Made by a program: the position numbers and the translations under genes. DNA of 64,000 nucleotides, taken from assembly GCF_964188315.1 (NCBI RefSeq), contig NC_135671.1, positions 40,176,001-40,240,000 on the forward strand, in the 5' to 3' direction. This DNA is from Podarcis muralis. Lineage: Eukaryota. Each line of letters starts with the position of its first letter. The first letter of the stretch is position 1. Under the pieces are notes generated by a model, which saw only the letters and a program-made list of their open reading frames with translations, ran no database searches and was not told the origin of the DNA. Below are positions 1 through 64,000 of the stretch, one piece after another.

Positions 1-640
1 CATGAGGTGGCCAAAGTATTGGAGCCTCAGCTTCAGGATCTGTCCTTCCAGTGAGCACTCAGGGCTGATTTCCTTCAGAATGGAGAGGTTTGATCTTCTT
101 GCAGTCCATGGGACTCTCAAGAGTCTCATCCAGCACCAGAATTCAAAAGCATCAATTCTTTGGCGATTAGCCTTCTTTATGGTCCAGCTCTCACTTCCAT
201 ACATCACTACTGGGAAAACCATAGCTTTAACTATACAGTGGTGCCTCGCAAGACGAAATTAATCCGTTCCGCGAGTCTCTTTGTCTAGCGGTTTTTTCGT
301 CTTGCGAAGCAACCCTATTAGCGGATTAGCGGATTAGCGCTATTAGCGGTTTAGCGGCTTAGCGGATATTAAAGGCTTAGCGGCTTAGCGGCTTAGAAAA
401 AGGGGGGGGGGAGCGAAAAAAATCGCAAGACTCGCAAGACGTTTTCGTCTTGCGAAGCAAGCCCATAGGGAAAATCGTCTTGCGAAGCAACTCAAAAACG
501 GAAAACCCTTTCGTCTAGCGGGTTTTTCGTCTTGCGAGGCATTTGTCTTGCGGGGCACCACTGTACGGACCTTTGTTGGCAAGGAGATGTTTCTGCTTTT
601 TAAGATGCTGTCTAGGTTTGTCATTGATTTTCTCCCAAAA
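1..640 (-). mobile_element. BovB (RTE clade) LINE fragment, RT C-terminal region, interrupted by a Tc1/mariner MITE
   Basis: Near-identical to 61950-62250 of the long BovB copy. The empty site ctatacggacc (62180-62190) is split here by the MITE at its TA. Confidence 0.9.
236..563. mobile_element. Tc1/mariner (Tigger-like) MITE, family A
   Basis: TIRs CAGTGGTGCCTCGCAAGACG / TGTCTTGCGGGGCACCACTG. TA TSD at 234-235 and 564-565. Internal TTAGCGG repeats. Confidence 0.9.
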
Positions 641-750
641 ACTTGATATAGACACCTTAAAGCAAGGATGGGGAGTCCTTGATCTGCCAAATGTTGTTGG
701 ACTGCCTCCCCCAGGAGATGATGGGAACTGAAGTCCAAGACCTTCTAGAG

Positions 751-1697
751 CAGTGTTTCCCAAACGTTTTTGGGCAACGGCACACCTGTTTACCGGAAAA
801 AAATCTCGCGGCACACCACCATTAAAGCCCCGCCCCGTGACGTCAGCGCGCAGCGTCACGCCGGGAGGGACGCACAAAAGTGAAAGTTTTTTCCCTCCCC
901 CTTGCCGGGGTGGGAGGAGGCAGCAGAGCGAGGGACTGAGGGACGGCGGCAGCTGAGGCGGCCACCCCTCGACGCCGTCCCAAAAGCCGCCAAAAAGCCC
1001 TAAAAAAAGAGGAGCAGCACAAAAAACACACCACACACGGGGGGCGTGTTCTAATTTGCTTCTAACTCCGGGTTAGAGCGCAGCACGTGGAGGATGGGTG
1101 GGGAAAGAGAGAGGAGGCGCACTGATAGAACGCCAGGCACGGGGGCCGCCAGGGAGAGCCAGCGCGCGCCCCACCCCGGACGCTCGCGGCCACCGCCATC
1201 CCTCCCTCCCAGGGAAGGCGGGATTAGAGCAAGCGCCCGGGCAGCAAGAAGCGCGCGCGCGCCGGCCCTGCCCTGGATCCCTCAGAACCGCCAGTCTCTG
1301 GGAAAGTGGGCGTGGCTTCAGAACTCTCAGGCAGCAGCACCCGCCGCCCGGCAAGGCTTCCCATTGGGAGGCGCGAATGCTTTAGTGGGCGGGGATTGGT
1401 GCAAATATAGGCAGGGCGGGCTGAGAGGAGGAGCCGCCGCCGAGGAGCAGCGACACCAGCAGCGTTTCCTCTCCCCCCTCCCCTCCTGTGTCAACAAGCG
1501 GGGCGCCTGCGCCGGGGGTTTGCGCGTCAGGCAGGCAGCCAGGCAGGCAGACGGCGAGAGCCCCGCGCTGGGCAGCCGCTGCTCGCCGCCGCCGCCCCGC
1601 GTCTCGCCGCCCGACTCGCCCGCCTCCCTCCCACGGCACACCAGCCGATGTCTCACGGCACAGTAGTGTGCCGCGGAACACCGGTTGGGAAACACTG
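751..1697. mobile_element. Non-autonomous hAT (Charlie-like) element, CpG-rich
   Basis: TIRs CAGTGTTTCCCAA / TTGGGAAACACTG. Perfect 8-bp TSD TTCTAGAG (743-750, 1698-1705). Inserted into an older short MITE (about 662-750 plus 1706-1722). Confidence 0.9.
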
Positions 1698-1814
1698 TTC
1701 TAGAGGGCAACGGGTTCCCTGCCTTAAGGCATTCCTACTACATATGCCAATATACACCTTGTGTTAATGTTCAGTGTTATAAATTGTTCACATCTGTCTG
1801 TATTGAGAGAAAAA

Positions 1815-2660
1815 GGAGGAGTGCACCTTAGGGGTGAGGTCAAGCCGTTGGAGAGTTACAGTGCTTGCTGTGGCCATAGAGACTGAGACAGGAGAAACAT
1901 GTTTTGTTGCAGGTGGGGCAGACAAAGGCATCCGGTTTCACTGTTACAGATGCGCTATGGCGTTTCTTCTCTCTGTGCTCCTCCCAGCGGTCACTACTGG
2001 TCTTCTTCTGGTCACTATTGAGGATATACAACCTGTCTCCAAGCATTGTGGTCATCTGCAAGGGAATCCCATACAACGGGGTTGATGTTGCCAGTCTTCA
2101 TGTCACATTTGCAGACATCTTTGTTGCACAGAGTTGGTCTGTCAACAGGCTTGGTGCCTGAAGACAGCTCCTCGCAGAGCACATCGTTTGGGATCCTACC
2201 AACTTCCATTCTGTGGGCATGACCAAGCCAGCATAGACGTCACTGGGACAGGAGTACAAACATGCTGGGAATGTAGACTGGGTAGAAGACATCTTTGTTT
2301 TTTGTTTTTTTTTGAATAAATTTTTATTAGTTTTCCATAAGTAAAAAAGAAACAAAGCAAAAACATAAACATAAACAAACACAAAATCGACTTCCCCGTA
2401 CCACCCCTTTTCTGCATTCTTGTTTCAAGATTTTTCAGCAACCCTTTCGCAATAAACTTGTTTATATTTCATAAATTTGACTTCTATAAGTTATTAATAC
2501 AACTGTAGTTCTTTATCTCTTATTACCCTGAGCCCCTAATTTTCCAAATTACAAGGTAGAAGACATCTTTGTTTGGGACTGTCCTGCCAGGTAATGTTAC
2601 AAATAAATGAGTGGAATTCAACCTTGCACTATGTTGATTGTTCTGTCTGCACAAGTGCAT
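1815..2660 (-). mobile_element. RTE-clade (RTE-X-like) LINE 3' fragment with C-terminal zinc finger, split by an L1 tail
   Basis: Degenerate ORF pieces ..ELSSGTKPVDRPTLCNKDVCK..WDSLADDHNAWRQVV.. and CPTCNKTCFSCLSLYGHSKHC (C2H2-like). Confidence 0.7.
2301..2554 (-). mobile_element. L1-type 3' end (5'-truncated)
   Basis: A-rich tail and AATAAA on the minus strand. 20-bp TSD GGTAGAAGACATCTTTGTTT (2281-2300, 2555-2574). Confidence 0.75.
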
Positions 2661-2936
2661 CAGCTTGGCAGGTGGAACAATCTGCCTCCCCTCCTCATGT
2701 GTGCTGTTTTGTGGGTTCTCCTGACCCCCCAAGTCAATTTGGGGGTTGCGGGAGGAGAAGAGCTCCATTGCACAAGTGGAAGTCCTTGCACAGGGCTTCT
2801 GCTGATGGTGTTCATGAGGTGAATCCTGCCCATTAAGTGGTTGTTGTTATTTTAAAAACTTTCTACTGTTTGTGTTACTGTTTTCCCTTCATGACTTTGC
2901 TCTGTTACCTGATTACATTGGTGTTTAAAATAATTC

Positions 2937-2987
<51 letters not shown>
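2937..2987. repeat. (AAT)17 microsatellite, tail of the adjacent L2
   Basis: Direct reading of the sequence. Confidence 0.95.
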
Positions 2988-4612
2988 TTATTATTTATAT
3001 CCCGGCCATCTGGCTGAGTTTCCCCAGCCACTATGGGCAGCTTTCAATCAAGTGTTAAAAACAATACAGCATTAAATATTAAAAACTTCCCTAAACAGGG
3101 CTGTCTTTTAAAGAGAAGATAGCTGCTTATTTCCTTCACATCTGAAGGGAGGGTGTTCCACAGGGAGGGCGCCACTACCAAGAAGGCCCTCTGTCTGGTT
3201 CCCTGTAACCTCACTTCTCACAATGAGGGAACCGCCAGAAGGCCCTTGGTGCTGGATCTTAGTGTCCGGGCAGAACGATGGGGGTGGAGACACTCCTTCA
3301 GGTATACTGGGCCGAGGCCATTTAGGGCTTTAAAGGTCAGCACCAACACTTTGAATTGTGCTCAGAAACGTACTGGGAGCCAATGCAGATCTCTCAAGAC
3401 TGGTGTTATGTGGTCCTGGCGGCCACTCCCAGTCACCAGTCTAGCTGCCGCATTCTGGATTAGTTGCAGTTTCCGGGTCACTTTCAAAGGTAGCCCCACA
3501 TAGAGCACATTGCAATAGTCCAAGCGGGAGATAACTAGAGCTTGCACCACTCTGGCAAGACAGTCCGCAGGCAGGTAGGGTCTCAGCCTGCGTACCAGGT
3601 GGAGATGCTAGACAGCTGCCCTGGACACAGAATTAACCTGCGCCTCCATGGACAGCTGTGAGTCCAAAATGACTCCCAGGCTGCGCACCTGGTCCTTCAG
3701 GGGCACAGTTACCCCATTTAGGACCAGGGAGTCCCCCACACCCACCCACACCCTGTCCCCCCAAAACAGTACTTCTATCTTGTCAGGATTCAACCTCAAT
3801 CTGTTAGCCGCTATCCATCCTCCAACCGCCTCCAGGCACTCACACAGGACCTTCACCGCCTCCACTGTTTCTGATTTAAAAGAGAGGTAGAGCTGGGTGT
3901 CATCTGCATATTGATGAACACCCAGCCCAAACCCCCTGATGATCTCTCCCAGCGGCTTCATATAGATATTAAAAAGCATGGGGGAGAGGACAGAACCCTG
4001 AGGCACCCCACAAGTGAGACCCCCGGGGTCTGAACACTCATCCCCCAACACCACTTCTGGACACGGCCCAGGAGAAAGGAGCAGAACCACTGTATAACAG
4101 TGCCCCCAGCTCCCAGCCCCTCTAGATGGTCCAGAAGGATGTTATGGTTGATGGTGTCAAAGGCCGCTGAGAGATCCAGCAGAACTAGGAAACAGCTCTC
4201 ACCTTTGTCCCTAGCCCGCCGGAGATCATCGACCATTTCGGCCAAGGCAGTTTCAGTCCCAGGGTGAGGCCTGAATCCCGATTGGAAGGGATCCAAATGA
4301 TCTGCATCCTCCAGGCGTGCTTGGAGTTGTTCAGCAACCACTCGCTCAATCACCTTGCCCAAGAATGGAAGATTTGAGACTGGGTGATAGTTGGCCATAA
4401 TGGCCGGGTCTAAAGATGGTTTTTTAAGAAGCGGTTTAATGACCGCCTCTTTCAGCGGGTCTGGGAAGGCTCCCTCACAGAGGGAAGCATTCACCACCCC
4501 ATGAAGCCCATCGCCCAGCCCTTCCCGGCTTGCTTTTATCAGCCAGGATTGACAAGGATCAAGGAGACAGGTGGTTGGTTTTACTCCTCCAAGCAGCCTG
4601 TCCACATCCTCG
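2988..4612 (-). mobile_element. L2-clade LINE, 5'-truncated, RT domain with frameshifts
   Basis: Pieces KPLLKKPSLD..YHPVSNLPFLGKVIE..QSGFR..LDLSAAFDT, GVPQGSVLSPMLFNIYM..QYADDTQLY and SRLDYCN..LQLIQNAAARL..LHWLPV. Confidence 0.92.
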
Positions 4613-4949
4613 GGGGTTTAGGATGATTCTAGTTAAGATGTCATGCATTTTTGTCATCATCTATCTCTGCCCCTCTCTTGATTAAAAAACAAAAATGTTG
4701 GTGCTTCTGACAATTCTCTCGAAGTACTGACTTGACCAATTATCTTGTCTTACATGTAGATACTAGAACATGATGGTGACAGACAGTGATGAACATTGAA
4801 CAGGAAATAAGATGAGATTTAAAAGTAAGAGAAAACTTAGCAGAAGAAATCCAAGGATATCAGTCAGAGGTAGTCTAAATATTTTTGGACTACGGCTCGC
4901 ATGATCGGACATGCATGCAGAACTTTTTCCTGGATCTGACTTCCTCAGC

Positions 4950-5885
4950 TCAAGAACACCAAGTCCAGCAGCCCCATTTGCCTAGCCTCCTCCTGGCAGC
5001 CCGCTTGACCTCAGTATTACGGAGACTGTAGATGCCAGGATTAAGGGTAGGGATTACCACCGTGTAAAAGACAGAAGCCATCTTGTCGGTCTGTGGTGCA
5101 TAAGTGCCACCAGGCCGTAGGTACATGAAAATAAGAGTTCCATACAGCACCCCCACAGCCGTCAGATGGGACCCACAGGTGGATATGGCTCTCCTTGACC
5201 CTGCTCGCCCCACACTGCAGAGGATCATGCCATAGGAAGTGAGGATGGCTGCAAGAGTGCTGCTCTGGATGGTTCCACAGACCACATAAAGCAGCAGCTG
5301 GTTGAGGTCTGTATTTGCACAGGCCAAAGCCAGCACTGGAGGGATGTCACAAAAGAAGTGGTCCAAAGTATTAGCATTGCAGAAGGGCAGGCAGAATGCC
5401 ATGCCAGAGTGGATGGCTCCAGAGGTCACACCAGCTGTGCAGGACACTGCCACTAGGAGGCGACAAAGGCGCTGCGGCATGGCTGCTCCATAGTGCAGAG
5501 GGCGGCAGATGGCTGCATAGCGATCATAAGCCATAGCAGCCAAGAGGCAACACTCAGCATCAGAAGCAGCTGCAAAGAAGAACATCTGGAGGGCACAGGC
5601 GGGGAGGGGGATGGTGTCGTGTCCTTTCAGAAGGCCCAGGAGCAACTTGGGGGCCACGGTGCAGCAGGAGCACAGGTCCATCAGGGCCAGGTGGCTCAGG
5701 AAATAGTACATGGGAGAGTGCAAGGATTGCTCAGCCCTGATGAGAATGGCCAGAAACAGGTTCCCGGCCAGGCCAAGGAGATAGATGGGCAGGAAGAAGC
5801 TGAAGAGAAGGAGCTGAAGGTCGCGCTGGGAAGTGAAGCCCAGGAGGACAAACTCTGTCACCACAGTGCCATTGTGATGAGCCAT
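4950..5885 (-). CDS. OR5C1: Olfactory receptor, family 5, OR5C1-like, 311 aa, intact
   Basis: GN, PMYYFL, MAYDRYAAIC, HFFCDIPP, STCGSHL and YSLRN motifs, plus N-glycosylation site NGT. Likely start is the ATG at 5885, behind the acceptor tttctccctccagCAG. ACALQMF, DAECCLLAAMAYDR, CG.IQ, GSRRA and TDKMASVFYT match recalled human OR5C1. Confidence 0.85.
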   Translation of the reverse strand: MAHHNGTVVTEFVLLGFTSQRDLQLLLFSFFLPIYLLGLAGNLFLAILIRAEQSLHSPMYYFLSHLALMDLCSCCTVAPKLLLGLLKGHDTIPLPACALQMFFFAAASDAECCLLAAMAYDRYAAICRPLHYGAAMPQRLCRLLVAVSCTAGVTSGAIHSGMAFCLPFCNANTLDHFFCDIPPVLALACANTDLNQLLLYVVCGTIQSSTLAAILTSYGMILCSVGRAGSRRAISTCGSHLTAVGVLYGTLIFMYLRPGGTYAPQTDKMASVFYTVVIPTLNPGIYSLRNTEVKRAARRRLGKWGCWTWCS

Positions 5886-6209
5886 CGGATCTGCTGGAGG
5901 GAGAAACGACTTTGAATCCTTTCCTCCACACATTCCATCAAGAGAGCAGACCCAGCCCTCTTTTTATTAATGATAAATAAATCACAATTAATTATTATTT
6001 GATTGCTCAACCCTACATGCCCAGACATTCCTCAAGGAAGATGCCCCATTCTCTTCCACTAAGAGTAAATAGAAGCTCATAGCCCTGGGCATGATTTACC
6101 ACTGAGCTGTTCAGAACCACAGCCTTCATTCAGCCATGAAAGATAGAGATAAAGAGACCGGATGACCATTGTTTCAGCTCCAGTATTCAGAGGAAGGGAG
6201 TGTATTGGG

Positions 6210-7150
6210 CGTTAGGTAGTATCTCTGGTGGAGGACACATGGTGCTTCTTCTGGTAGTTTGTCCGCCTTTGGTCCCTACCCTGCACTCAGCTCTCACCTG
6301 TGGCTCCTAGAAACTTTCAGCATGCAACAGTGGCTGCACCCCTGAAATGGTGTTGACTGGCTGGCTAAAGCAGGTCAGAGGAGCCAATAGGTCTCAAACC
6401 CTCAGTGTGTTAGGGACTTCCCCTGCATATGAAGACAGGCTCCAGCAGATTGAGCAGACGATACTGAAAGTGGGTCCAATGGTTAAGAAGGCGGTTTCAG
6501 CACATGCTGTAGAGGGAAGTGAGGGACAGGTGGTGCTTGTCAACCTAAGAAGGTAGCCCATCTAGGAGAGGGAAAACTCTGATCCTAAACCTTTGCTGCC
6601 TTGCAGGACATCTTCAGAAGAAGGAAAGGCTAAGGAGTAAACCCTACACAAATCCGGAGTGGAGGCCCTGAGACTGTTGGGTGGCGCTTTGTACGCCTCT
6701 TTCCAACAACTCCTGCAGCCAAGCTGGTGCCAAATGTATTGCTCTGCTTTCCTTTGCACCACATCAGCAAGGCTGAGGGGTCTTGTCTGGCCAGCCCAGG
6801 ACCTCCATGCACACTGCCAGGGATTTTTTTCCCAGCTGGAACTCAGTTCCAGCACCTCTCAGGTGGGTGCCATTGGCATTATAAGAGAACAAGGGAGGCA
6901 TTCATGGTGAGTTCCAGCACCTCTTTCCCCAGAAAAACAGAACTGCACACTGCCCTTGTGTCCTAGGAGGTCACTTCAGAGTTGCTACCACAGTGGTTTG
7001 ACGTCAAACCCAGAGGAGCACTCTGTTGTTTCTCAGGACAGACAGATACCAGCAGTTCAGAGGAAAGCAGGAACTCCTCATGCCCACCAGATGGTGATGG
7101 AACACTTATCGTGGAGAGCATGGAGAGTGGAATTGTCATGGACATGGACA
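6210..7150 (+). mobile_element. Probable RTE-clade LINE 5' UTR fragment, degraded
   Basis: Resembles the RTE-type 5' region (ggctaaggagtaaaccctacacaaatccggagtgga). No ORF support. Recognition from memory only. Confidence 0.4.
6818..6945. mobile_element. hAT MITE, 128 bp
   Basis: 8-bp TSD CACACTGC (6810-6817, 6946-6953). Imperfect CAG..CTG termini. Repeated gttccagcacctc motif. Confidence 0.8.
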
Positions 7151-7231
7151 CACAAACATACAGGATTGAATCCAGTGCTAGTCCTTCTCAGAGTAGACCC
7201 ATTGAAATTACTAAACTTAAGGTAGTCATGC

Positions 7232-7273
<42 letters not shown>
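7232..7273. repeat. (ATT)n microsatellite followed by an L2-like tail
   Basis: Direct reading of the sequence. Confidence 0.9.
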
Positions 7274-7275
<2 letters not shown>

Positions 7276-8804
7276 ATTTATATTCTCCCCAATATCCTGA
7301 GTGCTCAAGGTGGTTCACAGAACAAAATCAAAATATAAAACCATAAAACATATAATCAAAACAAAAACAACTACCCAATAATGCCCCCTCATTATCTGAA
7401 TGGGTGTTAAATACAACCCACAATCACCATAGCTTTACTCAGCTCTACATGGTATCCATTGTCTACATAACTTTTTTTAAAAAAGAAGCTCCCCAAGGAA
7501 TTTACAGTCCAAAGGCAGGGAAGAAAAGGGAAGGGAGGAATGGGAGATAAAAGAATAACAAGGGATGAATATGCCAGATGTTGTTATAGGTATTTAAGGT
7601 TCATGCCAGTTGGGAATGTCAGGCAATAGGTTGACACTCTATGGGAAAGGCATGCTTTGAGGAGGTATTTAAAAGAGGAAGCAGAGATGGCAGCTCAGAG
7701 GTATCTGGAGCTACCAAGGGAGAAGGCGTGGAGAGACAGCAGGAGGCAGTAGAGTTGGAAGAATGAAGATATGGGGGGAGTAACTGAAGGTCAAAAGAGA
7801 AGGATGAGAGTAAATTCTTTGAAGAAAAGGACAAAGAATTTGTACTGGATGCAGGAAAGCTTGGGAGGTGAGAGGAGCAACTTGAGCAGAGGTCCCTGAG
7901 GGTGGAGAACTGCCCAACAGATTTTGATGAACTCCAACCCCTATTATCCCTTGCCATTAACCCTTCTGCTGGGAGTTGGAGCTCAGCAACATCTGGAGAG
8001 TACCAGGTTGGTGAAGGCTGCCATAGATAATAAAAGTTTCCCTATACAAGTGCCTGATACAAGTCCAAAAACATCTGGAGGGTCACACCCTCGGAGGAAA
8101 GCCAACCTTAGACGCAGAAGTGCTTTTAATAAGCTCTGGAATCTTATAAGGTAGAACTGGATGTGATTAAGTTTAGAGTCAGGAACTGGTCACTGCCAAT
8201 GTTGATCTGCTATCTCTGTTCCTACAACAAACCGCATCCTACATGCCAGTTCATTCCTTTCAGCTGCCCCCACAGAGCTGTCTTCCCCAACCGGTGGATG
8301 TTGCTGGACTACAGCCCCCATAATCCCTCACCACTGGCCATTCTGACTGGGTCTTCTGGGAGCCTGAGCCACAAAACAGCTGGAGAGACCCTGACCACAG
8401 ATCAGAACAGGCCTAGATTCCGTTATTTAGTTCCCAGTTCCCATCATACCTGTGCAGAAAGAGAACGTGTGTCTTTGTTAGTTCTTGTGTGATGCAGCTC
8501 AGGCTGCTTTTTTTAAAGCTTTCTTATGCTGCTCTGGAAGTCATGATTTGCCTCAATCTTTTTCCTGTGGGAGAGAGAAGATGATCTAATGCTCCTTTCC
8601 CTTGGTGCAACTCCCTGAAAAAGACCCCTTTGGGGACAATTGTAGTTTCTTTAGCTAGTACTGGTGTCTCTGCACTCAGAGGGACTTGTTATCCAGCCCA
8701 GAAGCCTTTCCCATTCCAGCTGATGATTATTCTCCCACTAATTAAAAGAAATGTACAGGATTGATTAATAAAAATAAAATAAAATTAGTTTGCAAGTTCT
8801 TGCA

Positions 8805-9460
8805 GGTTAACTCTGTGTCCAGGGTGGCTGTCTACCAGCTCCATCTGGTACGCAGGCCGACACCCTACCTGCCTGTGCACTGTCTCACCAGAGTGGTTCT
8901 TGCTCTAGTTATCTCCCGCTTGCACCACTGCAATGAGCTCTATGTGGGGCTACCTTTGAAGGTGACTCAGAAACTACAACTAATCCAGAATGTGATAGCT
9001 GGGAGTGGCCACCGAGACCATATAACTCTGTTCCCGTAGGTGACAGCTCCCTGGGGACCACAAAATGCCCCATAAAGGGGCTGGGCACCCACAAATTTTG
9101 GTCCCAGGGCCATGCACACTGCCTGGCACCCATGGCCCCAGGCATCCACGGTTACAGAGCCAAGCTGGCACTCCTGACTAGTCCTAAAGGATCCACACTG
9201 GCTCCTGGTACACTTCTAAGCACAATTCAAAGTGTTGGTACTGGCCTTTAAAGCCATAAATGACCTTGGCCAGTACAACTGAAGGAGCGTCTTTGCCCCC
9301 TCATCCAGCTCTGGTCCAGAGGTCCAGCTCTGAGGGCCTTCTGGCAGTTCCCTTGCTGCAGGAAGTGAGGGACAGGGAACCAAGCAGAGGGCCTTCTTGG
9401 TAGTGGCACCTGCCCTGTGGAATGCTCTCCTACCAGATGTCAAGGAGACAAATAATTATA
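8805..9460 (+). mobile_element. L2 LINE 3' fragment, degraded, with an internal short insertion at about 9030-9165
   Basis: Homologous to the complement of 3130-3640 (LVISRLHHCNELYVGLPLKVTQKLQLIQN). Confidence 0.8.
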
Positions 9461-9464
9461 CAGC

Positions 9465-12400
9465 TGTAATTCTATTACAAAAATGGGAGGAGTTGTGGAA
9501 AAGAAACCCAAAATTCATGGTGTATTATTTAATTAAAGAAAATTTCATGAAAATGCAGTTTTGATGGTATTTAACCCCTTCAAAATTGGCTTAAATAAAA
9601 GTTACAACCGCCTTCATTGATTACTGCCTTGCCATGGTGAAGGGGCTTGAATAACTCAGAGAAGCTATGAGCTATGCCGTGCAGGGCCACCCAAGATGGA
9701 CAGGTCATAGTGGAGAGTTTTGACCAAACGTGATCCACCTGGAGGAGGAACCGGCAAGTCACTCCAGTATCCCTGCCAAGAAAACTCCATGGACAAAGGT
9801 AACAGGCATATAAAGCTTATGACGCTGGAAGATGAGCCCCTCAGGTCCCAAGAAGTCTAACATGCTACTGAGGAAGAGCGGAGGACAAGTACAAGTAGAT
9901 TCAGAGCTGATGAAGCGGCTGGGCCAAAGCCAAAAGGTCGCTCAGTTGCGGATACGCCTGGAAGCAAAAGGAAAGTCCAATGCTGTAAAGAAAAATATTG
10001 CATAGGAACGTGGAATGTAAGAACTATGAACCTTGGTAAGTTGGATGTGGTCAAAAATGAGTTGGCAAGAATAAATATTGACATCCTGGGCATCAGTGAA
10101 CTAAAATGGATGGGAATGGGCAAATTCAGTTCGGATGACCATCATATCTACTACTGTGGGCAAGAATCCCGTAAAAGAAATGGAGTGGCCCTCATAGTCA
10201 ACAAAAGAGTGGCGGGAGCTGTACTGGGATGCAATCTCAAAAATGATAGAATGATCTCGATACGAGTCCAAGGCAGACCTTTTAACATCACAGTAATCCA
10301 AGTTTATGCACCAACTACTGGTGCTGAAGAAACTGAAATTGACCAATTCTATGAAGACTTACAACACCTTATAGAATTGACACCAAAGAAGGATGTTCTT
10401 CTCATTATAGGGGATTGGAATACTAAAGTAGGGAGTCAAGAGATAAAAGGAACAACTGGCAAGTTTGGCCTTGGAGTTCAAAATGAAGCAGGGCAAAGGC
10501 TAATAGAGTTCTGCCAAGAGAACAAGCTGGTCATCACAAACACTCTTTTCCAACAACACAAGAGACGACTCTACACATGGACATCACCAGATGGGCAGCA
10601 TCAAAATCAGATTGATTATATTCTCTGCAGCCAAAGATGGAGACGCTCTATACAGTCAGCAAAAACAAGACCTGGAGCTGACTGTGGCTCAGATCATCAG
10701 CTTCTTATAGCAAAATTCCAGCTTAAACTGAAGAAAGTAGGAAAAACCACTGGACTGGTAAGATACAATCTAAATCAAATCCCTTATGAATACACAGTGG
10801 AAGTGAGGAATAGGTTTAAGGATTTAGATTTGGTGGACAGAGTGCCTGAAGAACTATGGATGGAGGCTCGTAACATTATACAGGAGGCAGCAATGAAAAC
10901 CATCCCAATGAAAAGGAAATACAAGAAAGCAAAGTGGCTGTCCAACGAGGCCTTACAAATAGCGGGGGAGAGAAGGCAAGCAAAATGCGAGGGAGATAGT
11001 GAAAGATACAGGAAATTTAATGCAGATTTCCAAAAAATAGCAAGGTGAGACAAGAAGGCCTTCTTAAACGAGCAATGCAAAGAAATAGAGGAAAACAACA
11101 GAATGGGGAGAACCAGAGATCTGTTCAAGAAAATTGGAGATATGAAAGGAACATTTCATACAAAGATTACCATAATAAAGGACAAAAGTGGTAAGGACCT
11201 AACAGAAGCAGAAGACATCAAGAAGAGGTGGCGAGAATACACAGAGGAATTATACCAGAAAGAGATGGATGTCTCGTACACCCCAGGTAGTGTGGTTGCT
11301 GACCTTGAGCCAGACATCCTGGAAAGTGAAGTCAAATGGGCCTTAGAAAGCACTGCAAATAACAAGGCCAGTGGAAGTGATGGTATTCCAGCTGAACTAC
11401 TTAAAATTTTAAAAGATGATGCTGTTAAGGTGCTACACTCAATATGCCAGCAAGTTTGGAAAACTCAGCAGTGGCCAGAGGATTGGAGAAGATCAGTCTA
11501 CATCCCAGTCCCAAAGAAGGGCAGTGCCAAAGAATGCTCCAACTACCACAAAATTGCACTCATTTCACACGCTAGCAAGGTTATGCTTAAAATTCTACAA
11601 GGTAGGCTCAAGCTGGATTTAGAAGAGGCAGAGGAACCAGAGACCAAATTGCAAACATGCGCTGGATTATGGCGAAAGCTAGAGAGTTCCAGAAAGACAT
11701 CTACTTCTGCTTCATTGACTATGCAAAAGCCTTTGACTGTGTCGACCACAGCAAACTATGGCAAGTTCTTAAAGAAATGGGAGTGCCTGATCACTTCATC
11801 TGACTCCTGAGAAATCTCTATGTGGGACAAGAAGTTACAGTTAGAACTGGATATGGAACAACTGGTTGGTTCAAAATTGGGAAAGGAGTACAACAAGGCT
11901 GTATATTGTCTCCCTGCTTATTTAACTTATATGCAGAATTCATCATGCAAAAGGCTGGGCTGGATGAATCCCAAGCCAGAATTAAGATTGCCAGAAGAAA
12001 TATCAACAACCTCAGATATGCAGATAACACAACCTTGATGGCAGAAAGTGAGGAGGAATTAAAGAACCTTTTAATGAGGGTGAAAGAGGAGAGTACAAAA
12101 TATGGTCTGAAGCTCAACATCAAAAAAACAAAGATCATGGCCACTGGGCCCATCACCTCCTGGCAAATAGAAGGGGAAGAAATGGAGGCAGTGAGAGATT
12201 TTACTTTCTGGGGCTCCATGATCATTGCAGATGGTGACAGCAGTCACGAAATTAAAACACGCCTGCTTCTTGGGAGAAAAGCAATGACAAACGTAGACAG
12301 CATCTTAAAAAGCAGAGACATCACCTTGCCAACAAAGGTCCGTATAGTTAAAGCTATGGTTTTCCCAGTAGTGATGTATGGAAGTGAGAGCTGGACCATA

Positions 12401-13645
12401 AAAAAGGCTGATCGCCGAAGAATTGATGCTTTTGAATTATGGTGCTGGAGGAGACTCTTGAGAGTCCCATGGACCTGCAAGAAGATCAAACGCATCCATT
12501 CTTAAGGAAATCAGACCTGAGTGCTCACTGGAAGGACAGATCCTGAAGCTGAGGCTCCAATACTTTGGCCACCTCATGAGAAGAGGAGACTCCCTGGAAA
12601 AGACCCTGATGTTGGGAAAGATTGAGGGCACAAGGAGAAGGGGACGACAGAGGACAAGATGGTTGGATAGTGTTCTCGAAGCTACCAGCATAAGTTTGAC
12701 CAAACTGCGGGAGGCAGTGGAAGACAGAAGTGCCTGGCGTGCTCTGGTCCATGGGGTCACGAAGTCGGACACGACTAAACGACTAAACAACAACAAAAAG
12801 TTACAATAAATGTTGGAGATGCAAATCCCATGAAGGAATTTTCTTCCACATGTGGTGGACGTGCCTAGAAATTAAAAAATCTGGGACACAGTCTTCGAAG
12901 AGTTAAAAAAATAAAATAAAATTAACATTCAATAAAAACCCGGAAGCATTCCTACTAGGGATTCTAACAAATAACATTCCATATGAAAGAAGAATATTTC
13001 TCTATGCAGCAACCACAGCTAGAGTATTAGTGGCAAAGTATTAGAAGAGCGAGACTATTCTTTCAAGAGAGGAATGGCAACTAAAACTTTGCGAGTACTT
13101 GGGACTTGCAAAAATGACAGAATCAATAAGAAATAAGTCAGCAGATAATCTTTAAAAAGAGTGGGAATGCTTCAGTAATTACTTAAGGAAACAAGGTTCC
13201 ACCTCTGAGATTTGGTTGTTTTTGGAATAACTCCATAAATAGGGATACATCGCTCCCTCATACCAAGGTGAGGAGAAAACATTAAATGCAGGGGGTGGGG
13301 GGAATTAGTAAGATGAAAGTCCACCACATCAGAATAATTAAAATAGGTAAAGAGATTCAATCCATATGGAAAGGTATCATATATGAGAAATGCTATGATA
13401 GGACTGAATCGTATTGAATTGTATCTAACAAAAGATACTTATTGAATCTTTTTTTAAAAAATTGTTATTGTCTTTGTTTTTTCTCGTTTCTTCTTTCTTT
13501 CTTTTTTATATATGTTGAGATGTAAGGTTTCAAAGTCTGATATTATTTGATTTATATAGAAGTTAGCAATGTATGTATTTGTTATCTATGTATTTACTTG
13601 TATATTTTAAAAAGCTGAACAAAAACAAACAAACAAAACCCAAAA
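9465..13645 (+). mobile_element. L1 ORF2 C-terminus plus 3' UTR, split by BovB (9465-9607 and 12807-13645)
   Basis: Joining the flanks gives LQKWEELWK..KCWRCKSHE..FHMWWTC (L1 ORF2 Cys-rich end). A-rich tail at about 13610-13645. Confidence 0.7.
9608..12795 (+). mobile_element. Full-length BovB LINE (APE endonuclease plus RT), inactivated
   Basis: 5' UTR, TWNVRTMN..ILGISEL..QVYAPT..GDWN..IDYIL..GSDH endonuclease, and LRYADNTT RT. Premature TGA at 11046-11048 and frameshifts. CTAAACGACTAAAC(AAC)n tail. 11-bp TSD AAAAGTTACAA (9597-9607, 12796-12806). Confidence 0.95.
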
Positions 13646-14042
13646 TTATACGACTGTTGACTTCCTGCTTGAGCCACCATGGTCAACAGCAGTTCCCATG
13701 ATAGCAGAAGCTGGGCGTTCAGCCAATTAAGGATAATCTGAGAGTAATTATCCTTGCAAGCCCCCCCTCCCCGGGTTGGGGGGCTGAGCTCACACTCGCA
13801 GATCGTCCGATACCTGCTTTTCACTTCTACAATGCGGGGGGCAGAGGATGCTGAATGCATAGCACTGCACGTATCGGTAACTCTCCAACGCAGTCACTAT
13901 GAGCAGCAGTTCCTCTGTTTTTTAAGATAGATATGAATTTGGACTTAAGAAACAGACATGTTCTGGAAGGAGATAAGATAACCTGCTAAATGAATCAGCC
14001 ACTGAGTGCCAAGGTCTCGATCTGGAGAGGACTGCCATTGCA

Positions 14043-14267
14043 CAGTGGTACCACCTGTTACAAACGCTTTGGGTTACAAACCTTTCAGGTTACAGACTCC
14101 GCTAACCCGGAAGTAGTACCTCGGGTTAAGAACTCTGCTTCAGGATGAGAACAGATATCGTGCAGTGATGGCGCAGCAGCACCAGGAGGCCCCATTAGGT
14201 TAAGAACAGTTTCAGGTTAAGAACGGACCTCCAGAACGAATTAAGTTCTTAACCCGAGGTACCACTG
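14043..14267. mobile_element. Tc1/mariner MITE, family B
   Basis: TIR CAGTGGTACC / GGTACCACTG followed by TA. Homologous to 57534-57759. Confidence 0.8.
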
Positions 14268-14987
14268 TAACTGGATTGGAAGGTGGGTGAGGGAAGCCTT
14301 TGTTTCATTCATGTGTTTTTATGATTTGGTAACCCTTCACAGAAGAAAGGAAAATAATTTCTAATGGAATATAATTGGATTGCAACTATTAATCGTATGC
14401 GAGAGGGAATCAACAAAAACATAATTTGTACGGACTAATTGAAAGAGTGGAACTGTGTGGAATATGGGATGTTTTGTATACCCCCCTAATGAGGACCCTG
14501 ACTTTGATTTATTACGGCTCGGGAGAGATACCAGCTTGTTAAAGGACGGTAAGAGATCAAAGAGAAATGCTGGAAGTCTGCCCGGAGCAAAGGCTAGATG
14601 CCAAAGAAAGATGGCGGAGAAGATTGCACAGTAAGAAATAAGTTCTCGGAGTGGTGGTGGTGGTGGGATGCCAGCAACAGGAAAGGAAAGACAAACATTA
14701 AAATGTATTCCACACAGAAAGTTACAAGATATAAACCCCTCTGGCAAACTAACAGATATGGAACAGTTAAACATGAATGAAAGTCATTATGTCAATGGCT
14801 GCTAAGATAAAGGATTAACATTGGAATTGTATTACTTGGATTAAATAAGAATGGAAGCAGGAAGAAGGAATAACAACAGCATCTCCCCAAAATCAGAACA
14901 CGGGAAGTCACCCAAAAATGTTTAATTTCATATGGAATAATTTGCTCTTTTAATTGCATTATGATTTGGTATTGTATTTGTGGCTCA

Positions 14988-15063
14988 TAGCGAGATGAGC
15001 GCCGCAACCCCAGAGTCAGCCACAACTGGACCTGATGGTCAGGGGTCCCTTTACCTTTACCTT
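14988..15063 (+). mobile_element. Sauria SINE 3' fragment
   Basis: gcgagatgagcgccgcaaccccagagtc..ggtccc(TTTACC)n tail. Confidence 0.85.
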
Positions 15064-15159
15064 TATTGGATTATTATTAATGAAAAATTAATAAAAATTA
15101 TTATAAAAAGCAAAACAATTATACAACCATCTGTAGACACCTGAAGTCCGCCCTGTATT

Positions 15160-15505
15160 CAGGGGTGGAGGAAGGGGGGTGCGGTAGGTGCAGGCCGCCC
15201 TGGGTGTCACCACTGAGGGGGGTGACAAAATGCTGGGTAGCACTCACCACCTGCAGCCACGCATCTCTCCTGGAATGAGGCGGTGGCTTGGGCGCGTGCA
15301 GGCTCCATGCTGCCCAGATAGTCCACCCACTGCCTCCCCCCCCCCAGCTGTAGGACGGCTGAGTGGGAGGAGGCAGGCAGACTCTGGAGGCCCCATGGTG
15401 TGCCCTGCCCCATGGATGGCTTGTCCTGCCCTCACCCCAACCCTATGGGTGGCTCGCCCCACCCCCGCCCCGCCACAGGCGCTCAAGCGGCTTCCTCCAC
15501 CACTG
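15160..15505. mobile_element. hAT MITE, GC-rich
   Basis: TIRs CAGGGGTGGAGGAAG / CTTCCTCCACCACTG (14 of 15 match). 8-bp TSD CCTGTATT (15152-15159, 15506-15513). Confidence 0.85.
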
Positions 15506-15584
15506 CCTGTATTGGGAAGCTTTCCATGTCTGATGTATTGTGTGTTCATTAATTCTCTGCTGGAAGCCACCCAGAGCCAAGTAC

Positions 15585-15637
15585 TATTATTATTATTATT
15601 ATTATTATTAGTAGTAGTAGTAGTAGTAGTAGTAGTA
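15585..15637. repeat. Compound (TAT)n(TAG)n microsatellite
   Basis: Direct reading of the sequence. Confidence 0.9.
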
Positions 15638-16090
15638 TTTTAGTACCCAGACAAACATTTGGAGGAAGTAGTACAGTGGTCACTTAAGGGTCGCCAAAAA
15701 AGAGGACACACACACAGAGATTTGCATAAAAATTGTATATTCTGTATATGCAAATTTAGAAAAGATTACCATAATTTAAACAGAAGTACAATGCACCTCA
15801 CCCAAGTGGGGAAAATGTTGACAAATGAACTGTGTGCCTTCCCAGTCAGTTGTTCAGGTTCTCATTGCTGAAGGACAACTTCAATACCTCTGTGCTCTTT
15901 TCTCAGTCTTTGTCTTCAAAGCAGACTTAAGGAAGACAGGGCTTCAAACAGGGAAGACCTTCAAACTGATGGCTGTTTTCTTATAGCCCTTCAAAATAGA
16001 AGACTGTCCTCTGTAAATTCAGATGCATAGGAGGAAGTTAAGTTTTGGCATTCAGACATGCATCTAGTTATATATATTTAGATGGCAATC

Positions 16091-16398
16091 NNNNNNNNNN
16101 NNNNNNNNNNNNNNNNNNNNNNNNNNNNNNNNNNNNNNNNNNNNNNNNNNNNNNNNNNNNNNNNNNNNNNNNNNNNNNNNNNNNNNNNNNNNNNNNNNNN
16201 NNNNNNNNNNNNNNNNNNNNNNNNNNNNNNNNNNNNNNNNNNNNNNNNNNNNNNNNNNNNNNNNNNNNNNNNNNNNNNNNNNNNNNNNNNNNNNNNNNNN
16301 NNNNNNNNNNNNNNNNNNNNNNNNNNNNNNNNNNNNNNNNNNNNNNNNNNNNNNNNNNNNNNNNNNNNNNNNNNNNNNNNNNNNNNNNNNNNNNNNNN
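16091..16398. other. Assembly gap (308 N)
   Basis: Run of N. Confidence 0.99.
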
Positions 16399-17416
16399 CT
16401 GCTTGACTAGCTTCTCTGAATTGCCCGATGCTAGTTTCCACTCTGGCAAGGTGGATGAAGCCTTTAATCACTGACAGCCTCTCATCTAAAGGGAAAAAAA
16501 TAGAGGAAAGTAATTGAAACAACCGCCATTCAATGGAAAGAGAACCCAGCATTAGGGTGATTTAGAGAATTACGGTATCTGAGGGGCAAATTGGAGGCTA
16601 TCCACCACTCCCTGTGCACACCAGCAGGAAACAACAGAACAGGCTTGCAAACTTGCAGACTTGCAAGGAGAAGCCTTTCATTTGGTGTTAGAAACCTTTG
16701 CTGAATGAAATGTACTTGTGACTAGACCTTATTGAAGGATCCTGCCTATGGGGAAGCAGATCCCTTCATAATATTGCAGTTTAGTCTTGTGTGGAACCTA
16801 TTTTGATTGTATGCAATGCTTCAGTGGTTCTGAGTCAAATCTGTTTTATATGTAGGGTGGTTACTTAAACATTGCAAAAATGAAGATGCAATACAGCCTA
16901 GATATGCATAAAATTTGCTGGCACATATTAAATTTGCATAATTCTTACAATTCAAATAAAAATGCAATACATTTCACCATAGTGGGGAAGACAGTGTTTG
17001 TTTGTTTGTTTGTTTGTTATTATGGCAAAACAGCCAGCATATTAGAGGGAAGACAGTGAGCAGATACCCAGTGTGCCTCTTCAGTCTGCTGTCCTGATGT
17101 TACTAAGTGCAGATAGACAAAGCTCTCCATTATTATGGTCTTGTAATATTAATATGGACTTGGACAGGACACCCCTTCAAATAGAGAACTGTGCTCTGCA
17201 ACGTAAGTAATTTTGTTGTCCCCGAGAGGGGGCAATGACAATAAAGATATTATTATTATTATTATAGGAGACATGGCCAGCCTCCTGATAGGAGAGCTTC
17301 ATGTGTGAATGTGCCACTGCATTATTCTTACAATTATAATCAATATGCCATAGTTATGCACTGAATGGCTGGACAGTCAGCCATTCAGTATGTCAGCCTA
17401 AGAAGTGGCATCTCTT

Positions 17417-18524
17417 TTTTTTTTTTAAATAATTTTTATTAACCGGCCAATCAAATCAAATCAAATCACATCACATAAATTCCGAATTACAAAGCCGAAT
17501 TTTAAATTTTGTTGGGGGGACCCATATTTCAAGATCCGAAGGGGGATTCTGATCATCTTCTTGCTACTGCATTAATGTCCAAATCAGACCAAATCAGTCC
17601 AAACAGTCTATCCAGTCTTATCTTGCTGTTTCCACATCACATCTTATTCATCTATTTTCTCTTTTTTCTTTATGATCTCTTCTGATAGTCTCCTTAAGCC
17701 GATAAACACCAATATTAATCCTGTGTGAGTTTTCCCGTTCTTCCAATCCTCTAATCGAGATGGTTTCCATATATCATCACCTTCATAGATAACATCGCTA
17801 TTTCCATCATTAATCTCACAAAACTGTCGCTCTTAAGTCCCTCTGAGGAGTTTCACCCACAATATAAAAGCAGCTCTATTTCTCTATTTCTCCTCCCAGA
17901 CTCAAGACCTCCGACAGAACTTCCCAATATGGCGACGGCATTTTTAACTGCGTCATTCCAGAGCTCTTGTACATTCCACGCTCTTCTTAAAACATGCTTT
18001 GGTTCGAAAGTTTATCTCCACACAGTCTTAAATCCACAGCTTAAGTCCTTAAAATGACATTTCTGACTCGTGAGGGGAGGGGATTCTTGTTTAATCACAT
18101 AAGGAAAGAAAGGAAAGTTTTTCCCCCTCCCCCATCAGTCATTTGCCATACCGTATCTTGGCGTATCTTCTCATGATTTATTCTTGTCTTGTTTTATCAG
18201 AGATCTCTTCTGTTAGCAGTCTTTACTCCCCCTCCTTCCTTGAAATATGTGCAATTGTTTCTTTTGAAGTTCTTGCAGCTAGTGGCGCGGATCAGGGACG
18301 GCGTCCAGGAGTGCCGGAATCCCACAGGAGGGCTTTGTGCCTAGTGCCCCCACCCCCACAAATTCGGGGGTGGTGTAGGGCACAGCAGGCAAGGGCAGTC
18401 CCCCCCCGTCCTGGGGGGGGGGGTAGGGAGGCTAATTACTCCCATCATAGCCTCCAAATTACCTTGTGTGGGTCGGAGAGATGTTATTGTCAGCCATCTT
18501 CCGATGCGCCCCCTAGTGGCCCCC
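17417..18524 (-). mobile_element. 1.1-kb non-coding polyA retroposon, probably L1-dependent
   Basis: 17-bp TSD AAGAAGTGGCATCTCTT (17400-17416, 18525-18541). AATAAA plus polyA. GC-rich 5' end with GGAAGATGGC. No long ORF. Confidence 0.8.
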
Positions 18525-18564
18525 AAGAAGTGGCATCTCTTGGCATGGAAAATTCAAAAGACAA

Positions 18565-18880
18565 CAAAGGGCTGACCCATAGAAGAGGGAGCAAGCTTGT
18601 TTTCTCCTGCTCCGGAGGGTAAGACATGAACCGATGGCTTCAAGGTACAAGAAAGGAGATTCCAACTAAACATCAGGAAGAACTTTCTGACAGTAAGAGC
18701 TGTTTGACAGTGGAATGGTCTCCCTTGGGAGATGGTGGACTCTCCTTCCTTGGAGATTTCTAAGCAGAGGTTGGATGGTCTTCTGTCATGGATGCTTTAG
18801 TTGAGATTCCTGCATTGCAGGGAGTCAGACTTGATGACCCTTGGGGGCCCTTCCAACTCTACGATTCTGTGATTCTGTGA
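18565..18880 (+). mobile_element. CR1 LINE 3' fragment
   Basis: Typical CR1 3' UTR ending in ccttccaactctacgATTCTGTGATTCTGTGA. Confidence 0.9.
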
Positions 18881-19061
18881 CATAGAAACCCTTGGATCAA
18901 CATGAAAACCATTATCTCTCTTTTCACCAGTTATTCTCATCAACACTTCCTGTGTGAAATGCTGTGATCATAAGGATTCTACATTGATACCACACGAAGG
19001 CAGAAACCATCCCCATTCATCAGAGGCATTCACAAAATACAGGCTTACATCCTTTAGGAGT

Positions 19062-19997
19062 TTAGTTGACTTTGCTTCCAAAAAGCTTCCTCAGGGCTTC
19101 CTTCATCTTGTCATTTCTCAGAGTGTAGATGAAGGGGTTCAGCATGGGTGTAACCACAGTGTACATGATGGCAGCCAGTGTGTCCTTCTCAGCTGAGAAG
19201 CTGGATGAGGGCTGGAAGTAGACCCAGATGACAGTGCCATAAAATAGGGTCACCACAGCCAGGTGGGACCCACAGGTAGAGAAAGCCTTCCACTTTCCCT
19301 CCTTAGATGGAACCCTCAACACAGCCATCAGGATGCGTGTATATGACAGGACAATGAATGCTAGAGCTCCATTAACAATCAGAGCTCCTTCTGTGTGCAC
19401 TACCAGAGTGTTCAGATAGGTGTTGGAGCAAGAGATCTTCAGCAATGGGAAGACATCACAAAAGAAGTGAGGCACTTGATTGGAGGCACAGAAAGAGAGG
19501 TGGGATGTTAGGAGGGTGTGCAGGAGAGCATGGAGATGAGAGGTCAGCCAGGAGGCAGCCACCATTAGTAGGCAGGTCCTGTTGCTCATCACTGTGGCAT
19601 AATGCAGAGGCCGACAGATGGCCACATAGCGGTCCAGTGCCATGGATGCCAAAAGAAAGCTGTCACTGATGCCAAAAGCAATGAAGAAGTACATCTGTGC
19701 CAGGCACCCACCATATGAGATCTTCCTCACTCCCGAGACTGTATTGGCCAACATCTGGGGTACGATGGTTGTTGTGAAGCAGATGTCCACAAAGGAGAGG
19801 TTGCTGAGGAAGAAGTACATGGGAGTATGGAGGAGGTGGCTATCCAACCTTATGGCCAGTACAATAATCAGATTTCCCAGCACTGTGATGATGTATATAA
19901 TCAGGAAGGTAGTGAAGAACAACATGTTCCAGTCTTGCTGGCTCGTGATGCCTAGGAGGATGAATTCAGAGACAGTGGTCCTGTTGTCTATCTCCAT
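19062..19997 (-). CDS. OR1Q1: Olfactory receptor, family 1, OR1Q1-like, 311 aa, intact
   Basis: All OR motifs intact ([45 protein letters not shown]). KISCSNTYLNTLVVHTEGA..GALAFI matches recalled human OR1Q1. Confidence 0.85.
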   Translation of the reverse strand: MEIDNRTTVSEFILLGITSQQDWNMLFFTTFLIIYIITVLGNLIIVLAIRLDSHLLHTPMYFFLSNLSFVDICFTTTIVPQMLANTVSGVRKISYGGCLAQMYFFIAFGISDSFLLASMALDRYVAICRPLHYATVMSNRTCLLMVAASWLTSHLHALLHTLLTSHLSFCASNQVPHFFCDVFPLLKISCSNTYLNTLVVHTEGALIVNGALAFIVLSYTRILMAVLRVPSKEGKWKAFSTCGSHLAVVTLFYGTVIWVYFQPSSSFSAEKDTLAAIMYTVVTPMLNPFIYTLRNDKMKEALRKLFGSKVN

Positions 19998-20015
19998 CCT
20001 GTTAGAAGACTCTAT

Positions 20016-20085
20016 CCTGCATTGCAGAGGGTTGGACTAGATGACTCTTGGGGTCCTTTCCAACTCTGCAATTCTATGATCCTAT
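20016..20085 (+). mobile_element. CR1 3'-terminal fragment (about 70 bp) inserted at the OR splice acceptor
   Basis: cctgcattgcagagggttggactagatgac..attctatgat. CTAT duplicated at 20012-20015 and 20082-20085. Confidence 0.85.
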
Positions 20086-22409
20086 GTAGGGAAGTAGAAG
20101 AGAGAGTGTAAGACAATGAACACAAGGCAAAGAATGCTGGAGATACACAGTCATTGCAGAAAAACCTATCAGAGATTTAAACAAAAATATTGTGAGTACC
20201 ATTATTCTGCAAGAGAAACAGGAGATACAACATGCTTTGAATCATGAATCTTTCCCATCCCTGCTATTTTTCAATCTCCCTTTGAAAAACAACCCAACCC
20301 CCCATAACCACAAAGAAAGTTTGTGAGACAGCTTGTAAAAAAGATCATGTTGGAGGAATTGCAAGCCCACATTAAAACAGTTAATTTAATTCAAAGAAGT
20401 ATATAACTCTGGTAGGGGAACATCCCTCCAGCTGTAGGTTGTGGCGCCCCAGCCAAGCATGGGGAGGAAATAACTCCCTCTTCTCTAGGTAAATCTCGCG
20501 TATGAGCCCAGCAAATGCACTCAGCCCCACAGTCAAATGTGCATCCCACTCCCAAAGGGCAGACCTCTCAGGCCCACCCGGCACAAGCACGAGCAAAGTC
20601 CTGAACCCAAAGTTGTCACATTTCCCCAGCTCTTTTCTCACTCACATTTTCTTTCTTTCTTACCTGCTCATACTCAATTCACACTATGGGCTATGAGACC
20701 ATGCCACTCCCAGAGGTCTGAAATCTATAAACCACTTGATTGTAAACAAACAAAAGATCCCTGAAGCAGCTAACAAAAACATAAAACTTTAAAATGATCG
20801 ATAAAAATCTTTAAAAATATGCAAAAGATGCTTAAAATCAATGGTAGCAAAAAGGAAATCAAATACATTTACCGGTAACTTCTGAATAAAAATGTTTTAA
20901 GCAGTTACTGAAAAGAGCACAATGTGGAACAAGGATTACATGGCACCTGGAACTGTGTCCGTTGCACAGATTGAAGTAGTTGGGGATGGGGATATAGGGG
21001 GTCAGGCCATCCTCCAAGTAAACTGGTCCCATGCTCTGAAGGCTTTTGAATGAGACGGTGTTTGGCTTTCTAATGATACTAGGTCCAACTAAATCCTCCA
21101 CCCAAAGAAACTGAATGCCCACCCAGATGGGTGTTTTTGCAAGTGCACTGATGCAAAGGTAGTCCATTGTTGGTGGGTTTATACTGGACCATCCACACAT
21201 CCATCCGCTCCCCGTATTTCTGCGTTATTGCTGTCTGGAGGGGCACTCTTGCACTACAACACAGCAACAGCAGAACAAAGCCCTTCATAAGGTGACATTT
21301 GCCTGATCCAACAGGCTCTTTTTACGTTCTTGTGTAAAAACCTACAGCTTTCCAAGAAACTGAGGAAGAGAGTGGGATCATCAACTCCTAACCAATAAAT
21401 TAGTCCTGATCTGTTAATCCCCACATCCTTTTTCTTTCTATAAACCCAATGAGAATTGCAATGCGTCTTGGATTCTAGTCTTCCATTCTCCCAAACCTCA
21501 TTGGAATGATGCTCTGTATTTCTAAATACAATAGACCATAAATCTCATCTTTCCCACAGCACGAATTGAGTCTTACCTGTGGTAATTCTGGAGGAGGCTG
21601 TTCTTGCTCTAGCCTTGCAGTGAACTGCAGGTGAATGAAAGGAGGTAAAAGCACAGTCAGTTGACATTGGTCTGTAGTCTGTGGCTGGTTTTTCGCCCTG
21701 TGCAACAGGCAGGACGCACACCAAGCTGGGGAAAAAACATCCTAGATCCTTTCAGGGGTTTTTTAAGCACTTTCTCAAATCTGCTGGGAAGAATTCCTAA
21801 GGGTGCAAAGAGACAGACTATTTAGAATATTTCCTGTGATTGCAACTCCTATGTTTATATGCAGTTTTGCCAAATCTATCCCTTTGTGTAAAGCAATTTC
21901 CCCATATACAATGCATTTTAATGTTATTTTAACAAATATGTGTATTTTATGCCCACTTTACCCTAGTATATGTATTTGTGTACACATTATTTGGCTGAAG
22001 AACTGTGTTACAAATTTCAAAGGATGGCTGTGTTTCACTTCACATTACTGATTTGAAAAGTGCAAATTAAGTAGGTTTGCCTTCAAAAGTGATCTGAATC
22101 TCTCCCCCATCCGTTGCCTCCTCCAATGGATAGAGTGGAGAGATGATGCTTCTGAACCAACTTCAAATCAGGATACTTGGGTTTTTTTTGGTCCTGTGTT
22201 CCTGTGGGAGTTGGGTGAATTGTGAGAGAGCAAAAAAACAATTGTCTTTTGGTTTGGCACTCTGGCACAAACCAGCTGATTTGCACCAGAGCACTGAACC
22301 ACAAAATGGGGCATTCTGAAATCCATTCAGAAGCCAATCTGTAATTCCAGGGTGTCCTGCTCAAATCAGGACAGTCGATGGGTGTGTGTTCTCAGGTCTG
22401 GCCTAAACG

Positions 22410-22537
22410 TAGAATCACAGAATTGTAGAACTAGAAGGGACTATGAGTGTCATCTAGTCCAGACCCCAATCTTTTGCCCAATGTGGGGCTTGAACCCATG
22501 ACCCTGAGATTAAGTGTCTCATGTTCTATCAACTGGA
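22410..22537 (-). mobile_element. SINE with tRNA-Lys(CTT)-derived head and CR1 3' tail
   Basis: Minus strand cagttgatagaacatgagacacttaatctcagggtcatgggttcaagccccacattgggc (tRNA-Lys-like), then ggactagatgac..attctgtgattcta. Confidence 0.8.
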
Positions 22538-24726
22538 TGAACTCTAAATGGATTTTACTATGGAATGCTGAATATTCAAGGTCCTGTAACAGAATTGTCC
22601 AGCTTCTCCTCTGGTACATGCCCTGTGTGGTTTAACCCCACTCAATGTTGTTTTTGTTGTTGATGATGATGATTGAATTTATATACCACCCTATACCCAG
22701 AGGCCTTGTTGACTCCATCTCGCTCGAGGTGCATGCTGGAGTGAATTAAAGGCCACATGAGCTGCTCTGCCTGAATCAAAGCTACCTGCATTTACATATC
22801 CCCACCTTCATGTGGGGAGGACTGTTTCCTATAGATGTTGGGGACTTTGCCCTTTATTGACTCCTCCAACATCACAACTCCACCATTTGACTGTTTCATT
22901 CCTCAAAACACCTGTGTGATGAACTTTTCCATTTCACCCTCTGTTGTCTCCATTTCCCCCCACATAATAAGATGTCTTGTTGCTCAGTTTCAAAAAATAA
23001 TTATTGGAATAGAGCACCATGAGATGAGTAGTGGCAAAATGGGTTGAGCTTAATATAAGAATTAAAATATGTCTTGAAACCCCAGTTATGGGCTCATCCA
23101 CACTTCTGTTTGTCCCTTGCCTAGAAAACATGAGTCTGAGCAGCTTTCTGTTTGCCTCATGCTTTCTAGGCACAGCTCTTAGCAATTTTGCCCTTGCCCC
23201 ACCATCTCCCCAAAGAAAATCCATTCTTTAGCAATAAATCAGAGCAAATGTCTGTCCGGAGAAAACTCAAGTGACATGTATCAGCTGGAGCTTCTGAACC
23301 AGACTCACATGGAATGGGTTACAGCAATCTAGCTTGAGGTTACCAATGAATGGACTACAGTGGTCAGGCTATCTCCTTTCAGGAATTGCAGTAGTTGGTG
23401 AACCAAGACACTCCTAACCACAGGACATGGGGCTTCTAGTGGCCAGCACCGCCAAGGTAGGGCAAGGGCACTGGCAAGGGAAGCTGGGCAGGAACAGGCA
23501 GCACTCGGGGGGGGGGCAGGCTGTGTGTTGCGCGCATGCTCAGAACATGCACAGCCCTGCGAGTCGCCTCATGGGTGGTGTCCTGCACAGGCAGGCCGCT
23601 GCTGCTGATCGTCTGCTTGACCCCCGCTGTCGCTCACCTGGCTAGCTGCCACCTGCCACCAACTCCCCACCCCCCATGGTCCACTTCTGCTTTTGGAAAT
23701 ATGGCAGCCCTAGCTGGGTAGGAAAATAAAGATGCACTAAAGACAAAGTTTCCAGCTATGTTTCCCATCAATTAGTAATGATGACCATGCTAATGCAATT
23801 GATTTCAATAGGCCTACTCTGAGTTTGATTTAGATGCCACCCATTGCAGTGGGCACACACACACCACCAGCATTCTAGGGCAAATTTATTTTCACACATC
23901 TTTGCACACATTATTTGGTTGAGTAAATGCATCATTGAATTTGAAGAATTGTGATCTTGGAAGGCTAGTTGTGCTTTGGTTTCAGAAAGTGCAAGTTAGG
24001 TGGGTTCACATTTAAATCCTGAGCAAACCTAATTTCTTTCCTCCCTCCCCAGTGAAAGAGTCAAGTATGGCTGCTTGCTCTCTGCCTGGCAAGTGAGCAG
24101 GTATCGCAACATTGAGCAGCAACAGCTAATGATAATAGCAGTGAAGAGTTAGACTCAGTGAAGGAGGTGACCCATGGAGAATGTATTGCCTGAGAGCCCT
24201 CCAAAGCCTCACCAGAGAAATTTATGAGACAAGAAGTTGCATTTGTAAACGTGGACACTCGAAGAAGAAATAAGCCAGGGTGGGGAATTTGTGTCCCTCC
24301 AGATATTCTTGGACTCCAGCTCCCATCTGTCTCAATCAGCATGGACACTGGAGAGGGAGGATTGGAGTTCTTGACAAACAGCTTCCGATGGACCTGTTCC
24401 CACAGCCCTGAGGTAAACTCATGCCCACAGAAGCTAGTGCCTCTTTTTAAAAAAGTTTAAGCATTCTGAGTCTGTGCTGGTACATGGGCATATTAAAAGG
24501 CAACTCTTAAAAACACAAAGCCAAAAGATGACACTAATGTTAGCATTTATCTGTGAAAAGCTCCATGCTGCCCTTTCTTCACCAATGACTTCTGACTCCA
24601 AACTGTAAAGTATGTAGTGCTTTGAACTTTACAATGCAAAGATTCTTAAGATCAACAGGAAAATCCTATCGTGAACCACCTTCCACTCCAAGCATCCACA
24701 AAATTTAGTCCTACGCCTTTGGGAAT

Positions 24727-25656
24727 TTAGGTAACTTTGCTTCCAAAAAGCTTTCTCAGGGCTTCCTTCATCTTGTCATTTCTCAGAGTGTAGATGAAGG
24801 GATTCAGCATGGGTGTAACCACTGTATACATGATGGCAGCCAGTGTGTCCTTCTCAGCTGAGAAGCTGGATGAGGGCTGGAAGTAGACCCAGATGACAGT
24901 GCCACCACCACCGGGTCACCACAGCCAGGTGGGACCCACAGGTGGAGGCGGCTTTCCACTTTCCTTCAGTTGATGGAATTTTCAACACAGCCATCAGGAT
25001 GCATGCATAGGAGAGGCCAATGAACAACAGAACTCCACTGACCACCACAGCACCTTCTGTATGAACTAGCAGGACGTTCAAGTCTGTGTTAGAACAAGAG
25101 ATCTTGAGCAATGGGAAGATGTCACAGAAGAAGTGAAGCACCCGATTGGAGGCACAGAAAGAGAGGCTGGACATCAGGAAGTTGTGCAAGAGAGCATGGA
25201 GGTGAGAGACCAGCCAAGAGACAGCTACGAGGAGCAGGCAGACCTGGCTGCTCATGACTGTGGCATAATGCAGAGGCCAGCCGATGGCCACATAGCGATC
25301 CAATGCCATGGATGCCAAGAGAAAGTTGTTGATCGTTCCAAATGCAAGGAAAAAGTGCACCTGCGTGAAGCACCCACCATGTGAGATCTTCCTCACTTTG
25401 CAGAATGTGCCAGCCAACATCTTGGGCACAATGGTGGTTGTGAAATAGATGTCTGCCAGTGAGAGGTTGCTGAGGAAGAAGTACATGGGGGTATGGAGGA
25501 GATGGTCATCCAGGCTTATGGCCAAGACAGTGGTAAGATTTCCAGTCATTGTGGTGATGTACATGATTAATAAGATAATAGTCCATTCCAGTCCTGCTGA
25601 CTTGAGATGCCAAGGAGGATGAATTCAGAAGCAGTGGTCTTGTTGTCTTTCTTCAT
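24727..25656 (-). pseudogene. OR1Q1-like pseudogene, paralogue of 19062-19997
   Basis: ATG at 25656 reads MKKDNKTTASEFILLGISSQQDWN, then a deletion frameshift and TAA in TM1. A second +1 frameshift lies in TM6 (HLAVVT then cggtggtggt). Confidence 0.9.
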
Positions 25657-25814
25657 CCTTTGAGAACATCTGTAGGATGCAGAATAAATTACATTTAAGC
25701 CATTCTACCAAGATCAGCATAATTGCTGCAGCCTGTATAAGGGTTTTGATGCCACTTTGGCCATGTGTGGCCTGGGTGGGCAGCATATTTAAATTCAAGG
25801 GATGGCAATGCATA

Positions 25815-25856
25815 AATCTGCAACTGGACCTAATGGTCAGGGGTCCCTTCACCTTA
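25815..25856 (+). mobile_element. Sauria SINE tail remnant
   Basis: caactggacctaatggtcaggggtcccttcaccttac. Confidence 0.7.
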
Positions 25857-26333
25857 CACTCTTTCTTATTGGTTCTTTGGGATCTGGGATACAATTGTGA
25901 TGTAGAAGTTAACTTATTATAATTGTGAAATGAAAACTATCTTGTATAATAAGAGATTTGTTGAAAAAATAGCTAGTTTTATTTCTGACTGGATGTTGAG
26001 GGAAAGGAAGACTTTTCCTTAAACTACCTAGAATAATGTCTCTTGATTTCATGCACTATGCACTTTTTTTTTTTTTTTTTGTATTCATGAGTGTGCATGT
26101 GCTTGTAATTTGAACTGTAGTATTGAGGGGGAAACATGAAATCTCACTTTCTCCCTCTCCATCCCACACCTCCATTAAGTCATATCTGGACAATGTTCTT
26201 TTCTCTATACTGGGAATGCAGGAAGTTTCTTGGTGAAGGACATGGCAGGTACTCCCTTCCCCACCAACTACCAGCAGGACAACCCTATGCTCACTTTGGG
26301 ACAGTAGCTTGTCAAGCTAAAGAATCTCCACTG

Positions 26334-26336
<3 letters not shown>

Positions 26337-26379
<43 letters not shown>

Positions 26380-26490
26380 TATTTATACCCCGTCCATCTG
26401 GCTGGCTTTCCCCAGCCACTTTGGGCGGCTTCCAACAAAAGATTAAAATACAATAATTCATCAAATATTAAAAACTTCCCTAAACAGGGA
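26337..26490 (-). mobile_element. (AAT)13 plus L2 3' end
   Basis: Same tail family as 2937-3100. Confidence 0.85.
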
Positions 26491-27837
26491 ACCCTCCCCC
26501 CAGTATAAATAGGCAGAGGGATTCACAGTCTGATGATCCCTGCAGCTATGGATCATACATTGGATTGTTGGCTGCAGTGCCACCATGCAGCCAACTAAAA
26601 GTGAAGCACTCCAGGGATTTTTTCAGGTAGAACATTAAAGTCCTGTCTCCTAAATGTCTTTTTTCCTGGTTTAAACTAATGTTTGGGAACCTGCTCCCTC
26701 CAAGCTTTGCTCATTCCCAGTCATCACAGCCAATGGGCAGGCATGATGTGAGCTGAAGTGCAACAATATTCAGAGGACCAGAGGTATCCTATCTATCCCT
26801 GCAGAAAAAGTCCTTACATCCAAAGCTTGTTAAGAGAAGGCAGGAGCCACAATTTTCAGACAGCATGTTGGACTAATGTTAACCTCATTGCTTGTATGTA
26901 TCTTAAAGAGACCCCATTGAGTTTCCATATCTTGAAGAGAAGCCATGAGGTGACGTCTTGCAAAACTTGCTTAGACTTCTGCTTTGTAGGAAGCAGAGCA
27001 GTAATACAATGATTGTGTAGAATCTAAACAGAGAGACCATAATCTAATCTATAGAGAAGTACAAAGGATTTTAATATTTGACTTACCAAAGTTGGTTTGG
27101 GAGGCTGTTGTCTTATTCTGGAAGAGCAGAACACAGAAAACCAGTGGAAAGGAAGAAGACATAATATGGAAGGTTCTTTCAATCCATTACCCTGTGGTTG
27201 GTAGTTGACTCATTTGGTGAATCACAAAGGATGTATATCAGTGAAAAATATCAACAAATGCGATTCCACCGGGCTTATTTACAGTGCTTTCCAGGTCTGC
27301 TGGGGGCCATCCCCAAGACTGCTAGTTAACAAAAGAAATAAAGAAAGAGAGCAGATCCATTGCCTGGAAAAGCTCCTGGGACCTTGCTTCCCACACATCA
27401 GAGGAACTAAGTACTCTGACAACTGAAGTTGTCCTTAGAAGTCTACAATTGTCATGTGTTAGGAATGACTCTGAGTGAGACTGTCAGACCCAGGTTTAGA
27501 GGCAAGGGCAATCTTTCAGCGAGGCAAGATCTCTTAGTTGCTCAGACTACTGAGCAGATCCAAGCTTTTATCACAACTTTTATCACAAAGCCATCTGTGG
27601 TTACAGTTCTAACCATGTTTACTCAGAAGCAAGTTAACAGATTCCTCCAACATTACTACCACCAAACATACAACAGGGACTTAAAACCAGATCTTTAAAA
27701 GGCCTGGGGGGACAGAAAAGCCTTAACCAGCTGGCAAAAAGACAACAATGCAGGAGAGAAATCCGTTCCCTGAGATGCTTCCTCTGAAAATGCCCCCCTC
27801 TCTTATAGCCACTCGCTGAGCTTCAGATCATCTAGTG

Positions 27838-28404
27838 CAGAGGTTTTCAACCTTTTTGAGTCCATGGCTCCCTTGACCAACTACATTATTTCTGTGGCAC
27901 CCCTGTGGGGCTCAGGAGCCCAGTTAGGTCCCCCCTTGCCTGCAGAGCTGGCAGCCCCTCACCCCTTTTTGAACATCCTCCCTTGTGGAGTGTTCCCTCA
28001 GCCTCCTCTCCTCTACCTTCTTCTTGGGAGTTCTCTGGGCAGCAGCTGCATCCACCCCTAGTCTTTGAGCTCCCCCACCCAAAGAGAGATGTCTCCTCAC
28101 ACTGCCCCATAGGAGCCTGGGACTTGTCTATCTATTCCCAACAGTAAGGGCTGGCAGACTGGCTGGCTGGGCTCCCTCGCCAGCTTGCTTACTTACTTTG
28201 ATGACAGCCTGAGAGGGCACTATTTGCTTGTAGCCAGGGCTGCTGCAACAAACATCTATGGAAGCTTTAGGGAGACAGAGACGTGAGAGGGCATCAGAGG
28301 AGGGAGGGAAGGAAAGAGGGACAGAGGTCAATGTTGCCCGCAGAACCCCTGACCATCATTCAAGGCACCCCAGGATGCCACAGCACACTGGTTGAAAACC
28401 ACTG
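27838..28404. mobile_element. Non-autonomous hAT element, family C, copy 1
   Basis: TIRs CAGAGGTTTTCAACC / GGTTGAAAACCACTG. 8-bp TSD ATCTAGTG (27830-27837, 28405-28412). Confidence 0.9.
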
Positions 28405-28539
28405 ATCTAGTGGAAGTTCATTGCATGGCATGGACACATTTCTGTGTAGAAGGAGAGAGAAGAACTTAACGGGTATGGTTGTCAAAGGTCTTGGTCTTCT
28501 GTGACTTCATATTGTCATCACCCAACTGTAACTCTCTTT

Positions 28540-29470
28540 TTTTAAATATGATTTTTATTAATTTCTTTTTTAACACAATATTTCAGCATACGAACAACAA
28601 AACAAACAAATTCTTTGCTCTACTTTGCTCATGACTTCCCTCCATCCCTTCAACAGGTTTTTAATTTTCAAATCTTTGTGTCTCACTTTATATCCTCTAC
28701 TTCAGACTCGTAAATACATCTTCAATTTGCTCATATTGTTTGAGTTTTACTCCCCTTACTTCCATCAAAATCTCACCATAAGTAGCCCGTCTTTCCTCTA
28801 TATTTTGTTTTTTAACAGTCAATGCCTCTGTAAGGCAAGAGCCACTATGTTGTTTTCCATTCTAACAATTTTTTATACAGTGGTGCCTCGCAAGACGAAA
28901 AGAATCCGTTCCGTGAGTCTCTTCGTCTAGCGGTTTTTTTGTCTTGCGAAGCAACCCTATTAGCGGCTTAGCGGATTAGCGCTATTAGCGGCTTAGCAGC
29001 TATTAAAGGCTTAGCGACTTAGCTGCTAAAAGGCTATTAGTGGCTTAGCGGCTTAGAAAAGGGGGGGGGAGCGGGGGGAAATTGCAAGACTCGCAAGACG
29101 TTTTCGTCTTGCGAAGCAAGCCCATAGGGAAAATCGTCTTGCGAAGCAACTCAAAAATGGAAAACCCTTTCGTCTAGCGGGTTTTCCGTCTTGCGAGGCA
29201 TTCGTCTTGCGGGGCACCACTGTATCTATCCCATACTTCATAGACCGGCTTTCTTATAACATGGTTTAGAAACCCTTTATGAACTTTTACTTTGTCATAC
29301 CAAAGATAAGAATGCCACCCAAATCTCTTGTCATACCCTTCCAAATCCAATAAATCCGTATATTCCAATAACATCCACTCCTTTAACCAACACACCCAAC
29401 TGTAACTCTTTCCTGTTATTCCTTGTTGGGAAATTTTCTTGGGATTCTTGTCATACCTTGTCATACCTGA
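28540..29470 (-). mobile_element. L1 3' fragment interrupted by a Tc1 MITE
   Basis: A-rich tail and AATAAA at the left end. WVCWLKEWMLL..LLDLEG..GWHSYLWY resembles squamate L1 ORF2. Confidence 0.65.
28878..29222. mobile_element. Tc1/mariner MITE, family A
   Basis: TIR CAGTGGTGCCTCGCAAGACG. TA TSD at 28876-28877 and 29223-29224. Near-identical to 236-563. Confidence 0.92.
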
Positions 29471-30658
29471 AATATTTGTATTTCAATTCATTTTATTTAT
29501 GAATCACTTTCCATGGAAGATCCCAAGCTGATTTAATGGGGGGGGGGGACCCTCAATAATAAAAACATATATAAAAACAATTTTGATTTCAATACATATA
29601 TGTTTGAAGAAGTATAGTTCAAATTCAATGAATTTGCACCATGATCAAGCTATAGAGGAAAATCTGACTATACATTGGCTATTTTGCAAGTTAGCTTTGC
29701 CACAGTACGGAAATTGGAAAAGGAAAGTCAACATTTGCTTCAGCTCATAATTTGGCTGAAACTTTATGCAGAGGCCCAGGAATCTTCCTCTGTTTGTTTT
29801 TGTAAACCTAAAGCCCAAAACCCTGGAAGTGTTCTTATGGCTCAAGGTGGCCTGGGCATAATGACTGTTGCTTCTCTTTCAGACTCATTTTTTATCTGCT
29901 TGCTTAATAAGTTAACAATGTAGTTATAAGCTATGACATTTGTAATTGTTGTGGGAGCAGAAAGATGCAGGAGGTTCCCATGGGGGTGGTTTGTGTGCTG
30001 GGGGGGGGTCACAAAGGGAGGGAGGGTGAAGGTGAATAGAGGGTGCAAAATGGGGCTGCAGAAGAGAAGAGAGAAGTGGCCTCCGAATGGTGTTGGGAAG
30101 GTGGAAAGCAAGCTTAGTAGTTGCATGGGATGGGAAGGGAAAGTTCTAGAGGGTTAATGTGAGAGGAATGGTGGAGTGAGCATGTGTGCACCCTCTGGTA
30201 CACATTACATAGAGAAAAGTCAAGTCCCCTGCTGAACTTTACTTCTGCAGCATAATATAATAAGTACAGGAATACATACATATATTTATATTCATATATG
30301 CATTGTTGCATTTATCTGTTTATATGCTGGTTGGTGCCCTAATGGAGTATATATGCATATAATAGCAAACATATTATAATGGATTTAATATGCAATAATC
30401 ATTCATTATATTTTATGAAACAGATTTGAGGGACCTCGTTTCTCATCAAGATTGAGAAGAGAATTAGAAAGAAAAAAATCCATACAAGTAAGCTAAATGT
30501 TTAGACTTTCAAAAAACCCCATCCCTATAATAGCATCAGCATTGAGGAAATGAACATGTCACACCTAGAAATGGCACTGGGGGAGGGGGAGGAGGATGAC
30601 CCTGCCAGTGCTGCTACTCTCATCAAAGTCAGAGTTTCCTGAGGCTAGTTTTAGGTGA

Positions 30659-30844
30659 AGCATGTCAAAGTGCAAAGTACCTTCCGGCGGGAAGGTAAAC
30701 GGTGTTTCCGTGCTCTGCTCTGGTTTGCCAGAAGTGGCTTAGTCATGCTGGCCACATGACCCGGAAGCTGTACGCTGGCTCCGTCGGCCAATAAAGCGAG
30801 ATGAGCGCCACAACCCCAGAGTCAGTCAGGGGTCCCTTTACCTT
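30659..30844 (+). mobile_element. Sauria SINE, 5'-truncated
   Basis: Aligns to 47800-48020. Confidence 0.88.
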
Positions 30845-30999
30845 TAAGGTGATATTCAACTAAGTCCTACTTTGGGTAGACTGATTAACTTCAATGGATC
30901 TACTCTCAGTAGGACTAACATTAAATACCACTCATAACTACTAATCACCCACATTTCATTCATATTGAATACAAAAAATATAACTGTTGACCAATACCG

Positions 31000-32071
31000 T
31001 ATAATCCTTTCTTTCAGACTTGGCTCCCAAACATGTGTGGATCTTCGGCCACAGCATAGTGCATTGGGCAGCTGTCCAAGCCACCACGGGTTCATCTGGT
31101 GAACATATGCACCTTCAGCCAAAGGTCAACATTTCGTGTGCTGGGATGCGCTGCTGCCTTGGTTGCGTCAAGAGCTTTTGTTCCATCCCCCACCGGATGC
31201 AGTTGTGTTCCACCTTGGTGAAAATGACCTGGTTGTTCGTAAGAGCATAGCGCTGATGAAAACAGCAATCACAGACCTGGAAAGGTTATATACCAAGCAC
31301 CCTAACATAACTATATTCTGGTCAGAACTTCTCCCGTGCTTACAATGGCGTGGCAACCTCAAAACTAACAGACTTAACTACACCAAAAAATGAATAAATA
31401 GGGCATTGCGCTTGGCAACCTTGCGCATTGGGGGTCTCGTTGTGAAGCATCCCAGCATCAAAATCTACAGGAAGGAACTCTTCAGGGCTGATGGTGTGCA
31501 CCTATCAGCCATCAGTAATGATTATTGGCTGAGCGACATTAGGCATGGCCTTTTGGAACGGATGGCGGATGGTGAAGCGTCCGTTCAGGTATAGGTAGTC
31601 TTGGCAGCGAGACTGCGATTTTGCGGCCTTGGGTGGCGGTTTCAGGCCTTGGGCGGAATCCTTTAGTTTATCTTCTTAAATGGGGGGGGGGCGTGAAGTG
31701 GTGATCCATGGCCCCCTTGCGGTGGTGATACCAGGGTTCCCCGTTAAAGGGGTCTTGAGGGGAAGCATTGGCCATACGCTGAGAGGTTGTCATTGCTCTC
31801 CCCTCCAACGGCAGCAAAACGGGGAGGGGGGGCTCTCTGCTTGAACATATGTTCTCCAGAGCCAGCCCAATCCCCACACATTCTGGATAACCCTGAAGTC
31901 TCCCAGATCCCCGGCTGGGACTGGGAAGGATAAACGCCCAATGCCTGAGCCAAGGTCTCCCTATCTGAAACTTAATAAAGCTAAGGCCAATTTTAATCCC
32001 ATAGCGTGTTGTCTTGAGTCATTATTCCGCTCGGGGGTCGCCTGGGGTTGGGGGGACTCCGCCTGTTCATG
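31000..32071 (+). mobile_element. Ngaro/DIRS-group tyrosine-recombinase retrotransposon 3' remnant with decayed SGNH hydrolase ORF
   Basis: VWIFGHSIVHWA (block I), VFHLGENDL (block III GxND) and FRADGVHLS (block V DxxH), spread over a frameshift and a TGA at 31391-31393. A non-coding terminal region with AATAAA at 31974 follows. Confidence 0.65.
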
Positions 32072-32605
32072 CAAAAGATGAGTTCAATATTTAGTTATAA
32101 AACTGACAGATCAGTTCCAAGTTCTTTATGAAAACAATAAAATTATTTAGAGATTGTCAGTGTGGGATATCCCACACAATTGAGTTTGAGCCGGGGTGTC
32201 AGGGAACTGGGGCCTGAGAAGGAGGAAACGCTGGGGAAATATAGAGAGCAGCCTCTGATAATGAGCAGCTGCACCTCGTCAGAGAGGGGCTGTCAGGAAG
32301 CAATGGATCAGGGAGGGAGAAGCAACTTCCAGGGCTTAAGGGAGGAAGGAAGAGGGGAGGCTTCAGGAAGTTGTTGTGCTGGAGAGGACGAAGGGAGGGT
32401 CCAGTCTCGGCTAAGAAGGACATGCTTTTACGAGCTCCGGATTGTAAATAATATAATGGACTTGATAAATCTTGTAAAGCTGGCTGGAGTCCCGGGCTGT
32501 TATCTCTTCTAGCACCCACCAATCATCCTGACATGGGGCGGGGAGACACAGAACAAAAATAGATGTCCCACTGTCAGCAAGATATATGAGAAGAGGGCGT
32601 GTGTG

Positions 32606-33558
32606 TTAAGTTGCTGCAACCTTGAGACCAAGAGTCTTTTTGAGGGCAGCATGAACCTCCCGGTTTCGGAGACTGTAGACCATTGGGTTGAGAAGCGGAG
32701 TGACCACACAGTAGCTCACAGAGACAAGTCGGTCCCTGTCTGGCTGAAAGCTGGATTTGGGTCTGAGGTATATGAAGGAAGCACAGCCAAAGTGGATGAC
32801 CACCACAGTAAGATGAGCCCCACAAGTGGAGAAGGCTCTCCGGCGCCCCCCAGGGGCAGAAACTCTCAACACAGCTCTCATGATAAATGTGTACGAGAGA
32901 AGAATCAGAAACAAGGGGAGGCCCAGAACAAACAGACCAAGGAGAAGCAAGGCTACCTCGCTAAAATGTGTATCTGCACAGGCCAGGTCCAGGAGAGGTG
33001 GAATATCGCAGAAGAAATGCTGGAGGCGGTTATGGCCTGGGCAGAAGGGAAGATGGAAGACAGTGGTGGTCATGCCAGCGCCAACACAGAAACCAATGGA
33101 AGTGCAGAGTGAGATCAGCTTGGTACACATCTGTCCGCCCATTCGTGTCACATAGTGCAGTGGGTCACGAACTGCCACTGAGCGGTCATACCCCATGGCT
33201 GCCAAGAGGAAGCAGTTAGTAGATGCCAACGAAGAGGCAAAGAACATTTGTGCCACGCAGCCAGGGAAGGAGATGGAAGAAACACCATCAGATGACGCCA
33301 AACCTGTTAATGCTTTGGGCACCAAAGCTATGCTTATAAAGGTCTCTGAGAGGGCCAGGGAGCAGAGGAAGATGTACATTGGTGTCTGAAGGTGGGTATC
33401 CTTCCATACAGCCAAGCCCAGCAGGACATTGCCAGACAAGGTGAGGAGGTAGAAGAAGAGGAAGACAGCCAGTACGATAAAGCGCAGCTGCGGCAAGTCG
33501 GACAGGCCAATCAGCAGGAATTCAGATGGCCTTGTTTGGTTCTCCTGCGCATCTTTAG
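32606..33558 (-). CDS. Olfactory receptor, family 10 (OR10Z1-like), main coding exon with no in-frame ATG
   Basis: Open frame ..[73 protein letters not shown]. An in-frame TAA lies upstream. Acceptor ccaatttttacag at 33559. Confidence 0.8.
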
Positions 33559-34143
33559 CTGTAAAAATTGGTGAGGAGATTTGTGGTTAATGACAGGGCA
33601 CCATCCAAGGCACCCTGCTTCATTGCCTAAGACAAAATGTTAAGGTGTGCACCCTGCCCCCCACAGCTGCTGCCCCTTAAAAAGCCTCGCAGCTGCGGCT
33701 TCTGGGTTTTAATAAGCTCTCGCAAGAGGTCCATGAGATCTTACCAGAACTCAGAAGCCACAACCACTTCTCCTTGCTTCTCTGGTGGTGAGGGAAGGTA
33801 GGGAACCACCCACCAGAGGAGAAGTTAGGAGCAGCAATGACAGCGGTGAAATCTTGTGAGAGTTCTGTGAGGTCTTGCCAGAAGCTGTCACCAATTCTTT
33901 TTGCTGTTAGTGATGGAAGAGGCATAGCTCCTGCAAGAACACAACCCCTTGGAATTTCACTGCCCATTGTGTCTGGTTCAAGGACACGGAGATAATTGTT
34001 GTCCAGCCCCTGGCTATTGAGCAGTTTAGTCCTCAGTGCCAGAAGTACTCGCTGTTAACTGTAGTTCTACGCAGGGTCAACTCCCTCTTTGTTGATTCTT
34101 GCACAAGTAAAAACACCTTTTAGTGCCTGGTGAATGGATACAT

Positions 34144-34401
34144 CAGAGGTTGGCAAGGTTTACCCCTCCCAGGCTGGTTCACTCCAGCGGAGATCCCTCT
34201 GTGGGCCGGATTGTGTGCCCGCGCCCACGATTTCCGGCGTCTGCGCAGACATGATTTCCGGTGCTGCGGAAGTGAGTCCCTGTGCCGTCCTGCGCCAGTT
34301 TAGCTAAGTGCGCGGGGACTCATGAGTGGGCAGCTCGTGGGCTGGTTAAATGACCCCCGTAGGCTGCTTGTGGCCCATGGGCCTTAGGTTTCCTAAACCT
34401 G
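34144..34401. mobile_element. hAT MITE
   Basis: 8-bp TSD GGATACAT (34136-34143, 34402-34409). Imperfect CAG..CTG TIRs. Confidence 0.8.
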
Positions 34402-35182
34402 GGATACATGCACCAAACCAAAGGCTGCATTCAATGATGCATACCATCCAACATTTCTCCGACTAAAATAGGGACGTCCCATTTCATAACGATAATTTTA
34501 CTATTTATACCCCACACATCTTACTAGGCTACCCCCATCACTCTGGGCAGCTTCCAACATATATAAAACCATAATACAACATTAAACAATACAAAAAGCT
34601 TCCCTATACAGGATTGCCTTCAGATGGGTCAGGGGTTAGATAACTCCATACCGTCCAACATTTATCCAATGCAAATAGGGATGTCCTAAGGAAAAGCGGG
34701 ACATTTCAGGATCAAATCAGAAACCGGCACGGCTTCTCTAATTTAGGGATGTCCCTGGATAACAGGGACACTTGGAGGCTCCGGGATAAACTACGGAGAA
34801 CATTCATCAACACAAGGATTTCTCCTTGGGTAATGGAACTTTCTCTTTCTCCTCCCCTGCACTCCCCTAAATCTGTTCTGGAGGTTCTGCCAACTCCATA
34901 TCATAGTGTTAACAAAGCAGAGTTCTCAGAATTCCTTGCAGGATGACATGACTCTTAAAGTGGTATAGGGATGCTTTGCCTGTATTATGTGGGTGTGAGC
35001 CTTGTTCCAAAAGGGGAAGCTGAGATTTGTGTGATGCAGCAGGGTAACAGAGCCGCACCTTCTGTCCTTTCCCCCCAGTTTGTGTAGCAAGGACTTGAGA
35101 GAGTTGTTCCCAAAGGGATGGAGATCAGAGCCCATGGCCCCACCCAGCCCCTCCCTGATCTTGTCTGTGATCCTAGTCTTAC

Positions 35183-35247
35183 CCGCCATGCACCTAGAAC
35201 CCCCAAGGCCTCTTCAGCCCTCTCTCTTCATTGCTGCTGTGCATGGC
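35183..35247 (-). CDS. Predicted 65-bp upstream exon supplying ATG GCG G (35189-35183) to the OR10 gene
   Basis: Acceptor ctcctccttctctgtcttgcag and donor GG|GTAAGA. The phase-1 join gives MAAKDAQENQT.., 960 nt, 319 aa. Confidence 0.6.
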
Positions 35248-36286
35248 CTGCAAGACAGAGAAGGAGGAGTGTGTTTTCACATGTTATCCTACAATTGCCT
35301 CTTGCATTGCTTTAAGGTACAGCCTCCACTGACTAAAGTGTTTCTTGGATTTAAAAATGACCCTGAGAGGCACAAGTAGCATTCAAAAGGTGCTTCTCAG
35401 GGCAACAGCTTCCAGGGGGTAACTATGTTTACCTATTTCAGCAAAAAAGGGAGGCAACAAAAGTTTTGTGATACCTTAAAGACAAAACAATAATTGCATA
35501 GACTTTCATGATAAAAGTCCATTTCATCAGATAAAGTGGACTCCAGTGGTCCGTGAGCTTCATTCAGGTGATCTGCAACATGTCTCTAGATTTGTAATTA
35601 AAGATGGCAGACAGCACACACCCTTCATGTTAAATGCTCAAATTGATTTTAAATTTTTATTGCGTTTGTTTCTTACATTATATTTTATTGTATTACAATT
35701 GGAATTCATTTACAATTACTGCAATTACCCTGCTGCACTCCAATAGTGAGAGGTGCCGCGTCCTCCATTTCTGGCCCCTGAGGAATATCTTTCCATGCTT
35801 TGGGGTTCCGCTTTTGGTAAATAACAATAAAACAGTCCATTTGTCTGAATATGAGTGACAGTGATGCAGGGTAGGGTGATTGCCAGATGATATTGAACCA
35901 CACAATGGGAATGGGTTTTTTTAAAAAAAATGAATGCATTATTAACAACCCATGACTCCTTCCCTCCAGGCCACTCTGAGTGGTATACCATATTACGTAG
36001 TATTACTACTTTGTTAGTCAAAATGGGAAAATTTTTGTACCACCATCTATAGATGCCTGACATTCTAAGGTGTGGGAAATGACTTGTATGGTTCAGCTGG
36101 CAAGAATAAGAGGAGGCAAACCGAGTGAAGCTCTGGTCAGTTTCTTGGCTGTGCTGGCAGAGGCTGATAGGAGCTGGAGTCCAGCAACATCTGCAGGGTC
36201 ACAGGCTGCCCAGCTATTTTCTAAGTAGGGCTACAAGTAGGAATGGGGGATAAATTGGTTTGCATTTTGATGTGAATTAGAATAAT

Positions 36287-36558
36287 AGAATCATAGAATT
36301 GTAGAGTTGTAGGGGACCCCAAGGGTCATCTAGTCCAACCCCATGCAATGCAGGAAACTCAGCTAAAGTATCCAAGACAGGTGGCTACCCAGCCTCTGTT
36401 TAACAACCTCCAATAAAGGAGGGTCCACAACCTCCCGAAGGAGACAGTTCCACCGCCAAACAGCTCTTCCTGTCTGAAAGTTCTTCTTGATGGTTAGTCC
36501 TCTCAGGACTCTCTTTCCCAGGCTAAACATACTCAGGTCCCTCAACCATTCCCCATAT
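36287..36558 (-). mobile_element. CR1 3' fragment
   Basis: agaatcatagaattgtagagttg..cctgcattgc tail on the minus strand. Confidence 0.85.
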
Positions 36559-36945
36559 GCAAACAAATTGCAGATATCTTTCAAAATATCCACTTCTCAT
36601 AATTTTGAGGTGCAGTTCTCCTATATACAGTATCTGAAAACTGCCAGCACAAATGAGCATACTATTCAAATTGGGCACAGATATGTGTGTGAATTTTCAT
36701 AAGAGCTTAAAAAATAAATCACAGAGTGATGTGGGAATGGGACAATTTGAACTGGAATAATCAGGAACTAAGATAAAGCAAAATGGACAGATTCACCAAA
36801 CCCTAGTCACTGGTGGCTTGCCTCATGAAATAAAGGTGTTTGCCCTCAATGGAGGAAGAAACTGAGTTTAAGACTGGGATTACTTCTGAGTGAAATAACA
36901 GAGAAATATCCACCAACTTTGAATTATTAGGAATGAGGGATTCCC

Positions 36946-37515
36946 AACTTGGATGAAGGTATTGAGGGGGTGCTCATCAAATTTTCAGATGACGCCAAAC
37001 TGGGTGGGTGGGTAGCTAATGCGGCAGACACAGAACCAGAATTCAAAATGACCTTAATAGATATTTCTATTAAGAAATATATTAACAAGCTGGAACATGT
37101 GCATGGGAGGGCAACCAAGATGATCAAGGGTCTGGAAACCAAGACTACTGCGGAACAGTTGAGGGAATTGGGTATATTTAGCCTGGTAAAGAGGCAACTG
37201 AGAGGAGAATTGATAGCCTCTTCTAACATCTAAAGGGCTCTCACATGGAGGATGGAGCAAGCTTTTTCCCTCCTGCTTTATAGGGGAGGACCCGAACCAA
37301 TGGGTTCAAGTCACAAGAAAAGACATAAACATCAGGAAGAACTTTATGACAGTAAGAGCTGTTGGACAGTAGAACAGAGTCCTTCTATGGGAGGCTTTAA
37401 AGCAGAAGTTGGAGGCCCACCTTTCACGGATGCTTGAGTTGAGATTCCTGCATTGCAGAGGGTTGGATGGGGTGGCCCTTGGGGTCCCTTCCTAATCTAC
37501 AATTCTATCATTCTA
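36946..37515 (+). mobile_element. CR1 LINE 3' fragment with RT remnant
   Basis: DEGIEGVLIKFSDDAKLGG..RATKMIKGLE, followed by the CR1 3' UTR and tail. Confidence 0.88.
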
Positions 37516-37780
37516 GAATCAAATAACCAAGAGAAGTATCTCATCTATTTTGGGATAACGAGGAAGTGAATGAAATTGAATCTCAAACTCTAATTCAGGA
37601 CTGGGATAAATAGGAACCCAAAATTGACTGATTCCTCCATCCTTAGCCACAAGTGACTTGCCTTATGGAACGAAGGTGTTTTTCCTCAACTGAGTGTCTT
37701 ACATGGAAGCTGGAAACAGCAGTATGTTTTAGTTCCAAAATTCCTGAGCGGTGGCAATATTAGTTTGTTATAACAACTAT

Positions 37781-37885
37781 GTTGTTGTTGTTTAGTCGTT
37801 TAGTCGTGTCCGCCTCTTCGTGACCCCCTGGACAAGAGCACGCCAGGCACTTCTGTCTTCCACTGCCTCCCGCAGTTTGGTCAAA
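37781..37885 (-). mobile_element. BovB 3' end, 105 bp
   Basis: Tail (GTT)nTAGTCGTTTAGTCG. 11-bp TSD ATAACAACTAT (37770-37780, 37886-37896). Confidence 0.9.
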
Positions 37886-38331
37886 ATAACAACTATACAC
37901 ACAGGCAAGTTAAAGCTTTCTGTAAATTTCTGGGTGGGGTGGACAGTCTCTCTATGGAGATGGTGCCTATGGAGTAAAACCATAAGTTAATAATATTCTT
38001 GTTGTATATAACTCCCAGAAGGTTTAACACAATTAACAATGTATCTTTATTTTTCCTGCTGGAAATGTAAATGTCTGCCAATCTTTATCAATATCAAAGC
38101 TTATTGACCTGTGCCCAAACTTTGCCTTGCAAACATTCTTCCTTTAACCACCAGGACAGTCCATTGGAAGTTTCTTTTTTTCTAATGTTGACACGGTCTT
38201 TGATTTTCCTGCATCAAATATTTCCCTTATCTTCTTTGTAATATGCTTCTATGCATTTCAAAAACTCAACAGATCCCTTTCCCCCCCTTTCCTCTCTTCT
38301 TCACATTTAATAAAAATATTGTTATGAATCT

Positions 38332-38966
38332 TTTTTTTTTATAAAATATTTATTAAAGATTTTAGACATTATAATCACCAAACACATATAGAACCATCAC
38401 CAAAATACAATAAACAAAGAAAAACACAAAAAGAAAAGGAAAAGATTAACGCATAATACAAAAAACATACCACAACAAAATCAAATAATTAATAACCATA
38501 TTTTCTTCACTTTTTGGACTTCCTCACATCTCTCAATCCTGCGTTCCTAATTTATAAAATTTTAAACAGCAATTTATCACCTTATTTCGATTCTTATTTT
38601 GTAGTTTTCCAGTGTTATGTCTCTAACTTTAAATACTTTTATCAAGAGCTTAAATACTTAATTTAGACATAATATTAATCCAAAATTTGTCTTTTTCTCA
38701 AGTTTCACCTACTCTCATATTCCTTTCTACTAGATTGCTGATGCCATGTTATTTTCAATCTTACATCCTTCTTAGCACTCATACAGTTTACAATGTTTTT
38801 GTAAATAGTCCTTAAATTTTTCCCAATCCTCTTCCACTGCTTCTTCTCCCAGGTCTCGGATTCTGCCAGTCATTTCTGCTAATTCCATATAGTCTATCAG
38901 TTGCGTCTGCCATTCTTCCAGCGTGGGCAAATCTTGGGTTTTCCAGTGTTTGGTGATAAGTATCCT
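38332..38966 (-). mobile_element. L1 3' fragment
   Basis: ORF2 end ..HWKTQDLPTLEEWQ..EEDWEKFKDYL. PolyA tail. 21-bp TSD TAAAAATATTGTTATGAATCT (38311-38331, 38967-38987). Confidence 0.88.
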
Positions 38967-39296
38967 TAAAAATATTGTTATGAATCTGTGGGTGTAAGAC
39001 ATCCTGAATTCTGGATTAAGTTAGAGTTAGTATTTAATTAAGGTTGGGATGTTAGAACTAAGAAATAGCAAGACCTGTGCATATTCAAGATGTGTGTTGT
39101 CAGTGTTAATCCAGGAGTTAGCAGGTAGGCTAATTCCAGTAGGTGAGCTCTTTAATGAGTTTTATTATTCATATTTTTAAAATAGTTTTTTTTAATTTAT
39201 TTTTTAAAATTCCATGATACAGTAAAATTATAACTACAAAAATTACAACTTGAATAAGCTGAATATGGAGTCCTCTCTTAAAAGTAAGGCTTAGCC

Positions 39297-39548
39297 CAGG
39301 AGTCAGCAAGCTTTTTCAGCAGGGGGCCAGTCCACTGTCCCTCAGACCTTGTGGGGGGCCAAACTATATTTTGAAAAAATAATAATGAACAAATTCCTGT
39401 GCCCCACAAATAACCCAGAGATGCATTTTAAATAAAAGCACACATTCTACTCATGTAAAAACACGCTGATTCCCAGGCCGTCCGTGGGCCAGATTGAGAA
39501 GGCGATTGGGCTGGATCCAGCCCCCGGGCCTTAGTTTGCCTACCCATG
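39297..39548. mobile_element. hAT MITE
   Basis: TSD GCTTAGCC/GCTTAGCT (39289-39296, 39549-39556). Subterminal repeats typical of hAT. Confidence 0.75.
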
Positions 39549-39787
39549 GCTTAGCTCTTTCCACCCACAGAGGACAGTAGCTCCTCCTCGGTCTCACCTG
39601 GGATCTTTCCTTTCTCCTCCCAGCCTATTACCCAGGGAGACCAACATTTCTCTGTCTCTCACCCAGGGCCCTCCATCAACCATCTACCACCCCATCAGTA
39701 TACAATCTCTGGACCTTAATAAAGGCCTCAGACAAAGGACTTCAAAGAAAGAAAGAAAAAAAAAAGAAGAGAAACAGAAAAAAGGGT

Positions 39788-39826
<39 letters not shown>
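39788..39826. repeat. (GAAA)n microsatellite
   Basis: Direct reading of the sequence. Confidence 0.9.
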
Positions 39827-40513
39827 AGCTAAGATTTAAAACAAAAACTAGAGAAAGATACAAAAAAGAAAACTTCTGATTTTCTTCTGGCTACATTAAA
39901 AAAAATTATTTAAAACATTCAGATTTTTTATTAAGCTAGCTGAGAAACCTTAATCTCTTTGTTTCTCAGGGGGTAGATGAAAGGGTTCTGTAGGGGGTGT
40001 GACCACTGCGCACCCAACAGGTGGCCTTCCGGATCTTGTCACACTCCAGCTCCCATGATCAGAGATGATGGGAGCTGGAGTCACCAAAGTCTGGAGGACA
40101 CCAGGTTCCCCATCCCTGCTGCAAGTATTAGGCTGCAATTCTATACACCATTCTATACACATCCATCCCGCATCACCAGTGGTCAAGCATGTTGGAAATT
40201 GTACTTCCAGCAATATTGACAGGGTGTACGCCTATACATACTTACCTGGGAGTCCCAATATACTCCCTGGGGCTTACTTCTGAATAGGCAGACATATATA
40301 GGAAGGATTTAAAAACAGTTGTTCTTATGGGTATCTTTGAAGATGTCTGTCTGATAAACAGCTGTCTGTGCAGCTGAATTTGCATACTATGAACAACTCT
40401 CCTTGAGGCAAGCATCTTATCTATTTTGCCATTCTCCATCTATGCAGCCAACATGGTCTAGTGTGACCATTGTGCAAACCAATGAGTGAAAGACCCCCTA
40501 TTTTAATGAATTC

Positions 40514-41436
40514 TCATTTAGCAACCCACTGTTCAGCTGAAGTGCCTGTGGTCACCAGTCCAAGCTTACTGAAGAGCCTTTTCATGGCTGCCTTCATCTC
40601 ATTGTTTCTCAGGTTGTAGATGATAGGGTTCAGCACGGGGGTGACCACGTGTATGCAACAGTGGCTACCTGCCTCCTCTCACCTGAGGAGGTGGAGGATG
40701 GCTGGAAGCAGACTCCAATGATGCTGCCACAGAAGAGGGTCATGACAGTGACATGGAAAAGTCTTCTTCTTTCCAGCTGCTGAAGGTACCTTAAGCACGG
40801 CACCTACAATCCAGATGTAAGACAGCAGGATGCAGAAAAATGGAGTCATCACCAGCATGCTGCCAAATGCATAGACCAACATTTGGGTAGAATGAGTGTC
40901 AGAGCAGGAGAGATGCAATAGAGGATAAGTGTCACAGAAGTGGGAAACCTCTCAGGGACCACAGAAGGAGAGCTGGTCGGTCAAAAGAGTGTGGAACAAG
41001 CAGTAAACATTGGGGAGACCCCAGGAGCCTGGGACTAACAAGAGCCAGTGTTTATGACTCATTAGAGTGGCATAGTGCAATGGATGGCAGATGGCCACAT
41101 ACTGGTCATCTGCCATGGAAACCAGAAGGAAGCTGTCAATATTGCCAAAGGCAATGAAGAAATGCATCTGGGTTAGGCAGCCCCAGTAGGAGATGTCTGC
41201 ACTTCCAGAGTCTCCAAAGGTCTCCAGCATCTTGGGAACAGTGACATCCACCAGAAGAAGTACATGGGGGCAGAAAGGAGAGGAGGATCAGAGCAGATGA
41301 GCAGGACAATAAGCACATTTCCCAGTATAGTCAGCAGATACATGGTTAGGAAAACGGGAAAGAGGATGCCTCGGTATTCTGCACTGGCAGAGAAACCTGA
41401 AAGGATAAATCCAGAAAAGACTGTTTGATTGCCCAT
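40514..41436 (-). pseudogene. OR1-family pseudogene
   Basis: ATG at 41436 reads MGNQTVFSGFILSGF..GN..PMYFF, then deletions and a frameshift. MAxDRY has decayed to MADDQY, there is an in-frame TGA after SFCGP, STCGSHL is deleted, and the frame ends LNPIIYNLRN. Confidence 0.88.
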
Positions 41437-41897
41437 TGTGACATTTTTCTGTTGAGAGAGAAGCAGAAACCAGCATGATATTACATGTTTGTAAATACTG
41501 GAATACATCTGTAAAGCAGAAGCTTTGAGATGCACAGCAACAAAATGGGCAGCTAGGCTCAAACTGCTAAGTTAAAATGCTGTGTGCTTTCTTCACACAA
41601 TTTAGACAAAAATGGATCATGCGTTTTCCCAATTAGCTTCATTAATATCCATACCTATATCAGTTCCACATTGTCAGGGACTAGGTGGATGACGATGGGG
41701 GGTGCGATGCTTCAGAGGAAGAAGGCTCAGAGCCCAGGGATTGGTGGTGGGACACTGAGGAGAGATCAGAGGGAGAATGGGGGGTGGAATGGTTGGGTGC
41801 TGAAGAGGCAACAGGCTTTAGTGAGCAAGGAAAGCCTCTTGCAGGGAGCAGTTCAGACTCAGACATCGAAGCAGAGGAGGCAGGACCAGAAGCTGCA

Positions 41898-42040
41898 GAA
41901 TCATGGAATCATGGAGCTGTGGAGTTGAAAGGAACCCTCAGGATCATCTAGCCCAACCCCTGCAATGCAGGAATATGCAGCTGTCCCAGATGAGTATCAA
42001 ACGTGCAACCTTGGCATTATCAGCCAACTCTAACCAGCTG
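41898..42040 (-). mobile_element. SINE with tRNA-Ile-like head and CR1 3' tail
   Basis: Minus strand cagctggttagagttggctgataatgccaaggttgcacgtttgatac.., then cctgcattgcagggg..ctagatgatc..atgattccatgatt. Confidence 0.7.
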
Positions 42041-44344
42041 CTCTGGTGTAGTGATCAGATGGGATTACTATGAGGAATTATAAAATATGCATCAAGCCAT
42101 TGTGTCCACAATGAAAGCTTTGCGTTGACTGGGTTTGATTCATTGACAATAATTTCTGATCAAATCCCACAAGGCTCTGCATCTCTGGCCATTTTCTCTG
42201 CTGTCCTATTTCTCTGCCTGACAGGCACATATCAGCATTCTAAAACACAGGCCAGTTGTTCACCAGGCATCCTCAGTACATAAAGAGAGTAGGTTACTTT
42301 GATGTAGTTTAATCTTTAGATAGATCTTTGGGCCAGGAAGAGAGTTCACAAAGAGATGGTAAATATTACCCATCCTTCCTTCCTTTACTGCTTGTTTCTG
42401 ACCTCCGGGTTTGCTGTATGCATTCCTCCTTTCTAGTCCTCTTTTATTTACTCCCAGATATGTCTGCATGCTCAGAGTAGTCTTTGTAGTTAACAGAATT
42501 TCTTCTGATCTGATCTGACTTTGTCCCATGTGGGGGTTTTGAAATGCTCAGAGGAAATCTGATTGGTTCTTACAAACACTGTGTAAAAAGTTCTTTTGTG
42601 AATAAAACGACCTGGGCCGAGGAGTGGACAGGAATTATTATTATTGGCACCCCTCCCAGAGTCTTGCTGGTCAAGCCTCGCGTGTATTCTATTAATCAGA
42701 GTCCAATCCTTCCTTGCTTTGGGAATGCTACATCTGGTGTGACCTTTTTATGCTAGTTGGGCACCTTCCTGGATTGTTAAAAGGTCCTCTGGGAGGCTAT
42801 GCCTGCCGCCACAGGAAGCAGTAGAGGAGGAGGAGGAGAATGAAGCAGGGTGCGAAGTGCGATGGGGGAAGGAGTGGGTGGGTGGGTGAGTGAGCAGCAG
42901 CAGCAGCTGCGGGGTGGTGGTGGGGAGAAAAAGAGGTGGCAGTATGGCATACCAGCGCAGGCTGCCTCCAAAAAAAGCACTGCTCCTGCCTCTGTCACCT
43001 GTCTTAATAATATTTGGAAATGCTCCAACAGGCAAGAAGGGAAGATTCATTATTTTGGCCCTAATGCAGATATTAGAAGAAATATGCCCAGGTTAGAGGC
43101 CCCAAACTCCTACCCTGTTAGCAATCTATTTTCCAGAAACCAAAGAGATTCTCCATTAACAAATGCTCAAGATAACCCAGGGTCTAGGGGTAATTATACT
43201 AAAAGCAAATCATGATAACTTTAGCTCTCCTTTAAGATACAATACCTGACTAGAAAACATCTGGAAAGGTCTTAACTTTCTTTCCTGAAAGCTGGAATTT
43301 TGGGATAATAAGAAGGCAGATAAGGATTTTATTTGTATGTTCCAGCAAATTGTTATAGTAAATTTGCAAGCAGAGTTTCTTTGCTCAAGCTGCTATCACT
43401 TTGGATTTGGCACACAGAAAGAACTGTCAATTAATAGGCAATCAGGGGTAAGAACATGCGGCCCTCCAGATGTTGCTAGACTACAACTTCCATCATTTTA
43501 AAAATCACTTTATTTGGTGGAAATTCTCAGTAAGAATAATAATAATAATAGGAGAGCACAAATGGAGGCATGATAGACAGATATAAGCTGCAATATTCGC
43601 TAACTAACTTGGTTCCTGAACAAACTTCTAATGAGCTCCATTCCCTTCTATGATTAACCACACAGGGCTTTTCTTAAAGACAGTAGAAGTCTTTGGAGAG
43701 TTGAGCCTCGAAGCATCTGGGGACGCAGATGAACACAGCATAGAAGGGAGGGAATTATCTGGGTATCTTGGGTGCAATTTCCTAGACAGGGTTATCTAGT
43801 CTGGTTCTACTGGAGCCTTCAGGTCCAGATTTGCCAACTGGTGTAAATCTGCACTGAGCAAAATGAACTGGATTTGCAGCTATTGTACCTTTGGATCAAA
43901 GGGGATGGCTAATTGGCTGGCCTTACTGCACCAAAAGCAACTTGGCCAAATTCTCACCTAGCATAAATCAGACTTTGTCAAAAACTTTGGGGCAATAGCC
44001 CTTGCATCAGTTTAGAATGGCAACTTTTGAAATTAACTCCAGGAGAAAATGTATGAATAACATTGGAAGAATAAACACAGAACATAGCATTGCCTTAGCA
44101 ATTAAGCTCCAATCCTATAACATGTTTACCTGAAGTCCCCTTGATCTCAGTGGGGCATTTGCACTGTTAAGTTATCTAAATGCAGCAATAAAAACACTGC
44201 TTTGGGCAGATCCACTGCATACACTTTCATTCAACACTTGGCTACACCCAAAAAAGTCTGCGGTCTGTAGTTTGTTAAGGGTGCTGGAAATTGTAGCTGT
44301 GTGAGAGGTAAACTATAGTTCCCATGAGTCTTCAGGGGACATAA

Positions 44345-44709
44345 AGGTAAAGGTAAAGGTACCCCTGCCCGTACGGGCCAGTCTTGCCAGACTCTAGGGT
44401 TGTGCGCTCATCTCACTCTATAGGCCGGGAGCCAGCGCTGTCCGCAGACACTTCCGGGTCACGTGGCCAGCATGACAAGCTGCATCTGGTGAGCCAGCGC
44501 AGCACACGGAACACCGTTTACCTTCCCGCTGGTAAGCGGTCCCTATTTATCTACTTGCACCTGGAGGTGCTTTCGAACTGCTAGGTTGGCAGGCGCTGGG
44601 ACCAAACGACGGGAGCGCATCCCGCCGCGGGGATTCGAACCGCCGACCATGCGATCGGCAAGTCCTAGGCGCTGAGGTTTTACCCACAGCGCCACCCGCG
44701 TCCCTTCCA
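44345..44709 (-). mobile_element. Sauria SINE, full length
   Basis: tRNA-like head and (TTTACC)n tail. 13-bp TSD TCAGGGGACATAA (44332-44344, 44710-44722). Confidence 0.95.
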
Positions 44710-45207
44710 TCAGGGGACATAATGTGCTTTAAATGTGATCACCTTACTCTGTGGCTCTTACCCTCAGGCCCACACATCAGGCAAGCAAGGAGAGGTGTTT
44801 GTGCCTGGAGAGAGGGGATGGAGGACTCCCCCTAGCTGGCCCAGCTGCAGCAAATTCCTCCAGGCTACCAACTTTCCCTCTCCACATGGTATCATCTAGC
44901 AGTTTAATGTGGCAATCCAAATCCCTAGCTGGCAGCACAGGGTTGAATGGAATGGTGTAGCTGCCACCACACCCACAGCTCATGCCAGACAAGGCAGAAA
45001 GGGGCAGGCAGAGGACAGCATGTCCCTTTGCTGGGCTGCAGCAGCAAAGAGACCCAGATTGGTCCTGCTACTGTCATGGATGGATGGCAGCAGGGCTGAC
45101 TCAGGATCCAGCCCGCCCTGTGTTGGCCCATTTCCCACTGCCAGTGCAGATGGGAATACCACTACAGTATCTTCCCTCTGCCTGCTTCTTGGATGGCTGC
45201 ACTGGAG

Positions 45208-45522
45208 CAGGGGCATAGCTAGCTGCTCCGGCACTTGGAGTGGTGGGGGCAGGGCGATCCATCCATGGGGGCATTGTGGCGATCTGCACATGGGGGCACC
45301 GCATGGGGGTGCTGTGGCGATCCGCCCAGGGGGGCAGTGTGGCGAACTGCCTACGGAGTCCGCCTGGTGGACACAAGCCCCATGCTGCTGTTTCAGGCAG
45401 GAGAGACCCATGGCTCAGGCACGCTGCAGGCCAGGCCCCACGGTAAGTGCCGACCCCCGCAGTGTGCCATTTTGTCACCCCCCTCAAGGACGACACCTGG
45501 GGTGGACCTTCCCATGCCCCTG
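45208..45522. mobile_element. hAT MITE related to 15160-15505
   Basis: TIR CAGGGGCAT / ATGCCCCTG. TSD CACTGGAG/CACTGGGG. Shared ccattttgtcaccccc motif. Confidence 0.75.
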
Positions 45523-46830
45523 CACTGGGGTGCTCCTTGATGGTGAGGCTCACACATCAGGCAAGAGAGGCTTTTCTGAACTATTGAGCTGGGTCTCTGC
45601 TTGGTGTCACCTCAGGGAACTTCCAAGTTTTTAAAGAAGAATAAATAAATGTTTGTTCTCTTTCTCCCCCATGAGTTGGCCCCAAAGTGATCCGTGTCTC
45701 TGTCTGCTACAGAATCATAGCTCATGGGGATGCTGCCTGAGTGAGCTTTATGGTAGCTATAAATATAACCCCCCCTTAATTTGTGCTTCTCATTGCTGCA
45801 TATTAGAACACAACTTTGCTATTTATGGTGTAGTTACTTGGTTTTTTATCTAGGTCTTTGTTGCTTTCTGCTGCTCCCAACTCCCTCTATGATGAAGCCA
45901 TCTTTGGACAGCTGAGCACAGCTGGGCAGGTAACCTCCATGGAACATGGTCAAGGGTTTAAATATCCAGCTTTTGAGTTACTATACTTGGAATTCCTGCT
46001 GTATCTTTGTGTGTGAGAAAGGGGATCTTTGGAAACAGGCTGAAGGATGGCAGCAGCGCCATTCTTTTTCCCTTGGCCAGCAGGAGATCCTTCTCAATTT
46101 ACAATGAAATAAACTTCCACAACTCCCATGAAGCTACCTCTTGCTTTGAGCTGGCATGCAGCAGGAAAATTATGATTCAGGCAGCCAGGAAGGGTTGGAG
46201 AGAGGATGGAGGGATTTCTTTCATTTTTCTCCCTCCCTACTCTGTCGTCTACTGATCAACCTGTCTGCAGGCTTATCCACCCTCACCTTTCTCCTGCTCT
46301 TTCCGGGCACAGTCTGTGCTTTAAAGCTCTGCATCTGAGCCCCTTTGTTTTGCTCCAGAAAGCCTAAATTAAGGTTTGCTCTGATTGAGCACTAAAGAGT
46401 GAGTTTTCAATGGGAAAACTCTGGAGCAAAAAAAGCAGGGTGCTGGGACACAAGAGTTTTAAAGTGCAGGTCTGTGCCTGGGAAGAGCAGGCCAACAGCT
46501 AAGTGTGGCTAAGCCCTACCTTTAGGGTCCAGGGAGAAGGGGGTGGATACACAGATAAATAAGCACCATTGATATACTTGGGGCTTTAAGGAATAATAGG
46601 TAAAAGAGCAAGGAAAAACAACAACAGGTGCCTGTTTCAAGGAAGAGAGGAGGCAGGGAAGTTAACATAGATGCAAATGTGGAAGAGGAAGAATATAGGT
46701 GATGGTTACATGTATCTGGGTTCAGGGTAGATCTGGGTAATATGGCACCCTGAGCAAAGAACACATTTGGAGTGCCCCCCCCCCCAATATTTCTTATTTT
46801 CACAATCATTCCTTTTGGTGCAGTTCTTCT

Positions 46831-46837
<7 letters not shown>

Positions 46838-46861
<24 letters not shown>

Positions 46862-46862
46862 G
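46838..46862. repeat. (GCT)8 microsatellite
   Basis: Direct reading of the sequence. Confidence 0.9.
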
Positions 46863-47235
46863 TTTGTGCCTCCTCAGCTTGGCGCCTGCACCACCCTAAA
46901 CCCGGCACTGCTGAGTTTAGTTCCTGTAGAGCAGGTGTGGCAAATCTTTCCAGGGGTTGTATGCCAGTGGTGGGTTGCCCACCCCACACCCTCACACACA
47001 CACCCTTCCATGCACCAGCATGCAGGTCACACACAGGCACACACAGAGCCCAGCTCCTCCAGGTGAGCTGGACAGAGCCATAAGGAGGAGGCATGATCAT
47101 TCCCTGTCCAGTCCTCAAATGATCTTTTTTTCCTTTGCTGCTGCCAGCAGACTTGATGGGGGGAGCAGAAATATTTGCTTGGGTGGCCAGATTAGGCTCC
47201 CAAACTGAGGGCTAGCCACCACTGCTCTGCTTTAA

Positions 47236-47372
47236 TGGTGTTCCCCAAACTTGGGTCTCCAGCTGTTTTTGGACTGCAACTCCCATCATTCCTAGCTTAG
47301 CAGGACCAGTGGTCAGAGAAGATGGGAATTGTAGTTCAAAAACAGCTGGAGGCCCAAGTTTTGGAAACACTG
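47236..47372. mobile_element. Short palindromic hAT-type MITE; degraded relatives at about 8285-8395, 24266-24408, 40012-40118 and 53360-53430
   Basis: Long imperfect inverted repeat gtgttccccaaacttgggtctccagctg..cagctggaggcccaagttttggaaacactg. Confidence 0.75.
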
Positions 47373-47676
47373 CTCTTGAGGGTTACATCAACACCTTCCC
47401 TGAAACAGGAGAGATTTAAGAAGATCGGAAGGGAGAAAGAGAGGAAAGGTGTCAGAGTAAGTGGCTGGTGGGTCCTGATCTATGTTAACATGTCCAAATG
47501 TCACCTCTCCCTCCACTGAATAGTATTGAGCCTGAGCATGTCACACTCCAAGTGGCCCTGTCACCAAACTTAGGAAATAAAAAGACCAGGTGAAGTGGAG
47601 GGAAAAGACAGAGGAGGGGATCTGTTCTTTAAGGCCAGAATGAAGCATGAAGCTATAAACAAGCTTGTATGTCCAG

Positions 47677-48021
47677 GGTGGCGCTGTGGGTTAAACCACA
47701 GAGCCTAGGACTTGCCGATCAGAAGGTTGGCAGTTCGAAATCCTGCGACGGGGTGAGCTCCTGTTGCTTGGTCCCTGCTCCTGCCAACCTAGCAGTTCAA
47801 AAGCACATCAAGTGCAAGTAGATAAATAGGTATCGCTCTGGCGGGAAGGTAAACGGTGTTTCCGTGCACTGCTCTGGTTCACCAGAAGCGGCTTAGTCAT
47901 GCTGGCCGCATGACCCGGAAGCTGTACACTGGCTCCCTTGGCCAATAAAGCAAGATGAGCGCCGCAACCCCAGAGTCGTCCACGACTGGACCTAATGGTC
48001 AGGGGTCCCTTTACCTTTACC
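47677..48021 (+). mobile_element. Sauria SINE, near full length
   Basis: 9-bp TSD TATGTCCAG (47668-47676, 48022-48030). Tail motif shared with the BovB 3' end. Confidence 0.93.
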
Positions 48022-48059
48022 TATGTCCAGCTGAGGCCAGGCTGAACTTCCCTTACTGG

Positions 48060-48232
48060 CATAGGAGCCAACTCCCAGAGACCAAGGTCCTTCCCCCTCC
48101 ATAAAATATTTGAGGGGTCCAAGCCCATCTGCCCGCCATTAATGGGCATTGTCATTCAAATGGTGTGTGGTTGATTAAGCTGGTTGGTGCTTAAGTCCCA
48201 CCTCCCATATTTTATTCAAGTTGGCACCCCTG
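48060..48232. mobile_element. hAT MITE
   Basis: TSD CTTACTGG/CTTACTGA (48052-48059, 48233-48240). Confidence 0.7.
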
Positions 48233-48355
48233 CTTACTGAGGTTGTTGCTTGAATAGTAATTGATGGTTTTCACTTCTTTGGCCAATGGATATGGGACAG
48301 AGTGTCCTCCCCCCCCCCTGTAATTATGGTCCTAGGGAAAGTGACAATTGAAGTA

Positions 48356-48915
48356 CCGTATTTTTCGCCCTATAGGACACACTTTTCCCCCTCCAAAAAT
48401 GAAGGGGAAATGTGTGTGCGTCCTATGGGGCGAATGCAGGCTTTCGCTGAAGCCTGGAGAGCGAGAGGGGTCGGTGCGCACCGACCCCTCTCGCTCTCCA
48501 GGCTTCACACACCGCTCCACAAGCAGCGGGAGCCCAGCGGTGGGCTCCCGCTGCTTGCGGAGAGTTGCCTGCATGCCAAAGCCTGCGCGCGCTCAGCTCA
48601 GTGCGTCCAGGCTTCGCGGACCTCTCCGCAAGCAGCGGGAGCACTCCCGCTGCTTGTGGAGAGTTGCTTGCATGCCGAAGCCTGCGCGCGCTCAGCTCAG
48701 CGCGTCCAGGCTTCGCAGACCTCTCCGCAAGCAACGGGAGTGCTCCCATGGCTTGCAGAGAGCTGCCTGTTTGGGGGCTGGGGTCGGGGGAAGCTCGAGC
48801 TTCCCCCACCCCAGCCCCGCGCCTGGGGAAAAAATAATTTCCCCCCTTTATTTCCCCCCCCAAAAAACTAGGTGCGCCTTATGGGACGGTGCGTCCTATA
48901 GGGCGAAAAATACGG
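48356..48915. mobile_element. Tc1/mariner (Tigger/pogo-like) MITE with internal palindromes and tandem units
   Basis: Perfect 23-bp TIR CCGTATTTTTCGCCCTATAGGAC. TA TSD at 48354-48355 and 48916-48917. Confidence 0.92.
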
Positions 48916-49504
48916 TATGTTGCAACATACTTTTAAAAAGCAAGGTTCTACCCCCATATAATGCAGATATAGGAGGCAAAATTTACATGCCACTATCCGC
49001 AATAGTTTTATGAAATATTGAGCCTGCTCCTGCTTCCTGTTGCTCATAACCAATGCGATGGACTCACAGCTGTGATTTACATTTAGGGAAGCAGGGATAT
49101 TCACAGACAGGGTTGGCACCAGCAGTTGGCATTCTCGGGTACCTGTCAAGGCCCACATCACAGCAGACGGCCTGCTGTCGATCTTCTGACCCCACTGCTT
49201 TCCCCCCATGATGCAACTGCCTGCTGACGTGTCCTCTCTGACCCTGCAGGCTGTGAGCAGAGTGATGAGATGGAGTAGCCTCCTTTGCTTCCCTTGTGCT
49301 TTACGCTCTGGATAGTTGCACGGATTGAGCTGTGCAGGGAGAGGGCAGATTTGTTTTTCATGCTTTCAAAAGTATGCATGCCATAGGAAACCCTTTTTGT
49401 AGAGAATGTGCCTAATAAGGCTTTAAATACATCATATGCGCTGGGTGAACTGCTGCAGAGCTTCATGAATTTTAATCTAGTTCCCTTTCAGGCTCCTCAG
49501 AGAC

Positions 49505-50443
49505 ATGGCCAGTGCAAACCATTCCACTCACTCTGACTTCATTCTCATCGGTCTGTCCTCCCATCCAGGACAGCAGAAGTTCCTCTTTGCCATCTTCCTG
49601 GTGATGTATATTGTGGGCATCCTAGGGAACCTCCTGATCATCCTGTTGATCCTTTGTGATGCTCATCTGCACACCCCCATGTACTTCTTTGTGGGGCACC
49701 TTTCCCTGGTGGATGCCTGTTTCACCTCCGTCACCGTGCCCAAGATGTTAGTCAACCTGGTGTCAGAAGCCAAGAGCATCTCTTATGCTGCCTGCCTGAC
49801 TCAAATGTATTTCTTCTTTGCCTTTGGGGTCACCGACAGCTTTCTTCTGGCCTCCATGGCTTATGATCGCTATGTGGCCATCCGTAACCCCCTGCAGTAC
49901 ACCATCATGATGAGTCAAAGCCTGTGTGTGGGGTTTGTGGCCGGCTCCTGGATTGTCTCCCACCTCCATTCTTTGTTGCACATAATCCTGATGTCCCGCC
50001 TCTCATTCTGCGCTTCCCATGAGATTCCCCACTTCTTCTGTGATCACCAGCCTGTGCTGGCTCTGTCCTGCACTGATACCAGCTTAATTGAGATGTTGAT
50101 CTTCACTGAGGGGGCCTTAGTGGTGCTGAGCCCCTTTGTCTTCATTGTGATCTCCTATGCCCTTATCCTGGTCACAGTCCTGAGGCTGCCTGCGGGTTCT
50201 GGGTGGCGCAAGGCATTCTCTACCTGTGGGGCTCACCTGCTGGTGGTCACCCTCTTTTACGGCACAGTAATTGGGGTCTATTTCCAGCCCACTGCTCGCT
50301 ACTCAGCAGAAAAGGGAAGGGTTGCCACCATCATGTATACCATTGTCATACCTATGCTCAACCCTTTTATATACAGCCTGAGGAATGACGATGTCAAAGG
50401 AGCATTTCGCAAAACTCTATGCAGGAAGGTGGGAACACACTGA
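49505..50443 (+). CDS. OR1K1: Olfactory receptor, family 1, OR1K1-like, 312 aa, intact
   Basis: NHS glycosylation site, [33 protein letters not shown] and [27 protein letters not shown] and GRVAT match recalled human OR1K1. Acceptors ttccctttcag and ctcctcag lie just upstream. Confidence 0.87.
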
Positions 50444-51757
50444 GTGCCTTTCTTCCAAGACACCTTGCTGAACAACATCAATGTTTGAACCACACCATCC
50501 ATTGTAACTGAGTTTTCTGAGATTCATGGAACAGTCTCCACGGTTTACAACCACATTTACATGATGTTAAAAGGTGAATTTCCCTCCGGATTCCAATAGC
50601 CATTTTACACAGGAAAATTGTTAGATAAATGCTTGTCAGTGTGCCAAAGGTAGCCATGTTGTCATGGAGCCTACCACAGGGTCACTTTCCAATCATTCCT
50701 TTTTGACTGTGGTTTGAGTGACCAGGAAAAAAGTTGGATATGGGAGTATGGTTGGGTGGTTCAGAGCAAGGGCACCATCTGGGGGCCAGGGGGCCGAACA
50801 CCCTCAAAAATTCAAGGGGGCCCAGGCACCCCTCAATATTTCACACACGCCACCTAGCCCCCAAAGTGGGGGGGAACCCGGCACAAGTGGTTGAGAGCAA
50901 GCTAAAGACCTGGGGGAGGAGGAGCTGGCTGGAGCATAAAAAGCAGGGAGCTGGGAGGGAAATATATGGTATTTTGTTAAAGAATAAAATATTGTATAAT
51001 AAAAAGGAGAATTCCCTGGATGTCAAGATCCAGGTTTGGGGCAAGTACTCTTTGGTGAGAGAGCCACAGCAGAGATCTAAAATCACAAAACATGCAGTGA
51101 AGCAAAGTGTGGAAATATATAGTCTTCTAGACCTTTATTGGAAGCTGCCCCTCCCTGCACTGAATATTGTTACCTGCCTGTCTGAGGTGGGAAATATATG
51201 TAGGAGCCACAATAAAATGAAAATGTTACCTCAACATTGCCTAGGTTTTCCTATTTTCTCTTGCCCTGGGTTAGACGGGCACATCAAATACATACAAAAA
51301 CAAGGGGGTGAAGGAGCAGATCTAGTCAATCTTCAAAAAGCAGTAATTTCACATTTGGAGCTACAGGTGGTCCTTAATGAAGGGGTTGTTTATGTGTGAG
51401 CTCCCATATTTTAAATATGCATAAGAGACGCACACAAAAAGGTGATCCATAATGAGATTTGGGGTCCTTCATACTGGTGGCTTTTAGTGGGCATATTCTG
51501 CAGAAGGCCATTGACACAATAGGATATGCAGGTCCCACTTACCAAACACAATGCATTCTCTGGAAATCATTTGTTGGGCAAACTCCAGCTGTTTTGTTTT
51601 GTTTTTGAACATATTTATTGGTTTTTCAATTGATTTACAGCCATCCTTTTCATACACGACAACATTTACAATAAATATTTGAGATCTCTCAACATTACAC
51701 TATTGAATATGTATGCATAAACAAAAAAATGTTTCAGCAGGCAGTTAAGGACCTGCA

Positions 51758-52107
51758 GGGACGCGCGTGGCGCTGTGGGTAAAACCTCAGTGCCTAGGGC
51801 TTGCCGATCGCATGGTCGGTGGTTCGAATCCCTGCGGCGGGGTGAGCTGCCGTCTCTCGGTCCCAGCTCCTGCCAACCTAGCAGTTCGAAAGACCCTTAA
51901 GTGCAAGTAGATAAATAGGTACCACTTTATAGCGGGAAGGTAAATGGCGTTTCCGTGCACTGCGCTGGTGCTGGCTCGCCAGAGCAGCTTCGTCACGCTG
52001 GCCACGTGACCCGGAAGTGTCTCCGGACAGCGCTGGCCCCCGGCCTCTTAAGTGAGATGGGCGCACAACCCTAGAGTCGGACACGACTGGCCTGTATGGC
52101 CTTTACC
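51758..52107 (+). mobile_element. Sauria SINE, full length
   Basis: 13-bp TSD TTAAGGACCTGCA (51745-51757, 52108-52120). Confidence 0.95.
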
Positions 52108-53554
52108 TTAAGGACCTGCACCAACTGAAAACACAGCAGCTTGTCTGTCCCTGAACATCTGCAAGTGCAACCAGTTACCATCATGATCACAAATCATCAT
52201 GAATGCTCAATTCAAAAAACATATGGAAGGGCCCTATAAAAGGGGGAAACAATTTATGTTGATATTTATTATCCTATACATTTATTTATCTCCAAGGCAC
52301 CTGATGTTCCCTCAGGCACCATACAAACACCTCTGGGATCATAACCAGGTCACAAAAGGAACAAGTAATGTGAAAAGAAAGCTTAAAGAAAAAACGCTAG
52401 ATATATTACGAACAATACAGATGTAGATACATTTGCCAGACGAAAAAGGAGTTGTCAAGAGGGGAAAGGGAGAGCAAAGAGTTTCAAGCAGATTTAGAGA
52501 CTACCATAGTAGACAGTAGCAAATTGACTATTATGTAGCTTTTTATATTATAATTATGAGATCATGCATTTGGATATCTAGCCCCAGAACCAAGCTGGAT
52601 TCAACAGTGGAAGACTCTCAGTGTTTGTTCTCAGGGAAATTCCTCAGAGAAAAAGGATTCTTTCCCTGGAAAATGGTATAGAGAGAGATCTATATATAGA
52701 TCTCTAATGGTATAGAGAGAGATGATCCTGTTCCAATTTGGAGGGGCCCCCCATCCCACATCTGCTATCCATTTTTTAAAAAACAACAACAACTGTGAGA
52801 GATCTTATTCACTGAACTCCTACCATCTAGTTGTACAATTTGTCACCATTAGGGATGAGAGAGAAATTCAGGAACTTCAAATCCAAAATTTCTGAAACAG
52901 TATGAGAACCAATACATGGCCATCTTTTGAAATTTCTACTTATCTGACTTTTGCAATGTAATTCTCCAACAAAACAGCATTTACAAAAATGCATATATTA
53001 GTGGAAAGTATTAAAAAAAGATATTTATGGAAATAACGTTAAAGTATTATATTAGGAGAAGTGGCTTGCAAAAATGTATGACTTGTTCAAAACTGCATGT
53101 GAAAATGTGCTTTCTTAAAAAAAGAACACACAAAAATGCTGACAAATCTTCATTAAGACTCTTTTTAAAATGTTACACATTGTTGCAGAACATTGTGGAG
53201 AACTGAATTCAAGACTGGAAAAATGAGAAATGGAGAGAACCCCAACTGACAGATCCTTCCACCCATGAGTCTTCACCATGAATCTTAGGGCCCCTTTTCC
53301 AAAAGGGGAAGGAAGGAATAATGGCCAAGTGGAAGAGAAATCATTGGCTTCACTTAGGGCTGGAGACCCTGTGGCCCTCCAGATGCTGCTGGACTTCAGT
53401 TCGCTCCATCCCAACCACACCTGAAGGGCCACAATATGGAATCTGACTAGAGTGGGTTATTGGGGAAACAGTAAAGAAAGACAGATAGAGGTGAAATTAT
53501 TTTCAAAGAGAGAAAAAGCATCATATTACCAGTTGGTACTTCAATCACCTATGT

Positions 53555-54194
53555 CAGAGGTTTTCAATCTTTTTGAGTCCATGGCTCCCTTGACCAACTA
53601 CACTCCTTCTGTGGCACCCCTGTGGGGCTCAGGAGCCCAGTTATGTCACCCCCTGCCTACAGAGCCAGCAGCCCCTCAACACTTTTTGAACACCCTCCCA
53701 TGTGGAGTGTTCCCTCAGCCGCCTCTCCTTGAGAGTCCTCCGGGCAGCTGCAGCTGCTGCCTCTGGTCTCCGAGCTGCCCTTCCTGCCCCAAAGAGAGAT
53801 GTCTCCTCACACTGCCCCATAGGGGCTTGTGACTTGTCTGTCTATTCCCAATAGCAAGAGCTGGCAGGCTGGCTGGCTGGCTGGCTGGCTGGCCTCCCTC
53901 GCCTGCCTGCCTGCCTGCCTGCCTGCCTGCTTGCTTGCTTGCTTACTTTGAGGCCAGCCTGAGAGGCACCATTTGCTTGTAGCCAGGGCTGCTGCAACAA
54001 ACAGCTGTGCAAGCTTTTGGGAGGCAGAGACAAGAGAGGGCATCAGAGGAGGGAGGGAAGGAAAGAGGGACAGAAGCCAGTGTTGCCCACGGCACCTCTG
54101 ACCATCATTCAAGGCACCCCAGGGTGCCATAGCACACTGGTTGAAAACCACTGATCTAGTGGAAGTTCATTGCATGGCTTGTTGAAAACCAATG
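53555..54194. mobile_element. Non-autonomous hAT element, family C, copy 2, with duplicated right end
   Basis: 8-bp TSD ACCTATGT (53547-53554, 54195-54202). The inner TIR ends at 54153 and the outer TIR at 54194. Internal (GGCT)n(GCCT)n(GCTT)n. Confidence 0.9.
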
Positions 54195-55383
54195 ACCTAT
54201 GTGATTGAAAGGGGTGGTGTTGATGTGCCCAGGTACACAGCTGCCTTCCTTTTCATGGTGAGTTGAATACAGATGACCCCTGTGGCAAATTACCACAGTA
54301 CCCAAATCACAACCCAATGGAGAGCCAGTGCACCAAGTAATGAGGAGTAATTTTACCATCACCATCCTTTTCATTTGGGAAGCAAAGAGCTGCTCTTTCA
54401 TCTAAGGCAACAGTTTGGGGTGAAACTGAAGGTTTCCAGCTTGCGCAAAATGCCAGAGGAATCCTGAGGTTAGTAAATTCCCCTTCCTCTGAAGTAAATA
54501 CAGTACTCCATTGGACTATTTCAAGGTTATCTAACCCAAGGATCCTTATTTAAGCTATCTACTTTGGAATCAGATGCAGTATCTTATGGTTAAGGAAGGC
54601 AACGTTTTCCATTCCACCCTCTCAGCATTTCTCTCGCTGTCTGCTGTGCTGAAATTACAAAACATATAATTTTGCCACAATGGACAGCAAGCCAAATTAT
54701 GAAGCTTACATAATTTGCACAATTCATTATGTAAATTGTGTGTGTATTGTTGTCATCACATTATACCGTTCCATTCATTTAAATGTGAATGAAATGTAAT
54801 GCAAATGGGGGGGGGGGGAACGCAACATCACCAGTTATCTATTATCTGAGGACTGAAAGCAACAAAAATAGCAAATACCTACTGAATTTGCTGCACTGAT
54901 TTCCATTCCAGACAGGAGAAGAATAGGGCAACACCAGGAATTTCCGCTCCTGTTTCTGTTTCTGTTGGAGTTTTCCAACATCCCTATTCATAGTGCACTT
55001 AGGCTGAGGACAGGTTCCAAGATGGCACACAAAGCCATTTCCCCTCAAACCATGCCCACCTGTACCACAACTAAGTCATGTATGATGTCATACATGATGG
55101 GGCAGGTAAGGATGCAGCTCCAAAGGAAAAAATGGGGTCATAAAGTGAGCTCCCACCTGTTCATTTGCAAGTGGGGCTCACTGTCAGCACCCATCAGTTG
55201 ACTGGTCTTGACAGTGAGTTCCACTAGGATCAGCTGCGATAGGGACAGTGCACCTTCAAAAGGGCCTGCAGACTGGTGGTGACAGAATGTCATATGACTG
55301 CATAATCTGTAGGGGGTGGGGGGATCCACTTTCCCACCTCCATAGTAGTGGACACAGTGGGAATGGAAGGAACATGTTAACTC

Positions 55384-56328
55384 TCACCGTTGCTGTTGAG
55401 AAAAGACTCTCTTTCCCAGGAGGTGCCTAAGGGCCCCTTTCACATCTTTATTCCTTAGGCTGTAGACGTAAGGGTTGGACATTGGGGTGATTACAGTGTA
55501 CATGATAGCAAAGACTGCTCCTCTTTGAGCTGAGTAACTGGAGGCAGGCTGGAAGTAGACACCAATGATGGCCCCATAGAGGAGCACCACCATAGTGAGA
55601 TGGGAGCCACAGGTGGAGAAAGCTTTGCGCCTCCCCGAGGAAGACAACCTCATGACAGCCACCACAATGCGGACATAGGTGAGGATAATGAAGACAAAGG
55701 GTCCAAGGATGATAAGTCCACCTTCAAAGAAGATGGCTGTTTCATTGATGCTGGTGTCTGAGCAGGACAGCTGCAGCAAAGGGTCGTGGTCACAGAAGAA
55801 GTGGGCCAAGTGGTTGTCTCCACGGTAACTGAGACGCAGGAGGAGGCCAGCATGGAGCATGGAGTGGAGGGTAGAAATAATCCAGCAGCCAGCTACCAAG
55901 TGTCCACAGACCTTCTGGTTCATTACCGTAGTGTAGTGCAGTGGATTGCAAATTGCAACATAGCGATCCAGAGCCATGACACTCACCATTAGAAGGTCAG
56001 TCACACCAAAAACATAGAAGAAGAAGAACTGAGCCATACAGGAGTAGAAAGGGATAGTCTTGGACGTGGAGATGATGTGAGCCAGCATCTGGGGCACTGT
56101 GACTGAGATGAAGCCCATGTCCACCATGGAGAGGCTACGCAGCAGGAAGTACATGGGAGTCTGGAGTCGGGCATCCAGAGAGATGAGAATGATCATCATG
56201 ACGTTGCCCAGAAGCCCTGCCCCATACATCAGCAGAAAGAGTAGGAAGTAGAGGGGCTGCTCTTCAGGCTGGGAGGAAAAACCCAGAAGGACAAACTCAG
56301 CAACATCTGTGCCATTCTCACAGTCCAT
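55384..56328 (-). CDS. OR1B1: Olfactory receptor, family 1, OR1B1-like, 314 aa, intact
   Basis: ATG at 56328 behind the acceptor ttctctctgcag. AQFFFFY.FGVTD, HFFCDH.PLL, AIFFEGG, HLTMV..LYG and KDVKGAL match recalled human OR1B1. Confidence 0.87.
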   Translation of the reverse strand: MDCENGTDVAEFVLLGFSSQPEEQPLYFLLFLLMYGAGLLGNVMMIILISLDARLQTPMYFLLRSLSMVDMGFISVTVPQMLAHIISTSKTIPFYSCMAQFFFFYVFGVTDLLMVSVMALDRYVAICNPLHYTTVMNQKVCGHLVAGCWIISTLHSMLHAGLLLRLSYRGDNHLAHFFCDHDPLLQLSCSDTSINETAIFFEGGLIILGPFVFIILTYVRIVVAVMRLSSSGRRKAFSTCGSHLTMVVLLYGAIIGVYFQPASSYSAQRGAVFAIMYTVITPMSNPYVYSLRNKDVKGALRHLLGKRVFSQQQR

Positions 56329-57100
56329 GGGATCTGCAGAGAGAACCAATCATCAAGTCAGAATGAACAAGAAGATCTCAAAACCAGTGGTGGCTGATCC
56401 CCATTGGGACTGATGAAGAGAGAGGAAAGCAGGGAGGCCAACAGGTGGATCAAGAGACAATGAATCCAGCTCTTGTCCCCACCTTCCTCTCTGCGATGTT
56501 TTTCAAGGGCAAAACTGAGATTGAGAAGAAGGAAGCTGACCATCAGGGCCACCCCGGGACTGGTTGTAGGTGGAAATGGGGGTTGTCTGGGGGTAGGCTG
56601 AGGCTCGCAGGGCAGTGACTTATTTGCCCTAATGGGCCAGATTCCACTTCTCATCATAACATCACCTATGGCCACAAGGCAAGGCCATCTAGAGGTGGAA
56701 GAAAAGGCTGAATTAGTTGACAGAGAAAATTTCAAGGTTTGGATTTTGAATTTGAAAGCGGATCACAACAGCTGAAATTTTAATGCTTTCTAAAGTGCTG
56801 TAGTGTTGTTTGATCTTAAAAACTATCAGCTCACAGATGCTGTCAGATACTAGGTACTGCGCTAGCTGTGAAAACATAGTCCATCACTGAATACTGTTGT
56901 GTAACAATTATCAGTGCAGGAGAACAATGAAAAGCTTTAGGGTGATATCCATACATGACTTCCTTTTGCAGAAATGGAACTTCCCCTTCCTCTTTCTCCT
57001 CTGTGCATTGCCAGCATCCCCTCTAAATCTGCAGTGGAGGTTGGAGAACAATTGCTTAGCTGAACAGCTACTATTAATACCCCCCTGAAGAAAGCCTGTA

Positions 57101-57464
57101 CAGTGGTACCTCGCAAGACGAATCCCTCGCAAGACAAAAAACTCGCAAGACGAAAGGGTTTTTTGTTTTTTGAGCTGCTTCGCAAGACGATTTTCCCTAT
57201 GGGCTTGCTTCGCAAGACGAAACGTCTTGCGAGTTCTTGCGAGTTTGTTTCCTTTTTCTTAACACCGTTAATACAGTTGCGACTTGACTTTGAGGAGCAA
57301 CTCATAGCACGCGGCGTGGTAGCCTTTTTTGAGGTTTTTGAAGACTTTGGTGATTTTTGAAGCTTTTCCAAAACTTTTCCGACACCGTGCTTCGCAAGAC
57401 GAAAAAAATCGCAAGACGAAAAAACTCGCGGAACAAATTAATTTCGTCTTGCGAGGCACCACTG
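57101..57464. mobile_element. Tc1/mariner MITE, family A variant (different interior)
   Basis: TIR CAGTGGTACCTCGCAAGACG. TA TSD at 57099-57100 and 57465-57466. Confidence 0.9.
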
Positions 57465-57533
57465 TATCTCCAAATATTGGGATTTGGATATTAGTCATTT
57501 CAAATGCAATAAACTGCAAGTGCATTTATTATA

Positions 57534-57759
57534 CAGTGGTACCTCGGGTTAAGTACTTAATTCGTTCCGGAGGTCCGTTCTTAACCTGAAACTGTTCTTA
57601 ACCTGAAGCACCACTTTAGCTAATGGGGCCTCCTGCTGCTGCTGTGCCGCCAGAGCACGATTTCTGTTCTCATCCTGAAGCAAAGTTCTTAACCTGAAGC
57701 ACTATTTCTGGGTTAGCGGAGTATGTAACCTGAAGCGTATGTAACCTGAGGTACCACTG
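57534..57759. mobile_element. Tc1/mariner MITE, family B
   Basis: TIR CAGTGGTACCTC. TA TSD at 57532-57533 and 57760-57761. Confidence 0.9.
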
Positions 57760-57855
57760 TATTCTTATTATTTTGCATGGCAACAGTCAAATAATCCCAG
57801 ATACTAAGTATTGTTACTTATCAACTGTCAAATATGAACAGCCAAGCATCAAATA

Positions 57856-58004
57856 CTGTATTTTTTCATGTATAACACGCCCCCATCTATAAGACTATTT
57901 TGGGCAACTCCAAATTAAGAAAATGGGGGAGTGTATAAGACGAGCCCCAATTTTTAACCTAATTTTTAAATAAAAAACCTAGACTTATAGACGGAAAAGT
58001 ATAG
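57856..58004. mobile_element. Degraded Tc1/mariner MITE
   Basis: ta-CTGTATTTTTTC..GAAAAGTATAG-ta imperfect TIR. Confidence 0.55.
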
Positions 58005-58362
58005 TAAAATATTTTCTATAGATTTATATATATAATGAATGTATATGCTGCTGTTATATGCTACTATCTTCTCTCAGTAGCTTAAAACATATAACAACAA
58101 TTTAAAACCATATTAAATATGAAACAATGCACTAGGCAGAATAGCAGCAGTGTGGCTGTAATAATGATTTTATTATTCACACCCTGCCCAGCCACTCTGT
58201 GCAGTTCTAACTGAAGCCATTCTGCATATTATACTTCATATATTCCAGAGCTCATGTTTCTAACATGGATTTAGGTTCTGGGATTTTGTACTTGGCTGAG
58301 AATAGTTCCTGCTTCCAGGGAAGGTTGTTACATGAATAAGAAGGGTAAGAGGTATCTGTGGA

Positions 58363-58425
<63 letters not shown>
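58363..58425. repeat. (ATT)21 microsatellite
   Basis: Direct reading of the sequence. Confidence 0.95.
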
Positions 58426-58630
58426 CAACAATTATATCTCAGCTTCCCTCCAAGGACCTCAAGATAGTGTACATGATTTTCAACCCCTCAGCCTCCATTT
58501 GACCTTCACACCAACCCTCTGAGATAGGTTAGACTGAGAGATGAGTTCAAGATCATTCACTAAGCCTCATGGCTAAATTGAAATTTGAACCTTGATCTCC
58601 CCAGTCCTAGTCCAACATTCTAATCTCTAA
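58426..58630 (-). mobile_element. Old CORE/MIR-like SINE
   Basis: ccttcacaccaaccctctgagataggttagactgag..atttgaaccttgatctccccagtcctagtccaac resembles the MIR-type core and head in antisense. Confidence 0.6.
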
Positions 58631-61137
58631 TCTCTGCATTTTAACAGCAGTGTTTAAAATTCCCATTGTTCTAGGTACATTTTGCGACAGGGAATTTCAT
58701 TAGGACAAGCAGTTTCTGAGCTCTGGGTGCAGTACTGCGCCTAAGATTACAGATTAAAACTGCAGAGTGGAAGGAAAGGAGGACCTTTTTCTGTCTCTCC
58801 CCCCCCCCCCAGCTACTCTCTGAAGACTGGAGAAGAGACCCTCTTAAGAATATTAGGGGGGTGGGCAGGGGAAGGACTAAACCATATGAAAAATGAACAT
58901 AATATTTTAGCTTCAGTTGATTCATTTTCAGCTTTGTATTCTTGTTATAAAAAAGCGTGCCTAGACATTCCATTCTTGGGCCATAGCCAAGGTTTAAGGT
59001 GCTGTTTAGCTTCTAGCTTTCAAATCTCTGTTTCTAACATGGCTCTCTGTAAACCCCAAGCAGAACTGATTATTATTACTTAAAATACTTAACAGAGGAC
59101 AATGAACCAGAGATTACCTTAAAAGTGGCTAAATTCTGTGCTGCTGCTATAAAATTAAGGAGACAAGCTTTGAATGACTCTAAAGGCCCAATGTCTTAAT
59201 ATATTTTAAATTAGTAATTAAGGTTTTAACATATGTTTTAGCTGTTTTATATCTGAATTCTTTATTGTGTATTCACTCATAGAGCTTAATTTTAATCTAT
59301 TTATTTTTGTATGCTCTCTGTTGTTGTACATGTTGCACTCTGATCAGTGACTGAAATAAATCAATTCATTCATTCATTCAACATGGCTCTGCAGAAGGAA
59401 GATGAATACACTGGAAGATGTGGAGGCAGGGACTGTGGAGAAGAAAATGTTGAGTTCAAAAGGAAAAGAAAAGAGAAGCTAGAGGTTGGGATCTAAGAAA
59501 GCTGTGTAAAAGATGGAGAAACCCTGGGAAGGGAGGGAGAGAGGGGAGGAAGCAGCCAGGTCCCTCCCTGCCTCTGCTGCCAGCGCATCGCTAGTCTCCA
59601 CTCTGGCACGGGGAACAAGGCTGTCCAAGGTAGAATAGCAAATCTCTCTTCTCTCCGTCAGATTGCACAGCTTCCAAGGAGATGTCAAGTTATTTTGGCA
59701 CCTGAGGTAGCCTGGGATTGAACCTGGAACCCACTGATCTGTGGCCCTTCCCCTGTGGTCTACTGCCAACTGCTGTTAAAAACAATATAAAAATATTTAT
59801 TCACCCTAGCCATATAGCCTTTTTGTACTCCCACTGGCCGTGTTCCCATATAAAGTGTGGAAGGAGACACTAACAGGCTGTGTGGATGAGGAAAAGCTGA
59901 CCCGCCCTGGACCCCACCACCTGTGGTCCCAACCCCCAAGCGGTTTTCTTCCAACCTCACTTTCATAGTGACAGTGAGCCTGGCTGGTGAAAAAAATGCT
60001 CAGGGAGATGCAGCCTGAGGAGACAAGAGAGAGTAAAGCTCAGCTGTCAGGTCCTCTCACCTGCATGTGTGTGTGTCAGATCTCTACAACTTAGCTGTTT
60101 GATCCAGTGATTTTCATGCACAACACTGTGATACACAACACTGTGTGTCTGAGAAACCCCACATGCTTAACTTGCCAAACAAATGGTTGTTGGTGGCATT
60201 GGGGCATCCCCAAAAGTAGAATCAGTTTTAAAGTGGGGAATGAGGCAACTAATTTAGAAGTGTGAAACTTAACTGATATATTCTGACCTTCCTTTCCCAC
60301 TGACCTGCACACATACATTGCTCACGGGTACACAATAGCATTTCTGCCCCCCAGCATCAGAGGATTTCCATGCTTCTTTTGGACCTGGGCTAAGAAATTC
60401 AAATTCTTACCTCGCATCCACCTGGACAGACAATGCTTTCCAGAGCTTGTTGTTGCTACTGTATGAATGTTAAGTAGCAGTAAAGGAGGCACCACAGAAA
60501 CATCTTGGCACTCCCTGCTTACCTGTATCCTGATGCTCCTAACTTCACACCAAAAATCAATCTTCTGGCACAAAATCAAAGCACCAAATGGAACAATGTC
60601 AAAGTCAGACACAGCTGATCTGTTTGGAAGAGCCAAGAAGAAGCCAGGAGGCATCCATTTGAAAATCAGCACTGAAGGTCCCTGGGGATGTTTCACATGA
60701 CGTATGAATAGCTCTTGGGATGCTGCTGTCTAACTCCAGAACAAACTCAAACTTAAAGGGTCCGTCACATGGGCAGTCTCCTGCCGCTGTAGTAAATAGT
60801 TTTAATGCAGGTCATCCAAGTTCCACTCTTTATAATCTTGTTAGAGATCTGTGGGTGCTGGATGCTTGGGTTTAATTAGAACTGGGATGTGAAAATGGGT
60901 CTTAGTAACCACAGCATCCTTTTCTAAGTACTCACAGACTGACTGTTGAATCACTGGGTAACAATTTTTTACTTTTTGAATGTTGTCTAGATTTCTACAA
61001 CTGATTTAGGGTATTTTTGCACTGCTGAATAAGGAAATGGCATCTGTTTCTCTCTATCAGGTCAGGTTTTTGTGTTATGTTGATTTGAAAAAAATCAGAT
61101 CTTGTGACAAAATCGATTACATTTTTGTGGCATTATC

Positions 61138-61556
61138 TTTTTTTTTTAAAAGATATTTATTAGAATTTTACAAAATGAAAAAAGAAAAAAGAAAAATACA
61201 AAATAAAAATAGATAAAAAAGAATTCCATCTTTCCATCACTTTCTTTCATTTGCTTATTTCCCGGACCTCCTCACACCTCCCTTTTTGTACTCCAGTTCA
61301 ATTTGTTAGTTCAGCAAATCCTTCCCCTCTTTGTTTATCCTAATCTTTAATCTTAAAATAATGTAACATTAAATTTTTGTCTGTTAATAGTCCATTTTTT
61401 TTCATACTCCTTATAGCGTTATAACTAAAAACCACATAACTTTTCATCCAACATCCTTCTAACATTCATTAATTTTACAATATTTCTGTAGGTAGTCTTT
61501 AAATTTCTTCCAATCTTCTTCCACCGACTCTTCTTCCTGGTCTCGGATTCTGCCGG
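61138..61556 (-). mobile_element. L1 3' fragment, same family as 38332-38966
   Basis: 19-bp TSD ACATTTTTGTGGCATTATC (61119-61137, 61557-61575). PolyA tail. VEEDWKKFKDYL ORF2 end. Confidence 0.88.
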
Positions 61557-61740
61557 ACATTTTTGTGGCATTATCAGCTGACATATCATCAACACATATC
61601 ATATCATCAACACATATCGTCAACACATATCATCCTAAATATGTTTTTAAGAGGAAAAAAAATGTTTTTCCAACAACATATATTGATTACCTGATAGAAA
61701 CATTGATTACCATAAACTGAATGGTGGACATTGATAAAGG

Positions 61741-64000
61741 TGTTGTTTAGTCGTTTAGTCGTGTCCGACTCTTCGTGACCCCATGGACCAGAGCACGCCA
61801 GGCACTTCTGTCTTCCACTGTCTCCCGCAGTTTGGTCAGACTCATGTTTGTAGCTTCAAGAACACTGTCCAACCATCTCGTCCTCTGTCATCCCCTTCTC
61901 CTTGTGCCCTCCATCTTTCCCAACATCAGGGTCTTTTCCAGGGAGTTCTCATGAGGTGGCCAAGGTATTGGAGCCTCAGCTTCAGGATCTGTCCTTCCAG
62001 TGAGCACTCAGGGCTGATTTCCTTCAGAATGGAGAGGTTTGATCTTCTTGCAGTCCATGGGACTCTCAAGAGTCTCCTCCAGCACCAGAATTCAAAAGCA
62101 TCAATTCTTCGGCGATCAGCCTTTTTTATGGTCCAGCTCTCACTTCCATACATCACTACTGGGAAAACCATGGCTTTAACTATACGGACCTTTGTTGGCA
62201 AGGTGATGTCTCTGCTTTTTAAGATGCTTAGGTTTGCCATCGCCTTTCTCCCAAGGAGCAGGCGTCTTTTAATTTCGTGACTGCTGTCACCATCTGCAGT
62301 GATCATGGAGCCCAAGAAAGTAAAATCTCTCACTGCCTCCATTTCTTCCCCTTCTATTTGCCAGGAGGTGATGGGACCAGTGGCCATGATCTTCGTTTTT
62401 TTGATGTTGAGCTTCAGACCATATTTTGCGCTCTCCTCTTTCACCCTCATTAAAAGGTTCTTTAATTCCTCCTCACTTTCTGCCATCAAGGTTGTGTCAT
62501 CTGCATTTCTGAGGTTGTTGATATTTCTTCCGGCGATCTTAATTCCGGCTAGGGATTCATCCAGCCCTGCCTTTTGCATGATGAATTCTGCATATAAGTT
62601 AAATAAGCAGGGAGACAATATACAGCCTTGTCGTACTCCTTTCCCAATTTTGAACCAATCAGTTGTTCCATATCCAGTTCTAACTGTAGCTTCTTGTCCC
62701 ACATAGAGATTTCTCAGGAGACAGATGAGGTGATCAGGCACTCCCATTTCTTTGAGAACTTGCCATAGTTTGCTGTGATCGACACAGTCAAAGGCTTTTG
62801 CATAGTCAATGAAGCAGAAGTAGATGTCTTTCTGGAACTCTCTAGCTTTCTCCATAATCCAGCACATGTTTGCAATTTGGTCTCTGGTTCCTCTGCCCCT
62901 TTCAAATCCAGCTTGCACTTCTGGGAGTTCTCGATCCACATACTGCTTGAGCCTTCCTTGTAGAATTTTAAGCATAACCTTGCTAGCGTGTGAAATGAGT
63001 GCAATTGTGCGGTAGTTGGAGCATTCTTTGGCACTGCCTTTCTTTGGGATTGGGATGTAGACTGATCTTCTCCAATCTTCTGGCCACTGCTGAGTTTTCC
63101 AAACTTGCTGGCATATTGAGTGTAGCACCTTAACAACATCATCTTTTAATATTTTAAGTAGTTCAGCTGGAATACCATCACTTCCACTGGCCTTGTTATT
63201 TGCAGTGCTTTCTAAGGCCCATTTGACTTCACTTTCCAGGATGTCTGGCTCAAGGTCAGCAACCACACTACCTGGGGTGTACGAGACATCCATCTCTTTC
63301 TGGTATAATTCCTCTGTGTATTCTTGCCACCTCTTCTTGATGTCTTCTGCTTCTGTTAGGTCCTTACCACTTTTGTCCTTTATTATGATAATCTTTGTAT
63401 GAAATGTTCCTTTCATATCTCCAATTTTCTTGAACAGATCTCTGGTTCTTCCCGTTCTGTTGTTTTCCTCTATTTCTTTGCATTGCTCGTTTAAGAAGGC
63501 CTTCTTGTCTCTCCTTGCTATTTTTTGGAAGTCTGCATTCAATTTCCTGTATCTTTCACTATCTCCCTCGCATTTTGCTTGCCTTCTCTCCCCCGCTAAT
63601 TGTAAGGCCTCATTGGACAGCCACTTTGCTTTCTTGCATTTCCTTTTCATTGGGATGGTTTTCGTTGCTGCCTCCTATATAATGTTACGAGCCTCCATCC
63701 ATAGTTCTTCAGGCACTCTGTCCACCAAATCTAAATCCTTAAACCTGTTCCTCACTTCCACTGTGTATTCATAAAGGATTTGACTTAGATTGTATCTTAC
63801 CGGCCCAGTGGTTTTTCCTACTTTCTTCAGTTTAAGCTTGAATTTTGCTATAAGAAGCTGATGATCTGAGCCACAGTCCGCTCCAGGTCTTGTTTTTGCT
63901 GACTGTATAGAGCTTCTCCATCTTTGGCTGCAGAGAATATAATCAATCTGATTTCGATGCTGCCCATCTGGTGATGTCCATGTGTAGAGTCGTCTCTTGT
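61741..64000 (-). mobile_element. Long BovB LINE, runs off the window edge
   Basis: 574-aa RT ORF (61926-63650) with YADD changed to NADD, a frameshifted C-terminus and a BovB tail at 61741. Confidence 0.95.

What the first reader, a model, noticed from the sequence alone, without database searches (positions are those of the whole stretch)
32606..35247. OR10-family gene whose start codon appears to sit in an upstream exon (split-CDS OR, possibly rescuing a frameshift)
Seen: the main exon is open for a full OR but has no in-frame ATG before an upstream TAA, and it begins right behind an acceptor (ttttacag|CT AAA GAT GCG CAG GAG AAC). About 1.6 kb upstream lies a 65-bp segment (35247-35183) with a strong acceptor and donor, ending ATG GCG G|GTAAGA. 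Splicing gives G+CT = Ala and an exact 960-nt, 319-aa ORF (MAAKDAQENQT..) that keeps the glycosylation site. The main exon also has an out-of-frame ATG (33552) reading ATG-CG-CAG, one G short of ATG GCG CAG GAG AAC. Inference: an ancestral single-exon start lost 1 bp and a 5' UTR exon now supplies the start. Known: a minority of mammalian ORs have CDSs split over two exons. Two short uORFs (ATGs at 35244 and 35231) precede the new ATG.
Basis: partly seen in the sequence, partly recalled or inferred. Interest (0 to 1): 0.8.

Follow-up and report, generated by a model that had tools for sequence, protein, structure and literature searches.

The report
Wall-lizard smell receptor with split start
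A wall-lizard smell-receptor gene has no usable start codon in its main exon and most likely borrows one from a small exon 1.6 kb upstream, a layout already known from mouse and human and already present, letter for letter, in the public automatic annotation of this genome.

Summary
The window is Podarcis muralis (assembly GCA_964188315.1). Joining 35189-35183 to 33558-32606 gives a 960-nt, 319-aa protein identical to RefSeq XP_028567462.2, so the model is already public as an automatic prediction.

It is not an assembly slip. An independent DNA run spans the site without an indel, and Lacerta agilis and Zootoca vivipara have the same out-of-frame ATG and no in-frame ATG.

The main exon is under purifying selection (dN/dS 0.2-0.3 among lacertids, p = 4e-5; 0.14 against a gecko), so the gene works and needs a start from elsewhere.

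The 65-nt upstream exon has the best acceptor of 458 AG sites and a top-five donor of 340 GT sites. Its acceptor, ATG and donor are kept in all three lacertids. It has the best donor score of the 17 in-phase ATG-donor candidates kept in all three species.

No transcript evidence was obtained: three RNA runs had no reads on the gene. The exon is no more conserved overall than its surroundings.

The "lost 1 bp" idea fits the family's usual M-x-Q-x-N-x-T start, but the loss appears shared with a gecko, so it is old. Earlier notes of this scan report other split receptor genes elsewhere in this genome. This is an ordinary new member of a known kind.

The parts
32606..33558 (-). Main coding exon of an OR10Z1-like olfactory receptor (953 nt with the stop). 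It enters in phase 1: the first two bases, CT, complete an Ala codon.
   Evidence: Pfam 7tm_4 E = 2.4e-42. 97% identical to L. agilis OR10Z1-like. dN/dS 0.2-0.3 within lacertids.
33559..33590 (-). Splice acceptor region: AG at 33560-33559, a pyrimidine tract, and a TTAAC branch-point-like motif that overlaps the in-frame TAA (33589-33587).
   Evidence: Ranked 9th of 458 AG sites. The segment aligns across lacertids, the gecko and the P0003 species.
33550..33552 (-). Out-of-frame ATG, the likely relic of the family's ordinary start. With one more base it would read M-(A/V)-Q-E-N-Q-T.
   Evidence: Met lies 4 residues before the N of NxS/T in 47 of 87 homologues of 330 aa or less. There is a 1-nt gap right after this ATG against the P0003 species.
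33559..35182 (-). Proposed intron of 1624 nt, GT..AG.
   Evidence: The RefSeq CDS range is 2584 nt, which equals 35189-32606.
35183..35247 (-). 65-nt upstream exon. The start ATG is at 35189-35187, then GCG G, and the donor GT is at 35182-35181. The acceptor AG is at 35249-35248.
   Evidence: Acceptor, ATG and G|GTAAG are conserved in L. agilis and Zootoca. Best acceptor of 458 sites. Donor score 4.8, the highest among the 17 conserved in-phase candidates.
35194..35244 (-). Upstream ORF 1 (MHSSNEERGLKRPWGF*). Its ATG and stop are kept in all three lacertids.
35214..35231 (-). Upstream ORF 2 (MKREG*), in frame with the proposed start. It is open through to that start in Zootoca. Its ATG is absent in L. 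agilis.
34143..34402 (-). High-copy repeat insertion inside the intron, absent from Zootoca. It holds the counterpart of the first coding exon of the L. agilis RefSeq model, which is disabled here (ATG to CTG, donor GT to GC).
   Evidence: (word depth in the thousands).

Best explanation
This is a working OR10Z1-like olfactory receptor gene of Podarcis muralis whose coding sequence is split over two exons. The main exon carries the whole seven-helix receptor but no in-frame start, because the family's usual ATG is one base out of frame. A 65-nt upstream exon (35247-35183) ends in ATG GCG G. When spliced to the acceptor at 33559|33558 it supplies Met-Ala and the first base of an Ala codon, giving a 319-aa receptor, MAAKDAQENQT.., that keeps the N-terminal glycosylation site.

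Shown: the sequence anatomy, its identity with the RefSeq model, the absence of an assembly error, purifying selection on the main exon, and conservation of the exon's signals in three lacertid genera.

Inferred: that this splice is made in olfactory neurons, and that the third AUG of the exon is used by leaky scanning past two short upstream ORFs.
For: - The spliced translation is identical to XP_028567462.2. The RefSeq CDS range of 2584 nt equals 35189-32606.
- The newest Zootoca model (MEAKDVQ..) uses the orthologous exon.
- There is no in-frame ATG, and the same out-of-frame ATG is present, in L. agilis and Zootoca.
- An independent P. muralis DNA contig spans 32504-34201 with 0 gaps.
- dN/dS is 0.20-0.30 among lacertids (16 nonsynonymous versus about 21 synonymous changes, binomial p = 4e-5) and 0.14 against the gecko. 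The CDS differs by about 2.4-3.0%, against 8-9% in the flanks.
- The acceptor is the best of 458 and the donor is in the top five of 340.
- It has the highest donor score of the 17 in-phase ATG-donor candidates kept in all three species.
- A polymorphism in the exon (35185, Ala2/Glu2) leaves the ATG and the donor intact.
- Split ORs of exactly this class are documented in mouse and human (PMC7055050).
Against: - No transcript evidence: three RNA runs, of unknown and probably non-olfactory tissue, gave zero reads on either exon.
- The exon as a whole is no more conserved than neighbouring non-coding DNA (59th percentile). Keeping about 10 key bases in three close species has roughly a 1-in-4 chance under neutrality.
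- RefSeq pipelines chose four different upstream solutions across five annotations, which suggests model-completion guesses rather than RNA support.
- The proposed AUG has a weak context (T at -3). It follows two upstream AUGs with G at -3, and the first uORF stops only 4 nt before it.
- Only 6.7 kb upstream could be compared across species.
Confidence: 0.6

Rival explanations
1. The gene is split and functional, but the start codon comes from a different upstream exon. That exon could lie further than 6.7 kb away, or it could be the weaker conserved candidate ATG AAG G|GTGTGT at 35628-35621.
For: Selection on the main exon demands a start but does not say which one. There are 133 in-phase ATG..GT candidates in 6.7 kb and 17 conserved ones. 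The RefSeq models of L. agilis, older Zootoca and older P. muralis use other solutions.
Against: The L. agilis exon lies in a repeat absent from Zootoca and is disabled in P. muralis. The 223-nt candidate ending at 33744 is not kept in all three species. Candidate 35628 has a weaker donor (3.1 against 4.8), and no good acceptor is listed near it.
Confidence: 0.17
2. It is a pseudogene or untranslated locus. The start was lost, and the open frame and the upstream ATG-donor are coincidences picked up by an annotation pipeline that must find a start.
For: No RNA reads. The exon is not specially conserved. The receptor's DRY-type motif reads DRS. The reference haplotype carries three derived amino-acid changes against one silent change relative to run X9.
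Against: There is significant purifying selection within lacertids and against the gecko, with no stop or frameshift in four species and two P. muralis haplotypes, although the missing start is shared by all of them. The one indel in the main exon, in Zootoca, is 3 nt. DRS is shared with the gecko, so it is an old, tolerated state.
Confidence: 0.1
3. The frameshift is not fixed. Some P. muralis carry a single-exon allele with one more base after ATG 33552, or the site is mis-assembled. The older RefSeq protein XP_028567462.1 begins MLQENQT, as if it read ATG yTG CAG.
For: The older model starts exactly at the relic ATG. No exon end ATGYTNCAGGT exists in the 64-kb window that could produce it by splicing.
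Against: Run X9 has the same F156/Q242/V6 haplotype as the older model and shows no indel. L. agilis and Zootoca read ATGTGCAG. The older locus could not be fetched. A C/T heterozygote at 33549 written as CT in a noisy long-read consensus would explain the older model, but that is inference.
Confidence: 0.06
4. Translation starts inside the main exon at a non-AUG codon, for example the in-frame GTG of the ancestral Val allele at 33550-33548.
For: GTG is in frame in L. agilis, Zootoca and run X9.
Against: The reference allele has GCG there. Non-AUG starts are inefficient (established knowledge). No other strong near-cognate codon lies between the TAA and the NQT site.
Confidence: 0.03

Closest known systems
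Split olfactory receptor genes of mouse and human (Barnes et al. 2020, BMC Genomics 21:196, PMC7055050): 41 mouse and 13 human ORs. The first class consists of loci formerly called pseudogenes for lack of a conserved start.
   Same: The main exon lacks the conserved initiator ATG. An ATG in the adjacent upstream exon restores an ORF of about 320 aa. The initiator and the junction are conserved in orthologues. Upstream ORFs are common in OR leaders (54-86% of genes in that paper).
   Different: This is a squamate, not a mammal. Only 7 nt of coding sequence sit in the upstream exon. No RNA-seq support is available here, whereas junction reads and expression level were part of the mammalian evidence.
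RefSeq automatic model XP_028567462.2, olfactory receptor 10Z1-like [Podarcis muralis]
   Same: Identical protein and identical CDS span.
   Different: It is an uncurated prediction. The earlier version (.1) and the models of L. agilis and older Zootoca use other starts, so the annotation alone does not establish the exon.
Mammalian OR10Z1 and other family-10 receptors
   Same: 50-52% identity. Same 7tm_4 fold. Same N-terminal pattern M-x-Q-x-N-x-T if the relic ATG is read with one extra base.
   Different: Those genes have a single coding exon with the Met 4 residues before the glycosylated Asn. Here that ATG is out of frame. Identity below 60% does not support subfamily Z membership by the usual nomenclature rule (my knowledge).

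Membership tests
Vertebrate olfactory receptor (class A GPCR, Pfam 7tm_4), family OR10 | Significant match to the 7tm_4 profile over all seven helices | tested here: met
   PF13853 E = 2.4e-42, residues 33-310 on profile positions 1-277 of 280.
Vertebrate olfactory receptor (class A GPCR, Pfam 7tm_4), family OR10 | At least 40% identity to named family-10 members (nomenclature rule, from my knowledge) | tested here: met
   50-52% to mammalian OR10Z1 and 47-50% to OR10R2, OR10T2, OR10K1 and OR10J members.
Vertebrate olfactory receptor (class A GPCR, Pfam 7tm_4), family OR10 | Signature motifs ([15 protein letters not shown]-type, KAFSTC.SHL, PxLNPxIYSLRN) and the N-terminal NxS/T site | tested here: met
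   [29 protein letters not shown] and NQT are present. The DRY-type motif reads MGYDRSVAV, as in the gecko orthologue.
Split-CDS olfactory receptor (Barnes et al. 2020, class 1) | Main exon intact but without the conserved initiator ATG or any downstream ATG giving more than 300 aa | tested here: met
   An in-frame TAA lies at 33589. The first in-frame ATG is in PMYIFLC, about residue 70.
Split-CDS olfactory receptor (Barnes et al. 2020, class 1) | An ATG in an upstream exon that splices in frame to give a full-length ORF of about 320 aa | tested here: met
   35189-35183 plus 33558-32606 gives 319 aa with no internal stop. This is in silico only.
Split-CDS olfactory receptor (Barnes et al. 2020, class 1) | Initiator Met and splice junction conserved in orthologues | tested here: met
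   Acceptor, ATG, G|GTAAG and the main-exon acceptor are identical in position in L. agilis and Zootoca. The species are close, so this is a weak test. No counterpart was detectable in the gecko.
Split-CDS olfactory receptor (Barnes et al. 2020, class 1) | RNA-seq reads across the junction, with expression like intact ORs in olfactory tissue | tested here: inconclusive
   Three RNA runs of this species gave zero reads on either exon. All laid reads sat on repeats. No olfactory-tissue run was identified.

The most novel reading that the evidence does not exclude
The ordinary OR10Z1 start was put out of frame by a one-base deletion before geckos and lacertids diverged (well over 150 million years ago, by my knowledge of squamate dating). 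The receptor has since been kept under purifying selection with a start supplied from outside the old start site. That would make it a very old split olfactory receptor outside mammals, with different lineages possibly using different solutions: an upstream exon in lacertids and an in-exon upstream ATG in the gecko.
Probability: 0.4. Interest if true: 0.4.

Novelty: new member of a known kind. Interest (0 to 1): 0.25.

Why it matters
Surveys of olfactory receptor repertoires usually count a locus without a start in its single coding exon as a pseudogene. If lizards, like mouse and human, keep working receptors whose start sits in an upstream exon, repertoire counts for squamates are biased low.

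This locus gives a clean case. The gene is demonstrably constrained and the start is demonstrably absent from the main exon. The practical gain is small, because the public annotation already carries the model and the scan has met the same layout elsewhere in this genome.

Tried and rejected
- RNA evidence: three RNA runs (two bulk, one single-cell) gave no reads on the gene, so nothing follows for or against the junction. No indexed RNA run holds the exon.
- Exon-wide conservation as support: rejected. The exon sits at the 59th percentile of 65-nt windows.
- Homologue of the upstream exon in the gecko locus: nothing above noise.
- The L. agilis RefSeq first exon as the true start: rejected. 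It is repeat-derived, absent in Zootoca, and has CTG and a GC donor in P. muralis.
- The long candidate ATG 33967 to donor 33744 (a 74-aa extension): not kept in all three species.
- Splice origin for the older MLQENQT model: no matching exon end in the window. The older loci are not on record.
- O/E-type promoter site TCCCNNGGGA near the exon: no site within the locus. The three in the window are at chance level.
- Literature on split ORs in squamates: none found with the terms used.
- My donor and acceptor scores use approximate consensus frequencies recalled from memory, not a trained model, so ranks are indicative only.

Full report
**What is in the sequence**

Read on the minus strand, the receptor frame is open from 33558 to a stop at 32608-32606.
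- Upstream it is closed by an in-frame TAA at 33589-33587, with no ATG in between.
- The frame begins right behind ttttacag|CT AAA GAT GCG CAG GAG AAC.
- The ATG at 33552 is out of frame and ends after 13 codons.
- At 35247-35183 lies a 65-nt segment preceded by ctctgtcttgcag and followed by gtaaga. It ends ATG GCG G.
- Joining 35189-35183 to 33558-32606 gives 960 nt and 319 aa, MAAKDAQENQT.., with one terminal stop.
- The two earlier ATGs in the segment open ORFs of 16 and 5 codons.

**Where it comes from and what is already public**

The protein is an olfactory receptor (Pfam 7tm_4, E = 2.4e-42). Its nearest relative is Lacerta agilis "olfactory receptor 10Z1-like" at 97% identity. Next come a gecko (Paroedura picta, 73%), an unnamed assembly protein (P0003, 63%) and mammalian OR10Z1 (50-52%).

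The 90% cluster of the L. agilis protein holds P. muralis XP_028567462.2, which is 319 aa and begins MAAKDAQENQT. Its locus contains the window's sequence exactly. Its CDS range of 2584 nt equals 35189-32606.

L. agilis and Zootoca vivipara both read ttttacag|CTAAAGATGTGCA.., with the same out-of-frame ATG and no in-frame start.

A contig from an independent P. muralis DNA run (X9) covers 32504-34201 with nine substitutions and no gap. One substitution, 33549 G>A, changes GCG to GTG (Ala6Val), which is the state of the other lacertids. Another, 35185 G>T, changes the upstream exon's GCG to GAG (Ala2Glu), again the state of the other lacertids. Both leave the ATG and the donor intact.

One loose end remains. 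The older RefSeq version (.1) begins MLQENQT, as if one extra base followed the relic ATG.
- No exon end in the window could give this by splicing, and the older locus is not retrievable.
- Run X9 carries the same F156/Q242 haplotype as that older model and has no indel.
- I therefore favour an error in the older assembly over a segregating single-exon allele.

**The gene is constrained, so it needs a start**

The table gives the pairwise counts between the three lacertids.

| Pair | Nonsynonymous | Synonymous | dN/dS |
|---|---|---|---|
| P. muralis - L. agilis | 11 | 12 | 0.30 |
| P. muralis - Zootoca | 11 | 18 | 0.20 |
| L. agilis - Zootoca | 10 | 11 | 0.30 |

- Roughly 16 nonsynonymous of 37 changes fall on the three-species tree, against 75% expected under neutrality (p = 4e-5).
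- Against the gecko, dN/dS is 0.14.
- Upstream non-coding DNA differs by 8-9%, while the coding exon differs by about 2.4-3.0% (23-29 of about 950 sites).
- The only indel in the exon is a 3-nt one in Zootoca.
- No species has a stop or frameshift.

A gene kept like this while lacking an in-frame ATG in all three genera must start somewhere else.

In the 6.7 kb upstream there are 133 ATG..GT combinations in the right phase in P. muralis, so such a combination alone means little. Seventeen sit in the same alignment columns in all three lacertids.

By my approximate scores, the acceptor in front of 35247 is the best of 458 AG sites by a wide margin (10.8 against 7.0). The donor ranks about 4th-5th of 340 GT sites. 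The segment therefore looks like a true internal exon. I estimate roughly a few percent for this arising by chance together with an in-phase ATG.

The acceptor, first upstream ORF, ATG and G|GTAAG are kept in L. agilis and Zootoca. The newest Zootoca RefSeq model (MEAKDVQ..) uses the orthologous exon.

Four points count against it.
- The exon is not more conserved than its surroundings.
- The species are close.
- The pipelines have given four different answers over five annotations.
- The AUG has a weak context behind two better ones.

The L. agilis model's first exon can be dismissed. It lies in a high-copy repeat that Zootoca lacks, and in P. muralis it has CTG for ATG and GC for GT.

**Transcripts**

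No indexed RNA run holds the gene. Two bulk and one single-cell RNA run of the species, sampled at about 2 billion letters each, gave no read on either exon. Every RNA read that was laid sat on repeats and ran on into unlike sequence. The tissues are unknown and probably not olfactory, so this neither supports nor refutes the junction.

**The "lost one base" idea**

Among the homologues of 330 aa or less, the first Met lies four residues before the glycosylated Asn in 47 of 87. The starts include MGQTN.T, MVQKNAT and MVQNNAT.

Read with one more base, the lacertid relic ATG gives M-(V/A)-Q-E-N-Q-T, which has the same position and pattern. In the five-way DNA alignment a 1-nt gap falls right after that ATG in all lacertids, relative to the P0003 species, which has cag|CTC ATG GTA TTC CAG AAG AAT.

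The gecko has the same spacing, with AGG in place of ATG. Its annotated ORF instead runs on to an ATG 25 codons upstream in the same exon. If the gecko gene is the orthologue, the loss predates the gecko-lacertid split. That would make it an old state, not a recent accident rescued in this species.

The taxon of P0003 is unknown and the alignment is short, so the dating is tentative.

The 30 nt before the acceptor, including a TTAAC/TTAAT branch-point-like motif, align across all five sequences. This speaks for an old, working acceptor.

**Comparison with what is known**

Barnes et al. 2020 (PMC7055050) described 41 mouse and 13 human ORs with the coding region split over two exons. One class had been called pseudogenes because the main exon lacks the initiator. 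Those authors required conservation of the initiator and junction in orthologues and had RNA-seq junction support.

This locus meets the sequence criteria and the orthologue criterion within Lacertidae. The RNA criterion could not be tested. I found no paper on split ORs in squamates with the terms used.

Earlier notes of this scan report other split-CDS receptor clusters elsewhere in the same genome, with follow-ups reaching the same general reading. I did not test those.

**Verdict**

| Reading | My estimate |
|---|---|
| The gene is functional and takes its start from some upstream exon | about 0.75-0.8 |
| That exon is 35247-35183 | about 0.6 |

It is a further member of a known kind and is already present in the public automatic annotation. 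Interest is low to moderate.

Noticed in passing
window 34143-34402 (minus strand), L001:6001-6070: A repeat of about 260 nt is present in Podarcis and Lacerta but absent from Zootoca. The L. agilis RefSeq model XP_033029787.1 takes its 23-aa first coding exon (MAQGLASGAPEIASAQTQTSEIV) from this repeat, so that annotation is probably a model-completion artefact.
   Followed up: partly
window 33549, 33099, 32841, 35185: The reference haplotype carries four derived amino-acid states (Ala6, Ser156, Arg242 and Ala2 in the upstream exon). Run X9, the older RefSeq model and the other lacertids have Val, Phe, Gln and Glu. In the main exon there are three replacement differences against one silent one, too few to test.
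   Followed up: partly
L004 (Zootoca), orthologue of window 35231-35189: In Zootoca the second ATG of the upstream exon is in frame and open through to the annotated start (MKRECWRGLGGSRCMEAKD..). A 14-aa longer N-terminus is therefore possible there. P. muralis has a TGA in this stretch, and L. agilis lacks the ATG.
   Followed up: no
older RefSeq protein XP_028567462.1 (P0123): It begins MLQENQT at the position of the relic ATG, which implies one extra base in the older P. muralis assembly. This is either an assembly indel or a real single-exon allele.
   Followed up: partly
window 33561-33590 and the aligned parts of L001, L002, L004, L005: The 30 nt before the acceptor (TTAAC/TTAAT .. TCTCCT .. 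AG|CT) align between lacertids, a gecko and the unnamed P0003 species, although synonymous sites are saturated. This looks like a conserved branch point and pyrimidine tract. It also suggests the gecko's annotated single-exon extension may really be intron.
   Followed up: no
window 37019-37215 (+) and 36231-36427: There is strong RNA-seq depth in bulk runs (up to 88-fold on one strand), but 99% of the reads run on into unlike sequence. These are expressed copies of interspersed repeats elsewhere in the genome, not transcription of this locus.
   Followed up: no
window 24854-25564 (-): An olfactory receptor ORF of only 236 aa starts inside helix 1 and has a garbled C-terminus. It is a likely pseudogene next to the intact paralogue at 19062-19997.
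   Followed up: no
window 10026-12505 (+) and 61926-63650 (-): Two copies of a LINE-type endonuclease and reverse-transcriptase ORF lie here. The first is broken into three ORFs and the second is a 574-aa ORF.
   Followed up: no
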